Assembly (NCBI GenBank): GCA_026986775.1
Contig: JALSNX010000004.1
Span: 471 to 64,470, forward strand
Direction of reading: 5' to 3'
Origin: a candidate division WOR-3 bacterium
Lineage (GTDB): Bacteria > Hydrothermota > Hydrothermia > UBA1063 > CAJXJZ01
Length of the DNA stretch: 64,000 bases
A program made the position numbers and the translations under genes. This document shows, in pieces, positions 1 through 64,000 of this stretch. Within the stretch, counting starts at the first letter, position 1. Each line of letters begins with the position of its first letter. The notes beneath the pieces were generated by a model that saw nothing but the letters and a program-made list of their open reading frames with translations, did no database searches and was not told where the DNA came from.

Positions 1-1829
1 CCTACAAGTGCCAATTGAGTGAATCTATTTATGAAATAGAACAACTTTACGTCGCTATGCAAATTCCTCTGATTAAACTCATACTTAACATACGGCTTGA
101 TATATAAGTGTTTTATAATAGGTATTTCACCCCATAGTTGAAGCAATGTGGTATCCGCCTGTCCAGATACCATCTTTTTATTAATACTATAGGATATTGT
201 AGATTCTAATAAAAATAGATCCCCCCTGACACTTACGAAAATATCTTTTTCCCCAAGTGATTTAAATACATATATGTTAAAATTTCCAAATACTCCGCTT
301 TTTCCCACAGCAGCCTCCACGCCTTCACTAACTTCATTTACTCCAAAAACATTTCTTCTGAATCCACTTCGTATAAAAATATTAGTCGGTATTATCAATT
401 GTACATTAAGATTTGATGTGGAAAAAATGTCTTCACCTGTTGACCTAACTCCTATTTTTCTGTAGTACCCTATAACTGAAGCTCTTATAGACTGGTTTTT
501 ACTGTTTACCCAGCTATAACTACCATAAAAGTCGTATATAAGTTTATTGTTATACCACATTTTCCCTATTGGTGATATTAAGTTGGAATCGGTAATCATG
601 TAAGATGTTCCAAAAGACAGACCAGGATAAACATTTCTGCTTATATTTATAGACATACCTCTACTACCATTACGGGCGTGCACTGCACCTTCAATAGAAA
701 CAAACGTATTTAATTCGTTTATGTATTTCCTGAGTCCAGCGCACAACATAGGTACGCTGTCATCATAAAACCCACGAAAATATGGGTTAGGTAAATTACC
801 ATCCGGATATATATTCACTCCTATTCCTTTGAATCGTCTTTCTGTATTATACCGGGTGTATAATCCATAAACGGAAAAATACCTATTCTCTACATTTCCT
901 TTAATGCCCAGTTTAACTGTATCTATATTACGGGTATAGAATAGGGGAAGGTCAAAGGAGAAATTCTTGGCACCTTCCAGAAAAAATTTCCTTTTTTCCG
1001 GAAAATATCGGGGTTCAACAGACAGGTCAAAGGATACAACATCCGCATCTATAGTGGAAAAATCTGGATTTATGCTTCCTTCAAATATAGTATTCTCGCT
1101 CATCTTAACTTCTATATTTCCTCCTATTTGTTTTTTGAGATTGCTATCCCTGCAATTTTTATTAACTCTTAGATATGGAAATAAATTTATCTTGAAAGCA
1201 CTCTGGCGAGTAACCGTGGAACCAAGAACTATTTTCTGCATGTTTTCAAGTCTCATAAATGGCTGATTGTAATTAGTGGCAACCATCACGTTATCATTGT
1301 GAAAATTCACACTTCCATTAATATAAAAGATTGAATCTTCAAAGAAAATCGTTTTAAATGGGATTACAAAAAGGGCAATCCATTTATTTCCTTCTATCAC
1401 TGCTCTATAATACCACAGTCCATCCCACTCTTTTGTAGAAAATCCATGCTGTGTTGTCATGAATTCGCTGTTACCACCGGAAGGTGAGCCGACAAAAACA
1501 TAAGCAAATTCTCTGGATTGATAAGTAGATAGCGTAAGCATAGCATAATCCCCCTGAAAAATAGCACTATTGTCAAATCCTTTAGATGACGACACCGGGA
1601 TAGTGGAATCTATCTCAATAATAAAGAGTAATGACTTATCGGTATAACCTGCATACCCCTTCACTTTATCAAATACTTTACTGGTGTCTGGTAATGGAAA
1701 AACTTTATAAAAGGCAATACTTTCGTTATATTTATAGTTCAATAAAAAACTATTCACAGTAGAATATTTATGAGCTACTACTGGTTTTAAGTATATCAGA
1801 GCAAAGAATATTGACTTAAACACTGTCAT
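1..1829 (-). CDS. DUF5916-like large envelope protein; C-terminus runs off the window edge
   Basis: Own minus-strand translation: open frame from ATG at 1829 (MTVFKSIFFALIYLK.., signal-like) to position 1. It is absent from the ORF track because no stop lies in the window. Contains VEPRYFPEKRKFFLEG, which resembles the DUF5916 family motif. ATGA start/stop overlap with the upstream ABC gene. Confidence 0.6.
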   Translation of the reverse strand, partial: MTVFKSIFFALIYLKPVVAHKYSTVNSFLLNYKYNESIAFYKVFPLPDTSKVFDKVKGYAGYTDKSLLFIIEIDSTIPVSSSKGFDNSAIFQGDYAMLTLSTYQSREFAYVFVGSPSGGNSEFMTTQHGFSTKEWDGLWYYRAVIEGNKWIALFVIPFKTIFFEDSIFYINGSVNFHNDNVMVATNYNQPFMRLENMQKIVLGSTVTRQSAFKINLFPYLRVNKNCRDSNLKKQIGGNIEVKMSENTIFEGSINPDFSTIDADVVSFDLSVEPRYFPEKRKFFLEGAKNFSFDLPLFYTRNIDTVKLGIKGNVENRYFSVYGLYTRYNTERRFKGIGVNIYPDGNLPNPYFRGFYDDSVPMLCAGLRKYINELNTFVSIEGAVHARNGSRGMSINISRNVYPGLSFGTSYMITDSNLISPIGKMWYNNKLIYDFYGSYSWVNSKNQSIRASVIGYYRKIGVRSTGEDIFSTSNLNVQLIIPTNIFIRSGFRRNVFGVNEVSEGVEAAVGKSGVFGNFNIYVFKSLGEKDIFVSVRGDLFLLESTISYSINKKMVSGQADTTLLQLWGEIPIIKHLYIKPYVKYEFNQRNLHSDVKLFYFINRFTQLALV

Positions 1830-3463
1830 AATAACCTCCTGTCTTCATCTGCATTTTTTAAAACTTCTGATCCTGTTATTTTTCCGTGATTTAATTTTAA
1901 TGTCCTGTCATGAAATAATTTAAGGTCATGGGATCTGTGGGCAACAGTTATGAGTGTATTTCCACCTATAAATTTTATAATTTTCTCGTATATAATGAGT
2001 GCTTCTTTGTAAGGTATATGTTCTATAGGTTCATCAAAAATGTAAACTTTTGCCTCCTTATACAGAGTGCGGGCAAGGAGTATTTTTTGTCTTTCTCCCT
2101 GTGAAAAATTTTTTCCGTTGACATCAATTAGATAATCAAGACCATATCTATCAAGGTCAAAATTAACAATATTAATTACTTCTCTTAACCTTTCATCCTT
2201 ATAACTCATATTAAACACTATGTTCTCAAGTAATGTTCCCTTAAACAAGGTTGCACTGTCTATAAACGCAGATATATCCTTGTATGGATTTACACAAAAG
2301 CGTACTTTTCCTTCCAAATTTTTAACGAAACCACAGAGAACCCGTAAAAGCATCGTTTTACCAGAACCGTTCTCACCTGTGATCAATATTTTTTCGCCAT
2401 GCTTTATGTTAAGATTAATCCTGTCAAGAACCCTTCTTTCTCCAATATTCATGGAAACGTTCATCAGATTCACAATACAACTGTCATCGCTGTCAGAAAC
2501 ATAAATTTCACTTGAGTTTTCAGTTTCTGCGAATTTATTTATTCTTTGAAACGCAGTGTAAGATTTCACAAGTCCTATCCTTAAATTCATTACACTTTGA
2601 ATAGGGTTTATCAGATAATTCTGCATACTCGTAAAGGCAAATAGTCCACCAGCTGTAAGTCTTCCCCTGTAAATTTCATACACTCCAAGAACAACGATGG
2701 AAACGGGTATAATATCTGTCAACATGTTCAAAATAACATCGTAAGAAAAAGCGTATTTTACATATTTATAGTATGCCTTAAAAACTTTATCAATTACCCT
2801 GTCAGTTTTATTAATAACTAATCCATTTTTATCATATAGTTTATACTCAAGTGGCATACCGGCTATATTGGTGAGTTGTTCTCTGGCTATAGCATCACTT
2901 TCCATAACCGGTTGCATATATACATTTAATGTTTTCTTCATCCTGCTGGTTACTAATATATAAATAGGGAGGTAAAAAAGAAGTATAACCGTGAGTTTAA
3001 CGGATATAAATAGGAGTGCAAAGATACCAAACACAAACAAGAGAATGCTTTTAAGCAATATTACATACATATCAAAGAAGATATCTCTCAAATCATCAGG
3101 TTCGTCATATACCCTTGATACTACGTATCCTTCTTTTTCGTGTGGATATCTGGCATGCTTTAGAAATTTCTGCATTAACGAAACTTTCACATCTTTGACA
3201 ATCTCAATCACCTTCCTTTCAAGCATAACATTTGACAGTAATCTTCCGGCTTCTCTCGCAAAGGTTATCAAGACTATTCCCATAGAAATCGTCACAAAAA
3301 GGCTTAGTTCATGTGAATAGACCGCACTATCAATCATTTTTTTAAAGAGAAATGGAACTGGAAGTTGCAATAAGGTTGTAATGAATATTATCAAGAATGC
3401 AATTAAATATGTGGATTTATATTGTTTTATTCTTGAAAAAGCAAAAACGAACAGTTCTTTCAT
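1826..3463 (-). CDS. ABC transporter, fused permease/ATPase (peptide-exporter type, no C39 peptidase domain)
   Basis: 545 aa. Hydrophobic N-terminal half. Walker A GENGSGKT, signature-like FSQGERQ, Walker B VYIFDEP, H-loop VAHR. 1-nt stop/start overlap with the rSAM gene. Confidence 0.85.
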   Translation of the reverse strand: MKELFVFAFSRIKQYKSTYLIAFLIIFITTLLQLPVPFLFKKMIDSAVYSHELSLFVTISMGIVLITFAREAGRLLSNVMLERKVIEIVKDVKVSLMQKFLKHARYPHEKEGYVVSRVYDEPDDLRDIFFDMYVILLKSILLFVFGIFALLFISVKLTVILLFYLPIYILVTSRMKKTLNVYMQPVMESDAIAREQLTNIAGMPLEYKLYDKNGLVINKTDRVIDKVFKAYYKYVKYAFSYDVILNMLTDIIPVSIVVLGVYEIYRGRLTAGGLFAFTSMQNYLINPIQSVMNLRIGLVKSYTAFQRINKFAETENSSEIYVSDSDDSCIVNLMNVSMNIGERRVLDRINLNIKHGEKILITGENGSGKTMLLRVLCGFVKNLEGKVRFCVNPYKDISAFIDSATLFKGTLLENIVFNMSYKDERLREVINIVNFDLDRYGLDYLIDVNGKNFSQGERQKILLARTLYKEAKVYIFDEPIEHIPYKEALIIYEKIIKFIGGNTLITVAHRSHDLKLFHDRTLKLNHGKITGSEVLKNADEDRRLL

Positions 3464-4800
3464 TAATCTCCATCAACCTTTGAATCGGCAGCCAAGATCA
3501 GAATATCGTGAATAGCAAATTTCCTGAAATCACATACTCTCTCTTTATCAACAATAACATTTTTAGCACATCCGCCGCTACATACAGGTAGCATATTACA
3601 TTCAGAACATTTTTCATCCCAGAATTCGTATCCAAGCCACTTCGTCTCTCTCGCTACATCCACTCCATTCCATATATCCCCAATTGAGTATTTTTTCATG
3701 CCCACAATATCCCAGCACTTCTGAAGGGAACCATCTGGTTCAATGAGGAGACTATCAGGAGTGGGTGCCATGCACAGAGAAAATTTAGGTTCAGGTATTA
3801 TATTCTCTGGCTTTATATGTTTATACTTTAAAAGTAGCGGTAATAAATACTGGCCATAAATCTTACCAAATTCTTCAGTAGTGAAGAGGTCACCATCAGA
3901 GAGAGTATAGGATGCTTCTTTCTCCCCTGTAACAAAGTAAGGATAGCAGGATAAATTGTAAGGATTTTTAACCTTGCTCCTGATTTGTAAATCAACATAT
4001 TGCAGAAGTTCTTCATAGTATTTGTATGTTTTTTTATTGAGATTGGATCTGCAATTTATGAAAAAATTATCTACATTGTCTAAAATATCTTTTATGTTTT
4101 TCATAATGACATTGAACGTTTTACCACCTCCTTTCAAGGGACGCATTATATTATGGACTTCTTCAGGTCCGTCCACAGTTATCTGAGCACTTATTAAATT
4201 AACCCTTTTATGTAGCTCCATAGCTAAATCTGGAGTAAGGAGATAACCATTTGTAACAATATCTGATCTAAACTCCATGTCCATCTGTGTGGCAATCTCT
4301 TTCAGTTTTTCTCCTATAAAAAATATTGCCTCTTTGTTTAAGAGTGGTTCCCCACCATAAAAAGTCAGTGAAAGAACTTTCTTTGGACGCGCTTTAATTC
4401 GTTTTTCTATAAAATTAACCACCATTTCCTGCGTTATTCTGTCCATATACTTGCCCCTGACACCATATTGAGCTTCATAACAATAAGGACAAGCAAAATT
4501 GCACCCCGTAGTGGTCAGGATAGTAAAACTATGTCTATCATTTGATCTCCATAGAGCATCAATCACTCTAAGATAGTAGTATTTAACTTCGTCAAACTCC
4601 GCTTCAACAATGAATCCTCCTTTTTTAAACTCTTCCAGTTTATCTTTATCATTGTACCACAAATCTTCGTTCTCATAAAATTTAGAAAAATCTTCTTCTA
4701 GAAGCACAAAAGCTCCTGTTAAAGAATTATATAGATATGCATTTCCATTTTTCTTAAAATACACATTAAACCTTGACCTTTTTAACATCTTCCCATTCAT
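3463..4800 (-). CDS. radical SAM/SPASM-domain peptide maturase candidate
   Basis: 445 aa. CNFACPYC (CX3CX2C) cluster motif, GGEPLL, C-terminal SPASM-type CSECNMLPVCSGGC plus upstream Cys pairs. N-terminal ~90 aa look like the peptide-recognition region of sacti/ranthipeptide-type maturases. Confidence 0.85.
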   Translation of the reverse strand: MNGKMLKRSRFNVYFKKNGNAYLYNSLTGAFVLLEEDFSKFYENEDLWYNDKDKLEEFKKGGFIVEAEFDEVKYYYLRVIDALWRSNDRHSFTILTTTGCNFACPYCYEAQYGVRGKYMDRITQEMVVNFIEKRIKARPKKVLSLTFYGGEPLLNKEAIFFIGEKLKEIATQMDMEFRSDIVTNGYLLTPDLAMELHKRVNLISAQITVDGPEEVHNIMRPLKGGGKTFNVIMKNIKDILDNVDNFFINCRSNLNKKTYKYYEELLQYVDLQIRSKVKNPYNLSCYPYFVTGEKEASYTLSDGDLFTTEEFGKIYGQYLLPLLLKYKHIKPENIIPEPKFSLCMAPTPDSLLIEPDGSLQKCWDIVGMKKYSIGDIWNGVDVARETKWLGYEFWDEKCSECNMLPVCSGGCAKNVIVDKERVCDFRKFAIHDILILAADSKVDGD

Positions 4801-4843
4801 AAATCTGTCCCCTTTTATGTCAATATTATAACATTAAATCAAT

Positions 4844-4864
4844 GGGAGTGCAAATTGCACTCCC
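4844..4864 (-). terminator. intercistronic stem-loop between precursor ORF and maturase (possible attenuator or RNA-stability element)
   Basis: Perfect 9-bp inverted repeat GGGAGTGCA / TGCACTCCC with a 3-nt loop, 19 nt after the peptide stop codon. The downstream U-tract on the minus strand is weak, so it is not a classic strong terminator. Confidence 0.45.
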
Positions 4865-4882
4865 ATTTTAGTATCTTTCGTT

Positions 4883-4999
4883 TTATTTAAATACCCTCTT
4901 TCCACACGGCGCCCACATATAACAGGCTCCACCATGGCATGTGCATACAGTGCCTTTTAACACCGCCTTCTCAGAAATCTTATGTTTTACCCAATACAT
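4883..4999 (-). CDS. putative RiPP precursor peptide, 38 aa, Cys-rich
   Basis: Internal ATG of the 115-aa track ORF, preceded by GGAGG (5007-5011) with a 7-nt spacer. Sequence MYWVKHKISEKAVLKGTVCTCHGGACYMWAPCGKRVFK, with C-x-C-x4-C-x5-C in the C-terminal half. Lies directly upstream of and co-oriented with the rSAM/SPASM gene. Confidence 0.55.
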   Translation of the reverse strand: MYWVKHKISEKAVLKGTVCTCHGGACYMWAPCGKRVFK

Positions 5000-5038
5000 T
5001 CTCTTTCCTCCTAACTCTTGGGTGACATTCCACAATTT

Positions 5039-6343
5039 GGGTGTTATCCTAAAAAGTGTGTCTGAGGTGGTATAAAATATAAGATAATGAAAAGAATTGA
5101 GGTAAAAAAGAGAAGGAGGTGTAAAATATGAGGGAGAAAAAGGATACAATGGTAAGGGGATTACTGGAGAAGGCCATGATGGCGAGGACGCATGAAGAAC
5201 TGGTATCATATTTACTCCAGGTGTTAGCATTATTAGAGAGGGATATATATCTTGAGATGAACACAGAGGACAAAGGTAACGGATTTAGGAACAGGAGATT
5301 GCATGCGGGGAGTCTAACGTATGAATTATACATACCGAGAACAAGAAAAGGTAATTTCAGACCTTCATTTTTGCCAGACAAATGGAAGAGGACAGTTGCA
5401 GATGACTTTATAAATCTTGCTTATTCTTTAATTTTATCTTCCAAATCTATAGAATCTGCAAAAAGAGCCATTAGAGAATTAAATCTTCCCTTGAGTGAGG
5501 AATACTTTGACAGGATATTAGAAGAATTACGAAAAGAATTCAAGGCCCTGAACAATGCTCCACTTTTACAGGATTGGTTTTCTCTTGTACTTGATGCAAA
5601 ACACACACAGATAATGATAGATGGACTGATAAAGCCATATGTAATATACACAGTTGTAGGAACAAGTCTTGAATGGGAAAGAAAAATTCTTTTGAGTTTA
5701 ATAAAAGAAGGCAATGAAAATATTGACATGTGGAAAAAAGTATTGGGCAACCTAATTTCAAGAGGCTTAAGAAGAGTCCTTATAATTACTCATGACGATT
5801 ATCCCGGATTATCAAAAACCATAGAAAGTTATTTTACCAGTACAGACGTCCAGCTATGCCTCGTTCACTTAATTAGAAACCTCAAAAGACATCTTACACC
5901 TTCTATGTTCACAAAAGCAAAAGAATACCTCCATTCCATAAAAAATGCAGTGTCGTACGAACACGGATTCAGTTTGTTTGAAGAAATGTTAAAAATAATA
6001 AGTGAAGAAAACCCTGATTACGCTAAAGAGATAGAAAGAAAAAAGAAGTTTTATCTTCCCTTCCTTAAATATCCCAAAGAGTTGAGAAAATCCCTGTATT
6101 CAACCAACCTCTTAGAAGGTATAAACAGAAAGATTGAAGATGCAGAAAAAATGAGCGGTGGTTATTTCCATTCACTTAAACACCTTGAAATAAAACTATC
6201 TCTGGTGTTTAAAGAACTACACACTGGTAGATGGAGTAAAACAATACCTCTTGTGGCCAAAGTTAAACATTTCCTCTATGCTGTTTTTCAGGAGAGATTC
6301 TATAATGATTAAACCGCAAGACACACTTTTCTTGACCGCCCCC
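5039..6343 (+). mobile_element. IS256-family insertion sequence (boundaries approximate)
   Basis: A single transposase ORF flanked by imperfect terminal inverted repeats: left GGGTGTTATCCTAAAAAGTGTGTCT, and the reverse complement of the right end GGGGGCGGTCAAGAAAAGTGTGTCT (core AAAAGTGTGTCT identical). Length ~1.3 kb fits the family. No target-site duplication seen. Confidence 0.7.
5128..6312 (+). CDS. IS256-family (Mutator-type) transposase
   Basis: 394 aa. RBS GAAGGAGG upstream. Family-typical region ITHDDYPGLSKTIESYF..VQLCLVHLIRNLKRHL and C-terminal STNLLEGINRKI. Confidence 0.85.
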   Translation: MREKKDTMVRGLLEKAMMARTHEELVSYLLQVLALLERDIYLEMNTEDKGNGFRNRRLHAGSLTYELYIPRTRKGNFRPSFLPDKWKRTVADDFINLAYSLILSSKSIESAKRAIRELNLPLSEEYFDRILEELRKEFKALNNAPLLQDWFSLVLDAKHTQIMIDGLIKPYVIYTVVGTSLEWERKILLSLIKEGNENIDMWKKVLGNLISRGLRRVLIITHDDYPGLSKTIESYFTSTDVQLCLVHLIRNLKRHLTPSMFTKAKEYLHSIKNAVSYEHGFSLFEEMLKIISEENPDYAKEIERKKKFYLPFLKYPKELRKSLYSTNLLEGINRKIEDAEKMSGGYFHSLKHLEIKLSLVFKELHTGRWSKTIPLVAKVKHFLYAVFQERFYND

Positions 6344-6885
6344 TCTGTATATCCAGCTTCATCCTCAATCCAATCGCTGTATGTCCTTATCCCTATCTCC
6401 CTCTTCAGTAAACCCCGGGTTTCGTCTTTGCTTTTGGCCTCACCTTCAATTTTTGACCCTTCTTGTATTTTTTAAGAACTCTGTCTATCGTCGCCCTTGA
6501 TACCTTCTTTAATTTCTCTCTCACACGAGGAGATATCTGTATGGAGTTTTCTATTTTTGGCAGAACAAAGGATATCATCGCCTTTAACCTTAAACTGCAA
6601 GGATAATCAAATACCGACCATATATACCTTAGTACCTCTGAAAACTCTTCGTCATATATCTTCCTCCTCCGCCTCTTTATTTTTATGTTAGGATCAGCTA
6701 CTAGCCTCACTCTCTTACCCTGCGCTGTAACAAATACTACCCTCTTACCCGCATTCCTCAGTAACCATGAGGCGTAAGAACATTCAAATCTGGGATTTTT
6801 CCTTTTTGGTCTTTGCTCTCCTGTATAATTTTGAATACCTCAATGTTAACTTCTTTCTGGTCATGAGATCCAACTCCTTATCCAT
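6344..6885 (-). pseudogene. decayed rve/DDE-type transposase N-terminal fragment, at least 2 frameshifts, 3'-truncated by the IS256 insertion
   Basis: ATG at 6885 gives MDKELDLMTRKKLTLRYSKLYRRAKTKKEKSQI then a stop. The next frame continues FECSYASWLLRNAGKRV..VADPNIKIKRRRRKIYDEEF.. (track ORF 6405..6710). A third frame continues LLKREIGIRTYSDWIEDEAGYTEG up to the IS256 end. Confidence 0.6.
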
Positions 6886-6886
6886 T

Positions 6887-6928
6887 TTAACCTCCTTCCC
6901 CGGTTTTTGTGCCGGGAAAGGAGGTTAA
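6887..6928 (-). promoter_or_regulatory. long hairpin sequestering the RBS of the decayed transposase gene
   Basis: TTAACCTCCTT..CCGG-loop-CCGG..AAGGAGGTTAA inverted repeat. The distal arm is the SD (GGAGG, 6 nt before ATG 6885). This is the classic IS device against read-through translation. Confidence 0.5.
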
Positions 6929-6936
6929 AGCCTTTT

Positions 6937-6995
6937 GTGTAGATTTTTAAGTGAGCCAACGCCCCCTCTTTCGTGTAGATTTTTAATGAGGCAAC
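6937..6995. repeat. two direct copies of GTGTAGATTTTTAA(G)TGAG(C/G)CAAC spaced 36 bp apart; probable subterminal transposase-binding repeats of the decayed IS
   Basis: Copies at 6937-6960 and 6973-6995 read directly from the sequence. They lie just outside the pseudo-transposase 5' end. Confidence 0.5.
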
Positions 6996-7003
6996 TCGCA
7001 TCA

Positions 7004-7032
7004 TTGACAGGGCTCTTGTTTGGGTGTATACT
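7004..7032 (+). promoter_or_regulatory. sigma70-type promoter of the cold-shock gene
   Basis: TTGACA (7004-7009), exact 17-nt spacer, TATACT (7027-7032), ~35 nt upstream of the ATG. Confidence 0.6.
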
Positions 7033-7066
7033 TTTGATACTTTTAAGTTAAATGGAGGTAATATAG

Positions 7067-7282
7067 ATGTCTGATGTAAAGAAAGGTCGGGTCAAGTGGT
7101 TTGACTCGAGGAAAGGCTACGGGTTCATAGAACTCGAGGATGGTAGTGGTGATGTGTTTGTGCACTTCAGCGATATAGAAGGTGAAGGATACAAAACGCT
7201 GGAGGAGGGCGAGCAGGTAGAGTTTGAAATTATAAACTCTGACAAAGGTCCCAAGGCTGCTCACGTAAGAAGGCAGAGATAA
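7067..7282 (+). CDS. cspA: cold-shock protein (CSD family)
   Basis: 71 aa. [16 protein letters not shown] and DVFVHFS, i.e. RNP1/RNP2 motifs. Confidence 0.95.
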
Positions 7283-7304
7283 AAGAGGACAAAAACAAAA
7301 TTTT

Positions 7305-7330
7305 GGGGCGCTGTGGCGCCCCTTTTTTTT
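7305..7330. terminator. bidirectional rho-independent terminator
   Basis: GGGGCGC-TGTG-GCGCCCC followed by T8. An A/T-rich run on the other side serves the convergent minus-strand gene ending at 7334. Confidence 0.8.
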
Positions 7331-7333
7331 ATT

Positions 7334-8710
7334 TTAAATGGATTTCTGAAAAGTGAGTTTTAATCCATTGAACCGTGGGGTTATCCTGCACATACCCCCA
7401 GAACACACAAGCCCACCCCTCTGTTTACCATAGAAAAGTGAAATATTACCGCCATTTATGTCCCAGGACACCTCAATTCCCGGCCATAAGTTTTCAAAGT
7501 TGTATCTCGGGATTTTTCTGGTAGCGTATTCAAAGAGGAATTGAATATTAAATCTCTCTGAAAGGTAAACTGTTGAGTTAAAAGTGGTTTTGAAATAATT
7601 TATACTGTCCTCCTTAAACCTGTCAATTCTTGAAAAGATTTCTATAGAAAGGGGAGAAATATCCAGATCGCTCTGAATATAAAGGTTTTTAAGATGCGTG
7701 TATTCTGGTTCAACTCTGAGTCTGTGTTCGTATCCGGACTTTATGGAGTAACTTATGTCCGTGGAATATATATCCGTTTGAAGATAAAATTCCTGAAAAG
7801 CCCTGTTAACATCGGGATTTATATAATTCGTTTCTTGAATATCAAATAGTCCTCCAGAACCGATTTCAATATTACCACGGGAAAATGGAATAAACAACGT
7901 AAAAGAGCCTCCCTTATCTGAATTTCCACCAGATGGAAGGATTTCTGTTTTGAGAGGGACGGGAGGAAGATTGAGATTGTAAAACTCAATTGAATCGTAT
8001 CTTGCAAGTTGTAAAAGAAAATTGAACTTTGCCGGCATGAACTCAACGGACACGAAAACCGCAGAGCCCTTCTTTCTGGTATATGTTATAAAATCCACAC
8101 CCCTTTTTAGTGCAAAATCCATTGATACGGAAATTTTCTTGCTGTTCATGACTATTTCACCTCCACCTATCTCAGAAAATGCATAGGGTGCCGGCATGTT
8201 CTTTCTGTTCAATCTAATATAACCTGCAGAAAAATCTACAGAACCATGCCCCATACTCAGTGAGATACCCCTTAAAATACTGGCTGTATCCTGTATGGGC
8301 GTATACGCCATTCCATCAAATTGAAGGTCATGTGGTGTGCCACTTATGGCAGAAAGAGAGGCATTCCTATGTCTCGCTATAATACTCAATCCCTTTATGT
8401 ATCTGAACCTTTTAAACTGTATATCATGAGTTTGATTAAGCAGGATTCCAGAAAGGAGGTTTTTTTGAAAATACCCGATTCCAATCTCCAGATTTTTTGT
8501 GTTCAAAGTTAACAAGGGAAAAAGGAGATACTTTCTGTGGGTGTTAAAGATATTGTCCTCTATGAGGTAGTCCGAAGAAAGGGAAAATACCTTTTCTCTC
8601 AGTAGAAGGCTTCCGAAAGACTCAAAATGCTCACTCAAACTGTCAGAATAAAGCCAGTACTCTGAATGAATATTGAAATTAATCTGAAGAAACAGGAACA
8701 GTATCCACAT
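7334..8710 (-). CDS. predicted outer-membrane beta-barrel protein (DUF6029-like)
   Basis: 458 aa, alternating beta-strand-like pattern. C-terminal GGLVCSGGMCRITPRFNGLKLTF resembles the conserved tail I recall for DUF6029 proteins. Start uncertain because it overlaps the upstream gene by 32 nt. Confidence 0.45.
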   Translation of the reverse strand: MWILFLFLQINFNIHSEYWLYSDSLSEHFESFGSLLLREKVFSLSSDYLIEDNIFNTHRKYLLFPLLTLNTKNLEIGIGYFQKNLLSGILLNQTHDIQFKRFRYIKGLSIIARHRNASLSAISGTPHDLQFDGMAYTPIQDTASILRGISLSMGHGSVDFSAGYIRLNRKNMPAPYAFSEIGGGEIVMNSKKISVSMDFALKRGVDFITYTRKKGSAVFVSVEFMPAKFNFLLQLARYDSIEFYNLNLPPVPLKTEILPSGGNSDKGGSFTLFIPFSRGNIEIGSGGLFDIQETNYINPDVNRAFQEFYLQTDIYSTDISYSIKSGYEHRLRVEPEYTHLKNLYIQSDLDISPLSIEIFSRIDRFKEDSINYFKTTFNSTVYLSERFNIQFLFEYATRKIPRYNFENLWPGIEVSWDINGGNISLFYGKQRGGLVCSGGMCRITPRFNGLKLTFQKSI

Positions 8711-9149
8711 TGCTTTTCAGACTATCAAGTATGCTTAAAAAGACTTTTTCATCTCTTGAGGAAAAACCAGTAAATCGCTTTACAAGATTTCCCTCGGTAT
8801 CATAGAGGAAAGAGGATGGCAGGGCCATAACCCCAAACTCCCGCATGAGTTTCTGCCTTTTATCTATGATAACAGGAAAGTTCCATTTGTGACCCTTAAC
8901 AAAGGACCCTACCCTTGACATCTTTCTCTTACCGTCTTCGTTTACAGCAACAACAAAGAAGTCTAAAGAATCCATCAATTTGTTGATTCTGTCAAGTTCC
9001 TTTATACACTGACTGCACCATAGTGCCCAGAAAGAGACGTAAACAGGCTTCTTCGTATATATTGTATCAAGGTTAATCGTCTCTTTATTCAGGGTGGTTA
9101 TGTCTTTTAGTGGAAAGGACAAAAACACAATAGCAAAAATCAGATTCAT
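8679..9149 (-). CDS. TlpA/ResA-like thiol-disulfide oxidoreductase
   Basis: 156 aa, signal-like N-terminus, thioredoxin motif WCSQC. Confidence 0.8.
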   Translation of the reverse strand: MNLIFAIVFLSFPLKDITTLNKETINLDTIYTKKPVYVSFWALWCSQCIKELDRINKLMDSLDFFVVAVNEDGKRKMSRVGSFVKGHKWNFPVIIDKRQKLMREFGVMALPSSFLYDTEGNLVKRFTGFSSRDEKVFLSILDSLKSNVDTVPVSSD

Positions 9150-9153
9150 AATG

Positions 9154-9747
9154 TTACTCCCTGTAGATTTTTATTACTTTTTCCCCTGTTTCTGCTTTCA
9201 CGACGGCAAAGTATATACCTGGTTTAAGAAAACCAGTATATACTCTTCCATTTTGAGGTTTTAATGTTTCAATTATACGTCCATCAATGGTAAATACAGT
9301 GGCCTTTTCAATGTTTTTACCATAGATATAATCGCCACTCATGGAAATATCCAATTTTTCTGGCATTTCACTAACAGGAACACCCCCTGTTATTTCTATG
9401 GAATCTCTGTCCTGCGTTTCGTGCTGGTCGTATACGAGAAAATAAACATCTATGGGTCCTGTTTCATTACCACCTATGAAATCAAGGGTTATGGTGTCAT
9501 GACTTCCTGCTTCCACGGTGATTGACTGAGAATCGCCCAGAAAGCACTGGTTCTGAAAGCACATCTGAAATGAAAGGTCAGAAGGCACTGCAATCTTTTT
9601 AACTATCAGGTTGTAGGTGGCATTAAAATATCCGTTATTATACAGTTCAAAATTCAGTGGCACGTAACCATTAGTGTCCATATATACATGGGTGCTATCC
9701 AGTGGTGTTAAAACAAATCCAACAAGCAATACCATTAAAATCATCAT
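9154..9747 (-). CDS. secreted protein with T9SS-type C-terminal sorting-like domain
   Basis: 197 aa, N-terminal signal. C-terminal ..TVFTIDGRIIETL..LKPGIYFAVVKAETGEKVIKIY resembles type A Por/T9SS tails. Confidence 0.45.
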   Translation of the reverse strand: MMILMVLLVGFVLTPLDSTHVYMDTNGYVPLNFELYNNGYFNATYNLIVKKIAVPSDLSFQMCFQNQCFLGDSQSITVEAGSHDTITLDFIGGNETGPIDVYFLVYDQHETQDRDSIEITGGVPVSEMPEKLDISMSGDYIYGKNIEKATVFTIDGRIIETLKPQNGRVYTGFLKPGIYFAVVKAETGEKVIKIYRE

Positions 9748-10470
9748 TTAAAACCTCCTTTGTGTCACACTCAAAATGTTTTTATTGACCGTATCCTGAA
9801 TCATGGCAACAACAGTCTTGCCACTGAGGTAGTCTTTTTTAAAAGAAACACTCTGAGGCAGGTTTGAAGGAAGTAACAGGAGCTTTCTCACCACGTTATT
9901 GTATACAGAATCCTCAGCACCGCTTAACGCAAAGAACACAGAATCCTCTGTAATGGCAACGAAAAGTACACTGGTTGTCGTGTCAATACTCTGGAGAGAG
10001 TCACAATTAAATGTAATTAAGAGGCTATCTCCTGTGGTATCAAAAGAGATTATCAGATTTATTGAATCATTTAAGAGTCTAAGGCTCTTATAATAGGTGT
10101 CAAATTTCTCAATCTGTGCACTTTCATCGCTTTCTGCCCCATCTACACGATGCACACCCTGAATAATGGTAACTGGAGCCGCATTACTAATTGCATAAAG
10201 GATAGTTTTTAAATCTATATCTTCAGGACTTATCGTATCTCCTCCATCCCATCTCAGGTGGTATTCCAGTACAGCTATACTATCTCCATAAAGTTTTTTT
10301 AAAGAATCCACGGCGTGCTCAACTATTGGACAGTTCTGACATCTGGCATAACCGAAAACTTCAAACACAGGTATTATACTCTGCCCTGCCTCCTCTGCTG
10401 GTGGTTCTGGAACACGTGAGCAGGAAGAAATAGCAATGAATATAAAGAATGTCAGAAGGAAAATTCTCAT
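9748..10470 (-). CDS. thioredoxin-fold lipoprotein (Omp28-related-like)
   Basis: Start moved to M21 (MRIFLLTFFIFIAISSCS lipobox). CQNCP motif in the context EVFGYARCQNCPIVEHAV. Confidence 0.5.
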   Translation of the reverse strand: MRIFLLTFFIFIAISSCSRVPEPPAEEAGQSIIPVFEVFGYARCQNCPIVEHAVDSLKKLYGDSIAVLEYHLRWDGGDTISPEDIDLKTILYAISNAAPVTIIQGVHRVDGAESDESAQIEKFDTYYKSLRLLNDSINLIISFDTTGDSLLITFNCDSLQSIDTTTSVLFVAITEDSVFFALSGAEDSVYNNVVRKLLLLPSNLPQSVSFKKDYLSGKTVVAMIQDTVNKNILSVTQRRF

Positions 10471-10602
10471 CCTGTAATTATTATAATGCATTGACGTAGA
10501 AATCCAAAGAGTGGTGTTCACACGATTCAAAAATGATATTTATAGAAACCCAAATGGTTCGGAACAGAAACTTTATAATAATAACAAACGAGGAGGTATA
10601 AT

Positions 10603-13600
10603 ATGTTTTCTTTTCTCCTTGGCCTGAACATTCTGATGGGTGCCTTTTATTTCACACCGTCAGTTTCTCCGGATGGTTCTAAAATTGCATTTGTGTATAT
10701 GGGAGACGTCTGGCTTGTAAACAGAGGTGATGAATATGCTCAAAGACTTACGGATTCAAAGGGATATGAACAGGGCCCTGTATTCTGGTCAGAGGATGGA
10801 AGGTATATATTCTTCTCCTCTGATAGATACGGTAATCCTGACATTTTTCGCATGGATTTGATAAAAAGAGATGACCCGTTGAGGCTGACCTATCACCCGG
10901 GGGGAGAAAAAATACTCGGTGTAAAGGAGGGTTTTTTGTACTTCTTGTCATCACGCACAGAGTTTCGTGGTGCGGTTTACAGGGTTCCCATAAATGGAGG
11001 ATTTCCCGAAAAGGTGTGGAATTTTGTCATGAACAATCTTTCTTTTGGTCGTGGGGATACAGTATTTTTTGAAAGAGGATACACACCTGTATGGAGGAAG
11101 AAATACAGAGGACCTGCTAACAGAGATATCTGGATGATGAGTAGAAACAATGATAATATGCAAAAGATAACACATTTCAGTGGCAGAGACGCATACCCAA
11201 TGTTTTCTTTTTACGATGGAAAGGTGTACTTTATATCAAATGACAATGAGGCAAATGTCAACAATCTGTACAGCATGAATCCAGATGGCACGCAGAGAAA
11301 GCAAATCACTTTTTTCAACGAAGAGGTAAGGGACCCGTTTATCTCAGGGGACGGAAAAAATATCGTGTTTACTGTGATGGGCAGGATTTATATGTACAGT
11401 ATTCCCGAAAATAAGGTGGACTCAATTTTTGTGCATGTTTCAGAGGATAAGAAAAACTCAAATCCTTACTATGAAACCCTTACAGAGGATGCCACAGAAA
11501 TAAAACCTTCTCCCCATGGAAAGGAACTTGCTTTTGTTCTATTCGGCGATATTTATGTTATGAAACTCAAAGACAACGGCATGCCTGATTATACAAGACG
11601 TATTACATTTACGCCAGAGCCTGAAAAGGATATCACATGGAACCCTAAAAAAGAAGAGATCGTTTTTGCAAGTCTGCGCGATGGAAACTGGAATCTTTAC
11701 TCATTAAGACCAGCTGATGATAGTCTTTTAGTAAATGCTACGGAGTTTTCTGTGAAGAGGCTTACAAACACTCCTGTAACCGAAAAAGAGCCCGTATTCT
11801 CTCCCGATGGGAAACTCATAGCCTTCAAAAGAAACCAGGGGACGCTGTATGTCATGGAACCAGATGGGTCAAATGTCAGAAAACTCACGGATTTTAACGA
11901 TGTTCTCTGGGTTTCCTGGTCGTGGGATTCAAAATGGCTGGCCTTTTCAAGAACAGCCCTCGGATGGCGGGAGGATGTCTATGTTGTCCCAGCCAGTGGC
12001 AAGGGAAATCCTGTTAACATAACCAATCATCCCAACGATGATTACAAGCCTATGTGGTCCTATGATGGAAGACGGATAAGTTTTGCTTCACGGGATGATG
12101 ATGGCAACCTTTACGTAAAATACATTATCTTACGCAAGGAGGATGCGGATAAAGATGCAGAATATTTTAAATCCCTGAAAAACAGTGTTTCTTCACCCAA
12201 AGAGGTTAAAATAGATTTTGATGGCATAGAGGACAGGATAAGAACTGTTTACAGGTTTCAGGGAGGATACAACTATTTTTCCCAGGACAAATGGGGACTC
12301 TGTTATTTAGTGGAGGCTGAAGACCTCGGGTCAGACGACATCTGGAAAGTTGATATAACGGGCGAAAATGTAAAAAGACTCACCCACAGAGCAGGACCAA
12401 AAATGTTTTTCTTTTCCAGTGACGGCAAGAAAGTATTTTATCTTTCCAGAAGTGGTAAAATACATAGTGTTTCTTTAAAGGGTAAGGATAGGACATTGAG
12501 TTTCAAAGAGGTGGTCTCTGTAAAAAATGAGGACTACAGGCGAGCACAGATGCTTGAACTATGGTGGCTTTTAAATGACGGATTTTACGACCCGAACTTT
12601 CACGGTATTAACTGGAAGAAGATGCTTGAAAAATACCTCCCTTACGGTGTAAATATTTACGACGACCATGAGTTTCATACACTTGTTTCATATATGCTTG
12701 GAGAACTCAATGCCTCACATCTCGGTATATGGAAGAGATACTCTGGTTTTTATGAGAAAACTGGCCTTCTTGGGGGAGAATACAGCAGGGTTTCTGATGG
12801 TTTTATAATTAAAAGGGTCATTTATGACTCTCCTCTTTATCTTAAAGGCATTAAAAAAGGTGATGTCATTTTAAAAATAGACAGAATTTCTCTTGACACT
12901 GTTCTTAACATTTACAGTGCCCTCAGATTTTTGAGAGGGAAAAAGGTTAAAATAAAATACAGAAGGGGTAAGAAGGATTACACATTAAAAATAGAACCTG
13001 TCTCTTACTGGAAGATACGAGACCTCCTCTACAGGGAATGGGTGCGGGCCAACAGAATGTTTGTTGATAGTATTTCAAAAGGGAAACTGGCCTATATCCA
13101 CATAAGAGGCATGGACTTAAGAAGCGTTAATGAATTTAAAAAATCCTTATATGCACAGAGAGACAAAAAAGGTCTTCTGTTGGATATTCGTTATAATGGC
13201 GGAGGAGATACCCATGACATTATATTGAATATATTGAGAAGAACCCGCTACCTTTATTCTATTGAGAGGGGTGAGAAAGAGAAAGAATACAGCTCACTTT
13301 TTTCATGGGATAAACCAACGGTATTACTCATCAACAGTCTGTGTTACTCTGATGCTGAGATATTCCCTGCAGGTTTTCGTGCTCTTGGACTTGGAAAGAT
13401 TGTGGGAAGTCCTACCTTTGGTGCTGTTATTGGAACGAACGATGTAAAGTTATTTGACGGAAAAACCACTTTCCGTGTTCCAGAGGAGGGATGGTTCAGA
13501 CTCAACGGAAAGAGCCTTGAACTTGGCCCTGTTATACCCGACATACATGTGGATAATCCTCCGGTTTATGACAATACCACAGGTGACCCGCAGATAAAAA

Positions 13601-13635
13601 AGGCTGTTGAAACAATTCTAAAAGAACTCAGGTAA
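10603..13635 (+). CDS. tricorn-protease-like S41 peptidase (TolB-like beta-propellers + PDZ + S41 domain)
   Basis: 1010 aa. Repeated SPDG..IAF / WS.DG..I.F propeller motifs, a PDZ-like segment (GIKKGDVILKID), and a C-terminal S41 core (LLDIRYNGGG, LLINSLCYSDAEIF). Confidence 0.7.
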   Translation: MFSFLLGLNILMGAFYFTPSVSPDGSKIAFVYMGDVWLVNRGDEYAQRLTDSKGYEQGPVFWSEDGRYIFFSSDRYGNPDIFRMDLIKRDDPLRLTYHPGGEKILGVKEGFLYFLSSRTEFRGAVYRVPINGGFPEKVWNFVMNNLSFGRGDTVFFERGYTPVWRKKYRGPANRDIWMMSRNNDNMQKITHFSGRDAYPMFSFYDGKVYFISNDNEANVNNLYSMNPDGTQRKQITFFNEEVRDPFISGDGKNIVFTVMGRIYMYSIPENKVDSIFVHVSEDKKNSNPYYETLTEDATEIKPSPHGKELAFVLFGDIYVMKLKDNGMPDYTRRITFTPEPEKDITWNPKKEEIVFASLRDGNWNLYSLRPADDSLLVNATEFSVKRLTNTPVTEKEPVFSPDGKLIAFKRNQGTLYVMEPDGSNVRKLTDFNDVLWVSWSWDSKWLAFSRTALGWREDVYVVPASGKGNPVNITNHPNDDYKPMWSYDGRRISFASRDDDGNLYVKYIILRKEDADKDAEYFKSLKNSVSSPKEVKIDFDGIEDRIRTVYRFQGGYNYFSQDKWGLCYLVEAEDLGSDDIWKVDITGENVKRLTHRAGPKMFFFSSDGKKVFYLSRSGKIHSVSLKGKDRTLSFKEVVSVKNEDYRRAQMLELWWLLNDGFYDPNFHGINWKKMLEKYLPYGVNIYDDHEFHTLVSYMLGELNASHLGIWKRYSGFYEKTGLLGGEYSRVSDGFIIKRVIYDSPLYLKGIKKGDVILKIDRISLDTVLNIYSALRFLRGKKVKIKYRRGKKDYTLKIEPVSYWKIRDLLYREWVRANRMFVDSISKGKLAYIHIRGMDLRSVNEFKKSLYAQRDKKGLLLDIRYNGGGDTHDIILNILRRTRYLYSIERGEKEKEYSSLFSWDKPTVLLINSLCYSDAEIFPAGFRALGLGKIVGSPTFGAVIGTNDVKLFDGKTTFRVPEEGWFRLNGKSLELGPVIPDIHVDNPPVYDNTTGDPQIKKAVETILKELR

Positions 13636-13705
13636 TGCTTGTTAAAATATTCACATTGACAGAACGCCACCTGAGTTATAAAATTTTACAAAAAGGAGAG
13701 TTGGA

Positions 13706-14797
13706 ATGGCTGATTATATAAGAACCAGTATAAATGACCTTGAGAGGTTCGTGGTGGACATAATGAAAAAGCTGGATGTACCTGAGGAGGATGCGAAAAT
13801 AGTTGCTGATGTGCTCATACGGGCTGACAGAAGGGGAGTTGAGTCGCACGGTGTGGCAAGACTGAGGAGGTACGTAAATGGGCTTAAAAATGGCCTTATG
13901 AATCCACATCCCAGGATGAAGATAGTTAAGGAGACACCTGTTTCAATGGTGGTTGATGGTGATGCAGGGCTTGGAATGGTAATCACATATAAAACCATGA
14001 AAAGGTGCATTGAAAAAGCCAGAGAAAACTACATGTGCTTTGCAGCTATAAGGAACTCCAACCATTATGGTATTGCGGGTTACTATTCCCTTATGGCGCT
14101 TGAAGCTGGAATGATAGGGTTCTCTGTAACCAACGCTGCACCTCTGGTTGTGCCCACATTTGGCAAGGATGCAGTTTTAGGGACAAATCCCATCAGTTTT
14201 GCTGTTCCAGCCAACAAGGAAAGACCCTTTGTACTTGATATGGCTACAAGCACTGTGCCACGTGGAAAACTTGAAGTCTATAACAGAATGGGGAAAAAGA
14301 TACCATTATCCTGGGCAACTGATGAGAATGGTAACCCAACTGACGATGCTGCAAGGGTTCTTGAGAACCTGAAGGAGAGGAAAGGAGGTGGCCTTTTGCC
14401 ACTTGGTGGTGGTGAAGAGGAAACAGGTGGTCATAAGGGCTATGGACTTGCCATGTTTGTGGATATTCTGAGTGGTGTATTTTCAGGTGGAGCCTTTGGG
14501 CTTGATGTTTATGGTAAAAAGAATGCTCCTCCAAATGTATGCCATTTTGTTGGAGCAATAAGACCGGATGCGTTTGTTGACGAAAAGACATTGAAAGATA
14601 AAATGGACGGACTCATCCGGATGGTCAAAAATGCTCCTAAAAGAGAGGGTAAGGATAGAATATATGTACATGGAGAAAAGGAATTTGAAAAAGAGGAGGA
14701 AAACACAGAAACAGTGCCCCTGTACATAAGGGTGTACGAAGACTTGCAGAAACTTGGAGATGAATTTGGAGTAAACCCACCAGAGGAAATTAAATAA
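13706..14797 (+). CDS. Ldh2-family malate/L-lactate/sulfolactate dehydrogenase
   Basis: 363 aa. ADRRGVESHGV.RL..Y and SNHYGIAGYY motifs typical of the Ldh_2 family. Confidence 0.8.
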   Translation: MADYIRTSINDLERFVVDIMKKLDVPEEDAKIVADVLIRADRRGVESHGVARLRRYVNGLKNGLMNPHPRMKIVKETPVSMVVDGDAGLGMVITYKTMKRCIEKARENYMCFAAIRNSNHYGIAGYYSLMALEAGMIGFSVTNAAPLVVPTFGKDAVLGTNPISFAVPANKERPFVLDMATSTVPRGKLEVYNRMGKKIPLSWATDENGNPTDDAARVLENLKERKGGGLLPLGGGEEETGGHKGYGLAMFVDILSGVFSGGAFGLDVYGKKNAPPNVCHFVGAIRPDAFVDEKTLKDKMDGLIRMVKNAPKREGKDRIYVHGEKEFEKEEENTETVPLYIRVYEDLQKLGDEFGVNPPEEIK

Positions 14798-14800
14798 CCT

Positions 14801-15229
14801 ATGGAAAAGGAAATTATCTGGAGCGTCCATCCCGCCCGCAAAGACAGAAGAAAATTTGCACTTTTTGTGGTATCCTTTGTTCTTTCTCTGATTTTGCTTT
14901 ACTTTGCGGGCGGGGTTTTCTGGATGCTATTTGGAGCCTTAGTGCTACTTATTGCCCTCTACCCTTTTTATGTTAGAACAGAGTATCGGGCATCAAGAGA
15001 GGGGATATTTATTAAAAGGCCTCTTTTTAAGAAAAAAAGAAAGTGGAATGAGTTCAGAAGGTTAAGGGAGTATGAGAACGGAGTGCTTTTGAGTCCGTAT
15101 AAGAAGGATACGTTTTTAGAAAACTTCAGGGGAGAGTTTCTCCTTATTGAGCCCGAAGATAAAAAAGAAGTTATGAATGTCCTCAAGGAGCTTTTAGATG
15201 AATATGGAGGAGAGGGTAAAAAGACTTAG
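14801..15229 (+). CDS. small membrane protein, unknown function
   Basis: 142 aa. Two hydrophobic helices, then a basic soluble domain. No motif recognised. Confidence 0.4.
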   Translation: MEKEIIWSVHPARKDRRKFALFVVSFVLSLILLYFAGGVFWMLFGALVLLIALYPFYVRTEYRASREGIFIKRPLFKKKRKWNEFRRLREYENGVLLSPYKKDTFLENFRGEFLLIEPEDKKEVMNVLKELLDEYGGEGKKT

Positions 15230-15875
15230 GGAGAAGATTTCGGTTTTTTGTGAAAAGGCACACAGAAATCCCGATGATATTATCGTTGTGGCTGTCACTA
15301 AAACAGTTAGACCTGAGCGTATAGAGGAGGCTTACAGACTCGGTTTTAATATCTTCGGCGAAAACAAGGTGCAGGAAGCGAGGGAAAAGATACCTCAACT
15401 TTCCCACTTAAAAAACGTAAAATGGCATCTTATAGGTCATCTCCAGAGAAATAAGGTGAAATATGCTGTAAAACTCTTTGATATGATACAATCTGTTGAT
15501 TCTTTTGCTCTTGCCGATGAAATAGAGAAAAGGGCAATAGGAAAGATAGATATTCTCATAGAGGTCAATACATCAAAAGAGCCACAAAAGCATGGCATAC
15601 CTCCTTCAGAGGCCTTTAATCTTGTGGAGCACATACTGAATCTTGATAATTTAAACCTCAAAGGGTTTATGACAGTAGGTCCGTATCCTGTGGAAGAGAA
15701 AAAGACAAGAGAGTCTTTTGCATTACTCAGGGAAATAAGAGATAAGGCAGAAACGCTGTTTGGCTTGAAGTTTCCCGTTCTTTCCATGGGTATGACAGAA
15801 GACTTTAAGTATGCCATACTTGAAGGCAGCACAATGATACGCATTGGTAGAGCAATCTTTGGTGAGAGGTATTAA
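15198..15875 (+). CDS. yggS: YggS-family pyridoxal-phosphate homeostasis protein
   Basis: 225 aa. VAVTKT (PLP Lys), FGENKVQE, HLIGHLQRNK, LSMGMT.DF. Confidence 0.9.
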   Translation: MNMEERVKRLREKISVFCEKAHRNPDDIIVVAVTKTVRPERIEEAYRLGFNIFGENKVQEAREKIPQLSHLKNVKWHLIGHLQRNKVKYAVKLFDMIQSVDSFALADEIEKRAIGKIDILIEVNTSKEPQKHGIPPSEAFNLVEHILNLDNLNLKGFMTVGPYPVEEKKTRESFALLREIRDKAETLFGLKFPVLSMGMTEDFKYAILEGSTMIRIGRAIFGERY

Positions 15876-15876
15876 C

Positions 15877-16089
15877 ATGGAGTGGAAGGTTGTATTTGAG
15901 GGAGAGCGCATGGAAGCGCAAATAGTAAAAGGCCTTCTGGATTCTGAAGGTATTCCATCAAGCCTTCAGTATGAGGCTGTGGGAAAAGTCTATGGTTTTA
16001 CAGTTGACGGACTCGGTAAAGTTAGAGTGCTTGTTCCTGAAGATAGGTATGATGAAGCACAGCAACTTATTGAAGAACACAGAAAATAA
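15877..16089 (+). CDS. DUF2007-like small protein
   Basis: Start set at MEWKVV (RBS GGTGAGAGG upstream, 1 nt after the yggS stop). EAQIVKGLLDSEGIP resembles DUF2007. Confidence 0.5.
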   Translation: MEWKVVFEGERMEAQIVKGLLDSEGIPSSLQYEAVGKVYGFTVDGLGKVRVLVPEDRYDEAQQLIEEHRK

Positions 16090-16114
16090 TTATTGGACTT
16101 GCGCATGAAAATAT

Positions 16115-16143
16115 TTGACAGGACTTTTAGAATAATTTACAAT
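16115..16143 (+). promoter_or_regulatory. sigma70-type promoter of the fur-family gene
   Basis: TTGACA, 17-nt spacer, TACAAT. The A/T-rich AATAATT..ATTGATGATAA sequence overlapping the -10 could be an autoregulatory box (not palindromic enough to call). Confidence 0.5.
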
Positions 16144-16179
16144 TGATGATAAAAATAAATCTTTTTAAAGGAGTGCGGA

Positions 16180-16596
16180 ATGGGAGGTAAGGGTATAAGA
16201 ATAACAAGAAAACGACAGGCTATACTTGATGTTCTCAAGAACACGGATGAACACCTTACAGCAGAGAACATATACTTCATCCTCAAGCGGAAGAATGTAA
16301 AGGTTGGGCTTGCCACCATATACAGGACACTGGACCTCTTTTATCAAAACGGCATTGTGAATAAGATAAACATTGGAGATGGAACCATTCGTTATGAATA
16401 TGTTGATAAAAAGAGTGTGCATCACCATCATCTCGTGTGTATAAAGTGTGGAAAGGTAATGGAGTATACTGATGAAAAAGAGCCCGCTTTTCTTGAAGAG
16501 CTTGCAGCAAGAATAAAGAAAAATTACGGATTTTCCGTTCTTTCACATGAAATATACCTTTACGGAATATGCAAAGAATGCAATGAGGGAGAGTGA
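16180..16596 (+). CDS. Fur-family metalloregulator (Fur/PerR/Zur)
   Basis: 138 aa. TRKRQAILDVL wHTH, HHHHLVCIKCGKV and CKEC zinc motifs. Confidence 0.9.
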   Translation: MGGKGIRITRKRQAILDVLKNTDEHLTAENIYFILKRKNVKVGLATIYRTLDLFYQNGIVNKINIGDGTIRYEYVDKKSVHHHHLVCIKCGKVMEYTDEKEPAFLEELAARIKKNYGFSVLSHEIYLYGICKECNEGE

Positions 16597-17245
16597 GCCT
16601 CAAATTGAGGTGTTCAACGTTTTCGGCGATGAGTATGACAGATGGTTTGAAGAAAAGGGAAAAGTAATTTTTGAAAATGAGCTTTTACTTTTTAAAACTA
16701 TAAATCATTATATCAGACACCCCTCTATTGAAATTGGTTCTGGCAGTGGCAGGTTTGCGAAGGAACTTAAGGTGGATTTTGCCATAGAGCCATCCAGAAA
16801 ATTGCGCAAAATAAGCATAAAAAGAGGAATTATACCCATTGCAGCAAGGGGTGAAGATATACCATTTGATGATGGAGTATTTAAAACCGTTTTTATAATC
16901 GTGACTCTGTGCTTTTCCAGAAAACCGGAACTTATCTTGAAGGAATCCGCAAGAATTCTTCAAGAAGATGGAAATTTAATACTTGGTCTTGTTTTAAAAG
17001 ACTCTATATGGGGAAGACTTTACGAAAAAAAGAAAAGAGAAGGCCACAGATTTTACAGCGTGGCCAATTTTTACACCCTTTATGAAATTGAAAAGATGCT
17101 TGAATCTGCAGGTCTTGAGATACATGATATTTATTCCACTTTAACCATGCCACCTGAAAGGTTAAATGACATACAGAAACCCGTGCGTGGATACATAAAG
17201 GATGCTGGATTTGTTGGTATAGTTGCAAGGAAAATCAGAGGATAA
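16547..17245 (+). CDS. class I SAM-dependent methyltransferase
   Basis: Motif I IEIGSGSGRFA. The true start may be the downstream Met at 16583. Confidence 0.7.
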   Translation: MKYTFTEYAKNAMRESEPQIEVFNVFGDEYDRWFEEKGKVIFENELLLFKTINHYIRHPSIEIGSGSGRFAKELKVDFAIEPSRKLRKISIKRGIIPIAARGEDIPFDDGVFKTVFIIVTLCFSRKPELILKESARILQEDGNLILGLVLKDSIWGRLYEKKKREGHRFYSVANFYTLYEIEKMLESAGLEIHDIYSTLTMPPERLNDIQKPVRGYIKDAGFVGIVARKIRG

Positions 17246-17990
17246 TTCTCTGACAGCCCGCTTTAATAGTATTGCGGATAGATTTTTCAAATTCGCCGAG
17301 TGCTCTGGCATAAGCCTTTCTTATATCGGTTTCCCGAAAAAGATTTGCAGCCAGAAGAGAGGCGATTGTGCACCCTGTCCCGTGTATATTCTCACTGTCC
17401 AGTTTTCTGTGAATGACCTCGGTTGAGTTACCATCTCTGGTTGCGATGAGGTCTATCACGTGTGTATCGGTAACTTTATATGTTTTAAGTAGTATATCAG
17501 TGTTGTGTGTGATTGCAGCCTCTTTTGGGGATATTCTTCCGAACAGTGAATGGAACTCCTCTAAATTGGGAATCAGAACTGCATCTGTCGTTTTTATAAA
17601 GTTCCTGTAATCTTCCGGAGAAAGCAGTGAAAGTTGGCCTTTTGTTGATGAAAAAAATATCGGGTCTACCACTATTTTTTCAGGCTTTATTTTCTTTGCA
17701 AGGGTCAGTATAGATTCAATCTGACGTCTGGAATGTATAAGACCGAGTTTAAAGATTTTAAACTTTATCCCTTCTTCCATTGCAAGGTTTATCTGCATAT
17801 CCACATCCACTGGAAAAACCCCATCCACTCTGCACGTATTTTCATAAACCATGGCAGTGATTATGCCAAAGGCGTAAACTCCGCTATTTCTGATAATATG
17901 AATATCCTGGAGTATTCCCGCACCACTGGAAGGGTCATAGCCTGCAAAAACCAGAATACCCTCTCTGTGCATGTTAGAATAATAAACCAC
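17235..17990 (-). CDS. thiD: hydroxymethylpyrimidine/phosphomethylpyrimidine kinase
   Basis: 251 aa. GYDPSSGAGILQD and C-terminal GTGCT.AS motifs. Confidence 0.85.
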   Translation of the reverse strand: MVYYSNMHREGILVFAGYDPSSGAGILQDIHIIRNSGVYAFGIITAMVYENTCRVDGVFPVDVDMQINLAMEEGIKFKIFKLGLIHSRRQIESILTLAKKIKPEKIVVDPIFFSSTKGQLSLLSPEDYRNFIKTTDAVLIPNLEEFHSLFGRISPKEAAITHNTDILLKTYKVTDTHVIDLIATRDGNSTEVIHRKLDSENIHGTGCTIASLLAANLFRETDIRKAYARALGEFEKSIRNTIKAGCQRIIL

Positions 17991-18044
17991 AGGAACAAAA
18001 CACCCAAAATGTGTGTCTAAAAGATTGTAAAAGGAGGTAGTAAA

Positions 18045-18512
18045 ATGCTTAACACACTAATAATGCTTGTGATGACGGTCATGGGACCCAGAGGTTCCAT
18101 GATGAAGCATGCAAAGATTATGTGGATGGAGATGGGTATAAATGCCCTTGTAGAAGATGCCGCATTGCAAAAGGACCTTGGACTCTCACAGGAGCAGATA
18201 TCAAAAATAAAGGACCTTAAATTCTCCACCGACAAGGAAGTTGTTAGACTCCGAAGTGACATGGAACTTAAAGAAATAGACTTGAGAGAAGAGCTTTCCA
18301 AAGACTCACCCGACATGAATCGTGTAAAGAACCTTATAAAAGCGAAGCACTCCATAATGGCTGAAATAGAGCTTGCAAAGGTGAAAGAATATATTGGTGT
18401 TAAAAATATTCTGACTCCTGAACAGATAGAGAAGTTCAAAACTGTGATGAGAAACAGGGCTAAAAGGAGCATGAAAAACAGAATGAGGGACAGAAGATTA
18501 AAAAATAGATAG
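18045..18512 (+). CDS. Spy/CpxP-family periplasmic (LTXXQ-motif) protein
   Basis: 155 aa. Strong RBS AAGGAGG. LSQEQ and LTPEQ motifs, helical and charged. Confidence 0.6.
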   Translation: MLNTLIMLVMTVMGPRGSMMKHAKIMWMEMGINALVEDAALQKDLGLSQEQISKIKDLKFSTDKEVVRLRSDMELKEIDLREELSKDSPDMNRVKNLIKAKHSIMAEIELAKVKEYIGVKNILTPEQIEKFKTVMRNRAKRSMKNRMRDRRLKNR

Positions 18513-18519
18513 GTTTTAT

Positions 18520-18537
18520 GGGGTGGTTTCCCACCCC
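18520..18537. terminator. bidirectional terminator between convergent genes
   Basis: GGGGTGG-TTTC-CCACCCC followed by ATTTTAAAATTT. Confidence 0.7.
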
Positions 18538-18540
18538 ATT

Positions 18541-19110
18541 TTAAAATTTATACAGATTTTCAGATAGTATTATTTTTTCAACCTCGTGGGGCACAAGGTG
18601 CTTTATGGAAAGTCCTCTCTTTAACCTCTCCCTTATTTCTGTGGACGAGATTTCTATAATTCTGCGGTTTACATACTGAACTCTCCCGGAAAAATCTGTT
18701 TTAATATCTTTTTCATGTCTTTTTAAAACCACCACGTTTGCTATTTCAAATATTTTTTCTGGCATGTACCATGAATGAAGTTTTAGAAACTGGTCTTCTC
18801 CCATTATAAAGTATAAACTATCTGTTCGCATTGATTTTGAAAGCTCCTTAAGAACTAGTGCCGTGTAGCTCTTTTCAAGTCCGAGGTCTCTCTCAATAGT
18901 ACAAACATCAAAGGAAGGTTCCATGGATAAGGCTGCCTTGAGCAGTTTAAGGCGCATTTCAAAAGAGAGAGAAACTTCCTTGTGTGGGGGAGTGTAAGAA
19001 AGGAGGAAGAGGATTCTGTCAAGATTTAAGTGTTCCAGAACATCTCTTGCTAAAATTAAATGGCCTATATGAACAGGGTCAAATCTACCTCCAAAAATAC
19101 CAACTTTCAA
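18541..19110 (-). CDS. nadD: nicotinate-nucleotide adenylyltransferase
   Basis: 189 aa. GIFGGRFDPVHIGH and ISSTEIR motifs. Confidence 0.9.
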   Translation of the reverse strand: MKVGIFGGRFDPVHIGHLILARDVLEHLNLDRILFLLSYTPPHKEVSLSFEMRLKLLKAALSMEPSFDVCTIERDLGLEKSYTALVLKELSKSMRTDSLYFIMGEDQFLKLHSWYMPEKIFEIANVVVLKRHEKDIKTDFSGRVQYVNRRIIEISSTEIRERLKRGLSIKHLVPHEVEKIILSENLYKF

Positions 19111-19111
19111 T

Positions 19112-19837
19112 TTATTGTTGAGCTACGAGTTTTTTATAATACTTTTTGAATTTTCCGGGAATAGAATCAGGGTTAATTCTCACAAGAACGTCGCTATAAT
19201 CCACCCCTTCTTCTTTTTTTATCAGAGCTTCAAAAAGGTATGAGAGATTTTCGCCTTCTGTTTCTGGATATTCCTTCCTCAGTAAGTTTATGTATAAAAG
19301 GGCAGAAGTGTATTTTTCCAGATTGTAATAGGTCTTTATAACATCAGCCATTTTAAGGCTTAACTTGTTCAGAATATCCTTTTTTAACTTTTCCATCTGT
19401 GGATAGAGGTGGGAGTCTGGATAGTCTGATGCAAAATCAGAGATAACATGCAATGCCTTTTTTAAATCAGCCTGGTCTCTTTCTATACGGGGAGAATTAA
19501 GATAATAAGAAAGAGCAAGATAATAGTAAGCTTTTTCCCGATATCTGCTCTGACTGTAATTATTTATAAGAAATTCAAACTCAAGAATGGCATCTTCATA
19601 ATCTTTGAGATTGAAATAACTCATGGCAAGGTAGTACTCAGCCTCGTCACCACGAGAGGTATAGATGTAGGAAGATACCTGCTCCTTCAGTATATCAAGG
19701 ACTTTCTGGTATTTTTTATTGTGGTAATAGTCAATGGCTTTATCAAGTGGGTCTTTACGTATTTCCCTTTTAGTTCCTCCCACACAGCCCGCCAGAAATA
19801 TAATCAGCAACAACCCTAAAGAGAATAACTTTCTCAT
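19112..19837 (-). CDS. bamD: BamD/YfiO-like TPR lipoprotein
   Basis: 241 aa. Lipobox LAGC, TPR-like repeats with the A.Y.LA.SY pattern. Confidence 0.65.
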   Translation of the reverse strand: MRKLFSLGLLLIIFLAGCVGGTKREIRKDPLDKAIDYYHNKKYQKVLDILKEQVSSYIYTSRGDEAEYYLAMSYFNLKDYEDAILEFEFLINNYSQSRYREKAYYYLALSYYLNSPRIERDQADLKKALHVISDFASDYPDSHLYPQMEKLKKDILNKLSLKMADVIKTYYNLEKYTSALLYINLLRKEYPETEGENLSYLFEALIKKEEGVDYSDVLVRINPDSIPGKFKKYYKKLVAQQ

Positions 19838-19875
19838 GTTTATTATTATACCTCAAGAACAAAGCATTACAAAAC

Positions 19876-21972
19876 TCATGAAGGTTCCTGCCGGGGTGTT
19901 ATGAGAATTATTTTACCGTCCACAGTCACTATGTAAATTTTGCCTCTATAAACAAAGGGTGGTTTTGAAACAACTCCACTCTGTATCTTTCTCTTCCACA
20001 GTGTTTCGGCTATGTTCCCGGTGGTATAGAGATTGAGTGCCACCAGATTTTCTGTGTTGGCCACAAGCACAACGCTGTCAGAAATTGAAATACCAAGAAC
20101 ATTGGGCGCACCCGTATTGTAGAGCCAGAGGAGAGTGGTATCAAGGGTGGAGTAGGCATAGCATGTGCCGCCGAAGTCTCCAACTATAACGGCTCCCTTG
20201 TCAGCAGCCGGTGCTGTTCTTATGGGTGAGTTTACATTGATTTTGTAAAAAACTTTCAGGGAATCCATTGTTATTGCGTAGAGATTACCCTTCAGTGTAC
20301 CAATGAAAAGTTTGCCTTTGTATGCCACAGGTGACGCTTCACAGGGCTCGTTTAAGTCTATCTGTAGTTCTCTTGTGCCTCTTTCCCTGTTGAACTTGTA
20401 AAGAGTGCCTGTCATATCAAGAACGTATAGGTATTTCCCAGAGATTACAGGTGTTGCTCTTCCTCCATTTTCAAGTTTCACGTTCCATAAAACGGAGTCC
20501 TTTTCCACGTCATAGGAATAAAGGTTACCGCTTTCTGTGAATATGTAAACAATCCCGTCCATGCTTACTGGCTGGGCAGTGATAGCTCCTTCTACTTTTA
20601 ATCTCTCCTTTAGCTTCAGGTTATGTGAATTAAGGACAAATAAATTACCCTCAAGGTCTCCGATTATGATGTAAGGCCCTATATAAAGGGGATCACAATC
20701 TACAAATGAATTTATAGAGTCCATGAGTGCAATAGAGTCCAGCAATTCTGTGGAAGAATAGATATTGCCTTTTTCATCAACAAGTATAAGTCTATCATCC
20801 ACTCCCAGAGGGAGCATAAGGCGTTGTCCCAGTGATTTCACAGTTTTTATCGTATATTCATAGGGAAGGAGATTGGATGTATCCGCAAGGTGCACTGGAT
20901 TTAAAAGATACATGGGATATAACCTGAATGACGGCTCATTTTGAACACTGCCAGAATTCAAAGAGCCACCAGGTAGAAAACGGTTTTTCATAAGATAGCC
21001 GATTAACAGAATAATAAGGATGGCAAAGGTAACATAGCTTACTTTAAATCTTTTCTTTCTCGGAGGATACTTTGGTTCAATTCTCTCCTGTTTTTCTTCT
21101 GTCTCTTCCTTTTCTTCTTCTATTATACTTTCAAGTTGTGATGGAGAATTTGCTCTCATTATTTTCATAAGCTTGAATATATGCTGGTCAAGGGTTTTTA
21201 TCTGTTTTATGTGGCGTTCTATGGTTTCCCGCCCTTCCTTTTCATCTATCTCTCCGACTTTTATTCTCACTTCCACTTCCTCAATGCCATTTTCAAGATG
21301 TTCTTTTTCAACCTTAATCTCGGCTATATAGAGCTCAATTTCACGCCGTATGCTCTCAATCTGGTCAATTATCTCCTCTAATTTAAAAAGATATTCTCGC
21401 TTCAGGTTCTCGTATTCTTTTTTATTAACCTCACCCTGCTTGTAGAGTTCTTCCAGCTTTTTCAGACTGTTATCCTGCTTTTCTTTTTCTTCAAGGAGTT
21501 GTTTAAAGCTTTTCAGTCTCTTTAACTGTTTTTCATCTTTTTTATGAATTTTTCTTTCAAGTCTTGCCTGAAATTCACTGTATGAACCTGATACAACTGC
21601 GGCCTCATAAAGATGTAGTTTTTTCTCAAGGCTATCTATTTTTCTTTGTAATCTTGCCATCTGGTTTTTGGCCTTTTCTTCGGATATTTCCCCTATGAGC
21701 GCTCGTATTTCAGTTTTTCTTATTTGCTCGTCAAGTTTTTCCTTTTCCCGCCTGAGCTTTGAAAGTTCTTCCTTTAATTCCTTTTTTAGAGAGTTAAGTG
21801 CTTCCTCAATATCCTCTAACTTTCGCATGTAATCTGCCTTCAATTCTTCATGCTGTCTTAATGTAATTTCACCTTTTTCTTTTAAAAGGTCAAGGTTCTT
21901 AAGACTCTTGGTATACTTTTCCTTCTCTTTCAGGAGTTCCTGAATTCTGTGAAAGGTGTTTGAATGATTCAT
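19876..21972 (-). CDS. bitopic protein: duplicated cytoplasmic coiled-coil module, one TM helix, PQQ/BamB-like beta-propeller
   Basis: 698 aa. aa 9-125 and 155-270 align ungapped. TM VSYVTFAILIILLIGYLM at about aa 311-328. C-terminal repeats with the G.LY.... pattern (GNLYSYD, GTLYKFN, GNLYAIT) typical of PQQ-like propellers. Confidence 0.6.
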   Translation of the reverse strand: MNHSNTFHRIQELLKEKEKYTKSLKNLDLLKEKGEITLRQHEELKADYMRKLEDIEEALNSLKKELKEELSKLRREKEKLDEQIRKTEIRALIGEISEEKAKNQMARLQRKIDSLEKKLHLYEAAVVSGSYSEFQARLERKIHKKDEKQLKRLKSFKQLLEEKEKQDNSLKKLEELYKQGEVNKKEYENLKREYLFKLEEIIDQIESIRREIELYIAEIKVEKEHLENGIEEVEVRIKVGEIDEKEGRETIERHIKQIKTLDQHIFKLMKIMRANSPSQLESIIEEEKEETEEKQERIEPKYPPRKKRFKVSYVTFAILIILLIGYLMKNRFLPGGSLNSGSVQNEPSFRLYPMYLLNPVHLADTSNLLPYEYTIKTVKSLGQRLMLPLGVDDRLILVDEKGNIYSSTELLDSIALMDSINSFVDCDPLYIGPYIIIGDLEGNLFVLNSHNLKLKERLKVEGAITAQPVSMDGIVYIFTESGNLYSYDVEKDSVLWNVKLENGGRATPVISGKYLYVLDMTGTLYKFNRERGTRELQIDLNEPCEASPVAYKGKLFIGTLKGNLYAITMDSLKVFYKINVNSPIRTAPAADKGAVIVGDFGGTCYAYSTLDTTLLWLYNTGAPNVLGISISDSVVLVANTENLVALNLYTTGNIAETLWKRKIQSGVVSKPPFVYRGKIYIVTVDGKIILITPRQEPS

Positions 21973-22016
21973 ATCTTCATTATAAGTAAATCTTCACAAA
22001 AAGTCAAGTTTATTGA

Positions 22017-22844
22017 TTAAAAAGTATCTGTTTTTCTTTCTTCTATTTTCAAAGTTCGCCTTGAAAACATTAGTTTGAAAGTTGCTGAAGGGCCATTTCT
22101 GTTCTTAGCAAGCTGAACGATAAGCTCCTCTATGTCTCCCACATACTGGTCCATAGAGTAGGCATATGGACGGTGGAGTATGAACACCATATCGGACAAT
22201 TCCTCCTCACCTCCTATGTCAGTGAGTGTTGGGGTTTTCCCCTGTGGTATGTTCCTGCTTCTTATCTGTGTTGATACGATAATAGCAAGATCATTCTGGC
22301 GAGCAAAATTCTTCAAAAACATTGTATTTTCTATATCTCTCTCTTCTGCATTTTCCTGCGATGAATACTGAACAAATTGAAGACTGTCTATGAAAATTGC
22401 CTTTACCTTTGTACTGTTCAATTCCTGCATCTCATTTTTCAATATTTTCCCTGTAAATATAAACTGTTCGCTTATATATAGCGGAAGGCTTGCAAGATAA
22501 TTTTTAGCTTCTTCTATGCTATCTTTCTGATTGTCAGGTATTTCGTCTTTTTCTAACAGGAAAGGGTCAATACCTGCAAGTATGCCAAGGAGTTTTTCTG
22601 AAATCTTTCTTGCAGTGGTCTCGTAAGTTATAAAGAGTACAGGTGTTTTTGACTTTGCCATGTTAAGAGCCAGATTAAGCAGCATGGCTGTTTTTCCTAC
22701 ACCAGGCGTTGAAGCAAAGAGTACAAGTTCACGTCTGCGCATACCAAGAATCATGTTGTCTATTGTGGTATATCCCGTTTTTATTGTTTCAATTTGCTTA
22801 TTTTCCTCCTCTAACAGGTCTTTAATATGTTTTATAACCTCCAT
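22017..22844 (-). CDS. stand-alone DnaB C-terminal-domain (RecA-fold) ATPase
   Basis: 275 aa. TGYTTIDNMILGM..LVLFASTPGVGKT (Walker A), AIFIDSLQ (Walker B), STQIRSR, LAKNRNGP. Lacks the ~170-aa DnaB N-terminal domain. Confidence 0.7.
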   Translation of the reverse strand: MEVIKHIKDLLEEENKQIETIKTGYTTIDNMILGMRRRELVLFASTPGVGKTAMLLNLALNMAKSKTPVLFITYETTARKISEKLLGILAGIDPFLLEKDEIPDNQKDSIEEAKNYLASLPLYISEQFIFTGKILKNEMQELNSTKVKAIFIDSLQFVQYSSQENAEERDIENTMFLKNFARQNDLAIIVSTQIRSRNIPQGKTPTLTDIGGEEELSDMVFILHRPYAYSMDQYVGDIEELIVQLAKNRNGPSATFKLMFSRRTLKIEERKTDTF

Positions 22845-22943
22845 TTTCCCCTCCTCTTAATCGTATGTATTTTAAATTTCCAGACAAGACCTGTCAAGGA
22901 TAAAAACTTGATGGGATTGCCTACAGGTAATATAATTATTAAC

Positions 22944-23939
22944 ATGGACAGGAATGCTTTTTTTGAACAGATTAAGGATAAATTGCTAAAAGTTGCCGCA
23001 AATCCTCTTATAAAGGAAAAGAGAGAACTGGATACCAGACAGATTTCCTTTGAGGATATGTGGGAGACACTGGGTAAGGAAAAGTTTACAGGATATTTAA
23101 TGGCAGGTACGCATGAATATAAGTGGCACACCTTTGTAATAGATGGACATGTAAGATTCAGTGCCTTTCTGGGTAAAGGGATAGTGCTTCGCGGCAAGGA
23201 GGCACTTTTATCCATGAAAAGTAAGTGGAATAACCCTCCTGTTACTGTAACGGCATTGAAGCTTTCTCCTGAAGCCCTTATGGCGTATTATGGTATGTTC
23301 AGTGGGCTTAAAGTATTTGATGGAATTAATCCCGAAACAATAGGAATAGACAGGGTTTTTCAGAAACTTGAAGAAGAGAAATTTACTGGTACTGCGATTT
23401 TTAATTCAAAAGATAATAAGATAGTATTTCTGTGGCACACCGGTAATATTTTACACATATTTCCCATGAGAAACATATCCCTTTCCGTTGATGAGGAGAC
23501 ACTGAAAGAAGTTATTGTTTCACCCTTTTTAAGCATTACAGCTATAAAGTCTCATAGCATGTCACTCAATCTGCCCTATGACAAGTTGCTTTATACAAGG
23601 AGGGCGGCTGAAATAAATGCATTACTTAAATGTTTTCAGGATAGGCTGGCTGATGTTATAGGAAATAGGCTCATAACACTGATCGCAAATGATACAAAAG
23701 AAAAACTTATACAAAGGCATCCCTTTTATGCGGACCTTTTGCAGATTAAGGATGGAAGGATTTTTATGGAGCCAAAGGTGATGGACAAAGGAGTATCAAG
23801 TGATTTTGATGATGTCATAAAGGAAATCCTTGAAGTTTATGTGGCCAGGGCAAATGAGGATGCAGGGGGGTATCTCGTGAAAAGGTTTTTCAAAGAGTGT
23901 AAGGAAAAAGGAGCAAGAAAAGGTGAAGAAAGTAATTAA
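22944..23939 (+). CDS. hypothetical protein with two DUF4388-like segments
   Basis: Start moved to M40 to avoid a divergent overlap (weak RBS, so uncertain). EKFTGYLMAG...VIDGHV and EKFTGTAIFNSKDNKIVFLWHTGNIL resemble DUF4388 repeats. Confidence 0.35.
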   Translation: MDRNAFFEQIKDKLLKVAANPLIKEKRELDTRQISFEDMWETLGKEKFTGYLMAGTHEYKWHTFVIDGHVRFSAFLGKGIVLRGKEALLSMKSKWNNPPVTVTALKLSPEALMAYYGMFSGLKVFDGINPETIGIDRVFQKLEEEKFTGTAIFNSKDNKIVFLWHTGNILHIFPMRNISLSVDEETLKEVIVSPFLSITAIKSHSMSLNLPYDKLLYTRRAAEINALLKCFQDRLADVIGNRLITLIANDTKEKLIQRHPFYADLLQIKDGRIFMEPKVMDKGVSSDFDDVIKEILEVYVARANEDAGGYLVKRFFKECKEKGARKGEESN

Positions 23940-24684
23940 ATTTACCTTCATTATCGGAGTGATATTTGTTGTAGCCAGTTTAATAACGGTTTTTTTTAGC
24001 AGGAGAGTCTGGGTACTTACAACAGACATAGCTCTCATATTTATGGGAGTTGTTACTGCCATTATGGGACTTCTGTTCTGGCATAGCAAGGATACGCCAA
24101 CATCACATCATCTTCCATGGATAGGTATAGGAGCAGGAATGTTGCTTTTTTCAATAGGAACTCTTTTCAGGATAAATATGGCCGGTTCACAGGGAGCTTC
24201 TACAAAAATATTCGCAACCACTGATTATTTTATCATAGCTGCTTACGCTTTTCTTACTGCAGGATACTACTTTTTTATGTCTCGAGCTGGAAACATAATA
24301 GATGAGATGGACAAGCTTAAAATAATCTGGGGTGCCGGCATATTCCTCATACTTGTTTTTGACCTGTATATTGCCATAAAGGCTACTGAAATCTTTGGTA
24401 AGACTACAGCTGGTCTTCTTGTTAATATCTACTATGTGTCGCTTGACCTTATAATGGTGCTTATTGGAATTACATACTTTTTTGCATTTTATGATGGTAA
24501 GATTTCCAGATTCTTTAAATTGGTTTTTGCTGGAATTTTTATCTGGGCTATTTCAGATATAGTTTTTGTCCTCAGAGGTTCTTATACTGAGAGTGTTTCT
24601 TTTATTCTTGTATGGTTTAAAATTATTTCTGTGTACATGCTTGTTTTTGCTCAAAAAATCTATGCAGAACTCTTTACGGCTTAG
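23923..24684 (+). CDS. polytopic inner-membrane protein, unknown function
   Basis: 253 aa, about 7 hydrophobic helices. No motif recognised. Confidence 0.5.
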   Translation: MKKVIKFTFIIGVIFVVASLITVFFSRRVWVLTTDIALIFMGVVTAIMGLLFWHSKDTPTSHHLPWIGIGAGMLLFSIGTLFRINMAGSQGASTKIFATTDYFIIAAYAFLTAGYYFFMSRAGNIIDEMDKLKIIWGAGIFLILVFDLYIAIKATEIFGKTTAGLLVNIYYVSLDLIMVLIGITYFFAFYDGKISRFFKLVFAGIFIWAISDIVFVLRGSYTESVSFILVWFKIISVYMLVFAQKIYAELFTA

Positions 24685-25150
24685 TGTTATTGCTGTTTTA
24701 CTGTCTGTTTCATGTGTTTACACATTCTCGGGTGGTTTCCCTTCAAAATACAGGAGTGTCTATATAGCCCCTTTTGAAAACAGTACCAGCCGGCAGGATA
24801 TTACTCTTGAAGTTCAAAATTACTTTATAGAAGAGATACAGAAGGATGGCAGACTCAATGTTGTTTCAAAAAACAGAGCAAAAATGGAAATCATTCCCGT
24901 ACTCATGGATTTCAATAAACGCGCCTCTGAATTTACAGAAACCGGAGAGGTTACTGTTTACACCATAAGTATGAAGGCAAAAATCCTTACAGAGACACTA
25001 AAGGACTCTCTTTTATATCTGCAGGATTCTATTTTTTACGGAAGGGGAGTATATAGTGTGCTTTCAGAAGATGAAAACACCGGTATTAAAAGGGCTGTTA
25101 CAGACCTTGTAAATAACTTCCTCAATAGACTGTTTGAGGCAAAGATTTAG
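24662..25150 (+). CDS. lptE: LptE-like LPS-assembly lipoprotein
   Basis: Start set at MQNSLRLSVIAVLLSVSC (lipobox). YTFSGG....SVYIAPFEN.T pattern typical of LptE. Confidence 0.55.
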   Translation: MQNSLRLSVIAVLLSVSCVYTFSGGFPSKYRSVYIAPFENSTSRQDITLEVQNYFIEEIQKDGRLNVVSKNRAKMEIIPVLMDFNKRASEFTETGEVTVYTISMKAKILTETLKDSLLYLQDSIFYGRGVYSVLSEDENTGIKRAVTDLVNNFLNRLFEAKI

Positions 25151-25152
25151 GC

Positions 25153-26427
25153 TTAACCTGCCTTGAAGTCGGATAGCGGTATTAGTGATATTTTCAGCCT
25201 CTGTAGCATATCTTCTGCCTTTGTATCGCTCTCTTCCAGATGGGCAATAGAGACTGCAAAGTCCACCTTTTTCACAGGTGCAAAAGATGTATTCATAAGG
25301 GCGTCCTTTACCCTTAAAACCGCAATCTCTGAACCACCGTTGTGCGTAAATGGCAGGATAAACAGGAAGGAGTCTTCAGTGTATTTACCCACAACATCTG
25401 ATTTACGCAGTGTTTTTAAAATCACGCTTGATATTTTCTGCATGGTGAGTTCGGTCATATTGGCACCGTAAATTCTTTTTATGTCCTGAAAGTTTGTTAT
25501 TTTCAGCAGCACAACTGAAAAAAGAAAATGATATCTCTTTGCCTGACTGAATATAAGTGATACAAATTCCTTCAGCATAATTTGTGAATAGGAGCGGGTT
25601 ATAAAATCCCTGTATGTGCTTTCTGAGAGTTCTTTTTTTAGTTTGCTTTTTTCATGGAATAGATTGAATATCAGAGCAAGAAGTTTCAACGTTGCAATAT
25701 CATCATCTTTCAGGTTTGAAGAGTCTCTGTAGGCAAGGATAAGCATTGCATCTATTTCACGATTATCGGATGAAAGTGGGATGAATATAAGCACAGAAAG
25801 CTCATTCCACTGCATAAGAATTGATACAGGGCTCAGGAATTCAGGTGCTCTTGACATCTCATATATGTAAACAGTGCCAGATGTATAGTCATCCTCCTTC
25901 TCAAATTTGACCGCTAATTTTTTGGGAATCTTCTCTCCAAGGCCATAGTAAGCTACAGGTTTAAAGAGCTCGGTCTGGGGGTCTTTTGTTAGAAATAAAG
26001 CGCCTTCAGCCTGAGTTTTGCCGGATATTACTTTAAGATTGTTTGAAACAAATCTGGGAAAATTCTCTATTCTGTAAGAGTTTCTCAAAAGAGTTTCTAT
26101 AAGTTCAGTTTTTGGATTTGCATGTTTGATTTCTACAATTTCCCTGTATACAAAAATACGGAATACAATACCTTCAACCTCGTAGTTTCTGGTACTCACC
26201 TGATATTTTCTTTTTTTAAGCGAGACCGCCCGCGAGCCACCTGGTCTGAGTTCCTTATTGCCTATCAGAGGATAGATAGCAGTACCTATAAGAGCGTCTC
26301 TCTTTATCTCCAGTTCATCAAGGAGGGCATCGGATACTTCTAAAATCATACCATTTTCATCAGTGATAACAAGTGGCAGTGGATTTTCCCTGAATGCAAA
26401 TTTGAATATATCTTTCGAAAGTGGCAT
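25153..26427 (-). CDS. PAS - GAF-like - degenerate GGDEF signalling protein
   Basis: 424 aa. N-terminal PAS-like region (PLVITDENGMILEV). C-terminal GGDEF fold with the active-site position reading TEDSF instead of GG[DE]EF. Confidence 0.6.
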   Translation of the reverse strand: MPLSKDIFKFAFRENPLPLVITDENGMILEVSDALLDELEIKRDALIGTAIYPLIGNKELRPGGSRAVSLKKRKYQVSTRNYEVEGIVFRIFVYREIVEIKHANPKTELIETLLRNSYRIENFPRFVSNNLKVISGKTQAEGALFLTKDPQTELFKPVAYYGLGEKIPKKLAVKFEKEDDYTSGTVYIYEMSRAPEFLSPVSILMQWNELSVLIFIPLSSDNREIDAMLILAYRDSSNLKDDDIATLKLLALIFNLFHEKSKLKKELSESTYRDFITRSYSQIMLKEFVSLIFSQAKRYHFLFSVVLLKITNFQDIKRIYGANMTELTMQKISSVILKTLRKSDVVGKYTEDSFLFILPFTHNGGSEIAVLRVKDALMNTSFAPVKKVDFAVSIAHLEESDTKAEDMLQRLKISLIPLSDFKAG

Positions 26428-26465
26428 ATTTACATTATAAAAGAGTTTTAGAGTACAGCCAATCT

Positions 26466-27575
26466 TTACTCTTCTGATTCTCCCTCTATTTCTTCTTCTG
26501 TCTCTATGTTTTCATCCAGTATCACAGCTCTCTGAGGCCTTTCCCATTCCCTTCCCACCATTGGCAGGCCGAGTTTTTCTCTGATAGTGAGGAAGAGCTT
26601 TTTGAAAAGTTCAGTATCCTCAATGAGTTTTTCTTTTAGACGTTCAGTACCCTGAAAGGTGTCCTGTGTTTCAAGTAGAGTGTACCATGTACCGCTCTTT
26701 TTGATAAGGCCGAGCTCAAGCCCGAGGTCTATTATTTCACCTTCAAGTGAAATCCCTTTACCAAAAACAATATCAAACTCCACCTCTCTAAATGGAGGAG
26801 CAACCTTATTTTTCACAACTTTAACCCTTACACGGTTCGCCACAGGCGCACCCTCTTTTGACTTCAAAGTGGCAATTCTTCGTATATCCAGTCTTACGGA
26901 GGCGTGAAACTTCAGGGCAAGTCCGCCTGGAGTTGTTTCAGGATTGCCAAAGCTGAAACGGGTATTTACTTTCTGCCTTATCTGGTTTATAAAAATAGCA
27001 CAGGTCTTGGAACGGGATAGCGCACCTGAAAGTTTTCTCATGGCCTTTGCCATAAGTCTTGCCTGGAGACCAACCTGAGAGTCGGTCATATCGCCCTCAA
27101 GCTCGGCTCTTGGCACAAGTGCAGCCACAGAATCCACAACAATAAGGTCAATAGCATTGCTCCGGGTCAACATATCAGCAATATCAAGTGCCTGTTCCCC
27201 TGTATCCGGTTGAGCAACAAGCAGGTCATCAACATTCACACCAAGGGCTTTTGCATAAGTTGGGTCAAGGGCATGCTCTGCATCAATAAATGCGGCCTTG
27301 CCACCCATCTTGTGAACCTCAGCTATAGCCTGAAGGGCAAGTGTGGTTTTTCCTGATGATTCCGGGCCAAAGATTTCTATAATCCTGCCACGCGGGTAGC
27401 CTCCAACACCAAGAGCATAGTCCAGTTTCAGTGAGCCTGTTGGAATAATATCCACATTAACTGCTGTATGCTCCCCCAATTTCATTACAGCACCTTTGCC
27501 GTACTGCTTTTCAATCTGTTTGAGTACGGCATCCAGCACCTTTTCTTTGTTTATTTTGTCTTTATTTTGAGCCAT
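26466..27575 (-). CDS. recA: recombinase RecA
   Basis: 369 aa. [25 protein letters not shown], acidic C-terminal tail. Confidence 0.98.
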
Positions 27576-27582
27576 TTGTACC

Positions 27583-28137
27583 TCACAGTTTAGGTGGTGT
27601 TACACCTCTCTGACCCTGGTATTTACCTTTTTTGTCCTTGTAGGATATTTCACACACATTATCAGCCTCTAAAAAGATTATCTGGGCTATTCCCTCATTA
27701 GCATATATCTTTGCGGGAAGCGGGGTGGTATTGGAGATTTCTATCGTTATATGACCTTCCCATTCAGGCTCAAGTGGAGTTATGTTAACAACGATGCCAC
27801 ACCTTGCATAGGTTGATTTTCCAAGACATATGCCCATAACTCCACGAGGTATTCTGAGATATTCAACACTCCGTGCCAGGCAGAAAGAGTTTGGGGGGAT
27901 AATACAATATTCACCTTTTATATCCACAAAGGACTTTGGCGAAAAGTTTTTGGGATCAACTATGCTTGAAAAAACATCTGTGAAAAGCTTGAATTCGTCT
28001 GCCACCCTTATATCATAGCCATAGGAAGAAAGGCCGTATGAGATTTTACCCTCTCTGACCTGTTTTTCCACGAATGGTTCAATCATCTTAAAATCGCGCG
28101 CCATTTCTTTTATCCATGTATCATTTTTGAGACCCAT
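27583..28137 (-). CDS. dcd: dCTP deaminase
   Basis: 184 aa. [28 protein letters not shown]. Confidence 0.92.
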
Positions 28138-28189
28138 AAATTCCTCCTTTTGCTTTATAAAGATATAATGCCATCAGCGTAATTCAAAA

Positions 28190-30499
28190 TTACTCACATT
28201 TTGAAAAACCACAGTCACGACACACAAAGCACCCTTCCTGATAAATAAGAACGCCTCCACATTCAGGACATATATCGGCTTCACTGTGGGTTTCCTTCTT
28301 TTCCTTCCTTTTCCCTCCCACAAAAAGAGGCACTTTCGCAAGTCCTGGATTCCCCGATAAAAGCTCCAGTTGTTCGCCACCCTGCAGGAATTTTTCAAGG
28401 GACTTTGCTATAGCGTCGGGAACAGAAAATACCACACTCCCATCCTCCTGTCTTATTGGGGTTGAACTCTTTATTCCTTTGAGTTGTTTCACAATCTCGT
28501 TGGGGTTAACACCGGACCTCAATGCCAGAGAAATCAATCTTCCAATGGCTTCCGTAAAGGCCATTACAGAGGAACCGGATTTACCAAGGTGCACAAAAAC
28601 CTCTAAAAGTCCCTCGTCATCCTCGTTAATGGTAATATATAGTGTTCCCATCTCTGTTTGCATTCTGTATGTTCGTCCTTTTGTTACCTGTGGTCTTGGT
28701 CGTGGATTTCTTATTTCTTTATGAGATGCCTTCTCTTCTTTTTTTGCAGTTTCAAGGACCTGTACCTGCCTGGAGCCATCTCTATATACTGTAAGACCTT
28801 TAAGCCCCTTCCTGTAGGCTTCTTTATAAACGAGTTCTACATCCTCCACTTTGGCCTGATTGGGCATATTGATTGTCTTTGAGACGGCATTATCCACGTA
28901 TTTCTGGAAGGCAGCCTGCATATCCACATGGTGCATGGGGCTTACATCAAAGGTCGTATCAAATACATCCCTTACATATTCTGGAATTTCTTCAAAATCT
29001 TTAATGCTCCTCGCTCCAGCCACCTTTTCCCACAATTCCTTTGTGTAAAAGCCAAGTTCATGAGCCAGTTCCTCAAAGTATTTGTTGGCATAAACGAGAG
29101 ATTCACCACCAAGCACGTTCTTTTTGTAGGCAATGGTAAACAAGGGCTCTATCCCGCTGGAGGTCTCTGCTATCATTGATATGGTACCCGTTGGTGCGAT
29201 TGTTGTTATTGTCCCGTTTCTCATAGGAGACTTGTGTACGGAAAGTTTTATATTGGGAAAATCACCCTTCTTTTCTCCCAATTCTCTTGATTTTTCCAGT
29301 CCCTTCTCCTGTATAAATCCCATAATCTTCTCAGCTATCTTAAGGGCATCCTTGCTCCTGTATGGTATTCCAAGTTGTATCAGCATATCTGCAAAACCCA
29401 TAACACCAAGACCTATTTTTCTGTTGGCACGGGTAATATCCTCTATCTCTTTGAAGGGGAAGTGATTGGCATCAATAACATTATCAAGAAAGTGAACGGC
29501 GAGCTTTGTTATCTCTTCCAGCCTATTCCAGTCTATCATAGAAAGAGCCTCATCTAAAGAGGCTCTTCTTTTTTCTCTCAGTAGAAACTGTTTCCCTTTT
29601 ACAAACTTTGCAAGATTAATGGAGCCAAGATTACAGGATTCATACGGAAGCAGGGGCTGTTCTCCACAGGGATTGGTTGATTCTATCTCACCTGCGCCCG
29701 GTATGGGGTGTTTCTTGTTTATCCTGTCTATGAAAATTATACCCGGTTCTCCGTTCCTCCATGCACCATAAACGAGTTTATCAAAGACCTCTCTTGCTTT
29801 TAGTTTGCCCTGTACTTTTCCTGTTCTTGGATTAATAAGTTCGTATTCTGTATCCTTAAAAAGTGCGTCCATAAATTTGTCTGTAATGGCTACGGAAATA
29901 TTAAAGTTTGCAAGTTCTCCCTCTTTCTTTTTGGACTCAATGAATTCTATAATATCAGGGTGGTCAACACGGAGTATGCCCATGTTGGCACCTCTTCTCC
30001 TCCCACCCTGCTTTACAGCCTCCGTAGCCTCATTAAACACCCTCATAAAAGATACCGGCCCGGAAGCTATGCCCCCTGTGCTTTTCACAATATCATTTCT
30101 TGGTCTTAAGCGTGAAAAAGAAAAACCAGTACCTCCTCCAGTTTTATGAATAATAGCTGTTCTCTTAATAGCTTCAAATATAGCCTCCATGGAATCTTCT
30201 ACTGGAAGAACAAAACATGCAGAAAGCTGCCCCAGCGGAGTACCCGCATTCATCAGTGTGGGAGAGTTGGGCTGAAAGTAAAACTCCACCATCATATTGT
30301 AAAATTCTTCAAACAGTTTTGTGCTTGAATACCCGGAATCATAGTCGTTTTCCACATCTGATATAACCTTTGCAACGCGTGCATACATCTCTTCAGGTGT
30401 TTCCACTACTTTGCCATTTTCATCCTTTTTAAGGTAGCGTTTTTCTAAAATTAAACGTGAATTCTTTGAGAGATTAGGTTTTTTTAGTGATTTGCGCAT
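28190..30499 (-). CDS. nrdJ: class II (adenosylcobalamin-dependent) ribonucleotide reductase
   Basis: Start set at MRKSLKK (RBS AAGGAGCGGG). SNPCGEQPLLPYESCNLGS active-site region. C-terminal Zn ribbon CPECGG..CFVCRDCG. Confidence 0.92.
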   Translation of the reverse strand: MRKSLKKPNLSKNSRLILEKRYLKKDENGKVVETPEEMYARVAKVISDVENDYDSGYSSTKLFEEFYNMMVEFYFQPNSPTLMNAGTPLGQLSACFVLPVEDSMEAIFEAIKRTAIIHKTGGGTGFSFSRLRPRNDIVKSTGGIASGPVSFMRVFNEATEAVKQGGRRRGANMGILRVDHPDIIEFIESKKKEGELANFNISVAITDKFMDALFKDTEYELINPRTGKVQGKLKAREVFDKLVYGAWRNGEPGIIFIDRINKKHPIPGAGEIESTNPCGEQPLLPYESCNLGSINLAKFVKGKQFLLREKRRASLDEALSMIDWNRLEEITKLAVHFLDNVIDANHFPFKEIEDITRANRKIGLGVMGFADMLIQLGIPYRSKDALKIAEKIMGFIQEKGLEKSRELGEKKGDFPNIKLSVHKSPMRNGTITTIAPTGTISMIAETSSGIEPLFTIAYKKNVLGGESLVYANKYFEELAHELGFYTKELWEKVAGARSIKDFEEIPEYVRDVFDTTFDVSPMHHVDMQAAFQKYVDNAVSKTINMPNQAKVEDVELVYKEAYRKGLKGLTVYRDGSRQVQVLETAKKEEKASHKEIRNPRPRPQVTKGRTYRMQTEMGTLYITINEDDEGLLEVFVHLGKSGSSVMAFTEAIGRLISLALRSGVNPNEIVKQLKGIKSSTPIRQEDGSVVFSVPDAIAKSLEKFLQGGEQLELLSGNPGLAKVPLFVGGKRKEKKETHSEADICPECGGVLIYQEGCFVCRDCGFSKCE

Positions 30500-30652
30500 T
30501 TTCCCGCTCCTTTTGGTGTGGGTTAGATTATTATGCAATGTATGGATTGGGTCAATACGGCACGAAATACGGTGAAATTACTTGCATTTTGACACTTATT
30601 GCAAACACGTTTCATCATATATTTTGTTATAACCTATTGTGGGAGTTAGGAC

Positions 30653-31369
30653 TCAATTTCTGCTCTCAACTGTGTTAATTTTTATGACATCAAATAAATT
30701 TATATATTTTCTTCCCATGGGAAGGTTATCAAAGTACAGGTTGAGTTCCATGTCTATTTCCTTTAAGTCGTAATCACCGGTGAACACTCTGGTAAACACT
30801 TTAAGCCTTTTATTATGCTCCATCACAAGCTTTTTCCATCTAAGAAAGGCATGAGTATAGTCAGAATGAAAGTACTCTTCTAAAAAATTGCCCAAAATTT
30901 CTTTAGTATTGTAAGTTTTTCCTGTTTCAAGGAACATGGATGTAACTTTTCTATCAAGTTCAGGGAAGGACTTCTGGTTTACGTTGATCCCGATTCCGTT
31001 CACCGTGTAAGATCCCCTTCTTTCCACCAGAATACCGGCTATTTTCCCGTTATCCGTATAGATGTCATTGGGTAGAATTATTCGGGTTTTAATACCAAAT
31101 GTGCTGAGTGTATCGTGTAGTGCCAGTGTTGTACACACAAGCAGTTCATTATTGAACCTGTCGTTTTCAACTATGGAGAAGTATAGACCGCCTATTTCTG
31201 AAATCCATCTCCTGCCATATCGGCCCTTTCCGTAGAGCTGTTTATTTGCTTTTACCACGAAGGGGACTCTTATTCTCTTCTGTATTAAGAGTTCCCACGC
31301 CTTATCATTTGTTGAATCAAGCGTATCGTATGAAAAAATTGTATACCTATCCAAGGGCAGCAATTCCAA
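30653..31369 (-). CDS. birA: biotin-protein ligase (no N-terminal HTH)
   Basis: 238 aa. GKGRYGRRW motif (GRGRxGRxW type). Confidence 0.85.
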   Translation of the reverse strand: MELLPLDRYTIFSYDTLDSTNDKAWELLIQKRIRVPFVVKANKQLYGKGRYGRRWISEIGGLYFSIVENDRFNNELLVCTTLALHDTLSTFGIKTRIILPNDIYTDNGKIAGILVERRGSYTVNGIGINVNQKSFPELDRKVTSMFLETGKTYNTKEILGNFLEEYFHSDYTHAFLRWKKLVMEHNKRLKVFTRVFTGDYDLKEIDMELNLYFDNLPMGRKYINLFDVIKINTVESRN

Positions 31370-32237
31370 AGGCTATTGAGTAGAGCTTTCTATCCGGTGT
31401 ATCAGAACGAGAAAGGAGAATAATGGGGGCTTTTGCTCCTGCTATAATACCACCAACCTTTGCACCTGCAAAATAGATAAGGGCCTTTGATAGAATATTT
31501 CCAGATGCCACGTCAGGACATAGCCAGATATCAGCTTCCTGGCTTACAGTTGTATTGATACCTTTCATTTGTGCTGCCTCTCTGCTTGCCACGATATCAA
31601 AACCAAGGGGTCCATCAAAGATAAAATTGCCCCCGAAGACACCTCTTTCAGCCATTTTTGAAAGCACAGCATAATCAATGGTCTCGGGCATATTTTCAGA
31701 GACCTGTTCAATGGAAGCAAGACCTGCTGCCTTTATTTCTTCATACCCCAGTTTTTTTAGAATCCCTATTGCATTTTTGAGGATCTCTACCTTTGTTTTT
31801 AAGTCTGGACGTATGTTCATACCTGCATCTGTGAGAAAAACAAGCCTTTCGTATCCTGCAACTTCCTGAACAGCAACATGTGAGAGTATCTGGCCCGAGC
31901 GCAATCCCTTTTCCTTATCAAGTACAGCCCTTAAAAAGTCAGGGGTTGATATCTTGCCTTTCATAAGAAAATCAGCCTTCCTTTCTTTTACGAATGATAT
32001 TGCAGTATATGCGGCCTCTTTTGGCGTTTCAGCGTGGTAAACCTCAAAATCTTTTAGATTCACCTCTGAAGCAAGTGCATTTATTCTATCGCTGTTTCCA
32101 AACAAAACAGGATATGCCAGATCTTCACTCAGTTTAAGTCCTTCCATAACCTCTTTTGACATTGGATAAACCACTGCTATTCTCTTTTTACCCTTTCTTC
32201 TTGCAAATTCAATGAGGTCATTCATTGATTTAATCAT
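31347..32237 (-). CDS. ptb: phosphate acyl(butyryl/acetyl)transferase, PTA_PTB family
   Basis: 296 aa, typical family layout. No cognate acyl kinase in the window. Confidence 0.75.
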   Translation of the reverse strand: MIKSMNDLIEFARRKGKKRIAVVYPMSKEVMEGLKLSEDLAYPVLFGNSDRINALASEVNLKDFEVYHAETPKEAAYTAISFVKERKADFLMKGKISTPDFLRAVLDKEKGLRSGQILSHVAVQEVAGYERLVFLTDAGMNIRPDLKTKVEILKNAIGILKKLGYEEIKAAGLASIEQVSENMPETIDYAVLSKMAERGVFGGNFIFDGPLGFDIVASREAAQMKGINTTVSQEADIWLCPDVASGNILSKALIYFAGAKVGGIIAGAKAPIILLSRSDTPDRKLYSIAFGIAALG

Positions 32238-32769
32238 TGGCCTTCTCCTTTTTCAGAAGTTCTTTTAAAAGTCTCCTTGCTCTATTAAAAAAATCCAGAG
32301 TAATTTTATCCCTGTAATCAGGATAGGTCCATTGAAGGGGCATAAATCCATCTTTTTTTCTGTAAATCAGGGTTACCTCACCGTATATTCCATCTTTAAG
32401 ATAAATTCTATGAGAATAACTCTTGGTCGTCACGAGGACCATATTCTGTAAAGATACGTAACCTGGATCAAGATTAAATACACGATTACCTCCTACCGCA
32501 TATTCCATTTCCAGTTTATTTGTTGTGTGCTTTATGGAGGATATTTCTTCTGGATTTATCAGTTTTGAAAAGGCTACCCACTTTCTAAAGAGATTCTTTC
32601 CCATCTCTTTCTCATAGTAGTCAGTATGATTAAACTTTACATAAGGGGTTTCTTCTATTATGGTACCGAAAGCTTTTTCCAGAACTTCTAAAGCCTGGTC
32701 TTTGTAATCTGATTGTGCGATTATACCACTGAACAGCAATACCGGTAAAGGTGTTTTAACACTCCCCAT
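32230..32769 (-). CDS. DUF4416-family protein
   Basis: Start set at M29. NLDPGYVSLQNMVLVTTKSYSHRIYL..GIY.E.TL resembles DUF4416. Confidence 0.55.
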   Translation of the reverse strand: MGSVKTPLPVLLFSGIIAQSDYKDQALEVLEKAFGTIIEETPYVKFNHTDYYEKEMGKNLFRKWVAFSKLINPEEISSIKHTTNKLEMEYAVGGNRVFNLDPGYVSLQNMVLVTTKSYSHRIYLKDGIYGEVTLIYRKKDGFMPLQWTYPDYRDKITLDFFNRARRLLKELLKKEKAND

Positions 32770-32883
32770 GTCTTTGTAAATTATATATCTGCGGTTGAGT
32801 AGTTGCAAGTAATAGAATGAGTTAAAAGTATGTCCAATAACCACAATGTCCATCGGATTTTTTGTATGTCATTTTAAGGTAGT

Positions 32884-33807
32884 TCACTTCAAAAGACCGT
32901 CAATTTTATTTAAAATTTCTTCTGGCATTATCCCTCTCAGACATCTTAAGTCTCCGTATTTACATTTTTTTTCTCCGTGAAGTGAACATGGTCTGCACTT
33001 TAAATCCTTTCGTTCAAACAAAAACACGGGCGCCTTTGATACTGGTCTGAAGCCAAATTCAGGAATTGTTGGACCGAAAATAACAAATAGTGGGGTATTG
33101 ACGGCTGCTGCAATATGTGCAGGCCCTGAGTCGTTTGAAAGAACAAGTTGGGAATATTTTATGGCATTGACTATATAGGAAAGCGGTTTCATACCAATTC
33201 TATTTATTATGTATGGTTTTTGGGGAAGCTCCATTTCCTCCGCACCCATGTACACTGAGGGAATATGGTATTTCTCAAATATGCTGCTGGATACCTTTAA
33301 AAAATACTCAAGGGGCCACATTTTTTGTCTTTGACTGGCTCCTGGAAAAACGGCTATGTATCTGTCTGGTAACCCTTCTACTTTAAAAAAGGGAAGTTTA
33401 AGAGAGGGTAATGGATAAGTTGTGTCGTCAAAGTATTTCTGCAGGGGGGTTACATAGAGTTTGTATAAAGGGACTTCTTTTATCCTTTTCTTAAACCATA
33501 CTGCCAGCCTTCTCTGGACAGGGCGTTTGTTGAACATGCATTTCTTTCTGGCCTTAACTTTAAAAAGCATGGAAAGTGTCTTTGGCTTGGCGTGGAGGTC
33601 ACAGGCCAGATCAAAGGGTTCGTTTCCTATTGCTTTCAGGTCTGATTCATCCAGAAGGCGTTCTATTCGGTTATCCTGGATAAAAAGCTCAAAATATTTT
33701 CTTTTTGTAATAAGTGTAACTTTACCCTTATCCTTCAGGTACTCAAGAGCGGATGTCATTATCACAATGTCTCCAAGGGCTGAGAGCCTTATAAGCAGGA
33801 TATTCAT
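32884..33807 (-). CDS. glycosyltransferase family 9 (LPS heptosyltransferase-like)
   Basis: 307 aa. MNILLIRLSALGDIV, NDSGPAHIAAA. Confidence 0.85.
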   Translation of the reverse strand: MNILLIRLSALGDIVIMTSALEYLKDKGKVTLITKRKYFELFIQDNRIERLLDESDLKAIGNEPFDLACDLHAKPKTLSMLFKVKARKKCMFNKRPVQRRLAVWFKKRIKEVPLYKLYVTPLQKYFDDTTYPLPSLKLPFFKVEGLPDRYIAVFPGASQRQKMWPLEYFLKVSSSIFEKYHIPSVYMGAEEMELPQKPYIINRIGMKPLSYIVNAIKYSQLVLSNDSGPAHIAAAVNTPLFVIFGPTIPEFGFRPVSKAPVFLFERKDLKCRPCSLHGEKKCKYGDLRCLRGIMPEEILNKIDGLLK

Positions 33808-35438
33808 CAGAACATCTCGCCTATTGCAATGTTTAAATGCACGTTGTTGAGTTCATGTATGGGAGAGGCGATGTCAAGTCTGATAGGTCCTGCGGGTGTG
33901 TAGAATCTGAGTCCTGCGCCCGGTGTCTGTATAAAATCATGCATACCTGTAAGAACATAAAAGTTGTCAAGGAAAAGAGCCATACCAAACCATCGTGTCA
34001 GTTTTCTCCGTATTTCCAGGTTGAAGAGTATGCCTCCATCAGTCATAATATAGTCTCTTCCGGTACCTCGCAAGCTACCATCTCCCCCTATTCTGAACTT
34101 TTCATCAAGAGGTATTGTGCTTGTAGTACCAAAGGGCTTCTGGTACATTAAGGTGTTGTGAAGTGCGAAAACATAACCTTCAATACTGTGGTATAAAGAT
34201 AAAGACAGATATCCACGTCTGAAGGAGAAATCACCTTTCAAGATCCCACCTGTTTCCTGGAGTTTTATCGTGTATTTTATTCCACGTGTTGGATAGAAGA
34301 AGTTATTTGTTCTATTTGCACTGAAGGTAATAATGGCAGTGTTTGATATACCGTGTTCGTCTCTTCCCATACTGAGATTTTTCCAGCCTATGAAAAATCT
34401 CAGTATTGAGTAGTTGCTTAATCTTTTCCCTAAAGATACATCAAAACCATAAAGCTCATTTCCCAGTTCATAGTCCCTTACATAAAAAGGATGGGTCTGA
34501 AAAGAGAGTTTTTCCCCAAGAAAAAGAGGTTCTGTGTAATAGATTTCCACCTTTCTGCGAAGTGGATATTTTATGGACCTGAGAAACTCATACTGGATGG
34601 TTATTTTTTGTGCATTACCAAAGATGTTGTCATGTCCGAGCCTGAAGGTGCCGTGAAACTCCTCGGGTATATTGTATCCACCTGATAGACGCACAAATCG
34701 TGAAGGTGATGGGGTTGCCCTTATTATTACGGTAAGGGTTGAGTCGGATGTTTCTTTCAGGGAATAGGTGGTACCCTCATAAATACCAAGAGCATTTATT
34801 TCCCTGAGACTCTTCAGTATGAGTTCACGTGAAAAAAACTGCCCCCTTTTAATGAGTATAACCTTCTTTATGAGAGCACTCCTGACACCAGGTACTCTTT
34901 CAATATGAACGGAGTCTATAATGTACCTTTTTCCAGTGCGTACGCGTATGTCCACATCCACAGTATGGGAGGATTTGTCGGGTATGACAGAGTCAGTTAT
35001 ACTGACAAATGGATATCCACGGTTTGCATAGAAGCGGATTATATAGTCTTCAATTTCTCCCAAAAGTTCGTATGAGAAATAACCTTTAATATTTCTGTGT
35101 TTTAAAACAGAGGTCTCCTTTAAAACCTTCTCTGGATGTATGTTGATCTTGTTGACAATATAGCGCTTTTCCTCTTTTACTTCAAGTATTATGTTTACCT
35201 TCGTTTTCTTGAATTCTATTTTCTTTTCAGCCACACTGACGTCAAAAAAACCGTATCCTCTGTAAAGGTCAATTATTCCTGCTTCTCTACTGCGCAAGTA
35301 CAGGAGATTGTATGGTGTACCTTTTTTGATGGAGAGGATTTTTTTTAACTCTCTTGCAGAGAAGAAATTTGAACCTTCAATTTTGATGCTATTGAATCTT
35401 AATAATGCTGATACCAGAAGAAGAAATAGGGTATGCAT
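33807..35438 (-). CDS. BamA/TamA-family outer-membrane protein (POTRA + Omp85 barrel)
   Basis: 543 aa. POTRA-like N-terminus (I.I.G......EL), FRIGGDGSLRG, C-terminal ..IAIGEMF. Confidence 0.8.
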   Translation of the reverse strand: MHTLFLLLVSALLRFNSIKIEGSNFFSARELKKILSIKKGTPYNLLYLRSREAGIIDLYRGYGFFDVSVAEKKIEFKKTKVNIILEVKEEKRYIVNKINIHPEKVLKETSVLKHRNIKGYFSYELLGEIEDYIIRFYANRGYPFVSITDSVIPDKSSHTVDVDIRVRTGKRYIIDSVHIERVPGVRSALIKKVILIKRGQFFSRELILKSLREINALGIYEGTTYSLKETSDSTLTVIIRATPSPSRFVRLSGGYNIPEEFHGTFRLGHDNIFGNAQKITIQYEFLRSIKYPLRRKVEIYYTEPLFLGEKLSFQTHPFYVRDYELGNELYGFDVSLGKRLSNYSILRFFIGWKNLSMGRDEHGISNTAIITFSANRTNNFFYPTRGIKYTIKLQETGGILKGDFSFRRGYLSLSLYHSIEGYVFALHNTLMYQKPFGTTSTIPLDEKFRIGGDGSLRGTGRDYIMTDGGILFNLEIRRKLTRWFGMALFLDNFYVLTGMHDFIQTPGAGLRFYTPAGPIRLDIASPIHELNNVHLNIAIGEMF

Positions 35439-35470
35439 TGGAAAAGTGGAGGGGCACAGGGCCCCTCACT

Positions 35471-36565
35471 TTACAGTTCTTTGAATCTGTTCTTCAGTTT
35501 TTCAAGGACTTCGGGAAGCGTGGTATATTCCATTTCTTTAAGGTGAAGTCTGTGAGGTTCAAAAGGTCCGTGACGTCTTAAATAATCAGATATTACATTT
35601 GCTGTTTTTCTTGCTTCATCAAAGGATGGGTCATCAAACATGTCTCGTGGTCCTATTAGTTTACCCTCTGCAAGCTGAAAGCCCGCGGCGATGACCCTTG
35701 GAGGACCATCAAACCTTGCTGGGTTTGCCTCATGAAAAGCGACGGGCATCATTGGTCCTGTATGTGAGCCCCTCATCCAGCCTGAAACAAGATGAGGAAA
35801 GGCAAAAGGCTCAAGTATTTCTCCCACAGCAGGGAATCCTGATTGTGCCCTTACAATCAATACCGGGTCATCCTTACCAATGTATCTTCCTGCCATCATG
35901 GAGAGTTTCTGGGTAGAACTTACAGCTGCGATTTCTCCGTTATCTCTTCTGTAAACCTCTTTGATTATGTAATGCTCCATTGCTCCTATAAGCACTAGCA
36001 TATCGTAGGTGTCCTCAGGGAGATTAAACTCAACAAGACGGTTTTCGTAAACATCCAGCACACTGAATTTAAAGCCCCCGTGCATTTTGGGGTCTATCAC
36101 AAGACCCGCTGTATTGAATGGATCGCCGAATATCCTGTACAGTGGAAGGTTCCATGCTCCCGGTGATGTTTTGTCGGCCATAAAAATAATGATGGGTTCT
36201 GATGGCCGCTCCTCAAATTCCATTTCTGCAACACCTGGTCCGAGCCCTTTGATATTTCCAGAAAATGCATCCTGCAGGAGGTCCTGGCCTGCGCCATAGA
36301 GTTTCAATTTTTTAGCTTCTTCTGTACATTTTTCAAATATGTTCCATGCCAGCCCGTGTATTTCTTCGGAATCAACACCTTTTTGATGCGTCATAACAAG
36401 CTGTAGGTCGTCTCCAACTCTAAGGACGTGAAAGTCAATGATTTTACCATTATCCTGAGCCTTTTTCAGCTCTTCTTCGGCAACCTCCATTAACCTTGGA
36501 TGCATTCCAGAATGGCCCACATAGCCTCCAATGTCTGCTTTGATAACAGATAGAGTTACCTTCAT
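35471..36565 (-). CDS. fbp: bifunctional fructose-1,6-bisphosphate aldolase/phosphatase (class V FBPase)
   Basis: 364 aa. MKVTLSVIKADIGGYVGHS N-terminus diagnostic of the archaeal-type enzyme. Confidence 0.92.
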   Translation of the reverse strand: MKVTLSVIKADIGGYVGHSGMHPRLMEVAEEELKKAQDNGKIIDFHVLRVGDDLQLVMTHQKGVDSEEIHGLAWNIFEKCTEEAKKLKLYGAGQDLLQDAFSGNIKGLGPGVAEMEFEERPSEPIIIFMADKTSPGAWNLPLYRIFGDPFNTAGLVIDPKMHGGFKFSVLDVYENRLVEFNLPEDTYDMLVLIGAMEHYIIKEVYRRDNGEIAAVSSTQKLSMMAGRYIGKDDPVLIVRAQSGFPAVGEILEPFAFPHLVSGWMRGSHTGPMMPVAFHEANPARFDGPPRVIAAGFQLAEGKLIGPRDMFDDPSFDEARKTANVISDYLRRHGPFEPHRLHLKEMEYTTLPEVLEKLKNRFKEL

Positions 36566-38280
36566 GAAATTACCTCCTTTTTGAGGGTATCATAAATGTT
36601 TTTCAGTTTCTCCAGTTTTTCCTGTTCCTTAACCTGAAAGTTAAATGTGTAAAGTACAACCCCGAAAATATCTAAACGTGTAAAGGTTGGGTTGAACGGG
36701 GTAAGTAGTTCCAGAATTTTGTGAAGTTCTATTTCGTTGTCCTTGCCTATTATGCTTATGTATGTTCTCTGATGCCCAATCAGCATATCAATTCTTTCGT
36801 TATGTTTAAAGTAGTTTACAAAGAGATTGTGTGCAAACCGTATCTCTTCTATTATATTGTCAACAGGCTGAGAGATTCTGTAAAATACATCAAGAGAGTA
36901 ATAGTAGGATTTTATGAATCTTTCTGAAATCTGGGCACCCTTGAAGTTTTCCATTATCTGGCCAAGACGCATTCTGTCCAGTTTTCTCATACCCTCATCA
37001 AAATCCCTGAAAAGACCGATGGATTTTTCAAGGATTTGTTTGAGTTCAGTATACAGTTCTATTTCTGAGTCAAAGTATGACAATTTGGCCTTCACTGTAA
37101 CAATCTGAATTTCTATACTCTTACTTGGACTCAATCCCGACCTGAAGTTCTGCAATTCAAATTTACTGGATTTACTGAACGCATCTGTCAATGCCTGTCT
37201 GTAATTTATTTTGTTGTCCTTCCTCCCGACCACTCCAATCATCATGAGGAGATTACCCTTTTCATCCTTTTCAAAGGGAAATATGTAAACCTGAGTTTCT
37301 CCACTTGATTGGACCTCTTCTATGAGTTTCGGAATAACAACCCTTCCAAACAATTCGGGTCCAAGGTTAATATTGAGTGGAGTTCTTGGCCTTTTATGCT
37401 TTAAGGTTGACTTCAGGTGATTTTTTAAAAGTTCTATTTCATTGCGTTTGACGGGTTTTTTGCCTTCTTTGAAAAATTCCACACGAATTACAGTAATACC
37501 ATCTTCTGTGGTGAACTGTTTATCGTACATGCGAACAAAGTGTGGATAAAGTGACCTGATAGAATCAAATACATCATCCATGGAGATATCTCTCTCAAAT
37601 CCTGCAACTGATACACCTGTAAGGTTCTCTCCTTTACGTGTACGAATATTGTGCACAAAAACCCTGAGACCTCTTCCTATCTCCCGTAGTTCCTTTATGG
37701 CCCTGTAATTAAATTCTACTATTTTTGCAAGGGCTGTGGGGGTCCTTTCTCTTAGGTAAGCTTCAGAGCGTGATACCACAAAGTAAAAGAGTTCACCGTT
37801 CTGCCCCGTTATTTCCTCTAATTCATCTTTATTTACCAGTCTGCGGAGTGCTCTCTCTATGTCAAGCATGATAAAGAGTTTTTCAAAACCCAAAACCATT
37901 ACTTTCTTTATGCGGTAGCCACCGGTTGCTATTTCCTGAATAAAACTCTGAAGTATTTTAGCATCTTTTTCAATAAGTTTCTGGTCTTTTCCGCTTACAT
38001 CAGAGAGGGCTATGACCACTCCCATCAGTCTGCCTGCCTCTTTTACACTGAAAGAATTCAGATATTCAAGATTATATCCCTTTTCGTGTAAGGCGCCTGC
38101 AACTGTGTCAACGAGTCCGGCCCAATCTTCTGCTGTAACAAGGGCCTTTAAAAAAACATTTTCACCCTGTTTGTCTACATATACCTCTACTGCAGGCCTG
38201 CCACTCTGCAGGGTTTCATTATACAGGGATTCAAGTTTTTCATAATCTTTCGGAGTGGGTGCAAAAAGTGGCTTTAGCAT
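36562..38280 (-). CDS. ACT-domain-repeat protein of unknown function
   Basis: 572 aa. N-terminal ACT-like fold (FLKALVTAEDWAGLVDTVAGALHEKGYNL) and further similar segments. ATGA overlap with fbp. Confidence 0.45.
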   Translation of the reverse strand: MLKPLFAPTPKDYEKLESLYNETLQSGRPAVEVYVDKQGENVFLKALVTAEDWAGLVDTVAGALHEKGYNLEYLNSFSVKEAGRLMGVVIALSDVSGKDQKLIEKDAKILQSFIQEIATGGYRIKKVMVLGFEKLFIMLDIERALRRLVNKDELEEITGQNGELFYFVVSRSEAYLRERTPTALAKIVEFNYRAIKELREIGRGLRVFVHNIRTRKGENLTGVSVAGFERDISMDDVFDSIRSLYPHFVRMYDKQFTTEDGITVIRVEFFKEGKKPVKRNEIELLKNHLKSTLKHKRPRTPLNINLGPELFGRVVIPKLIEEVQSSGETQVYIFPFEKDEKGNLLMMIGVVGRKDNKINYRQALTDAFSKSSKFELQNFRSGLSPSKSIEIQIVTVKAKLSYFDSEIELYTELKQILEKSIGLFRDFDEGMRKLDRMRLGQIMENFKGAQISERFIKSYYYSLDVFYRISQPVDNIIEEIRFAHNLFVNYFKHNERIDMLIGHQRTYISIIGKDNEIELHKILELLTPFNPTFTRLDIFGVVLYTFNFQVKEQEKLEKLKNIYDTLKKEVIS

Positions 38281-38341
38281 AGTTTTTTTATCTTAAAGCA
38301 ATATCACAAAAAGGTCAAACAGTTATGTGGAAAAAATTTTG

Positions 38342-38370
38342 TTGACTACTCAAATGCTTGAGTTTATACT
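38342..38370 (+). promoter_or_regulatory. sigma70-type promoter of the divIVA-like gene
   Basis: TTGACT, 17-nt spacer, TATACT. It lies inside the long track ORF, which argues for the downstream start at 38405. Confidence 0.55.
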
Positions 38371-38404
38371 AAATCCTGTAAAAAACATTAAAGGAGCAGA
38401 ACTT

Positions 38405-38866
38405 ATGTCTATGAAACCGGTTGATATTCGTAAAAGCAGTTTCAGGATAAAATTCAAAGGTTATGACCCGTCCCAGGTTCAGTCTTATCTTGATGCCATA
38501 GCAAATGAGATGCAGGAGCTTTTACAGGAAAACAGTGAATTAAAAGTAAGGATTAAGATGCTGGAGGATAAACTCAGAGATTTCCAGAACATGGAGGAAG
38601 AACTCAAAAGGGCTCTCATTCTCGCTCAGAAAAGTGCACAGAACATAATTGAAAATGCCAAGAAAGAGGCGTCCATTATTCTTGAAAAGGCAAAGATAGA
38701 TGCACTTGCTCAAACCAAGGAGGCTGTGATTCAGCGTGATAGATTAAATGAGGAGATAGAGAATCTCAAAAAGAAGAGATGGGAGATTATCCAGTCTTTT
38801 AAGGGTGAACTTGAATACTTTTTGAGGATCATAGAGAAGGAAGAGAAGGAGGCAGAACATGAGTGA
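38405..38866 (+). CDS. divIVA: DivIVA-domain protein
   Basis: Start at MSMKPVDI (RBS AAAGGAG). DIRKSSFRIKFKGYDPSQVQSYLD is the canonical DivIVA N-terminus, followed by coiled coil. Confidence 0.85.
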   Translation: MSMKPVDIRKSSFRIKFKGYDPSQVQSYLDAIANEMQELLQENSELKVRIKMLEDKLRDFQNMEEELKRALILAQKSAQNIIENAKKEASIILEKAKIDALAQTKEAVIQRDRLNEEIENLKKKRWEIIQSFKGELEYFLRIIEKEEKEAEHE

Positions 38867-39680
38867 GATTCTAAAAAGGGTGGAAGAATCTGTAGAATTT
38901 ATTAGAAATCGCGGAGGTTTTAATGTTGAACTTGTTATGATACTCGGTTCAGGGCTCGGTCATATTGCTGATAGTGTGAATAACAGAATTGAGGTGCCCT
39001 ATGGTGATATACCACATTTTCCTGTGTCCACAGTTGAGGGGCATGCAGGTAAGCTCGTATTTGGAAAGCTTCGTGATAAGAAGGTTGCCATTATGCAGGG
39101 ACGATTCCACTATTACGAGGGATATACCCTGAAAGATGTTGTCTATCCTTTGAGAGTTCTCTTTAAGATGGGAATGAAAATGTTGATCGTTACCAACGCA
39201 GCAGGAGGCACCAATCCAAACTTTGACGCGGGAGATATAATGTTGATAGTGGACCATATAAATCTTATGCCGGATAATCCTCTAAGGGGAGCCAATGAAA
39301 AAGAGTTTGGCCCAAGATTCCCTGCAATGTCAAGAGCTTACTCTCCTCGCCTGATTGAAATTGCCCGCAGGGCAGCCCTTGAAAGTGGAGTATATCTGAA
39401 AGAGGGGGTTTATGTTGCTCTTCAGGGTCCGTCTCTTGAAACACCTGCGGAGTATAATTTTGTCAGGCTCATAGGAGGAGATGCTGTGGGTATGTCCACT
39501 GTCCCTGAGGTTATAGCTGCTGTCCACATGGGAGTGGAGGTGGCTGGTTTTTCCATTATAACAAACGCATTGAGAAAATCTCAGACAGAGGGGGCAACCC
39601 ACGATGAGGTTCTTTCTGTGGCGGAAAAAGCAGGAAAAAAACTTTCAAAGATTATACTCAAAATGCTGGAGTATCTGTAA
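38859..39680 (+). CDS. punA: purine nucleoside phosphorylase (trimeric PNP/MTAP family)
   Basis: 273 aa. ILGSGLG, MQGRFHYYEGY, VGMSTVPEV. Confidence 0.9.
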   Translation: MSEILKRVEESVEFIRNRGGFNVELVMILGSGLGHIADSVNNRIEVPYGDIPHFPVSTVEGHAGKLVFGKLRDKKVAIMQGRFHYYEGYTLKDVVYPLRVLFKMGMKMLIVTNAAGGTNPNFDAGDIMLIVDHINLMPDNPLRGANEKEFGPRFPAMSRAYSPRLIEIARRAALESGVYLKEGVYVALQGPSLETPAEYNFVRLIGGDAVGMSTVPEVIAAVHMGVEVAGFSIITNALRKSQTEGATHDEVLSVAEKAGKKLSKIILKMLEYL

Positions 39681-39695
39681 ATAAAGGAGGAAGAT

Positions 39696-40460
39696 ATGCG
39701 AGTATTGAGATTGCTTTTTATAAGCATTATATTTTTTACAGGATGTGCCAGTGCGGTATACCAGTATGAGTACGAGGAGCAAAATGGTATTCAGTACCCA
39801 TCAAGTATTTCTGTGGGGTATTATCCCAATGTTACACCCATTTCAATTTCTAAAAAGGCTCACTTGAGTGTGGGAATGGATATGGCTTACCTGGTAGTTC
39901 CGATGGGTTCTAACATTATGTTTTACAATAGAAACTTTTATGCGGGTTTAAGGGTTGGGGACCAGTGGAGTACACCTGACAATGAAGTACTTGGAGCAGA
40001 GCTTCAGGCAGGAGTGAATTATTTTTTAAATGAGAAGTCCGTTGTCTCTTTAGGCGCTTCATATACAACACTTGATCTCACACCTAAAAATATTGTAGAA
40101 GGAAACCTGAAAGGTTTAAAACTAACCTTCAACAAGATTTTGATTAGTGATAATAAGGCAGCCTCATTTTTGCCGAGAGTATTGACAGTGTACCTATCCA
40201 ACAATATGTATTCCTATGACTTTAACGGAGTAGTGGAAAGAGAGTTTTATTCTGATACTTTATCGGGGTATGACACACTAAATCTTCATTATAGAGATTA
40301 TCTCTGGTCTGTTGGATTGGGTTTATATATGCGGTTTTCATCATTAACATATACCATTGAACTTGGGAGGGTATTTCCCAGATATCTCTATGATGTGGCC
40401 AATTCAAATCCTATAAGGTATGAAGCATACCTTACAACAGGGTTTTATATGAATTTCTGA
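39696..40460 (+). CDS. lipoprotein, possibly a small beta-barrel
   Basis: 254 aa. Lipobox FFTGC, C-terminal aromatic residue (..FYMNF). Confidence 0.4.
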   Translation: MRVLRLLFISIIFFTGCASAVYQYEYEEQNGIQYPSSISVGYYPNVTPISISKKAHLSVGMDMAYLVVPMGSNIMFYNRNFYAGLRVGDQWSTPDNEVLGAELQAGVNYFLNEKSVVSLGASYTTLDLTPKNIVEGNLKGLKLTFNKILISDNKAASFLPRVLTVYLSNNMYSYDFNGVVEREFYSDTLSGYDTLNLHYRDYLWSVGLGLYMRFSSLTYTIELGRVFPRYLYDVANSNPIRYEAYLTTGFYMNF

Positions 40461-40471
40461 AGGAGCAGGGT

Positions 40472-41020
40472 ATGACAAGAAAAGAGGCAATTGAACTGGT
40501 AAAAAAATACGTGAAGAAGAATAATCTTGTAAAGCATATGATTGCCACAGGTGTTGTTATGAAACATCTTGCCCGTCATTTTAAAGAAGATGAAAATCTC
40601 TGGGAAATAGCCGGAATTCTTCATGATATAGACTATGAGAAAACGTATGACAAACCAGAGAAGCATGGTCTCGTCTCCATTGAGATTCTTAAAAAAGAGG
40701 GTGTGGATGACCCTCGTATTCATGATGCAATTCGTGCGCACTGCGGTAAGAAAGAACGAGTCACTTTAATGGAAAAATGTATTTATGCAGCAGACCCGGT
40801 GACTGGATTTATAGTCGCATGTGCCCTCATGCATCCCAGCAAAAAACTACGCGGTCTTGACCTTAAGTTTCTGAAAAAAAGGTTTAAGGAAAAGAGGTTT
40901 GCGGCTGGTGCCAGTAGAGAGCAGATGAGAAGTATAGAAGAAGTGGGTCTATCCCTTGATGATTTTCTATCAAAATCACTTGTGGCCATGCAGGAAATAG
41001 CAGAGGAGCTTGGCCTTTGA
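40472..41020 (+). CDS. HD/HDIG-domain phosphohydrolase
   Basis: 182 aa. H..(30).. GILHDIDYEK. Confidence 0.8.
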   Translation: MTRKEAIELVKKYVKKNNLVKHMIATGVVMKHLARHFKEDENLWEIAGILHDIDYEKTYDKPEKHGLVSIEILKKEGVDDPRIHDAIRAHCGKKERVTLMEKCIYAADPVTGFIVACALMHPSKKLRGLDLKFLKKRFKEKRFAAGASREQMRSIEEVGLSLDDFLSKSLVAMQEIAEELGL

Positions 41021-41532
41021 AAGTATTGCTGTTCTTGCTTACTTTAAGTCTTGGTAATGTTTTTAAACAGTGGAATAAAGAAGGGGGTGACCTTGGAAAG
41101 ATGCTTGTGAATTATATAAAAAAAGAACCACCATATAGTGATGACTACATTATGGGACTATACTTAATTGACCTTATATCTCAAATTGACTCAACAGAAA
41201 GAAATACAACTTATAATGCGCTGTATTCAAATTTAACAGGGGAGTGTCTTTTCTCAGATAGATTTCCGGATAAGCTAAAACTTTTATCCATAAGATGTTA
41301 TCTTGATACACAGAAACCTGAGAAAGCTGAAGGAGTATTAAAAAAACTTGGTAACAGTAAAGCAGGGTGTATGTCCGAATATTTTATAGCGAAATACTAT
41401 ATTGAACATGGAAAGCAGGATAAGGGGAAGAAATATTTAGAAGAATGCATAAAAAATTGCAGGGGTGTTGTTGCTATATGGTCAAGAGACCTTTTGTTTT
41501 CAGAAAAGAGTAGTATATATCATGGAAGATGA
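41017..41532 (+). CDS. secreted helical (TPR-like) protein
   Basis: 171 aa, signal-like N-terminus. ATGA overlap with the HD gene. Confidence 0.4.
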   Translation: MKVLLFLLTLSLGNVFKQWNKEGGDLGKMLVNYIKKEPPYSDDYIMGLYLIDLISQIDSTERNTTYNALYSNLTGECLFSDRFPDKLKLLSIRCYLDTQKPEKAEGVLKKLGNSKAGCMSEYFIAKYYIEHGKQDKGKKYLEECIKNCRGVVAIWSRDLLFSEKSSIYHGR

Positions 41533-43251
41533 AGTAAAACAGAATGCCTTCAGGCCTGTAGAGGTTGAAAAGAACATTTTCTGGGTGGGTTTTGCTGATT
41601 TTGAAGCGGGCTTTTCCAATAATCCCTATCTTGTAATTTCGGATAAAGATGCAATGCTGATAGACCCCGGGCCGGGAAATCCCGTCCCTTCAAGGTTATT
41701 CTAAAGAAAGTCCAGGAGGTACTGAATGGAAAGACCCAGCGAATTAAGTTTCTTGTTTGCAGCCACAAGGACCCCGACGTATGTGCCTCTCTTCCTATGT
41801 GGGAGGAGCATGTCCATCCTGATGCTGTGATACTGGCAACCAGTAGAACGTTGAGTTTTCTCCCGTATTATGGTACCAATCTTAAAATGGTCCCCCTTAA
41901 AAATGATGATATTATTATTCTGGGAGCTTCCAGAAATTTAAAGGTAATCCAGACGCCCTATGTCCATGCTGCTGGAAGCATGATGCTTTACGATATTGAA
42001 ACAGGTACCCTCTTCTCTTCTGATTTATTTGGTGCATTTTCTGTGGATTTTGAGTTGTTTGCCGATGCAGAATATCTCAGCAAAGCAATCAATTTTGCAA
42101 CAATTTATTTTGGTTCCCGTGAGGCCCTGAGAAAGGCTATAGAGAAACTCCGTGAACTTGATATAAAAACCATATGTCCACAGCACGGTGCAATCATAAA
42201 GAACCATATTCATACATATCTGGATGTATTTCAACATCTTGAACCAGCAGAACTGCTCAAATGCTCACGTAAACCGCCTCGTCGTGAGGACCTTGTTGAA
42301 ATGGTGAAAAGAGGAGCACATAATCTTAAAGAACTTTACGGTAAAAGCGTGGACATGGATATTGTATTTGAAAAAACAGGTATAAAAAGGGTTCTGAATT
42401 CAGGATATGCAACAATGGAAGATGTGAGTGACATAGGATGGAATATTTTTAAGTATTACGGTGATGTGGCTTATCTTCATTATGTAATGGGTGTATCAAA
42501 GTGTTCTGCAGAGAAGAACGTTCAGAACCCTATATTCGTGGTTCCCACAAGGATAACATGGGAAAAAGTAAAAGAGGTTCCACATACTACGCCAAAACTC
42601 ATAGGCAATATAATGAACAGATATATAGAAAAGGAGCTTGTATCGTTTTTGACCTCTGAAGAGTACGAGGATTACATAAAAGAAAGAATAAGCACCACTA
42701 CCACCACTGGTGCCATAAGAAAGACAGGCGTTATTTTGAATGTGGCACTTGTAGGACTTAGAGGAAAAAAATATTCGTCCCATCTTGATGACCTCCTCAG
42801 TACGTATTTAATGTCCATTATCAATACACTCAGAGAGTTTGGTGGCAGGTATGTTGATATTCCCGGTGATGGGTTTGTGGTTCTATTTGATGCAGAAGAT
42901 TCCCAGATACAGGCTGCCTTTGTCTGTGCACTTGCTTTGCTTTACAGAATTGGTAGAATAAAGAAAAGGAAAGGCGCTGAACTGGATATTTTTATTGGAA
43001 TGGTTAAAGGTGTGATTACACTTGCTAAATACTCAAAAGAAATTGTAGGTGAAGGTGTGAATGAGGCAATCAAATTAAGAAAGATGGCAACTGAAGGTAC
43101 AATGCTTATGAAAGAAGAAGGGATACTCCCTGTGGTGGAGCCTGTACTTTCAAAGCCTCAATACCACAAGCATTTCAAATTTAAAAGAGGCAAATTGGTA
43201 TCAAGGGATGGGGCTGAGCCGGTAAATATAATGAAGATAGAAAGGGTCTAA
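41522..43251 (+). pseudogene. frameshifted flavodiiron/ODP-like metallo-beta-lactamase domain fused to a cyclase-homology-like domain
   Basis: Frame 2 (41522-41704) gives MEDEVKQNAFRPVEVEKNIFWVGF..YLVISDKDAMLIDPGPGNPVP then a stop. Frame 1, open from 41647, continues RPFKVILKKVQEVL..IKFLVCSHKDPDV..TPYVHAAGSM..SSDLFG..CPQHGAI. Together this is a contiguous FprA-type N-terminal domain. The C-terminal GGRYVDIPGDGFVVLFD resembles a class III cyclase core. Confidence 0.6.
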
Positions 43252-44558
43252 GGGCGGATGGCTTTTTTCTTTTCAAAAATCCAGATAATAATCAATGTTG
43301 AAAGAAGCAATATATAGTAAAGTGTACTATTGATAGCAGTCCCTAAAAGAGGTCTTTTAAGAATATAGCTGTTTGATTTTATGCTTTTAATGAAGGTTTG
43401 TTTATTGTAAGCAACTTTCTCTGAAGTGGTATTGACTATAATCCTTACAGTATCCCTTCTCTTGCCGCACTGTATCACAAAAGTAGTATCAGAAATGTTC
43501 GGAATAAAGCTGTATGTGAGGGGTAAACTGGATGTTGCCACAATGTTTTCTGCGACTTCCTTTCGCCTAACCGAACATAAACCACCTGAAGGAATGGTCA
43601 TTACTTTTACGGTAGCTATATCGCCAAAGCGATAAATATGTTTATCTGGATAAGCATACACAAGTGGCGTTGAAGTAAGAGATACCATTTCGTTCATTAT
43701 TTTCACAAAGAGGGTTGGATATTTTCTTGCAAGTATATCTATTTGTGGTGATGTAATGTATCCTGTGTGGTCTTTTACAAAAAATAAAGGGTATTTTCTA
43801 TTGCCAATGATGTAGGCAATGGTTGTATCGGGCTTAATATCCGTTATTGTAATGGACCTTAATGGTACTGGCAGGATTGTATCATGATAAGCAAGGAAAA
43901 AACCTTCAGGATTATATAAGTTCGTGTTGCTCAGTATGATAAGGTTCTTTCCGATTGTGTAAGCCACAGGCTGGAAACTGGATGTGCCTTTAATAACACG
44001 ATTGTCGGCATACGCTGTGTTTTTACCATAGAGTATTGCGATAAAGGATAAGAAGGGTTTGGTAGCAAAATATCGTCTGAGTGCACCGTGATAGGGTGAA
44101 AAACTTAATATAGTATCTATCACATAAGCCGTATGAGGTAGTCCTTTTATTATAATCGGAATACTATCCTGTATATAAACAACGTTGTTTTTTCGTGTAA
44201 TCCTGATAAGTGTATCCCTGTTCCTTCCTGTTTTAATCCTTATAGTATCTCCTATATAGGCGTATGTGGGTATGTTATTTGCCGTATTGAAAAGGTTTGA
44301 AGTACTTTCAATATATACCATGTCAAATTTTGCCAGCAGGGTGTCCTCAGGATTGTCTGTTATCAAAAACAGGGGATGTAAATCTGTGTTTCTGGTAATA
44401 TGAACCAGGTGTTTAATTTCCGGATTTTCATTGACAAACTTCAGTGCCGTCTGGTTCTTATACAGATATACCCGCTTTCTATACTGTTTGAGTACAACAA
44501 AAGGAAAATTGAATAAAAGGTATAAAAGTAAAAAGAGAAAAAGCAGTCTGAGCCGCAT
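43248..44558 (-). CDS. membrane-anchored hypothetical protein
   Basis: 436 aa. N- and C-terminal hydrophobic helices. No motif recognised. Confidence 0.4.
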   Translation of the reverse strand: MRLRLLFLFLLLYLLFNFPFVVLKQYRKRVYLYKNQTALKFVNENPEIKHLVHITRNTDLHPLFLITDNPEDTLLAKFDMVYIESTSNLFNTANNIPTYAYIGDTIRIKTGRNRDTLIRITRKNNVVYIQDSIPIIIKGLPHTAYVIDTILSFSPYHGALRRYFATKPFLSFIAILYGKNTAYADNRVIKGTSSFQPVAYTIGKNLIILSNTNLYNPEGFFLAYHDTILPVPLRSITITDIKPDTTIAYIIGNRKYPLFFVKDHTGYITSPQIDILARKYPTLFVKIMNEMVSLTSTPLVYAYPDKHIYRFGDIATVKVMTIPSGGLCSVRRKEVAENIVATSSLPLTYSFIPNISDTTFVIQCGKRRDTVRIIVNTTSEKVAYNKQTFIKSIKSNSYILKRPLLGTAINSTLYYILLLSTLIIIWIFEKKKAIRP

Positions 44559-44561
44559 CCA

Positions 44562-46019
44562 TTAACCTTTGATAACAGCAAGTGGAACGAGTTTAACAAC
44601 TTTTCTTGCAAGTCCTCCCATCTCCATTGTATTTGCAACCTGTTCCACGTCCTTGTATGCATCCGGAACTTCCTCACGTGCTGTTTCTGAAGATGCAGCT
44701 TTCAATAGTATGCCTTTATTCCGTAATTCTCTGAAAATGTTTCTGCCAGCAGTGACTTTTTTAGCCTTCTTTCTTGAAAGGACGCGTCCGGCGCCGTGTG
44801 CAGAGCTCCCAAAGGTTTCTGAAAGAGCCCTGTGGGTTCCCACAAGAACAAATGACATGGTTCCCATATCTCCTGGAAGAAGCACAGGCTGCCCGGTATT
44901 TTTATACACCTCTGGAAGCAGGGGATGTCCCTTTGGAAAGGCTCTTGTTGCGCCTTTTCTGTGAACAACTACCTTCATTTTCTTTCCATCCACAATATGC
45001 TCTTCAATCTTGGCAATGTTATGTGCCACATCATACACAAGTTGCATGCCAAGGCTTTCAGTAGATTCTCCAAGTACCTTTTCAAAGCTCTCTCTTACCC
45101 AGTAGGTAATAAGCTGTCTGTTATTCCATGCGAAATTTGCAGCGGCCGCCATCGCTCCAAAGTATCTTTTACCCTCATCCGATTGTATGGGCACAGATGC
45201 AAGCTGTCTATCCGGAACGTTTATACCGTATTTTGACATGGCTCTCAATATAATTTTTATATAATCATCGCATATCTGATGCCCGAAACCCCTTGAACCT
45301 GTGTGTATCATAACCGTAATTCCGTCTTTTTCAAGTCCCATGGCTTTTGCTATTTTTTCGTCATAAACCTCGGCTACTCTCTGTATTTCAAGGAAATGAT
45401 TACCAGCCCCCAGTGAACCCAGCTGTGGCATTCCTCTTTCAATGGCTCTGTGTGATACAAAATCAGGATTGGCACCCTTTAGCTGGCCAAACTCCTCGGT
45501 TCTCTCAATATCCTCTTTAAATCCATATCCTTTTTCTACAGCCCATTTTGAGCCTTTAACGACCAATTCTTCCAGCTCTTTTTTTGTAACCTTTATTTTT
45601 CCTTTACTTCCCACTCCGCATGGTACGTTTTTAAAAATAGTTGTGGTGAGTTTTTCAAGATATGGCTTTATATCGTTTACATGCAGGTTCGTTCTGATTA
45701 TTCTTACACCGCAGTTTATATCATATCCAACACCTCCAGGAGAAATTATACCGGTTTCGTAGTCAAATGCTGCAACTCCGCCAATTGGAAAACCATATCC
45801 CCAGTGTATGTCTGGCATGGCTAAAGAATATTTAAGTATACCGGGTAACATTGCAACATTTACCAGCTGCATGAGTGCGTTATCGTGTATAATGGCATCA
45901 AGCATGCCAGAAGGGGCTATGAGACGGGCAGGAACACGCATCCTTTTATCAAAGTACGGTGGTATTTCCCACCGGACGCGGTCTATCTGTCTTAAAACTT
46001 CTCTCCAGTTTACATTCAT
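44562..46019 (-). CDS. rtcB: RNA 3'-phosphate/tRNA-splicing ligase RtcB
   Basis: 485 aa. MPDIHWGYGFPIGG, GGVGYDINCGVR, SAHGAGR. Confidence 0.95.
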   Translation of the reverse strand: MNVNWREVLRQIDRVRWEIPPYFDKRMRVPARLIAPSGMLDAIIHDNALMQLVNVAMLPGILKYSLAMPDIHWGYGFPIGGVAAFDYETGIISPGGVGYDINCGVRIIRTNLHVNDIKPYLEKLTTTIFKNVPCGVGSKGKIKVTKKELEELVVKGSKWAVEKGYGFKEDIERTEEFGQLKGANPDFVSHRAIERGMPQLGSLGAGNHFLEIQRVAEVYDEKIAKAMGLEKDGITVMIHTGSRGFGHQICDDYIKIILRAMSKYGINVPDRQLASVPIQSDEGKRYFGAMAAAANFAWNNRQLITYWVRESFEKVLGESTESLGMQLVYDVAHNIAKIEEHIVDGKKMKVVVHRKGATRAFPKGHPLLPEVYKNTGQPVLLPGDMGTMSFVLVGTHRALSETFGSSAHGAGRVLSRKKAKKVTAGRNIFRELRNKGILLKAASSETAREEVPDAYKDVEQVANTMEMGGLARKVVKLVPLAVIKG

Positions 46020-46024
46020 GGTTT

Positions 46025-46792
46025 TTACTGTATTTCTATCAGTATTGGTTTTTTAATGTACAACGTTGCCACCTGACCGAGTACTCCTACTAAAGTTCCA
46101 GCCTGTGGCATTGAAGCATTAAGCCTGCCGTAAATGGAAGCCACCTGCAGGAGATAGGTGCCAGCTGTCAGGTCCTCCCGTGAAATTGAGAAAATGGTGT
46201 CTTCTGTGGTCTCTCTAAAGGTGAGCGATACCGAGTTTTCGGTGGTGTCAACAGAGTAGAGTAGTACCATATAGGCACTGGCATTTTCACTCCTTGACCA
46301 TGAAAGGTCAAGTGATGTTAACGAATCATAGGATATTACTGTATCTGACATGTTTACTGTAAAGGTATCGGGCATAACCATTTGTACTCTGCCTGTATCT
46401 CCATTCTGAGTTACAACACTGATAGATACAGAATCCCCTGGGCCTATATCCTGAACCTCACCCTGATACTGTCCTTCATATTCTTCGTTCAGTTTACTGC
46501 TGTTTATCATAACTTCAGCACCACTCTCTGGAGTTAAAAAGGAAGGTAAATCAAGTTTTGGAAATGTTGAAGAGGTATCCGGAGGAGGAGGGGATATTTC
46601 CGGTATGGCATTCCTGTCATAGTACTCAATATCCGCTTTTGCTACAATAAAAATCCCGTAGGCTCCGGCAATTTTGGACGTTGTTTCTTGATAAACAACA
46701 GCACCATCAACAGTGAGTGTTGTAACGTTGAGTGTATCACATGATAGAAGCATTATTATGGCAAACACGATAAGTATTCCAGATTTCTTCAT
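46025..46792 (-). CDS. lipoprotein, unknown function
   Basis: 255 aa. Lipobox MLLSC. Confidence 0.4.
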   Translation of the reverse strand: MKKSGILIVFAIIMLLSCDTLNVTTLTVDGAVVYQETTSKIAGAYGIFIVAKADIEYYDRNAIPEISPPPPDTSSTFPKLDLPSFLTPESGAEVMINSSKLNEEYEGQYQGEVQDIGPGDSVSISVVTQNGDTGRVQMVMPDTFTVNMSDTVISYDSLTSLDLSWSRSENASAYMVLLYSVDTTENSVSLTFRETTEDTIFSISREDLTAGTYLLQVASIYGRLNASMPQAGTLVGVLGQVATLYIKKPILIEIQ

Positions 46793-46857
46793 TCTATTAC
46801 CTCCTTTGCTTGACTTTAATTATACATCAAAAACCTGTGTATTTCATAGAAAAAGGC

Positions 46858-48720
46858 TCAATTAGTTTTACTCCCTGGAGTACCAAGTATTTTTAATATC
46901 CACACAGGCAGTTTTACCTCTTTATTTGATAGCATTTTTTTCCACTGGGAATCTCTGAGCCTTGCATTTATGTCATATACAAACTCATAGTAAGACATCA
47001 TAAGTCCCGTTACAACTCTGTGGTCAGTGATATTGTAAACAATCTTGAGGGGATATCCTGTGGCCACCTCAAGCACTTTTCCTGTATTGGGATCAGTGTG
47101 AACGTCAGCAACTTTTTCGGGTACATCAAGACTTTTTCCGTCTATGTCAAGTAATGTGTTGTTTTTCAGGAAAAATCTAAGTTCATCCATATCCTTCTCT
47201 TTAGGAATCCCGTCTTTTTCTTCCAGAGAAACCTTGAGCATCAGCTCAAGTAATCTGTTTAATTCTCCAAGGTTCTTACTTACCTTTAATCCTGTAGTTA
47301 TCTTTATGAGTTTTGCTGTTAGTGTTCTCATGTCTCCTATAACATCACTGTAAGGTTCCACGAGACAAAGGCCTTTCCTTAAATTCTGTGGAGGCATGGA
47401 GGTTATTCCAACAGTGTAGCTTTGCTTTCCATACAGGAGTGTGGCGTGTTTCAAAAGTGCCCATGTGGATAAGTTTGTGATGAGTTTTTTGATCTCATAT
47501 GAGTCGTCGTTGAAAATGAATATAGGACTTTCCTTCTTTGCAAGTATGTATTGGTGTTGTATGCCGAGCAGATTGTGATATAGAGAGAGGTTGAAGATTG
47601 AGTCGCCATAATCTTCTACCATATTCCGTAAGTTTTCAATCTCAAAAAGATAATTTTTAAACCGGTCCTCCTCGTATGTATCCGTCAATATATCCAGGGC
47701 TTTTTCAGAACCAAGGACAGCCTGAACATCAAGGCCTCTGGGCAAAAGTCGTGGTTTATCCTTCGTACCAACCTTATTATATACAAGTTGCTGGAAAATA
47801 TAGGAATCAAATATCCATCTCTGTCCAAACAGTTTGATGGAGATTAAATCCACGGATGGAGTATCTCTATCTGTAATGAGTGTTGAATAGATGCCGGGCC
47901 TTGCGGATTGTTTTAAGCCTTCCTTTATTCTCCCGTCAAATGACGAACTGCAAAGTGCGTTCTGCGGTACAACGTTGTATCCTTTAACTATCTTCATGAA
48001 ATCAAGAGGGGAAAGGTCATCACTTTTCCCGACTATTTCATTGATGATTTGAGTGATTTCAAGATATCTTTGTTTTATATCCGGGTTGTTTGTGATTATC
48101 ATGGATAAGATGATGGCGGCGCCCATATTTTTTGAAGCAACGATTTTTTCTGAATTGAACGGATAAAAACCCATACGACCAAGATACATCATGGCTCTGA
48201 AGTAGTTCTGCATTTTTTTTGTTCTTGCATAGTGTGAACGTGGTCTATACTGGGAGTAATCTTCTTTGATTCCAAATACAGGTGATATGTGTATACCTCT
48301 GGCCTTTTGAATTAGCATTACTTCTTTTTTCAGGTCATCGCTATTTAACAGTGTATTGTCAAGCGTGAGAAAATAGAGTGGAATTCTGATGTATGCATCA
48401 ACTAAAAGTGCTGCCTCCTTTGCACGTATACATTTTGTATACCTGTAACGTTTATTTTTATTCAGCATGTTCTTAAGAAGTTCTATGAGTTTATTGTAGA
48501 TGATATTCTCCTCAATTTCATATATGCTTTCATCAAAGAGTTGCCCGAATACATAAAATGGTAAATCAAGTGTAACGACAATATCGCTACTTCTCTGTTT
48601 GGCAAGTGTCTCATATCCATGCACAAGTCCTTTCTTAATACCACTTGTATCAATATAAAATCCTCTGTAGGTGTTATTGCTACTACCGGTAATCATTGCA
48701 AATAATAATAAAAGCGTCAT
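46858..48720 (-). CDS. DUF3160-like protein
   Basis: 620 aa. Family recalled from overall pattern (YSQYRPRSHY, LPRGLD). Not verified. Confidence 0.5.
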   Translation of the reverse strand: MTLLLLFAMITGSSNNTYRGFYIDTSGIKKGLVHGYETLAKQRSSDIVVTLDLPFYVFGQLFDESIYEIEENIIYNKLIELLKNMLNKNKRYRYTKCIRAKEAALLVDAYIRIPLYFLTLDNTLLNSDDLKKEVMLIQKARGIHISPVFGIKEDYSQYRPRSHYARTKKMQNYFRAMMYLGRMGFYPFNSEKIVASKNMGAAIILSMIITNNPDIKQRYLEITQIINEIVGKSDDLSPLDFMKIVKGYNVVPQNALCSSSFDGRIKEGLKQSARPGIYSTLITDRDTPSVDLISIKLFGQRWIFDSYIFQQLVYNKVGTKDKPRLLPRGLDVQAVLGSEKALDILTDTYEEDRFKNYLFEIENLRNMVEDYGDSIFNLSLYHNLLGIQHQYILAKKESPIFIFNDDSYEIKKLITNLSTWALLKHATLLYGKQSYTVGITSMPPQNLRKGLCLVEPYSDVIGDMRTLTAKLIKITTGLKVSKNLGELNRLLELMLKVSLEEKDGIPKEKDMDELRFFLKNNTLLDIDGKSLDVPEKVADVHTDPNTGKVLEVATGYPLKIVYNITDHRVVTGLMMSYYEFVYDINARLRDSQWKKMLSNKEVKLPVWILKILGTPGSKTN

Positions 48721-49658
48721 GCTCTCCTCCTTTGTTTAAACCAGTCAACTGTGATTTTTAGGCCGGTCTCAAGGTCATACTCAGGTTCCCATCCAAGATA
48801 TTTTTTTGCTTTTTCATAGTTTAGTGAGATTTCAAAAACTTCGCCCTTTCGTGGTGGCCTATACACAGGTTCTTTACTGTAACTGGAAAGCTGTGCAAGT
48901 GTCTTAAATACCGTGTTTATAGAGGAGGTTTCCCCGGTGCCAATATTAAAGACGGGAAGAGTGTTTTTTTTCGGTGTATATTTCAGGGCAAGGAGATTGG
49001 CTTTTGCGACGTCGTACACAAACACGAAATCCCGTTTTTGTTCACCTGTGCCATAAATAAAACACTCTTTATTTTCCAACATCCTTTCTGTGAATATGGC
49101 CACCACACCTGCTTCTCCGAATGGGTCCTGTCTTGGTCCATAGACATTTGCGTATCTTAAAACAATGAAATTGAAATTATATACACCTGAGTAAATCCTG
49201 AGGTAATGTTCTGCAGCCTCCTTATCAACGCCATATGGGGCAAGCGGTAGAATAGAATGCTTTTCATCAGCTGGCAGATATTCCGGCTCTCCGTAAAGTG
49301 CCCCTCCTGTTGAAGCAAAAATGAATTTTTTAACCCTGAATTTTCCAGCTAATTCAAGGAGATTCAGTGTGCCATTTATATTTATGTCAATGTCTGTTTT
49401 AGGATTCTGCATGGAGTAAACCACACTTATCTGAGCAGCGTGGTGATTTATTATATCGGGCCTGAATTTTTCAAAAACTCTTTTTAGGGCATCATAGTCC
49501 CTGATGTCTATTTCCTCTAATTTTGCCGCTTTATTAAGGTTTTCCCGCCTTCCTGAACTCAGATTATCCACCACCAGCACCTCATGACCTTCTTTTATAT
49601 AAATGTCTACAACGTGGGAGCCAATAAATCCAACACCACCGGTTACAATTATTTTCAT
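48717..49658 (-). CDS. NAD-dependent nucleotide-sugar epimerase/dehydratase (SDR, GalE-like)
   Basis: 313 aa. VTGGVGFIGSH, catalytic Y..K in PYGVDKEAAE. Confidence 0.85.
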   Translation of the reverse strand: MKIIVTGGVGFIGSHVVDIYIKEGHEVLVVDNLSSGRRENLNKAAKLEEIDIRDYDALKRVFEKFRPDIINHHAAQISVVYSMQNPKTDIDININGTLNLLELAGKFRVKKFIFASTGGALYGEPEYLPADEKHSILPLAPYGVDKEAAEHYLRIYSGVYNFNFIVLRYANVYGPRQDPFGEAGVVAIFTERMLENKECFIYGTGEQKRDFVFVYDVAKANLLALKYTPKKNTLPVFNIGTGETSSINTVFKTLAQLSSYSKEPVYRPPRKGEVFEISLNYEKAKKYLGWEPEYDLETGLKITVDWFKQRRRA

Positions 49659-51004
49659 AATTCCTCCTTAATCCCGTACCTTTTCATTTTTCTATAGAGT
49701 GTTGACGGGTCAATACCGAGTACCCGTGCAGCCTCCTTTTTGTTCTTATAAAGTTTCAATGCCTTTTCTATTGCGTCCTTCTCAAGTTCAACGAGTGGTT
49801 TTAGTTCCTCGTTGCTTTGCTTTTTTTCTTGCTTTTCTATGGGATGCAACTCTATGTCTTCTTCTGTGATGGTTTCCCCCTTTGACAGTATTACAGCACG
49901 CTCTATAATGTAACGTAACTCCCTTATGTTTCCCGGCCAGTTATAGGACATGAGTTTTGATAGTGCCTGCTTGCTGATTTTTTTCTCAGGTACACCATGC
50001 GTTAGAGCAGCCTTTTTTATAAAGTATTCTACAAGCAGGGGAATATCTTCCAGTCGCTCTCTTAAGGGGGGAAGATAGAATGGTACGGTGTTCAATCTGA
50101 AAAACAGATCTTCCCTGAAATTACCAGTCTTAACCTCTTCCTCAAGATTCCTGTTTGTTGCAGCTATTATACGCACATCCACAGGGAGTTCTTTCCCGGA
50201 CCCTACGGGTAAAATCCTTCTTGTCTCTATTACACGAAGGAGTTTTACCTGGAGGCCCGGGCTTGCTTCCCCTATTTCGTCCAGAAATATGGTGCCTTTT
50301 TCAGCGGAGCGAAAAAGCCCCATTTTCTCCTCAACTGCTCCAGTAAAAGCACCCCTTTCATGACCGAAAAGCTCGCTTTCTGCAAGTTCATGTGGTATTG
50401 CACCTAAATTAACAGGGATAAATGGCCCGTCTTTTCTCCTTGAGTGATGATGTATATATTTTGCCAGAAGGTCTTTTCCTGTACCGCTTTCACCGTATAT
50501 GATAACAGTAACATCCAGTGGTGCCACCCTTTTTGCATCTTCAAGTATTTTTAAAACTCTCTCATTTTGCGTTATTATCTGTTCCTCGTGTATTGTTTCA
50601 ATTTCCTCTTTCAGGGAGTTATAGGCATTTCTCAGATTTATGATATTAAAGGCCCGATTGAGAATAATATCAATATCATTGAGTTTAAACGGCTTTAACA
50701 GGTAATCATCAACTCCTTCTCTGAAGGCTTCAATGATATTCTCCATGGTTGCGAAGGCAGTCATCATCACAGTATAGATATTTTTTTCTTTTTTGAGCTG
50801 TCTTAAGAGTGTCATACCATCTATATGGGGCATTCTAACATCTAAAAAAACAATATCAGGAATTACGGTTTCTACCTTTGTCATAACCTTTCTGGGGTCT
50901 GTTTCAGTAAACACAGTAAGGCCCTTTTTGTGCATGTATTCAGCCAGCACCTCGCCAATAGCACGGTCATCATCAACGATTAATACCTTATAACCCCTTC
51001 GCAT
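49655..51004 (-). CDS. pilR: sigma54-dependent response regulator (NtrC/PilR type)
   Basis: 449 aa. REC domain (LDVRMP), AAA+ GESGTGKDLLA, GAFTGA, C-terminal Fis HTH. The gene symbol comes from context only. Confidence 0.8.
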   Translation of the reverse strand: MRRGYKVLIVDDDRAIGEVLAEYMHKKGLTVFTETDPRKVMTKVETVIPDIVFLDVRMPHIDGMTLLRQLKKEKNIYTVMMTAFATMENIIEAFREGVDDYLLKPFKLNDIDIILNRAFNIINLRNAYNSLKEEIETIHEEQIITQNERVLKILEDAKRVAPLDVTVIIYGESGTGKDLLAKYIHHHSRRKDGPFIPVNLGAIPHELAESELFGHERGAFTGAVEEKMGLFRSAEKGTIFLDEIGEASPGLQVKLLRVIETRRILPVGSGKELPVDVRIIAATNRNLEEEVKTGNFREDLFFRLNTVPFYLPPLRERLEDIPLLVEYFIKKAALTHGVPEKKISKQALSKLMSYNWPGNIRELRYIIERAVILSKGETITEEDIELHPIEKQEKKQSNEELKPLVELEKDAIEKALKLYKNKKEAARVLGIDPSTLYRKMKRYGIKEEL

Positions 51005-51005
51005 A

Positions 51006-52517
51006 TCAATGTATCCCCGGAAATATTATTTCAACAGTGGTTCCCGAGTTTTTTTCACTTTTAATTTTAATCTCAGCATTATGGTAAGACAAGATTTTTC
51101 TGACAAGGGAAAGGCCGAGCCCTGTACCATAGGTTTTTGTGGTGAAAAAGGGGTCAAATATTTTTTTAATGGTTTCCTTATCCATTCCTTCACCTGTGTC
51201 ACTGATGGATATAATTACATGCTCCGGGGATTTTTGGGCCATTATTTTTATAAGCTTTTCATCTCTCTCAGACAGAGCTTCAACAGAATTCTGTATAATG
51301 TTTTCAAAGACAGAATTAAGTAGTCCACTTTCTCCCAGAACAAGAAGCTCATCAGGTATGTCCAATTCAAACCTAATATTCGGATACTGCCATTTAAATC
51401 GTTCTGTAATTTCAGTGAGCAGAGGAGATAGATTGATTTTTTCCTTCTTTACACCGGTTATCCTTGTAAACGATAGAAATTCACTTATCAACCTGTTCAG
51501 TCTTTCGGCACCTTCTATAATTTTTTCAACAAGGAGATTTTGATTCGCTCCCGGTTCCTTTAAAAGTTCACTGGCTGTAATTATTGAAGTCAGTGGATTT
51601 CTTATTTCATGCGCTAACTGGGCTGACATTTCTCCAAGTGCTATGAGTTTCTTGTTTAACTCTTTTTCTCTTTCTAATTTTTTGATTTCAGTTAAATCCT
51701 GAAAAATGATTATCCTTTCATTGTCTGGCAGGGTTCTTATAGAGTAACCTATTATCCTTGCTCCTATTGCGATTTCCCGTCTTTTGTCCTGCTGGTTGTG
51801 TAGAGAAGAAGATTGCTCAGTGATTTTCTTTATAAACTCCTCTATAGAGATTTCTTTTAGAATTGTTGTGGCGTGGGGATTAATGTATATAGGGTTCTTA
51901 GATGAGTCCAGAACCAGTACTCCAGAAGGAATGCTTTCCAGAATCCTTTCCTTGGATATTTCTGCTTTTTTGAGTTTTTCTCTTGTTTTTTTAATATTTT
52001 CCCTTACGTATGCAGCTATAGCTATCAACATAATGTCTGTAAAAAAGTAAATTGTTGAATAGAAAAAAATCTCCTGAAATTCTACTCCGTGTTTTGAGGT
52101 AAAAAAATAGATATGCGTTAGCGCAAAGAGAAGGATGGTGAGAATGGAGAAACCCGCACCAGCCAGAGGGCCGAGAAAATAGGCTGAAATGACAACGGGG
52201 AATATTAAAAGGTAGTTCAGGCGATTAAAAGGAATACCTGTGGCGAGAGAAATGCCCTCAAGTATCAGTGTAAAGATAAAGATATTGAGAACAAGCAGCA
52301 CCGTTTTGTGTATAAAGCGTGACAGCACCTCCTCATTAAGGATGTTAAATGTTACGTATACCACAAAGGTGTAAGATAAAATTTTAATAAAGTTTTTATA
52401 TCCCGGAGTGTCTTTGAGGAAATAAAGGCTGATAACCCATATAAAGAGAATAGTAAGAGAGCCAAGGAGTTCTACGAAAAAGAGCTCCCTGGCTCCCGTA
52501 TCCTTCGTATTCTGCAA
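51006..52517 (-). CDS. pilS: membrane sensor histidine kinase (PilS-like)
   Basis: 503 aa. Polytopic N-terminus, PAS, H-box HEIRNPLTSI, HATPase G-boxes. The gene symbol comes from context only. Confidence 0.75.
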   Translation of the reverse strand: MQNTKDTGARELFFVELLGSLTILFIWVISLYFLKDTPGYKNFIKILSYTFVVYVTFNILNEEVLSRFIHKTVLLVLNIFIFTLILEGISLATGIPFNRLNYLLIFPVVISAYFLGPLAGAGFSILTILLFALTHIYFFTSKHGVEFQEIFFYSTIYFFTDIMLIAIAAYVRENIKKTREKLKKAEISKERILESIPSGVLVLDSSKNPIYINPHATTILKEISIEEFIKKITEQSSSLHNQQDKRREIAIGARIIGYSIRTLPDNERIIIFQDLTEIKKLEREKELNKKLIALGEMSAQLAHEIRNPLTSIITASELLKEPGANQNLLVEKIIEGAERLNRLISEFLSFTRITGVKKEKINLSPLLTEITERFKWQYPNIRFELDIPDELLVLGESGLLNSVFENIIQNSVEALSERDEKLIKIMAQKSPEHVIISISDTGEGMDKETIKKIFDPFFTTKTYGTGLGLSLVRKILSYHNAEIKIKSEKNSGTTVEIIFPGIH

Positions 52518-52518
52518 T

Positions 52519-53715
52519 TTACTTAATAGTAGCTCCCAATTTGAATATAGGAAGATAAAGAGCTATCAGAATACCACCAACTATCATTCCGATAAAAACA
52601 AGCATGAGAGGCTCAATAATTGATGAGAGTCCCTCAACAGCAGCGTCTACCTCTTCTTCATAAAATGTGGCTATTCTGTCCAGCATTTCAGAAAGTCTAC
52701 CTGTTTGCTCTCCAACTGTAACAAGGTGAACTACCAGAGGCGGGAATATGCCTGTTTCTCTGAGAGGACCCCCAATTGTTTTACCCTCGCCAATGCGCTC
52801 TCGTGCTTTCATAACTGCCGATGAGATTACATAGTTTCCTGATGCCTTGGCTGTGATCTCAAGACTCTGAAGAATTGGCACACCGCTTGTAAGGAGAATT
52901 GACAGAGTACGGGCAAATCTCGCAATTGCTGACTTCTGCACAAGTGGACCAAATACTATTACACGAAGAATAAATGAGTCCCATATGGCACGACCTTTCT
53001 TTGAACTCAGAAAACGCTTGAATAATACAATCAGAATGACTGTACCTATCAAAACCCATAGGATGTTATGCACAAGTAAACGAGATAGATTTATAACTAT
53101 CAACGTTGGGCCTGGAAGTTCCGCACCCATATCAGCATATATCTGGGCAAATTGTGGTACCACAAAGATAAGAAGACCACCCACAATAAGCACTGTGATT
53201 ATAAGCACTATCATTGGGTACATCATGGCAGACTTAATCTTTCGCTTGAGGGAGTCCATTTTTTCATAGTAGGAAGCCACCTCTCTCAGGGTCTCTGCAA
53301 GAGCACCACCTGTTTCACCGACAGCCACCATCTGGGTTAAAAGGGTAGGAAATGCCTTTGGAAATTTCTCCATGGATTCTGCCAGTGTCTTACCGGTCTC
53401 AACCATCTCCCGTACCTCTGATATAACAGATGCAAAGAAGCCGTTCTGTGTCTGTTCACCTAAGATTTCAAGGGCCTGAACTATCGGAATACCCGCTTCA
53501 ATCATAACAGCAAACTGTCTTGAGAATATCGCAAGGTCTCTTGTGGAAACCCTTTTGAAAAGTCCTCCTTTCTTTGTCTGTGCCTGTCTAACGTTAACAT
53601 CCGTTAACCCCCGTGCCTGAATCTTTTTGGATGCATCCGTAATATTGCGGGCCTTAATTTTTCCACTTCTTAATCTACCGGCTGCATCCTTTGCCGTCCA
53701 TTCAAAAACAGGCAT
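52519..53715 (-). CDS. pilC: type IV pilus platform protein PilC (GspF family)
   Basis: 398 aa. Two GspF repeats (FSRQFAVMIEAGIPI, FARTLSILLTSGVPI). Confidence 0.9.
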   Translation of the reverse strand: MPVFEWTAKDAAGRLRSGKIKARNITDASKKIQARGLTDVNVRQAQTKKGGLFKRVSTRDLAIFSRQFAVMIEAGIPIVQALEILGEQTQNGFFASVISEVREMVETGKTLAESMEKFPKAFPTLLTQMVAVGETGGALAETLREVASYYEKMDSLKRKIKSAMMYPMIVLIITVLIVGGLLIFVVPQFAQIYADMGAELPGPTLIVINLSRLLVHNILWVLIGTVILIVLFKRFLSSKKGRAIWDSFILRVIVFGPLVQKSAIARFARTLSILLTSGVPILQSLEITAKASGNYVISSAVMKARERIGEGKTIGGPLRETGIFPPLVVHLVTVGEQTGRLSEMLDRIATFYEEEVDAAVEGLSSIIEPLMLVFIGMIVGGILIALYLPIFKLGATIK

Positions 53716-53733
53716 AAAACCCTCCTTTTTATG

Positions 53734-54822
53734 TCATTTTTTTACCATTCCACCTTGTTTACTTATCATGCGTTTTAGTTCGTCCGGTCTTGGGGAAACT
53801 ATAAGGGCAGTTTGCAGTGATATCTGCCCTTTCCTGTACAGGTCAGCAAGGGACATATTCAGGGTCTGCATACCAAAAGCCTGACTCGCCTGCATAATAC
53901 CGTATGCCTCATGTGTCCTGCTTTCTCTTATTACTGTCTGGATTGCAGGGGTGGCAACAAGTACTTCGCTGGCAAGTACCATTCCTTTCCCCTTTGCATG
54001 GGTCAGAAGTTTCTGTGTTATAACAGCCTCAAGGACCCCTGCAAGCTGGACCCTAACCTGTCCCTGCTGATGAGGTGGAAATACATCTATTATTCTGTTT
54101 ACTGATTCTATTGCACTGCTTGTGTGCAGAGTGGCCATAACAAGATGACCCGTTTCTGCAGCCACTAAAGCAGCCTCTATCGTCTCAAGGTCCCTCATCT
54201 CTCCTACCATTATAATATCCGGGTCCTGACGAAGGACATATTTAAGCGCTCTTGCGAAGCTGTGTGTATCCTGCCCCACTTCTCTCTGGGCAATGATGGA
54301 TTTTTTATTCCTGTGAAGATATTCAATCGGATCTTCAAGGGTGACTATATGTTCTGCCCGCGTGGAGTTTATTCTATCAATCATTGCAGCGAGTGTTGTA
54401 GATTTACCACTCCCGGTTGGTCCGGTAACAAGAATAAGGCCCTTATCCTTTTCAATGAGTGAGTGTATGATAGGAGGAAGGCCCAGCTTCTCAAGTGGAG
54501 GTATCTGAAAAGGAATTCTCCTTATTGCTATTGCTACTGAGCCACGCTGGAAAAAAGCATTTGCCCTGAATCTTGAAAGTCCCTCTATGGAAATTGCAAA
54601 GTCCAGTTCAAGTTCTTCCTCAAGTCTCTTACGTTGAGTATCAGTCAAAAGAGAGTAAACCAGTTGTTTTACATCGTTTGGCATGAGAAACTTATACTGT
54701 TGTGCAGGAATCAGCTTTTTATCAATACGATATACAGGCGGAGCGCCGGCAACAAGATGCAGGTCTGTGGCCTTTTTCATTACCATCTCTTCTAACAGTT
54801 CTTTAATCGTGAAATTAAGCAT
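53734..54822 (-). CDS. pilT: twitching-motility retraction ATPase PilT
   Basis: 362 aa. GPTGSGKSTT, DPDIIMVGEMRD, ATLHT. Confidence 0.92.
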   Translation of the reverse strand: MLNFTIKELLEEMVMKKATDLHLVAGAPPVYRIDKKLIPAQQYKFLMPNDVKQLVYSLLTDTQRKRLEEELELDFAISIEGLSRFRANAFFQRGSVAIAIRRIPFQIPPLEKLGLPPIIHSLIEKDKGLILVTGPTGSGKSTTLAAMIDRINSTRAEHIVTLEDPIEYLHRNKKSIIAQREVGQDTHSFARALKYVLRQDPDIIMVGEMRDLETIEAALVAAETGHLVMATLHTSSAIESVNRIIDVFPPHQQGQVRVQLAGVLEAVITQKLLTHAKGKGMVLASEVLVATPAIQTVIRESRTHEAYGIMQASQAFGMQTLNMSLADLYRKGQISLQTALIVSPRPDELKRMISKQGGMVKK

Positions 54823-54823
54823 T

Positions 54824-56539
54824 CTATCCCTCCATTGTTCTTGCTATTACCTCTTCAAGTGAGGTAATACCCCTCAGGAATTTAAGCATTGCTGCTTCTC
54901 TTAAAGTCAACATCCCCTGTTCTCTTGCCTTTTCTCTTATTTCTGCTATGGGTCTTTTGTTTAAGATAAGTTCACGTATTTCCGGTGTAATGAGCATTAC
55001 TTCATATATACCTTCCCTTCCTTTATACCCGCTGCCCCTGCATACCTCACAGCCATCACCCTTTTTGTATACAGTCTTTCCCTCTATATCCTGAGGATCA
55101 AGCCCTATTGCCTTGAGTTCTTCCGGAGTTGGCTTGTAAGGCTTTTTGCATTTTGGACAGAGTCTTCTCACAAGTCTCTGAGCCTGAATAAGGACAAGGG
55201 AGTCAGCAACCAGATAAGGAGGGATACCCATGTCAATTAAACGAGTGATGGTACTGGGGGCGTCATTTGTATGGAGTGTTGAAAGTACGAGGTGTCCTGT
55301 GAGTGCTGCCTTGACAGCGATGGAAGCAGTTTCTTCGTCTCTTATTTCTCCTACCATTATAATATCAGGGTCCTGACGTAAAAATGATCTTAATGCAGCT
55401 GCAAAAGTAAGTCCTATATCCTCTTTTATCTGCACCTGATTAAGCCCGGGAAAGTCATACTCAACAGGATCTTCTGCTGTCATTATATTTACATCCGGTT
55501 TATTCAAAATACTCAATGCGGAATAAAGAGTTGTTGTTTTACCAGAACCGGTGGGACCTGTTACAAGTATAATACCATAGGGCCTTGAAATTGCATACAT
55601 GAACTTTTCAAGAGCCTCCTTCTCAAAACCCAGTTTTTCAAGGTCAAGGGTGAGATTGGATTTGTCCAGAATTCTGAGCACAACTTTTTCCCCATGTTTA
55701 ACTGGAAGCGTGGAGACACGGAAGTCAATAACTCTTTCTTTCCCGGCCTCTTTCATTTTTAACTTAATATGTCCATCCTGTGGTAGTCTTCTTTCAGCAA
55801 TATCCAGTTTTGCCAGAATTTTAACTCTTGCAACTATCCCGTGTTTCCATTTTATAGGAGGGCGTGGAAGCTCATGGAGTGTACCGTCTATTCTAAATCG
55901 CACTCTGATAAATTTTTCAAAGGGCTCTATATGTATATCACTTGCATGCTGCCTTACAGCATCTACAAGCAAGGCGTTAACATACTTTACAAGTGGTGCA
56001 TCTCTTGCTATCTGAAGTTCTGCTTCTGTGGCATCCTCTTTTTCTTCAACAACTTCTGCCTCTTCACCCTCTTCTTTCTCTGCTTCCTTCAGTGCTTCTG
56101 CTGCCTTGCTCTCTTCTCCATAATATTTATTGATTAACTGGGTTAGTTTTTTCTCCGTGGTTATCGCCAGACTTATTCTGTAGCCGGTAAGAAAAGCGAG
56201 GTTGTCTATAAGTTCCACGTTTGTGGGGTCTGCTGTGGCGACTATGAGCATCTTACCCTTCTTTTTATATGGAAATACCCGGTACTTACGGGCAATATCC
56301 GGTGGTATGGTTTGAATAAGGTCATCTGGGAGGTCTCCTTCAGGAAATTCTGCTATCTGAACATGAAACATCTGGGAGAGGATACGTAAAAGCCGCTCTT
56401 CTGATATAAAGCCAAGGTCTATAAGAGATTGAAGTACGTCCTTGCCGCTCTGCCTTGAAACTTCAAGGGCCTTCTTTGCCTGTTCAGGCTTGATTGCTTT
56501 ATATTTCAGGAGCAAATTTATTAATTTTGCATTATCCAT
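54824..56539 (-). CDS. pilB: type IV pilus assembly ATPase PilB (GspE family)
   Basis: 571 aa. N-terminal T2SSE_N, GPTGSGKTTT, tetracysteine CPKC..CEVC. Confidence 0.92.
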   Translation of the reverse strand: MDNAKLINLLLKYKAIKPEQAKKALEVSRQSGKDVLQSLIDLGFISEERLLRILSQMFHVQIAEFPEGDLPDDLIQTIPPDIARKYRVFPYKKKGKMLIVATADPTNVELIDNLAFLTGYRISLAITTEKKLTQLINKYYGEESKAAEALKEAEKEEGEEAEVVEEKEDATEAELQIARDAPLVKYVNALLVDAVRQHASDIHIEPFEKFIRVRFRIDGTLHELPRPPIKWKHGIVARVKILAKLDIAERRLPQDGHIKLKMKEAGKERVIDFRVSTLPVKHGEKVVLRILDKSNLTLDLEKLGFEKEALEKFMYAISRPYGIILVTGPTGSGKTTTLYSALSILNKPDVNIMTAEDPVEYDFPGLNQVQIKEDIGLTFAAALRSFLRQDPDIIMVGEIRDEETASIAVKAALTGHLVLSTLHTNDAPSTITRLIDMGIPPYLVADSLVLIQAQRLVRRLCPKCKKPYKPTPEELKAIGLDPQDIEGKTVYKKGDGCEVCRGSGYKGREGIYEVMLITPEIRELILNKRPIAEIREKAREQGMLTLREAAMLKFLRGITSLEEVIARTMEG

Positions 56540-56662
56540 TTTGACTATTATCCCCCATTCTGTTCTGTTAACGTTATAATTTTAAGGCAAATGCTGGAAA
56601 AGTCAAGAGGTTTGTTTTGAAAAAATTATTTAATGTATTGGGTATTGTATGGCCACTTTTAT

Positions 56663-56691
56663 TTGCATTTTCGGTATGTATGGGTTATAAT
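56663..56691 (+). promoter_or_regulatory. sigma70-type promoter of the tRNA pair
   Basis: TTGCAT, 17-nt spacer, TATAAT, 15 nt upstream of the first tRNA. Confidence 0.6.
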
Positions 56692-56706
56692 TTTATTCAC
56701 CCATGT

Positions 56707-56779
56707 GGGCCCGTAGCTCAATCGGCAGAGCAGCGGACTCATAATCCGTTGGTTCGGGGTTCGAGTCCCTGCGGGCCCA
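56707..56779 (+). tRNA. tRNA with CAU anticodon (elongator Met, or Ile2 if lysidinylated); no encoded CCA
   Basis: Hand-folded cloverleaf: acceptor GGGCCCG/CGGGCCC, D stem GCTC/GAGC, anticodon loop CTCATAA, T arm CGGGG-TTCGAGT-CCCTG. Lacks initiator features. Confidence 0.85.
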
Positions 56780-56787
56780 TTTTTTAT

Positions 56788-56861
56788 GGGCGGATAGTTC
56801 AGGCGGCGAGAACGCTGGTCTCACATACCAGAGGTCGGAGGTTCAAGTCCTCCTCCGCCCA
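56788..56861 (+). tRNA. tRNA-Val (anticodon CAC); no encoded CCA
   Basis: Hand-folded: acceptor GGGCGGA/TCCGCCC, anticodon stem CTGGT/ACCAG, loop CTCACAT, T arm GGAGG-TTCAAGT-CCTCC. Confidence 0.85.
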
Positions 56862-56926
56862 TATGAAAATTATCTTTACTCTCCACATTCTCCCCTTTAC
56901 CATAGAGGTTGAACAGAGGAGGGTTT

Positions 56927-58150
56927 ATGAGTAAACTGTCCGTATTTTTTGCCATTATAACAGCCATACTTTTCATCGGATGTTCAAATGGGAACAAGGC
57001 CAGAAATTCAAACTCCCTGACAATATGGGAAAGCTACAATGACGAAGAACATGCAGTATTCATGGAGATAGTTGACTCGTTTCAAAAAAGAACGGGAATA
57101 AAGGTAGAGGTACAGAGAATCCCGTTTAATGGAATGGAACAAAAGCTTCTTACAGCACTTGCCTCAAGAACAAACCCTGATATAGCCCGTGTGGATTATG
57201 CCTTTGTTGCAACCCTCGCAACCAAAAATGCTGCTGTGCCACTTGACGATAGCATTGCTGAAATGCTCAAAGGAGAGCTTGTAAAGGCCGCCTTTTACTC
57301 TAATTATATAAACGGAAAGTTTTATGGTATCCCAGACCAGACCAACTGTCTTGCTCTGTTTTACAATAAAAAAATCTTTGAGGAAAATGGTATCAAGGCA
57401 CCACCCAGGACATGGGACGAATTCATAGAAATAGGTAAGAAGATTACAGATGAAAAGAAAGGTATATATGCATTTGGTATGCACAATTCCCTTTGGTGGA
57501 CATTTCCTTTTCTCTATGCTTATGGAGCGAAGTTTGTTTCTGATGATGGAAAAAAATGCCTTCTTGATTCTAAAGAAGCCATTTCTGGATTTTCACTCAA
57601 GGTGGACCTTTACAGGAAATACCATATAGAGGCTGGTGCATGGCAGGCCGGTGCAGTGCCTCCACAGATGGGATTTCAGAATGGGAAGTATGCCATGATA
57701 TTAAACGGACCCTGGGCAGTAAAAACGTTAAAGCAGGCTGGTATTGATTTTGGGGTGTCGCTGATTCCAGAGGGTCCTGAAGGAAGTGCCACAACTGTTG
57801 GTGGTACCAATATGGTTATATTGAATAAGAACAAAAAGGATATTGCTGTTAAGTTTCTCCTTTATCTTGTTTCACCTGAGGTTCAGGCTATGTGGGCAGA
57901 CAGGCTCTTCCAGATACCGGTTAACAAAAAAGCCGAAATGTATATGGAAAATAAAAGCCCCATTATTAAGGTATTTATGGAACAGATGAAATATGCGGTG
58001 CCGAGACCGCCGTTACCTGATTATTCAGAAATAGAGCAGATTTTCAATGGAGAGATGGCCCTTGCCCTTCTGGGTAAAAAGACGCCAGAGGCTGCAATGA
58101 GGGATGCCACACAGAGGGTTAATGAAGAAATTCTGGGGAAAATGAAATGA
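56927..58150 (+). CDS. ABC-transporter sugar-binding lipoprotein (family 1 SBP)
   Basis: Start at MSKLSVFF (RBS AGGAGGG). Lipobox FIGC. GPWA.. pattern of MalE-like SBPs. No permease or ATPase genes adjacent. Confidence 0.8.
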   Translation: MSKLSVFFAIITAILFIGCSNGNKARNSNSLTIWESYNDEEHAVFMEIVDSFQKRTGIKVEVQRIPFNGMEQKLLTALASRTNPDIARVDYAFVATLATKNAAVPLDDSIAEMLKGELVKAAFYSNYINGKFYGIPDQTNCLALFYNKKIFEENGIKAPPRTWDEFIEIGKKITDEKKGIYAFGMHNSLWWTFPFLYAYGAKFVSDDGKKCLLDSKEAISGFSLKVDLYRKYHIEAGAWQAGAVPPQMGFQNGKYAMILNGPWAVKTLKQAGIDFGVSLIPEGPEGSATTVGGTNMVILNKNKKDIAVKFLLYLVSPEVQAMWADRLFQIPVNKKAEMYMENKSPIIKVFMEQMKYAVPRPPLPDYSEIEQIFNGEMALALLGKKTPEAAMRDATQRVNEEILGKMK

Positions 58151-59127
58151 CCATTTTACTTCTCATTGTTTTTTCGTTTACATACCATACCATTTCACTT
58201 GATGGAAATCTCAGTGGATTTGATGATGATGAGCTCGTTTATCAGGATGCAGCTTACGACTCTTACTGGCAGGGGAATGAGTTATACGGGGTGTACGTAA
58301 CATGGGATAGAAGTAATCTGTACCTCGGTGTCTCTTACAAGGTTCAAAATAATGCTGTATTACTTGTTCTTGATCCGGGAAGAAATCGGGGGGTAAATGA
58401 TATAAATAACCTTGACTGGTATCCGAGGAACTTCCAGTTTTATGGTATGAATGCAGATATACTATGTGCTCTATGGAATGCTGACCTTTCTACTGGTGGA
58501 GTTCGTGAAATACTGGCCAAGGATAGAACACAACCACTAAGGGGTGTTGAAATCATAAATAACGGTGCATCAGGCGATTCCTCGGCTCTTATGGTGAAGA
58601 TCCCATTTTCAGTAATATATGGTGATAATGGCATTCCTGTGGGTGTCAAACTTAAACTTGTTGCCCTTATTGCGGGTTCTGACCATTCAACAGGTGGTGA
58701 TGCTATTCCGGATAATGAAAACATAGGAACCTCTTCAGCCATTAGAAGATACATTCAAATAACACTTGATTCCAATATGGATTCTGTCCCTGATGATTCT
58801 ATTGAGGTTTCCCGGGTAACAGAAGTTGTTACATATCCAAAGAGAATGCTTAAACTCTCTCAATTTGATATCCTGCCACGTAAGTTAGAAGCGGGATTTC
58901 CACTTACTGTAAATTTCAGGGTTACTGATTACTCATTCGCAAAACTGTATATAATGAGCGAGAATGGGAAAAAAATATACGAAAAGTACTTTGACTCTTT
59001 AGAGCCTGAAAACTTAAATACCTTCACATGGTCTCCGTCTCCTTCTCTTCCTCAGGGGATTTACTTTGTGGTTATTAATCTTAACGATATAGTGAGCGAA
59101 AAGAAGGCTTTTTTCTATAAAAGATAG
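58147..59127 (+). CDS. secreted protein with C-terminal T9SS/FlgD-Ig-like sorting domain
   Basis: 326 aa. ATGA overlap with the SBP gene. C-terminal ..LPQGIYFVVINLNDIVSEKKAFFYK. Confidence 0.4.
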   Translation: MTILLLIVFSFTYHTISLDGNLSGFDDDELVYQDAAYDSYWQGNELYGVYVTWDRSNLYLGVSYKVQNNAVLLVLDPGRNRGVNDINNLDWYPRNFQFYGMNADILCALWNADLSTGGVREILAKDRTQPLRGVEIINNGASGDSSALMVKIPFSVIYGDNGIPVGVKLKLVALIAGSDHSTGGDAIPDNENIGTSSAIRRYIQITLDSNMDSVPDDSIEVSRVTEVVTYPKRMLKLSQFDILPRKLEAGFPLTVNFRVTDYSFAKLYIMSENGKKIYEKYFDSLEPENLNTFTWSPSPSLPQGIYFVVINLNDIVSEKKAFFYKR

Positions 59128-59129
59128 TT

Positions 59130-60002
59130 TTATCTTACGCGAATAAAACGATTGCTGAGATTACTCTGCCTGATACGTTCAAGGAGTGAATCTGTTTTTT
59201 TATCGTGTTTGTATCCCGATGCATATGGAATTTCTCCAGAAAGTCCGAATTTTTCACAAATAGCCTTCATATAAAGCTCTCGAACGTATTTGCCTATTAT
59301 GCTGGCAAGCATTAGGGGAAGATACAGCTCATCTCCGTTTAATAGAAAAAATATTTCCGTCTGGTTTGTTATGTAATAGGAGACCTCATGCGTCTCAACA
59401 ATAGTATGAGGATATTCACCTGTTAATCTGAAGAATTCCCGGTAATATTTTGTCCCCCCGATTTTACCCATCATAAAGACATCTGCACCTGTGGCCTCTC
59501 TTACCAGTTTGAAACCAAAGAAATCAATAAAGGCTTTGTTTCTAAAGCGCTCCACCATCTGATTAAATTTATCGGCCTCAAATATCTCAAGGTGAATTTT
59601 ATCCACCGCTATATTTCTATCTAAAATTGAGTTGAAAGAGGTGGTATACGTATCTGCCCATACTGGCAGGGGAAAGTCCGGTATATCATAATGTGTGGCC
59701 GTTGATATGAGTTTAAGTAGTGAGTGAAAACTTCTTGGGCTCAAGCCCGCTTTTGCGAGAATACTTAATGCAATTTGCTCTCCCTTTGTATAACTTTTAA
59801 GAGAGCGTTTAAAGACCTTTTTTGAGTCGTCTATTGCTCTGTGGAAACCAAGTATATCTCTTGAGACAGAATATATTGAGTCAAAGGGAAGAACAAGGCT
59901 GATTCCAGTAATTACAAGCGGTCCTACAACAGGACCATAGCCATTTTCATCTATGCCGGTTACTGTCTTTTTTTCTCCTTTAAAAATAAACCGTTCTGTC
60001 AT
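59130..60002 (-). CDS. divergent RNase HII-like (type 2 RNase H fold) protein with internal expansion
   Basis: 290 aa. GIDENGYGPVVGPLV (compare GIDEAGRGP..GP), DDSKK, GDELYLPLMLASIIGKYVRE (compare D....VAAASI.AK..RD), SGYKHD (compare GSGYPSD). Confidence 0.55.
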   Translation of the reverse strand: MTERFIFKGEKKTVTGIDENGYGPVVGPLVITGISLVLPFDSIYSVSRDILGFHRAIDDSKKVFKRSLKSYTKGEQIALSILAKAGLSPRSFHSLLKLISTATHYDIPDFPLPVWADTYTTSFNSILDRNIAVDKIHLEIFEADKFNQMVERFRNKAFIDFFGFKLVREATGADVFMMGKIGGTKYYREFFRLTGEYPHTIVETHEVSYYITNQTEIFFLLNGDELYLPLMLASIIGKYVRELYMKAICEKFGLSGEIPYASGYKHDKKTDSLLERIRQSNLSNRFIRVR

Positions 60003-60009
60003 AATAAAA

Positions 60010-60083
60010 CGCCCCCGGCAGGATTCGAACCTGCTACCTGCGGTTTAGGAAACCGCCGCTCTGTCCTAATGAGCTACGGGGGC
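60010..60083 (-). tRNA. tRNA-Arg (anticodon CCU)
   Basis: Hand-folded from the reverse complement: acceptor GCCCCCG/CGGGGGC, anticodon stem GCGGT/ACCGC, loop TTCCTAA, T arm GCAGG-TTCGAAT-CCTGC. Confidence 0.85.
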
Positions 60084-60358
60084 TAATATCTGATTTCAAA
60101 GCCAGAAAGTTCATCCGGCAGTGTTATCTCAGTTCGTTCTACACCATCTACCCTTGCAAGAAAAGGGCCCTTTTTTAATCTTTGCAGAAAAATCTGTTCC
60201 TTTTCTGAGTTATCGGGAATATAAACAACCTCCACACTTCCATCTGGAAGATTTCTTACGTAACCATTAATACCAAGTTTTTCTGCTTCTTTCATTGCAA
60301 AGTACCTGTAACCCACTCCCTGAACCCTGCCTTTTAATATGAGCCTTACGCCCTTCAT
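60083..60358 (-). CDS. acyP: acylphosphatase
   Basis: 91 aa. GRVQGVGYRYF and GYVRNL.DGSVE. Confidence 0.9.
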   Translation of the reverse strand: MKGVRLILKGRVQGVGYRYFAMKEAEKLGINGYVRNLPDGSVEVVYIPDNSEKEQIFLQRLKKGPFLARVDGVERTEITLPDELSGFEIRY

Positions 60359-60502
60359 GTACTTTAATAATTATACTGGGTAGCTTCTGAAAAACAAAAA
60401 CTTCTAAATCACTCCAGTGACGGGTATTTTTAAAGTATTGACTTTGTGCAGGTTGAATGTACTGTTTTATTAAATTAAAATTTTCACATGCAGGAGGTGG
60501 AC

Positions 60503-60856
60503 ATGAAATTTGCTGTGGCAACGGACGATGGCAAAAACTTACGCTTCGGACATTTTGGTGATGCCGAAAAGTATGCCATATTTGAATACGAAAACGGCGA
60601 ATTCACATTTCTGGAAATGAGGGATAACCCATATACCGATGAGAAGCTGGGTATAGACAGGCATGATGATGAGAGAAAAGCAGGATTAATAAAAAATTTA
60701 CTCTCAGATGTGGATGTTCTTGTCGGTCACTCAATGGGCAGACAGAACAGAGAGAGACTCAAAAAGCAGGGCAAGAAGATGATACCACTTCTTAAGAAGA
60801 ACATATCCATTGAAGAGGCCTTAAGGCTTGCACTGGATAGATTAAATGATGCTTGA
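60503..60856 (+). CDS. NifB/NifX-family (dinitrogenase FeMo-cofactor-binding fold) protein
   Basis: Start at MKFAVATDDG (RBS GCAGGAGG). HFG.A..Y.I.E pattern of the family. Confidence 0.7.
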   Translation: MKFAVATDDGKNLRFGHFGDAEKYAIFEYENGEFTFLEMRDNPYTDEKLGIDRHDDERKAGLIKNLLSDVDVLVGHSMGRQNRERLKKQGKKMIPLLKKNISIEEALRLALDRLNDA

Positions 60857-60894
60857 AGTGTGTGTTTTTCATGAGCGCAGGGTATTATTTAAAC

Positions 60895-60923
60895 TTGACC
60901 CTATGTGCAAAATTCAGTATAAT
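60895..60923 (+). promoter_or_regulatory. sigma70-type promoter of gdhA
   Basis: TTGACC, 17-nt spacer, TATAAT. Leaves a 5'-UTR of about 85 nt. Confidence 0.6.
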
Positions 60924-61012
60924 TTAAGTGTGCAAAGATATCGGGAAGGAACCATAAACAACAAAAAACCGCCCGTAGGGGCAATTAACAACCAAACACA
61001 AGGAGGTTGTAA

Positions 61013-62371
<1,359 letters not shown>

Positions 62372-62398
62372 AAGGATAAAAAGAAAAACGGATAAAAA

Positions 62399-62422
62399 GG
62401 GGCGCTATGGCGCCCCTTTTTT
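62399..62422 (+). terminator. rho-independent terminator of gdhA
   Basis: GGGGCGC-TATG-GCGCCCC followed by T6. Confidence 0.8.
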
Positions 62423-62484
62423 ATTGATAAAGTATTGTATGGCAGAGAATTATAGACTCCCTGAAATTTATTGTACAAAACTAC

Positions 62485-62513
62485 TTGACAAATCATCCTG
62501 ATAGGGGTATAAT
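62485..62513 (+). promoter_or_regulatory. perfect-consensus sigma70 promoter driving the 23S rRNA
   Basis: TTGACA, exact 17-nt spacer, TATAAT, ~58 nt upstream of the mature-looking 23S 5' end. Confidence 0.7.
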
Positions 62514-62571
62514 ATTAACACTTGCAAATGAGGTGAGATACGCTCTTTGAAAATGAAGTGGATTGAGGTAG

Positions 62572-64000
<1,429 letters not shown>

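Follow-up and report, generated by a model that had tools for sequence, protein, structure and literature searches.

What does the four-gene cluster at the left edge of this DNA make, and what does its last gene do? The stretch analysed, here called the window, is 64,000 nucleotides from a candidate division WOR-3 bacterium. The cluster is very probably a conserved operon that produces small cysteine-rich peptides with cross-links and exports them. Its assignment as a RiPP cluster is solid. The whole reading, in which this is a biosynthesis and export operon for a cysteine-cross-linked RiPP, in a WOR-3-specific form with a barrel at the outer membrane, is given a rough probability of 0.55. We infer the role of the barrel protein, for which export is most likely. 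The original prediction had named outer-membrane passage, immunity and reception as candidate roles for the last gene, and the evidence leans toward passage. The operon gives DUF5916, a large outer-membrane family of unknown function, its first functional context.

Table 1. Features of the cluster and of the neighbouring transposase gene, in window positions.
Feature	Position	Strand	Description and basis
Precursor peptide gene	4883..4999	-	38 aa, stop included in coordinates; ATG 4999-4997, stop 4885-4883
Remnant of second precursor gene	5011..5040	-	Last 9 codons and stop, ...PNCGMSPKS-stop; pairwise alignment to L002 pep3
Hairpin, 12-bp stem	4841..4867	-	Between precursor stop and maturase start; folding energy and conservation
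Radical SAM/SPASM peptide maturase (predicted), 445 aa	3463..4800	-	Profile matches, AlphaFold2 model, fold matches
ABC half-transporter, 545 aa, without C39	1826..3463	-	ABC_membrane and ABC_tran; Sav1866/PCAT1 alignment
DUF5916-like outer-membrane protein gene (predicted)	1..1829	-	First 609 of 637 codons, runs off the window; DUF5916 match and AlphaFold2 model
IS256-family transposase gene, neighbour outside the system	5128..6312	+	Transposase_mut E 7e-46; transpos_IS256 207 bits vs cut-off 150

All four genes of the cluster (precursor, maturase, ABC exporter and DUF5916-like gene) lie on the minus strand, and the strand and order first proposed were borne out (Table 1). The cluster had also been described as translationally coupled. 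This stands for the last three genes, which overlap. The maturase stop and the ABC start share one nucleotide at 3463 (TAATG), and the ABC stop overlaps the ATG of the barrel gene at 1826-1829 (ATGA), with the AGGAGG Shine-Dalgarno of the barrel gene sitting within the ABC gene. It does not stand for the precursor gene, which is separated from the maturase gene by 82 nt that include the hairpin. The hairpin has a dG of -19.7 kcal/mol (z -6.2). It is conserved in the related locus L002 (dG -23.0), where a compensatory change has turned A-U into G-C. Loci L014, L007 and L110 have unrelated hairpins at the same position. A sigma70-like TTTGCA-18-TATAAT at 4854-4825 overlaps the window hairpin, which is probably an attenuator or a transcript-stabilising element.

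The product of the precursor gene is MYWVKHKISEKAVLKGTVCTCHGGACYMWAPCGKRVFK, with the leader MYWVKHKISEKAVLKGTV and the core CTCHGGACYMWAPCGKRVFK. Its Shine-Dalgarno, GGAGGA, is found at 5011-5006; position 5011 is also the right-hand coordinate given in the original prediction. The L002 orthologue, MHWIKKQLSDDNVIRRDNVCTCHSGGCYMWTLCGRRVFK, has kept the core, and its leader has diverged. Across the family, precursors of 31-60 aa combine an N-terminal M-x-W/Y/H-[ILVMH] leader with a C-x-C-(x4-5)-C core; one or more precede the enzyme genes and one more follows the last gene. In the window copy, this further precursor-like gene lies 3' of the barrel gene, just beyond the window edge. No Pfam or NCBIfam precursor family matched the window precursor. 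In lineages with 38-80% maturase identity, the small ORFs retain their frame, their Shine-Dalgarno, the leader and the Cys motif. The MxW... plus CxC(x3-6)C pattern, looked for in the window and in the first related loci, was confined to the surroundings of such clusters. CGCFLxxC is the core of both upstream peptides and of the trailing peptide in the 38% clade. In the L005/L009 lineage, the trailing peptide is the sole motif-bearing peptide found near the orthologous maturase.

The window copy has lost part of its precursor array. The remnant upstream of the precursor gene aligns with the end of L002 pep3 (...CPNCGLSPKS-stop), and homology to the intact L002 array ends exactly at 5040, the blastn match covering window positions 4808-5040 only. 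The truncation abuts the IS256-family transposase gene. An IS256-linked event has removed most of the upstream tandem precursor gene, which leaves this copy with one upstream precursor and the trailing one outside the window. Two adjoining IS elements had been claimed. One was verified, and the ORF at 6405-6710 matched no transposase model. The cluster had further been taken for accessory DNA, which is plausible and unproven. Its GC content is about 5-6 points under that of the rest of the window, with an equal dip in three relatives, and its neighbourhood differs from lineage to lineage. Among related loci only the window copy adjoins an IS.

Sequence and predicted structure place the maturase with the RRE-rSAM-SPASM enzymes of CteB/CefB/Clo7bot type. 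It matches Radical_SAM (PF04055, E 1.6e-18) and the SPASM domain model TIGR04085 (53 bits vs a cut-off of 27). The CxxxCxxC motif (C100/C104/C107) is invariant in 70 relatives, and seven SPASM cysteines (C343, C362, C398, C401, C407, C411 and C423) are invariant among the maturase relatives. An RRE-like domain is predicted at about residues 1-85, modelled with pLDDT above 90 as strands 12-17, 20-25 and 30-34 and helices 36-43, 52-60 and 71-85; Pfam PqqD did not match this N-terminus. The AlphaFold2 model of the enzyme (pLDDT 94.9) matches CteB and TigE, both RRE-bearing, over the full length including the N-terminal domain (TM 0.67 each). In a PDB profile search, the best solved relative by sequence was the thioether synthase CteB (E 4e-27, vs 7e-19 for anSME). 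TigE, which equals CteB as a fold match, is a C-C bond former.

Family models gave 208 bits for CefB (NF038107, cut-off 600), 207 for Clo7bot (TIGR04334, 600), 204 for TIGR04463 (525), 200 for the geopeptide model (TIGR04280, 400) and 176 for FlmE/OhkG (NF052473, 500). Membership in any of these equivalogs was rejected, all scores being far below the curated cut-offs. Assignment as an anaerobic sulfatase-maturating enzyme was likewise rejected: the score was 85 bits (cut-off 349), the RRE-like domain is present, and the cluster has no sulfatase gene.

The ABC protein combines a six-helix exporter-type membrane domain (PF00664, residues 20-287) with a nucleotide-binding domain (PF00005, residues 346-480). 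Its full length aligns with residues 9-553 of Sav1866. The exporter was said to lack a C39 peptidase domain, and the alignments agree: that to PCAT1 (4ry2) covers residues 164-701, that to the PCAT model TIGR01193 starts at model position 151, and the membrane domain stands at the very start of the protein. A peptidase-containing transporter (PCAT) was therefore rejected, the N-terminal C39 domain being absent. The cluster was also said to have no protease gene, and none is conserved in any of the related loci compared. No gene for a membrane-fusion protein or a TolC-type factor lies within the cluster in any locus compared. Near L002 lies an RND/OEP set that is encoded on the opposite strand and is not conserved.

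The full barrel protein, read from a longer contig, has 637 aa (637-652 aa in the subfamily). It scores 30.4 bits against Pfam DUF5916 (PF19313, cut-off 22.6), where only profile positions 4-94 of 572 match, and P0123 and P0125 of the same subfamily fall below the gathering score. The predicted layout is a signal peptide, a CBM9-like beta-sandwich (about 17-200) and a beta-barrel of about 24 strands (213-637). The N-terminus is signal-peptide-like, and the C-termini are aromatic-rich (...FQLYFQLI/F). The DUF5916 signature loop lies at 254-304, and its residues D256, D263, P277-E278-x-R280-x-F282-F283 and R300 are invariant over 76 sequences. In the AlphaFold2 model (pLDDT 85, pTM 0.84), the barrel domain matches outer-membrane barrels exclusively, with LptD at the top and the FimD usher, TonB-dependent receptors and Occ porins also found; these matches are weak (TM 0.3-0.37). 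The modelled sandwich resembles a solved CBM9 (7nwn, TMt 0.60), and the CBM9_1 HMM (PF06452) gave no match. A secreted protein of beta-sandwich and outer-membrane barrel is predicted for the last gene with high confidence. The premise of a diderm host was supported: since an Omp85/POTRA gene lies in the window and related WOR-3 loci carry LpxK and Omp85 genes, the host has an outer membrane. The subfamily has 4 close representatives among 1.84 billion entries, vs 4485 family matches at E up to 0.001. Search scores exceed 1000 bits inside the subfamily and are about 140 and below outside it.

Does the barrel belong with the maturase? The same gene order recurs in at least seven distinct lineages, so the arrangement is not due to chance. 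Beside maturase relatives at 80, 61, 57 and 38% identity, Cys-rich peptides lie upstream, and an ABC gene without C39 and a DUF5916-like gene for 640-652 aa come in identical order; a reverse search starting from the barrel recovers identical clusters. Co-occurrence of a DUF5916 gene had been proposed as a test, which the original prediction withstood. Precursors, ABC gene and barrel gene accompany, with order kept, every maturase of at least 35% identity with enough flank. The named relatives in this range are all candidate division WOR-3. Relatives at or below 34% identity keep the peptides and the ABC gene and have no barrel, and none of 80 loci of more distant maturases had a DUF5916-like gene within 8 kb. 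Ordinary DUF5916 members are not adjacent to rSAM genes. The L005/L009 and L007 loci have two maturase-ABC pairs and a single common barrel, as expected of a common outer-membrane conduit. In L104, the ABC-barrel pair comes after a LanC-like fragment. The peptide of L178 (33% identity) weakly matches CefA (E 1e-4).

How would such a system work? The RRE of the maturase would bind the MxW leader, and a 5'-deoxyadenosyl radical would lead, within the CxC...C core, to Cys-S-to-carbon thioether links that are either sactionine or ranthionine in type. This cross-link type is suggested by analogy with relatives that are themselves mostly uncharacterised. The ABC dimer would then carry the product through the inner membrane, and the DUF5916-like barrel would let it through the outer membrane or display it there. 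The barrel step would do without membrane-fusion protein and TolC-type channel. The leader may be kept, or it may be cut off by an unlinked protease. A more specific proposal, which we advance tentatively and at less than even odds, is that the short-form DUF5916 branch is a new outer-membrane translocon for modified peptides, working with a plain ABC partner and without MFP or TolC, and that the trailing gene encodes its dedicated partner or substrate. If true, diderms would have a new route for peptide secretion, and a family of thousands of members would gain its first function.

Could the barrel instead protect or sense? The cluster may make a RiPP while the barrel gives self-protection at the outer membrane (e.g., as a resistant copy of the target) or acts as an uptake or sensing receptor (for signalling or for a metal carrier). 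L012 and L013 fit such a role: they keep an intact barrel gene and the trailing small ORF after loss of the maturase and of all but about the last 80 ABC codons. This retention, typical of orphan immunity or receptor genes, was counted against export. The L012 contig additionally holds an ordinary CBM9+DUF5916 gene, so that there is a paralogous 'target', and these phyla have many ordinary DUF5916 proteins. The Cys/His-rich core CTCHGGAC could bind metal, and the barrel resembles TonB-dependent receptors about equally to exporters. Also counted against export were the short-form barrel relative in L162, with no RiPP genes in 4.9 kb upstream, the weak similarity to solved translocons (TM at most 0.37) and the fact that no periplasmic adaptor joins the ABC protein to the barrel. 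Against immunity or reception, however, the barrel gene overlaps the exporter stop and is in the same operon in every intact locus, and one barrel serves two maturase-ABC pairs. It is absent at 33-34% identity, where two relatives (L181 and L183) have a second ABC-type ATPase gene with a possible role in immunity. Pfam detected neither a TonB box nor a plug domain. That the barrel occurs only where the envelope calls for one was counted for export, and protection or reception is on this evidence rather unlikely.

It has also to be asked whether any peptide is released. A small trailing protein, lipoprotein-like and cross-linked by the maturase, might serve the barrel as partner or plug, much as LptE serves LptD, with the upstream peptides as paralogous variants. 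In all loci with downstream sequence except L104, even in the decayed L012, a small ORF trails the barrel gene by 9-73 nt. In the window's clade its N-terminus is lipoprotein-like (MKWLKKTVAALLSFSGCSS...) and is its best-conserved part, L001, L006 and L005 conform to a PROSITE-style lipobox rule, and the barrel has LptD as its best fold match. With lipoprotein models the small ORF gave chance-level matches only. The lipobox rule fails, however, in L002, L009, L012 and the whole 38% clade, whose trailing peptide has a hydrophilic leader and is clearly paralogous to the precursors. The hydrophobic stretch spans only 8-10 residues, the LptD match is weak (TM about 0.3), and MKWL at the N-terminus is also the hallmark of the family's leaders in barrel-less relatives, leaders of the form MKWL.../MNWI... 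being retained at about 33% identity. A barrel partner of this kind is quite doubtful. Far less probable still is that the rSAM enzyme acts on a protein or a cofactor and that the small ORFs are there by chance. Not all SPASM enzymes belong to RiPP systems, anSME is clearly related in structure (TM 0.56-0.58), and the maturase is below every curated family cut-off. Yet the sulfatase-maturase score compares with about 205 bits (200-208) for the CefB, Clo7bot, TIGR04463 and geopeptide models, CteB is best by both sequence and fold, anSME lacks the RRE-like domain, and no sulfatase gene is nearby. The affinity to peptide maturases on which the original prediction depended was thereby upheld. The conserved small ORFs, found only beside these clusters, also speak for peptide maturation.

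How does the cluster compare with known systems? Like CteB/SCIFF and PapB, it pairs an RRE-rSAM-SPASM enzyme with a seven-Cys SPASM domain and an adjoining short Cys-rich precursor. Unlike them, its host is a diderm, it has a dedicated outer-membrane barrel and trailing precursor genes, and its maturase is far under the cut-offs (89 bits for SCIFF and 119 for PapB); its precursor resembles SCIFF in neither leader nor core. The CefA/CefB, Clo7bot, TIGR04463 and geopeptide families provide the best maturase models, matching over the full length, and have tandem short Cys-rich precursors. The window core, CxC(x4-5)C, sets it apart, and the window peptides match no precursor model; an MxW[IL] leader start is common to these peptides and the 33-34%-identity relatives. 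To our knowledge, these families have no published chemistry. No paper naming Clo7bot was found in the literature searched.

In type I secretion, as of colicin V and of darobactin (DarBCD), a peptide is likewise encoded with an exporter-fold ABC protein, homologous to PCAT, HlyB and LssB, and has two membranes to cross. In Bacteroidales RiPP clusters, a PCAT-MFP-OMP arrangement is usual (PMC10352776). The window system differs in having no C39 domain and, in any locus, no membrane-fusion protein gene, and at the outer membrane it has a large barrel, joined to a periplasmic beta-sandwich, rather than a TolC-type trimer. For DUF5916 proteins as peptide channels no precedent was found, nor any paper naming the family in the literature searched. 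LptD/LptE and FimD share with the barrel protein a periplasmic N-terminal beta-sandwich followed by a 24-26-strand barrel, and a small gene after the barrel gene; with TM of only 0.3-0.37 and no sequence relationship, this is an analogy only. CBM9-like + DUF5916 proteins (PF06452 + PF19313) have the signature loop and the domain order in common with the window barrel, whereas the window subfamily is short, at 637-652 aa compared with the ordinary 700-800 aa.

The order maturase gene, ABC gene, barrel gene was found in all relatives whose maturase is 80% (L002-L004), 61% (L005, L009-L011), 57% (L006, L014-L017) or 38% (L007, L008, L110, L113, L116) identical to that of the window, with the barrel gene encoding a short-form DUF5916-like protein of 640-652 aa. 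The co-occurrence of a DUF5916-like gene with the maturase, which had been put forward from the window alone, is supported in these relatives. Source-named proteins of these clusters all belong to candidate division WOR-3, and a reverse search starting from the barrel yields the same picture. What the comparison shows is a conserved operon in which peptides with a leader and a core are encoded together with an RRE-rSAM-SPASM enzyme, an ABC exporter lacking a peptidase domain, a protein predicted to form an outer-membrane barrel, and a trailing precursor.

The limits of this association were traced from both sides. Where maturase identity is down to 33-34% (L178, L181, L183), the loci encode peptides and an ABC exporter and lack the barrel. 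Two of these three loci (L181 and L183) carry a second ABC-type ATPase gene, which may serve immunity, beside a gene with no Pfam match. As a negative control, genome contigs were scanned with a profile of the maturase alignment; among the matches listed, no DUF5916-like gene lies within 8 kb at 80 maturase loci from many phyla (relatives at or below 31% identity). Ordinary DUF5916 loci have no rSAM gene. The close barrel subfamily is small: it forms 6 clusters at 90% identity, and 1.84 billion proteins contain 4 of its representatives at 50% identity. Few close members were gained by scanning metagenomes with the barrel alignment. Scores outside this subfamily drop from more than 1000 bits to about 140 and lower, and the wider DUF5916 family comprises 4485 matches at E up to 0.001.

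The three long ORFs at 1-5011 overlap one another, as originally predicted. In GGAGATTAATGAAAG the last A of the maturase TAA is the first base of the ABC ATG, and in AGGAGGTTATTATGACAG the ABC TGA is overlapped by the barrel ATG. The precursor gene, an internal start within a longer mechanical ORF, is uncoupled from the maturase gene by an 82-nt spacer. Coordinates are collected in the table.

Features of the peptide cluster, its surroundings and the related loci (L numbers; the window unless a locus is named)
Feature	Position	Strand	Remarks
Precursor gene	ATG 4999-4997, stop 4885-4883	minus	product MYWVKHKISEKAVLKGTVCTCHGGACYMWAPCGKRVFK
GGAGGA preceding the precursor ATG	5011-5006		
Spacer hairpin, 12 bp	4867-4841		
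Sigma70-like -35/-10 pair	4825-4854; L002 about 7940-7975	minus (window)	TATAAT conserved in both
Maturase ORF	3463-4800	minus	445 aa, ORF listing
ABC ORF	1826-3463	minus	545 aa, ORF listing
Barrel-gene frame	open from 1829 to window edge	minus	ORF listing
Second-precursor remnant	5011-5040	minus	...PNCGMSPKS*, last nine codons and stop
IS256-family transposase gene	5128-6312		
Short basic DNA-binding-like ORFs	6405-6710, 6784-6885	minus	
Near-perfect 18-nt inverted repeat	6886-6903 / 6912-6929		beside the short basic ORFs
DUF6029 protein gene	7334-8710	minus	458 aa
Thioredoxin-like gene	8679-9149		overlapped by the DUF6029 gene
Omp85/POTRA protein	33807-35438		
Trailing ORF, L001	14920-15102		60 aa, MKWLKKTVAALLSFSGCSSKKDKEPTHCGAYSCSCVGTNVCNVV...
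Trailing ORF regions compared	L009 9930-10150; L005 8250-8480		
Loci with two maturase-ABC pairs	L009 2057-9935; L005 351-8253; L007 8001-16857		one barrel gene in or beside each
rSAM-peptide-barrel locus	L147 580-4985		
LanC-like-ABC-barrel locus	L104 440-4395		
Decayed clusters	L012 7730-10188; L013 779-3240		

The maturase contains Radical_SAM and Fer4_12 domains, and its SPASM domain scores above cut-off. The best full-length models are peptide maturases without exception (CefB 208 bits, Clo7bot 207, TIGR04463 204, geopeptide 200, FlmE/OhkG 176), all with scores far under the family cut-offs; PapB (119 bits) and the SCIFF maturase (89) are weaker. The proposed affinity to peptide maturases over sulfatase maturases was borne out by the 208 bits for CefB against 85 for the anaerobic sulfatase maturase. 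In the PDB, a profile of the six closest relatives matched CteB (5wgg; E 4e-27) and anSME (E 7e-19). In the AlphaFold2 model (pLDDT 94.9), three strands and three helices make up an N-terminal unit, which precedes the rSAM barrel and the SPASM domain. The best fold matches are the RRE-bearing peptide maturases CteB and TigE (TM 0.67), against 0.56-0.58 for anSME. Literature searches found no paper on OhkG, FlmE or Clo7bot, and PMC10288494 does not mention these families or DUF5916. The one paper found to join WOR-3, radical SAM and RiPP is unrelated to this system.

The ABC protein is an exporter-type half-transporter. It aligns to the PCAT, LssB and HlyB models and to PCAT1 only past their peptidase domain, and therefore has no C39 domain, in agreement with the original prediction. 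The same prediction saw no protease gene, and none is conserved in any related locus, so leader removal is unexplained.

The full barrel protein of 637 aa (P0121) was taken from a longer contig with an identical maturase. The protein as encoded in the window passes the DUF5916 gathering score with a match limited to the first 94 of 572 profile positions, and no sequence-related solved structure was found for the barrel. A model built from 76 homologues (pLDDT 85, pTM 0.84) has an N-terminal helix, which reads in the model as a signal peptide, a beta-sandwich spanning roughly residues 17-200, and some 24 strands over 213-631. The N-terminal domain matches a solved CBM9 module (TMt 0.60). Eight residues are invariant in the family (D256, D263, P277, E278, R280, F282, F283, R300), and they fall in a 50-residue non-strand segment joining strands 3 and 4. 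Foldseek against the PDB returned outer-membrane barrels only (LptD, FimD/PapC ushers, TonB-dependent receptors, Occ porins, AlgE), at low TM-scores of 0.3-0.37. The last gene is thus predicted to encode an outer-membrane barrel. The host has an outer membrane, as had been assumed, since an Omp85/POTRA protein is encoded in the window and LpxK and Omp85 in related loci.

The upstream peptides of the window's clade all start with M-[KYHR]-W-[IVMH] and carry C-x-C-x-G-x(2,3)-C about 17-25 residues in (for example CTCHGGAC, CTCHSGGC, CRCNGPGAC and CKCYGTGVC), with one exception, the second L002 peptide, which has CGC only. Their genes stand in tandem, four in L002 and three in L014, with one in the window. 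Apart from the weak likeness of the L178 peptide to CefA, no family peptide matches a curated precursor family. A small ORF also follows the barrel gene by 9-73 nt in every locus with downstream sequence except L104 (L001, L002, L005, L006/L014, L007, L110, L113, L116, L012). In L001, the longer contig, this trailing ORF lies 34 nt beyond the barrel stop with an AAGGAGG Shine-Dalgarno. Its product begins like a leader with MKWLKK, contains LSFSGC, which resembles a lipobox, and carries the motif CSCVGTNVC. It is a fifth gene, just past the left edge of the window and so outside the sequence on which the original prediction was made.

The trailing ORF is read as a precursor paralogue on three grounds: the 38% clade has an identical core, CGCFLxxC, in all three of its peptides, two upstream and one trailing; within the L005/L009 lineage the trailing peptide is the only motif-bearing one found near the orthologous maturase; and the leaders MKWLNEP... 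and MNWIQ... reappear in the 33-34% relatives. In the window's clade the N-terminus also resembles a lipoprotein signal, but only three of the six trailing ORFs tested there fit the lipobox rule, and the hydrophobic stretch is short. Hydrophilic paralogues carry the same core, which leaves a lipoprotein as a minority possibility beside the precursor paralogue. Compared with L005, the L009 trailing ORF carries a one-base frameshift where KWLKK is encoded, through either a sequencing error or genuine decay. The L009 sequence in that test was a reconstruction, so L005 is the one to use for the lineage. The L005 trailing ORF has a GTG start directly after a stop codon. Among 5.8 billion proteins, the trailing peptide has three relatives.

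The precursor-maturase spacer contains a hairpin (dG -19.7 kcal/mol, z -6.2). This hairpin, which follows the last of the upstream precursor genes, is conserved between the window and L002, with a compensatory change between the arms (GGGAGTGC/GCACTCCC vs GGGGGTGC/GCACCCCC). L014 has one of unrelated sequence at the same position, and in L007 and L110 the 3' arm coincides with the Shine-Dalgarno of the maturase gene. The precursor-to-enzyme ratio is subject to control in RiPP and bacteriocin operons, and by analogy the conserved hairpin is compatible with such control. A promoter-like, sigma70-like pair, TTTGCA-18-TATAAT, overlaps the hairpin on the side of the maturase start. With its TATAAT conserved, such a pair is present in the window and in L002 alike, and it may serve the enzyme and transport genes, three in all, as a second promoter. 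Such a promoter could matter in this copy, where the upstream region has been removed by the IS.

Upstream of the maturase, the window and L002 cease to be homologous exactly at 5040, beside the IS256 gene, and the precursor array was therefore cut at the edge of IS-bearing DNA. The remnant left there is orthologous to the third precursor (...CPNCGLSPKS*) of the four-gene L002 array, and the maturase, ABC and barrel ORFs are still intact. No terminal inverted repeats of the element and no second copy in the window were found, so its end is placed only by the loss of homology. Of the two IS elements originally proposed, this one stands; the ORFs of the second match no transposase model. Those short basic ORFs, which have an inverted repeat beside them, are flanked by the IS256 gene on one side and a gene for a cold-shock protein on the other. 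Further along, the DUF6029 gene (profile match in the C-terminal 50 residues only) may encode another uncharacterised envelope protein near the cluster. The proposal that the cluster is accessory DNA agrees with its GC content (0.343 vs 0.404 in the surroundings; GC3 about 0.30 vs 0.36-0.40), with a similar dip of 4-5 points in L002, L014 and L009, and with flanking genes that differ from lineage to lineage. With 1-5011 set against 7001-64000 in the window, and counting the three relatives, the cluster lies 4-6 GC points below its flanks. These observations are consistent with mobile DNA and fall short of proof. Beyond the cluster, synteny between the window and L002 found no support; the Tricorn-like genes share just 26% identity.

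The maturase would cross-link the CxC...C core through thioethers, as CteB, PapB and QhpD suggest by analogy. The ABC dimer would then export the peptide, which would cross the outer membrane through the barrel. Passage is supported by the overlap of the barrel gene with the stop codon of the exporter gene, and by the presence of the barrel only in the WOR-3 forms and its absence from the more distant relatives examined. It is also supported by loci in which one barrel serves two maturase-ABC pairs (L005/L009; L007), the first pair in L005/L009 having its own, different precursor (MKIIKRPVT...DGCCHGYRRAK). The ABC-barrel pair also occurs 3' of a LanC-like fragment: in L104, a 151-aa fragment (PF05147, E 9e-10) stands first, then an ABC exporter gene, then a gene for a short-form barrel of 646 aa, to which eight short-form representatives from an exhaustive search are nearest. 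In L147, six Cys-rich peptides in tandem (MEFILKP...C x5 C x4 C...) come after an rSAM gene; next are a 164-aa ORF that matches no family and a barrel gene of 643 aa, and no ABC gene intervenes. Both loci are further variants tying the short-form barrel to peptide clusters. One short-form relative (L162) lies among ordinary metabolic genes.

The barrel could instead be an immunity or receptor gene. In L012 and L013 the maturase is gone and the ABC gene is reduced to roughly its final 80 codons, while the barrel gene directly 3' of them (644 aa) is intact and is followed by a small trailing ORF, the pattern expected of an immunity or receptor gene; this decay is not an assembly accident, because it is seen in several samples. 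The missing periplasmic adaptor and the unexplained leader removal also count against passage. To our knowledge, the crossing of the outer membrane by diderm RiPPs is known for a few systems only, which use TolC-type machinery. Here a different outer-membrane protein has been fixed in the operon across deep divergence and is missing from relatives of other genomic contexts, so that the case for a new component of secretion, or of immunity, can be put to the test. Literature searches found no paper mentioning DUF5916, and the operon gives this widespread family a first functional context. We know of no cultured, genetically tractable WOR-3 members, so heterologous reconstitution is the realistic way in, and the operon is small, conserved and directly testable.

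Type I secretion uses a membrane-fusion protein and a TolC-type channel; the cluster lacks both, and is therefore not such a system. In Bacteroidales RiPP clusters, the usual diderm arrangement is a PCAT with a membrane-fusion protein and an outer-membrane protein (PMC10352776). The barrel of the cluster differs from typical DUF5916 proteins. The mode of working is that of a sactipeptide/ranthipeptide-type rSAM RiPP cluster, with CteB, PapB and QhpD as the nearest characterised chemistry. The system belongs to no curated maturase or precursor family, and because its peptides and maturase fall outside all of them, the product is likely to be a new cross-linked scaffold.

Follow-up and report, generated by a model that had tools for sequence, protein, structure and literature searches.

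The locus examined here raises the question of whether a 38-codon open reading frame (ORF), located directly before a radical SAM/SPASM enzyme gene in a 64,000-nucleotide stretch of DNA (i.e., the whole stretch analyzed, referred to as the window), encodes the precursor of a ribosomally made peptide (RiPP) that is modified by the adjacent enzyme. A preliminary description had proposed this reading. The features involved are as follows.

4883 to 4999, minus strand: putative C-type precursor peptide gene (38 aa plus TAA stop; translation, MYWVKHKISEKAVLKGTVCTCHGGACYMWAPCGKRVFK)
5007 to 5011, minus strand: Shine-Dalgarno (SD) site GGAGG, with a 7-nt spacer to the ATG (4999 to 4997)
3463 to 4800, minus strand: radical SAM/SPASM peptide maturase gene (445 aa; TIGR04085 and PF04055)

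The ORF, the GGAGG located 7 nt before its ATG, and the translation are exactly as they had been written, and the cysteine pattern C-x-C-x4-C-x5-C was also given correctly (i.e., C19, C21, C26, and C32; spacing of 2, 5, and 6). The N-terminal M-x-W-x-K region (~17 residues) is the presumed leader, and the C-x-C-x4-C-x5-C region, VCTCHGGACYMWAPCGKRVFK, is the presumed core. Asp and Glu are absent from the core of the C-type peptide, and the paralogues as a whole have no acceptor residue in common. A GGAGG located 5 to 10 nt 5' of an ATG occurs only 32 times on both strands of the 64 kb, and in 18 of the 32 cases the ATG opens an ORF of 100 aa or more. GGAGG-type SD sites are found in all members of the peptide family, and the SD region is conserved as GTTAGGAGG in a related locus (L001; related loci are numbered with the prefix L). 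In the window, the site overlaps the stop codon of a truncated upstream precursor (TAGGAGG).

The gene had been described as lying immediately upstream of the enzyme gene, and the two are indeed adjacent, with an 82-nt spacer that contains a strong hairpin. An ORF of 115 aa (4883 to 5230) also exists, and we agree that it is spurious, since its upstream two thirds enter an IS256 element antisense. The 38-aa ORF had been called unannotated. Gene callers mostly missed it (i.e., neither the parent contig nor L001 has a call for it), while the orthologue in L005/L006 was gene-called and is present in several public collections.

Conservation and selection of the 38-aa ORF

C-type orthologues are located directly 5' of maturase orthologues that show 80% (L001) and 57% (L005/L006 and L009 to L011) identity to the maturase in the window. 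The four cysteines are kept in all of these orthologous ORFs, as are the frame and the SD site (L001, 5791 to 5910, MHWIKKQLSDDNVIRRDNVCTCHSGGCYMWTLCGRRVFK; L006, 397 to 513, MRWHKEEIYKPMILGADQCTCHGGACLGYVICLQQNFK; L009, 7309 to 7425, with a variant form in L009 to L011). A C-type orthologue directly precedes every close maturase orthologue for which upstream sequence is present. In the P0003-type cluster (maturase identity, 61%; L004 and L016 to L018), no MxWxK precursor was found upstream of that maturase.

The DNA alignment of the window and L001 maintains the frame through a 3-nt indel, and both other frames of the ORF hold stops. On the basis of the Nei-Gojobori method (window versus L001), the whole peptide has a dN/dS of 0.26 (dN, 0.27; dS, 1.04) and the core one of about 0.09 (dN, 0.11; dS, 1.21), and the maturase has a value of 0.07 (dN, 0.114; dS, 1.64). 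The preliminary description had singled out syntenic loci as the place to look for a missing or stop-interrupted ORF; at these loci, the ORF is conserved and evolves under purifying selection.

An ORF of only 38 codons in an intergenic region, skipped by the callers in two contigs, could have arisen by chance. However, it is conserved in three maturase lineages, where the changes include synonymous ones and an indel that preserves the frame, and where the SD site is retained. The conservation, the frame-keeping indel, and the dN/dS values together effectively refute a chance origin, the probability of which we consider negligible, and they confirm that the 38-aa ORF is a real, conserved gene under purifying selection.

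The adjoining enzyme

The assignment of the adjoining gene to the radical SAM/SPASM maturases, made in the preliminary description, holds at every level that we examined. The protein matches PF04055 (67.8 bits; cutoff, 29.5) and TIGR04085 (SPASM; 53 bits; cutoff, 27). Its radical SAM motif CX3CX2C (CNFACPYC; C100, C104, and C107) and its full seven-cysteine SPASM motif (C343-x13-G-x4-C362, C398-x2-C401-x5-C407-x3-C411, and C423) are invariant in 50 homologues. The AF2 model (pLDDT, 94) places beta-strands at residues 6 to 34 and helices at residues 36 to 84 before the TIM barrel, and residues 1 to about 85 are predicted to form an N-terminal RRE-like domain. The thioether synthase CteB is the best PDB match of the model over its full length, N-terminal domain included (TM, 0.66 to 0.71), and among solved structures it also gives the best match by sequence (E = 6e-17). 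The best NCBIfam matches (i.e., CefB, Clo7bot, TIGR04463, geopeptide, PapB, SCIFF, and QhpD) are all maturases of Cys-rich peptides. The structural relatives also include TigE, which makes cyclopropylglycine, and anSME, which oxidizes Cys to formylglycine.

Relationship to known peptide families

The peptide had been described as belonging to no named family, and the searches bear this out. It has no match in Pfam or NCBIfam, even at an E value of ≤10, and it therefore matches no SCIFF model; the maturase scores far below the cutoff of each named family (CefB, Clo7bot, SCIFF, and PapB). When 1.84 billion representative proteins were searched with a profile, only four relatives of the peptide were recovered, none with a family name; a profile that had a 46-aa paralogue as its lead sequence gave the same four. 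An exhaustive HMM search of these representatives added a further variant of the A type and a repeat protein that is spurious. The genome collection scan yielded only two loci, and nothing was found in the JGI metagenome contigs scanned with the maturase profile. The peptides form a tiny, unnamed family from uncultivated bacteria, probably WOR-3, as the source names of homologues (P0005 and P0136) suggest. One of the two loci from the genome collection (L006) is labeled Saccharibacteria and is probably mis-binned, because it encodes an outer membrane barrel.

More distant clusters, in which the maturases show 38% and 33% identity, encode peptides that follow the pattern M-x-W/Y/H-I-x ... CxC, so that the N-terminal motif accompanies this clade of maturases. 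Since one of the MNWIQ... peptides next to the 33% relative (L021) weakly matches CefA (22 bits), the MxWI N terminus may be shared more widely.

Four known systems were considered as assignments and rejected. For SCIFF/ScfB, the maturase reached 88.6 bits against a TIGR03974 cutoff of 425. For CefA/CefB, it reached 208 bits against an NF038107 cutoff of 600, and the peptide had no NF038108 match at an E value of ≤10. For Clo7bot, the score was 207 bits (TIGR04334 cutoff, 600). For PapA/PapB, it was 118.8 bits (NF047865 cutoff, 340), and the C-type core contains no CX3D/E motif.

These systems nonetheless serve for comparison. The ranthipeptide/SCIFF pairs (i.e., CteA-CteB of thermocellin and Tte1186a-Tte1186) resemble the locus in that a short Cys-rich precursor directly precedes a radical SAM/SPASM enzyme with an N-terminal RRE, in that no solved structure is closer than CteB, whether by sequence or by modeled fold, and in that a dedicated leader peptidase is missing in both. 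Unlike them, the locus has tandem paralogous precursors with a CxCx4-5C pattern and an operon with an ABC exporter, an outer membrane barrel, and a putative lipoprotein. CefA/CefB (NF038108/NF038107) and Clo7bot (TIGR04334) are computationally defined families; their maturases gave the best scores, over nearly the full length, and their substrates are likewise short Cys-rich peptides, whereas the cysteines of CefA occur at every fifth residue. Our literature search on the biochemistry of CefB, Clo7bot, geopeptide, and FlmE/OhkG found nothing usable.

PapB, which we take to be the highest-scoring biochemically characterized family among the NCBIfam matches listed for the maturase, shares the enzyme type (radical SAM/SPASM), and its chemistry is thioether formation. 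PapB (freyrasin) is reported to join Cys to Asp/Glu in CX3D/E motifs (PMC9413430). In StsA/StsB and BlaA/BlaB, CxC(xC) is followed by GxG(xG), and nested Cys-to-Gly sactionines are formed (PMC10288494). The A and B paralogues (C-x-C-x-G-x-G) and the C-type peptide (CTCHGG) resemble these hairpin sactipeptides. However, the loop has one residue here and four in StsA and BlaA, and the second Gly of the C-type peptide is out of register. Furthermore, StsB and BlaB are MftC-like with a separate RRE protein, whereas the maturase here is CteB/CefB-like with a fused RRE, and MftC-type families are absent from the best 25 of its 77 NCBIfam matches. We regard the likeness as a lead.

The spacer between the peptide and maturase genes

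4841 to 4867, minus strand: hairpin (12 bp, GC rich, followed by a weak U tract) between the peptide and maturase genes
4825 to 4854, minus strand: candidate sigma-70-like promoter (TTTGCA, 18 nt, TG-TATAAT; 10/12; consensus match only) upstream of the maturase gene

The hairpin starts 16 nt after the peptide ORF and has a folding energy of -23.7 kcal/mol (z = -5.5). A compensatory A-U to G-C change distinguishes the window from L001, and hairpins of other sequence occupy the same position in L006, L009, and L019; a hairpin follows the last precursor in four lineages. No known RNA family was found at or near the locus with Rfam. The hairpin probably terminates transcription in part and thereby adjusts the ratio of peptide to enzyme. 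Together with the separate promoter-like site, the TTATAAT box of which is conserved in L001, it would lead to more peptide than enzyme transcript.

A short ORF with a strong terminator-like hairpin behind it, at the head of an operon, might also be a regulatory leader, the translation of which would control the hairpin, and hence maturase expression, by attenuation, with the peptide itself being functionless. We rejected this explanation as exceedingly improbable: selection acts on amino acid identity across the core rather than on a regulatory codon run, up to four tandem paralogous ORFs are present where attenuation needs none, and the stop codon is outside the hairpin, with no alternative antiterminator pairing in the fold.

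Exporter, barrel, and lipoprotein-like genes

1826 to 3463, minus strand: ABC exporter gene (545 aa; permease-ATPase fusion), the start of which overlaps the maturase stop
1 to 1829, minus strand: gene for a DUF5916-type protein (609 of 637 codons in the window; runs off the left edge)
12920 to 13102 of L008 (parent contig, outside the window): lipoprotein-like gene (60 aa; same Cys motif), following the barrel gene

The order precursor(s), radical SAM enzyme, ABC exporter, ~640-aa barrel, and small Cys-motif peptide or lipoprotein is kept in loci L001 to L020. The exporter lacks an N-terminal C39 peptidase domain (i.e., it aligns from position about 142 of peptidase-containing exporter models), and the cluster contains no leader peptidase gene. 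In addition to a signal peptide, the cluster-specific DUF5916-type protein has a beta-sandwich resembling CBM9 and a large beta-barrel that is predicted to lie in the outer membrane. The nearest PDB folds of the barrel are LptD, ushers, and TonB-dependent receptors (TM, about 0.3), not TolC. The start of the 60-aa protein, MKWLKKTVAALLSFSG/C, presumably fits the lipobox rule (a basic n-region, then a hydrophobic h-region and a lipobox that ends in Cys near position 17); its NCBIfam lipoprotein matches are weak only (E, 0.07 to 0.19).

A precedent for an ABC exporter and an outer membrane protein in RiPP clusters exists in Bacteroidales (PMC10352776). The cluster shares this combination with the export systems of diderm RiPPs and bacteriocins (i.e., a PCAT, a membrane fusion protein, and a TolC-type outer membrane protein). 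Unlike in those systems, the exporter lacks a peptidase domain and is accompanied by no membrane fusion protein, and the outer membrane protein is a large DUF5916 barrel with a CBM9-like domain rather than TolC and is paired with a small putative lipoprotein bearing the precursor core motif.

A tandem precursor array cut by an IS256 element

5011 to 5040, minus strand: B-type precursor remnant (last 9 codons only; PNCGMSPKS plus stop), abutting the IS256 end
5039 to 6343 (approximate boundaries), plus strand: IS256-family insertion sequence, with a transposase ORF at 5128 to 6312

Ancestrally, paralogous precursor genes (A, B, and C) stood in tandem, up to three or four per array, and the C-type gene is the last of them. 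The array paralogues have an M-x-W-x-K N terminus and a C-x-C-x(4-5)-C core in common, and the A- and B-type precursors of the same arrays share M-x-W-x-K and C-x-C-x-G-x-G-x-C. In the window, searches for A and B elsewhere (regex, tblastn, and blastn) returned only the 9-codon remnant, which shows 89% identity to residues 37 to 45 of the L001 B-type peptide (tblastn). The DNA similarity to L001 ends at position 5040.

The transposase matches NF033543 (207 bits; cutoff, 150) and PF00872. The terminal inverted repeats of the element are imperfect and include a perfect 12-mer (5052 to 5063 and 6319 to 6330), and the element is present as a single copy within the window. Its end is located 39 nt upstream of the peptide ATG and parts the peptide gene from its former upstream DNA. 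On the far flank, the rest of the B gene is absent and no matching target site duplication was seen; the ORF fragments beyond the element (6344 to 6885) have no NCBIfam matches and one subthreshold Pfam match only, and we therefore do not assign them to IS debris. The IS256 insertion truncated the B gene, and the upstream part of the array is gone. The native promoter of the array was probably removed with it. The C-type gene is the only intact precursor of the array in this genome, and its expression here is uncertain. The tandem array, its interruption by IS256, and the extension of the operon into the barrel and Cys-motif lipoprotein-like genes are points absent from the preliminary description.

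These losses raise the possibility that the family is real while this copy is a silent relic: the insertion, together with a deletion, would have removed the promoter, A, and B, leaving C unexpressed and not yet decayed. Besides the truncation and the missing far flank, no sigma-70-like promoter was found on the peptide strand in a scan of 4700 to 5200 or within 200 nt upstream of the gene, and the cluster has decayed fully in L014/L015, where nothing but the barrel, the lipoprotein-like gene, and a remnant of the ABC exporter is left. However, the ORF, SD site, hairpin, maturase, ABC exporter, and barrel are intact, and dN/dS against L001 is low. Promoters of this phylum may not match the sigma-70 consensus used in the scan, and IS256 ends can give outward transcription or hybrid promoters. 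We therefore consider a silent relic unlikely.

Substrate, product, and proposed pathway

A further alternative concerns the substrate. The peptide might be exported unmodified, as a disulfide bacteriocin or a metal-binding CxC peptide, with the enzyme acting on the lipoprotein-like peptide or on the paralogues. CxC motifs are typical of metal-binding peptides, and the two-rSAM cluster L016 carries an orthologous maturase and a lipoprotein-like gene with CTCVGPNVC and has no MxWxK precursor. However, every peptide in the clusters, the lipoprotein-like one included, has the C-x-C-x(4-5)-C motif and an MxW N terminus, so that one enzyme for all cluster peptides is the simpler reading, and the peptide gene is always directly before the maturase gene. 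We judge unmodified export to be very improbable.

Since the P0003-type cluster has no MxWxK precursor, the maturase may act also, or instead, on the terminal lipoprotein-like peptide. A bolder version of this idea, which we regard as doubtful, is that the radical SAM enzyme cross-links a lipoprotein that docks with or plugs the barrel, giving an RiPP-type modified envelope module. The terminal gene (50 to 60 aa), which always follows the cluster-specific barrel gene with the CBM9-like domain, would then be an A-type paralogue with its leader turned into a lipoprotein signal peptide (MKWLKK..LSFSG/C...C-x-C-x5-C). The role of such a module might lie in dealing with the soluble A, B, and C peptides (immunity to them, their secretion, or their uptake) or in handling a metal or ligand. 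LptE and LptM, which partner LptD, provide a model for the docking of a lipoprotein with a barrel; we know of no precedent for a radical-SAM-modified lipoprotein partnered with a dedicated outer membrane barrel.

The reading that we favor, and hold to be quite probable, is that 4883 to 4999 (minus strand) is the gene for a ribosomally made precursor, the leader of which is bound and the core cross-linked by the adjacent enzyme before the product is exported, and that the array to which it belongs was truncated by the insertion sequence. The proposal of an RiPP precursor is supported in its computationally testable parts (i.e., conservation, selection, maturase motifs, and lack of a named family). 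In the proposed pathway, the RRE-like domain at the N terminus of the maturase would bind the leader, with its invariant M1, W3, and K5, and the enzyme would then cross-link the Cys-rich core, most likely giving thioethers at Cys (sactionine or ranthionine type), by analogy with its nearest relatives. The peptide is best read as a new family of a known kind. The product would be pumped out by the cotranscribed ABC exporter; the DUF5916-type barrel and the small lipoprotein-like protein may then let it pass the outer membrane or exert its action there.

The locus adds a family of precursor peptides that is new and very restricted in its distribution, and the maturase paired with it is outside every curated family. 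Some of the related contigs appear to derive from sediment of a 77 °C hot spring. Because the peptides are short (core, ~20 residues) and come in three related core designs, they are easy to test by coexpression and mass spectrometry, and their CxCx4-5C scaffold could turn out to carry a new topology of cross-links. An outer membrane barrel and a putative lipoprotein with the core motif, conserved as partners, are unusual for RiPP clusters and hint at peptide export or self-protection in diderm bacteria. For annotation, callers passed over the genes of this family, or placed them in the wrong frame, in several assemblies.

A conserved peptide gene upstream of a radical SAM/SPASM maturase

The cluster comprises the following features (window coordinates unless a locus is named).

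5011-5007, (-): Shine-Dalgarno (SD) site GGAGG, 7 nt 5' of the peptide ATG
4883-4999, (-): C-type precursor gene, ATG to TAA, translation MYWVKHKISEKAVLKGTVCTCHGGACYMWAPCGKRVFK
4867-4841, (-): 12-bp hairpin 3' of the C-type gene (-23.7 kcal/mol; z = -5.5)
3463-4800, (-): radical SAM/SPASM maturase, 445 aa
1826-3463, (-): ABC exporter, 545 aa; its start overlaps the maturase stop
1-1829, (-): predicted barrel protein P0131, 637 aa; the ORF crosses the left window edge; DUF5916 match weak but significant
12920-13102 of the parent contig L008 (about 120 to 300 nt past the left window edge): lipoprotein-like gene, 60 aa, with an AGGAGG site; starts MKWLKKTVAALLSFSGCSSKKDKEPTHCGAYSCSCVGTNVCNVV...

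The preliminary description had read a 38-aa ORF with its GGAGG site at 4883-4999, placed it just upstream of a radical SAM/SPASM gene, and suspected that a 115-aa ORF covering it was spurious; each of these points held. The 115-aa entry in the mechanical ORF list (4883-5230) consists of the peptide gene plus an in-frame extension that reaches, in antisense orientation, into the gene for an IS256 transposase, and the extension is therefore spurious. Across the whole window, just 32 ATGs have GGAGG 5 to 10 nt upstream, and 18 of these open ORFs of at least 100 aa, so the translation signal is by itself fairly specific.

Among 5.8 billion proteins, the maturase has three close relatives (P0002, P0003, and P0004; 80%, 61%, and 57% identity, respectively), the next match being at 38%. 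An all-frame scan of L001, one of the three contigs carrying P0002 (L001 to L003), revealed that positions 5791-5910, directly before the maturase gene, encode MHWIKKQLSDDNVIRRDNVCTCHSGGCYMWTLCGRRVFK with AGGAGG upstream. In the P0004 lineage (L005 and L006) and the related loci L009 to L011, MRWHKEEIYKPMILGADQCTCHGGACLGYVICLQQNFK or close variants occupy the equivalent position. In the DNA alignment of the window with L001, the SD site and the ATG are kept, a 3-nt indel is in frame, and third-position changes are abundant; each of the two alternative frames of the peptide is interrupted by stops in at least one of the two genomes. Nei-Gojobori estimates for the window against L001 are as follows.

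Substitution rates, window against L001 (dN; dS; dN/dS)
Whole peptide: 0.27; 1.04; 0.26
Peptide leader: 0.49; 0.88; 0.56
Peptide core: 0.11; 1.21; 0.09
Maturase: 0.114; 1.64; 0.07

Because the ORF is conserved in syntenic loci, with its SD site, ATG, and frame kept and a low core dN/dS, it is, as judged by comparative sequence analysis, a real coding gene. Absence of the ORF or stops within it at syntenic loci had been named as grounds for rejecting the proposal; the ORF proved to be conserved upstream of the P0002 and P0004 maturase genes. The conserved syntenic ORF, the selection on it, and the SPASM enzyme support the earlier interpretation of a RiPP precursor with its maturase, and we infer that the peptide is modified.

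The public annotation of the window's own contig (L008 7673-8001) is without any gene call for the peptide. On the P0002 contigs, the called gene is a 47-aa ORF (L001 5676-5819) in the wrong frame, which overlaps the true B- and C-type precursor genes.

A small family of tandem precursors

In related loci, the C-type gene is preceded by additional small genes that have GGAGG sites, exemplified by an A-type precursor (MKWIKNRVDIDKIRNMQCSMLECKCYGTGVCDGFHAEVIINT) and a B-type precursor (MYWMKKPLDKINVGNTVCRCNGPGACYLRQICSGYCPNCGLSPKS). L001 has a fourth, possibly degenerate, small precursor without a clear SD site. In the alignment, M1, W3, and K5 are invariant in the A-, B-, and C-type and L001 fourth precursors, and the core reads C-x-C-x-G-x-G-x-C or C-x-C-x4-C.

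The precursor-maturase layout is repeated in more distant clusters. L019 and L020, whose maturase is 38% identical and whose metagenome-assembled genome bears the name candidate division WOR-3, encode MKHIN.../MKYIN... peptides with CGCFxTxC and, after the barrel gene, MKWINRAF..CKACSCFMVKC; L021 (maturase 33% identical) encodes MNWIQ... peptides, one of which matches CefA weakly. Since such peptides recur in these clusters, the sequences indicate that the window maturase clade goes together with peptides that have an N-terminal M-x-(W/Y/H)-I motif and CxC in the core, as leader recognition by a RiPP recognition element (RRE) of the maturase would predict.

The window peptide and its relatives have no Pfam or NCBIfam match, even at E <= 10, in agreement with the initial impression that the core resembles no named family. 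By exact look-up in a 15-billion-protein collection, the window peptide and the L001 B and C peptides have no entry, and the L005/L006 versions are present, unnamed. A word-index profile search found four proteins. When 1.84 billion representatives were searched exhaustively with HMMER, these four came back together with one further variant of the A type and a single repeat protein judged spurious. Given these few matches and the lack of a Pfam or NCBIfam model, the precursor family is tiny among called proteins and unannotated.

The maturase and its predicted chemistry

The maturase carries CNFACPYC and a full 7-Cys SPASM set, both invariant across 50 homologues. Its best NCBIfam matches are as follows.

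Maturase scores (bits; cut-off)
CefB: 208; 600
Clo7bot: 207; 600
TIGR04463: 204; 525
Geopeptide maturase: 200; 400
FlmE/OhkG: 176; 500
PapB: 119; 340
SCIFF maturase: 89; 425

Membership in all seven families was rejected, every score being below its cut-off. The cluster represents a new precursor family and a new maturase subfamily within a known kind, namely, rSAM/SPASM-modified Cys-rich RiPPs. Many orphan rSAM RiPP clusters exist, but the present cluster is clean, open to testing, and phylogenetically remote.

By sequence, CteB (5wgg; E = 6e-17) is the nearest solved structure. The AF2 model of the maturase (pLDDT 94; pTM 0.91) aligns with CteB from end to end, an N-terminal beta/alpha RRE-like domain included (TM 0.66 to 0.71). 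As CteB is the closest match by both sequence and modeled fold, thioether formation on Cys is most likely the chemistry, by analogy. The structural matches that follow are TigE, anSME, and ChlB; with TigE and anSME among the neighbors, the reaction is not fixed by fold alone. Nested Cys-to-Gly sactionines are formed in StsA (CxCxCx4GxGxG) and in BlaA, whose linkages Cys13-Gly22 and Cys15-Gly20 imply CxCx4GxG (PMC10288494). CxCxGxG in the A and B paralogues recalls this Cys/Gly motif, although its loop would be much tighter and the enzymes come from a different subfamily.

An operon extension with a possible link to the cell envelope

Alignment of the ABC exporter with bacteriocin exporters that contain a peptidase begins only at about profile position 142; the exporter is therefore without the C39 leader peptidase. 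Genes for a protease, a membrane fusion protein, or a TolC-like protein are all absent from the cluster.

Close relatives of the barrel protein (39 to 70% identity) are restricted to these clusters, with a wide gap before ordinary CBM9/DUF5916 proteins. Its AF2 model (pLDDT 80) combines a large beta-barrel with a beta-sandwich resembling CBM9 (TMt 0.60 to 7nwn). The closest folds in the PDB, at low TM (~0.3), are those of LptD, ushers, and TonB-dependent receptors. From this model, we read P0131 as a putative outer-membrane barrel.

The lipoprotein-like gene that follows (MKWLKKTVAALLSFSGC...CSCVGTNVC...) has an equivalent in every related cluster. Its peptide can be aligned with the A-type precursors, with which it has in common the MKW N-terminus and C-x(4-5)-C-x-C-x5-C; where the precursors have a polar leader, it carries a hydrophobic segment and SFSG|C, which resembles a lipobox. 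In L019, an ordinary leader-type peptide occupies the position of this gene. A variant cluster (L004 and L016 to L018) contains two rSAM/SPASM genes, two ABC exporters, and a dissimilar 32-aa peptide (MKIIKRPVT..HKDGCCH..) before the first rSAM gene. No MxWxK precursor lies upstream of its P0003 gene, and the barrel and lipoprotein-like genes are retained, which suggests that the lipoprotein-like peptide may itself be a maturase substrate. Alternatively, it could be a partner of the barrel. In a decayed cluster on two metagenome contigs (L014 7708-7999 and L015 757-1051), only a C-terminal ABC ATPase fragment precedes intact barrel and lipoprotein-like genes; the pair can thus persist without the maturase. 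An operon extension of an outer-membrane barrel plus a core-motif lipoprotein is unusual, and it possibly gives the cluster an envelope-linked twist.

The sample label of L014 and L015, GBSSSed77C, was interpreted as denoting 77 °C sediment from Great Boiling Spring. The 6-kb contig L006 (CAZJJV010000028.1), with a complete A-B-C array, maturase, ABC exporter, barrel, and lipoprotein, was deposited as "Candidatus Saccharibacteria." This label is doubtful because the contig encodes an outer-membrane barrel, and the contig is probably mis-binned. For the window itself, the source names of the homologues P0005 and P0136 point to candidate division WOR-3, and the outer-membrane barrel fits a diderm lineage.

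Truncation of the array and expression signals

5011-5040, (-): B-type gene remnant, last nine codons (PNCGMSPKS*), abutting the IS256-family end
about 5039-6343: IS256-family element; transposase ORF 5128-6312 (207 bits; cut-off 150)

DNA similarity to L001 ends at window position 5040. The element has terminal inverted repeats, which match imperfectly overall but perfectly over a 12-mer. Its far flank is unrelated sequence lacking the remainder of the B gene, no target duplication was seen, and no A- or B-type sequence occurs elsewhere in the window. The missing duplication and the missing B gene therefore suggest that the array was truncated by insertion plus deletion or rearrangement. The native promoter of the array is probably gone; a consensus scan found no sigma-70-like promoter for the peptide gene within ~200 nt. 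The C-type gene is intact, and its expression in this genome is uncertain.

The hairpin downstream of the C-type gene has a compensatory A-U to G-C change in L001, and hairpins of unrelated sequence lie at the equivalent position in L006, L009, and L019. Between the hairpin and the maturase ATG is a sigma-70-like consensus match (TTTGCA-18-TG-TATAAT), whose TTATAAT box is conserved in L001. Together, the two elements would form the usual design yielding more precursor than enzyme transcript.

Between the IS256 end and a cold-shock protein gene (7067-7282, +), the interval 6344-6885 (-) holds short ORF fragments (6784-6885 and 6405-6710) and a GGAGG-preceded start; the fragments have no family match. 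Beyond lie an operon (7334-10530, -) encoding a DUF6029 protein, a thioredoxin/AhpC-like protein, and two unknown proteins, and a Tricorn-type protease gene (10603-13635, +). The latter is also near the cluster in L001, not in L009, and is probably shared synteny, not a cluster member. The window further contains three tRNA genes (56707-56861, +, and 60010-60083, -) and, at its right edge, the 5' half of a 23S rRNA gene (62574-64000, +).
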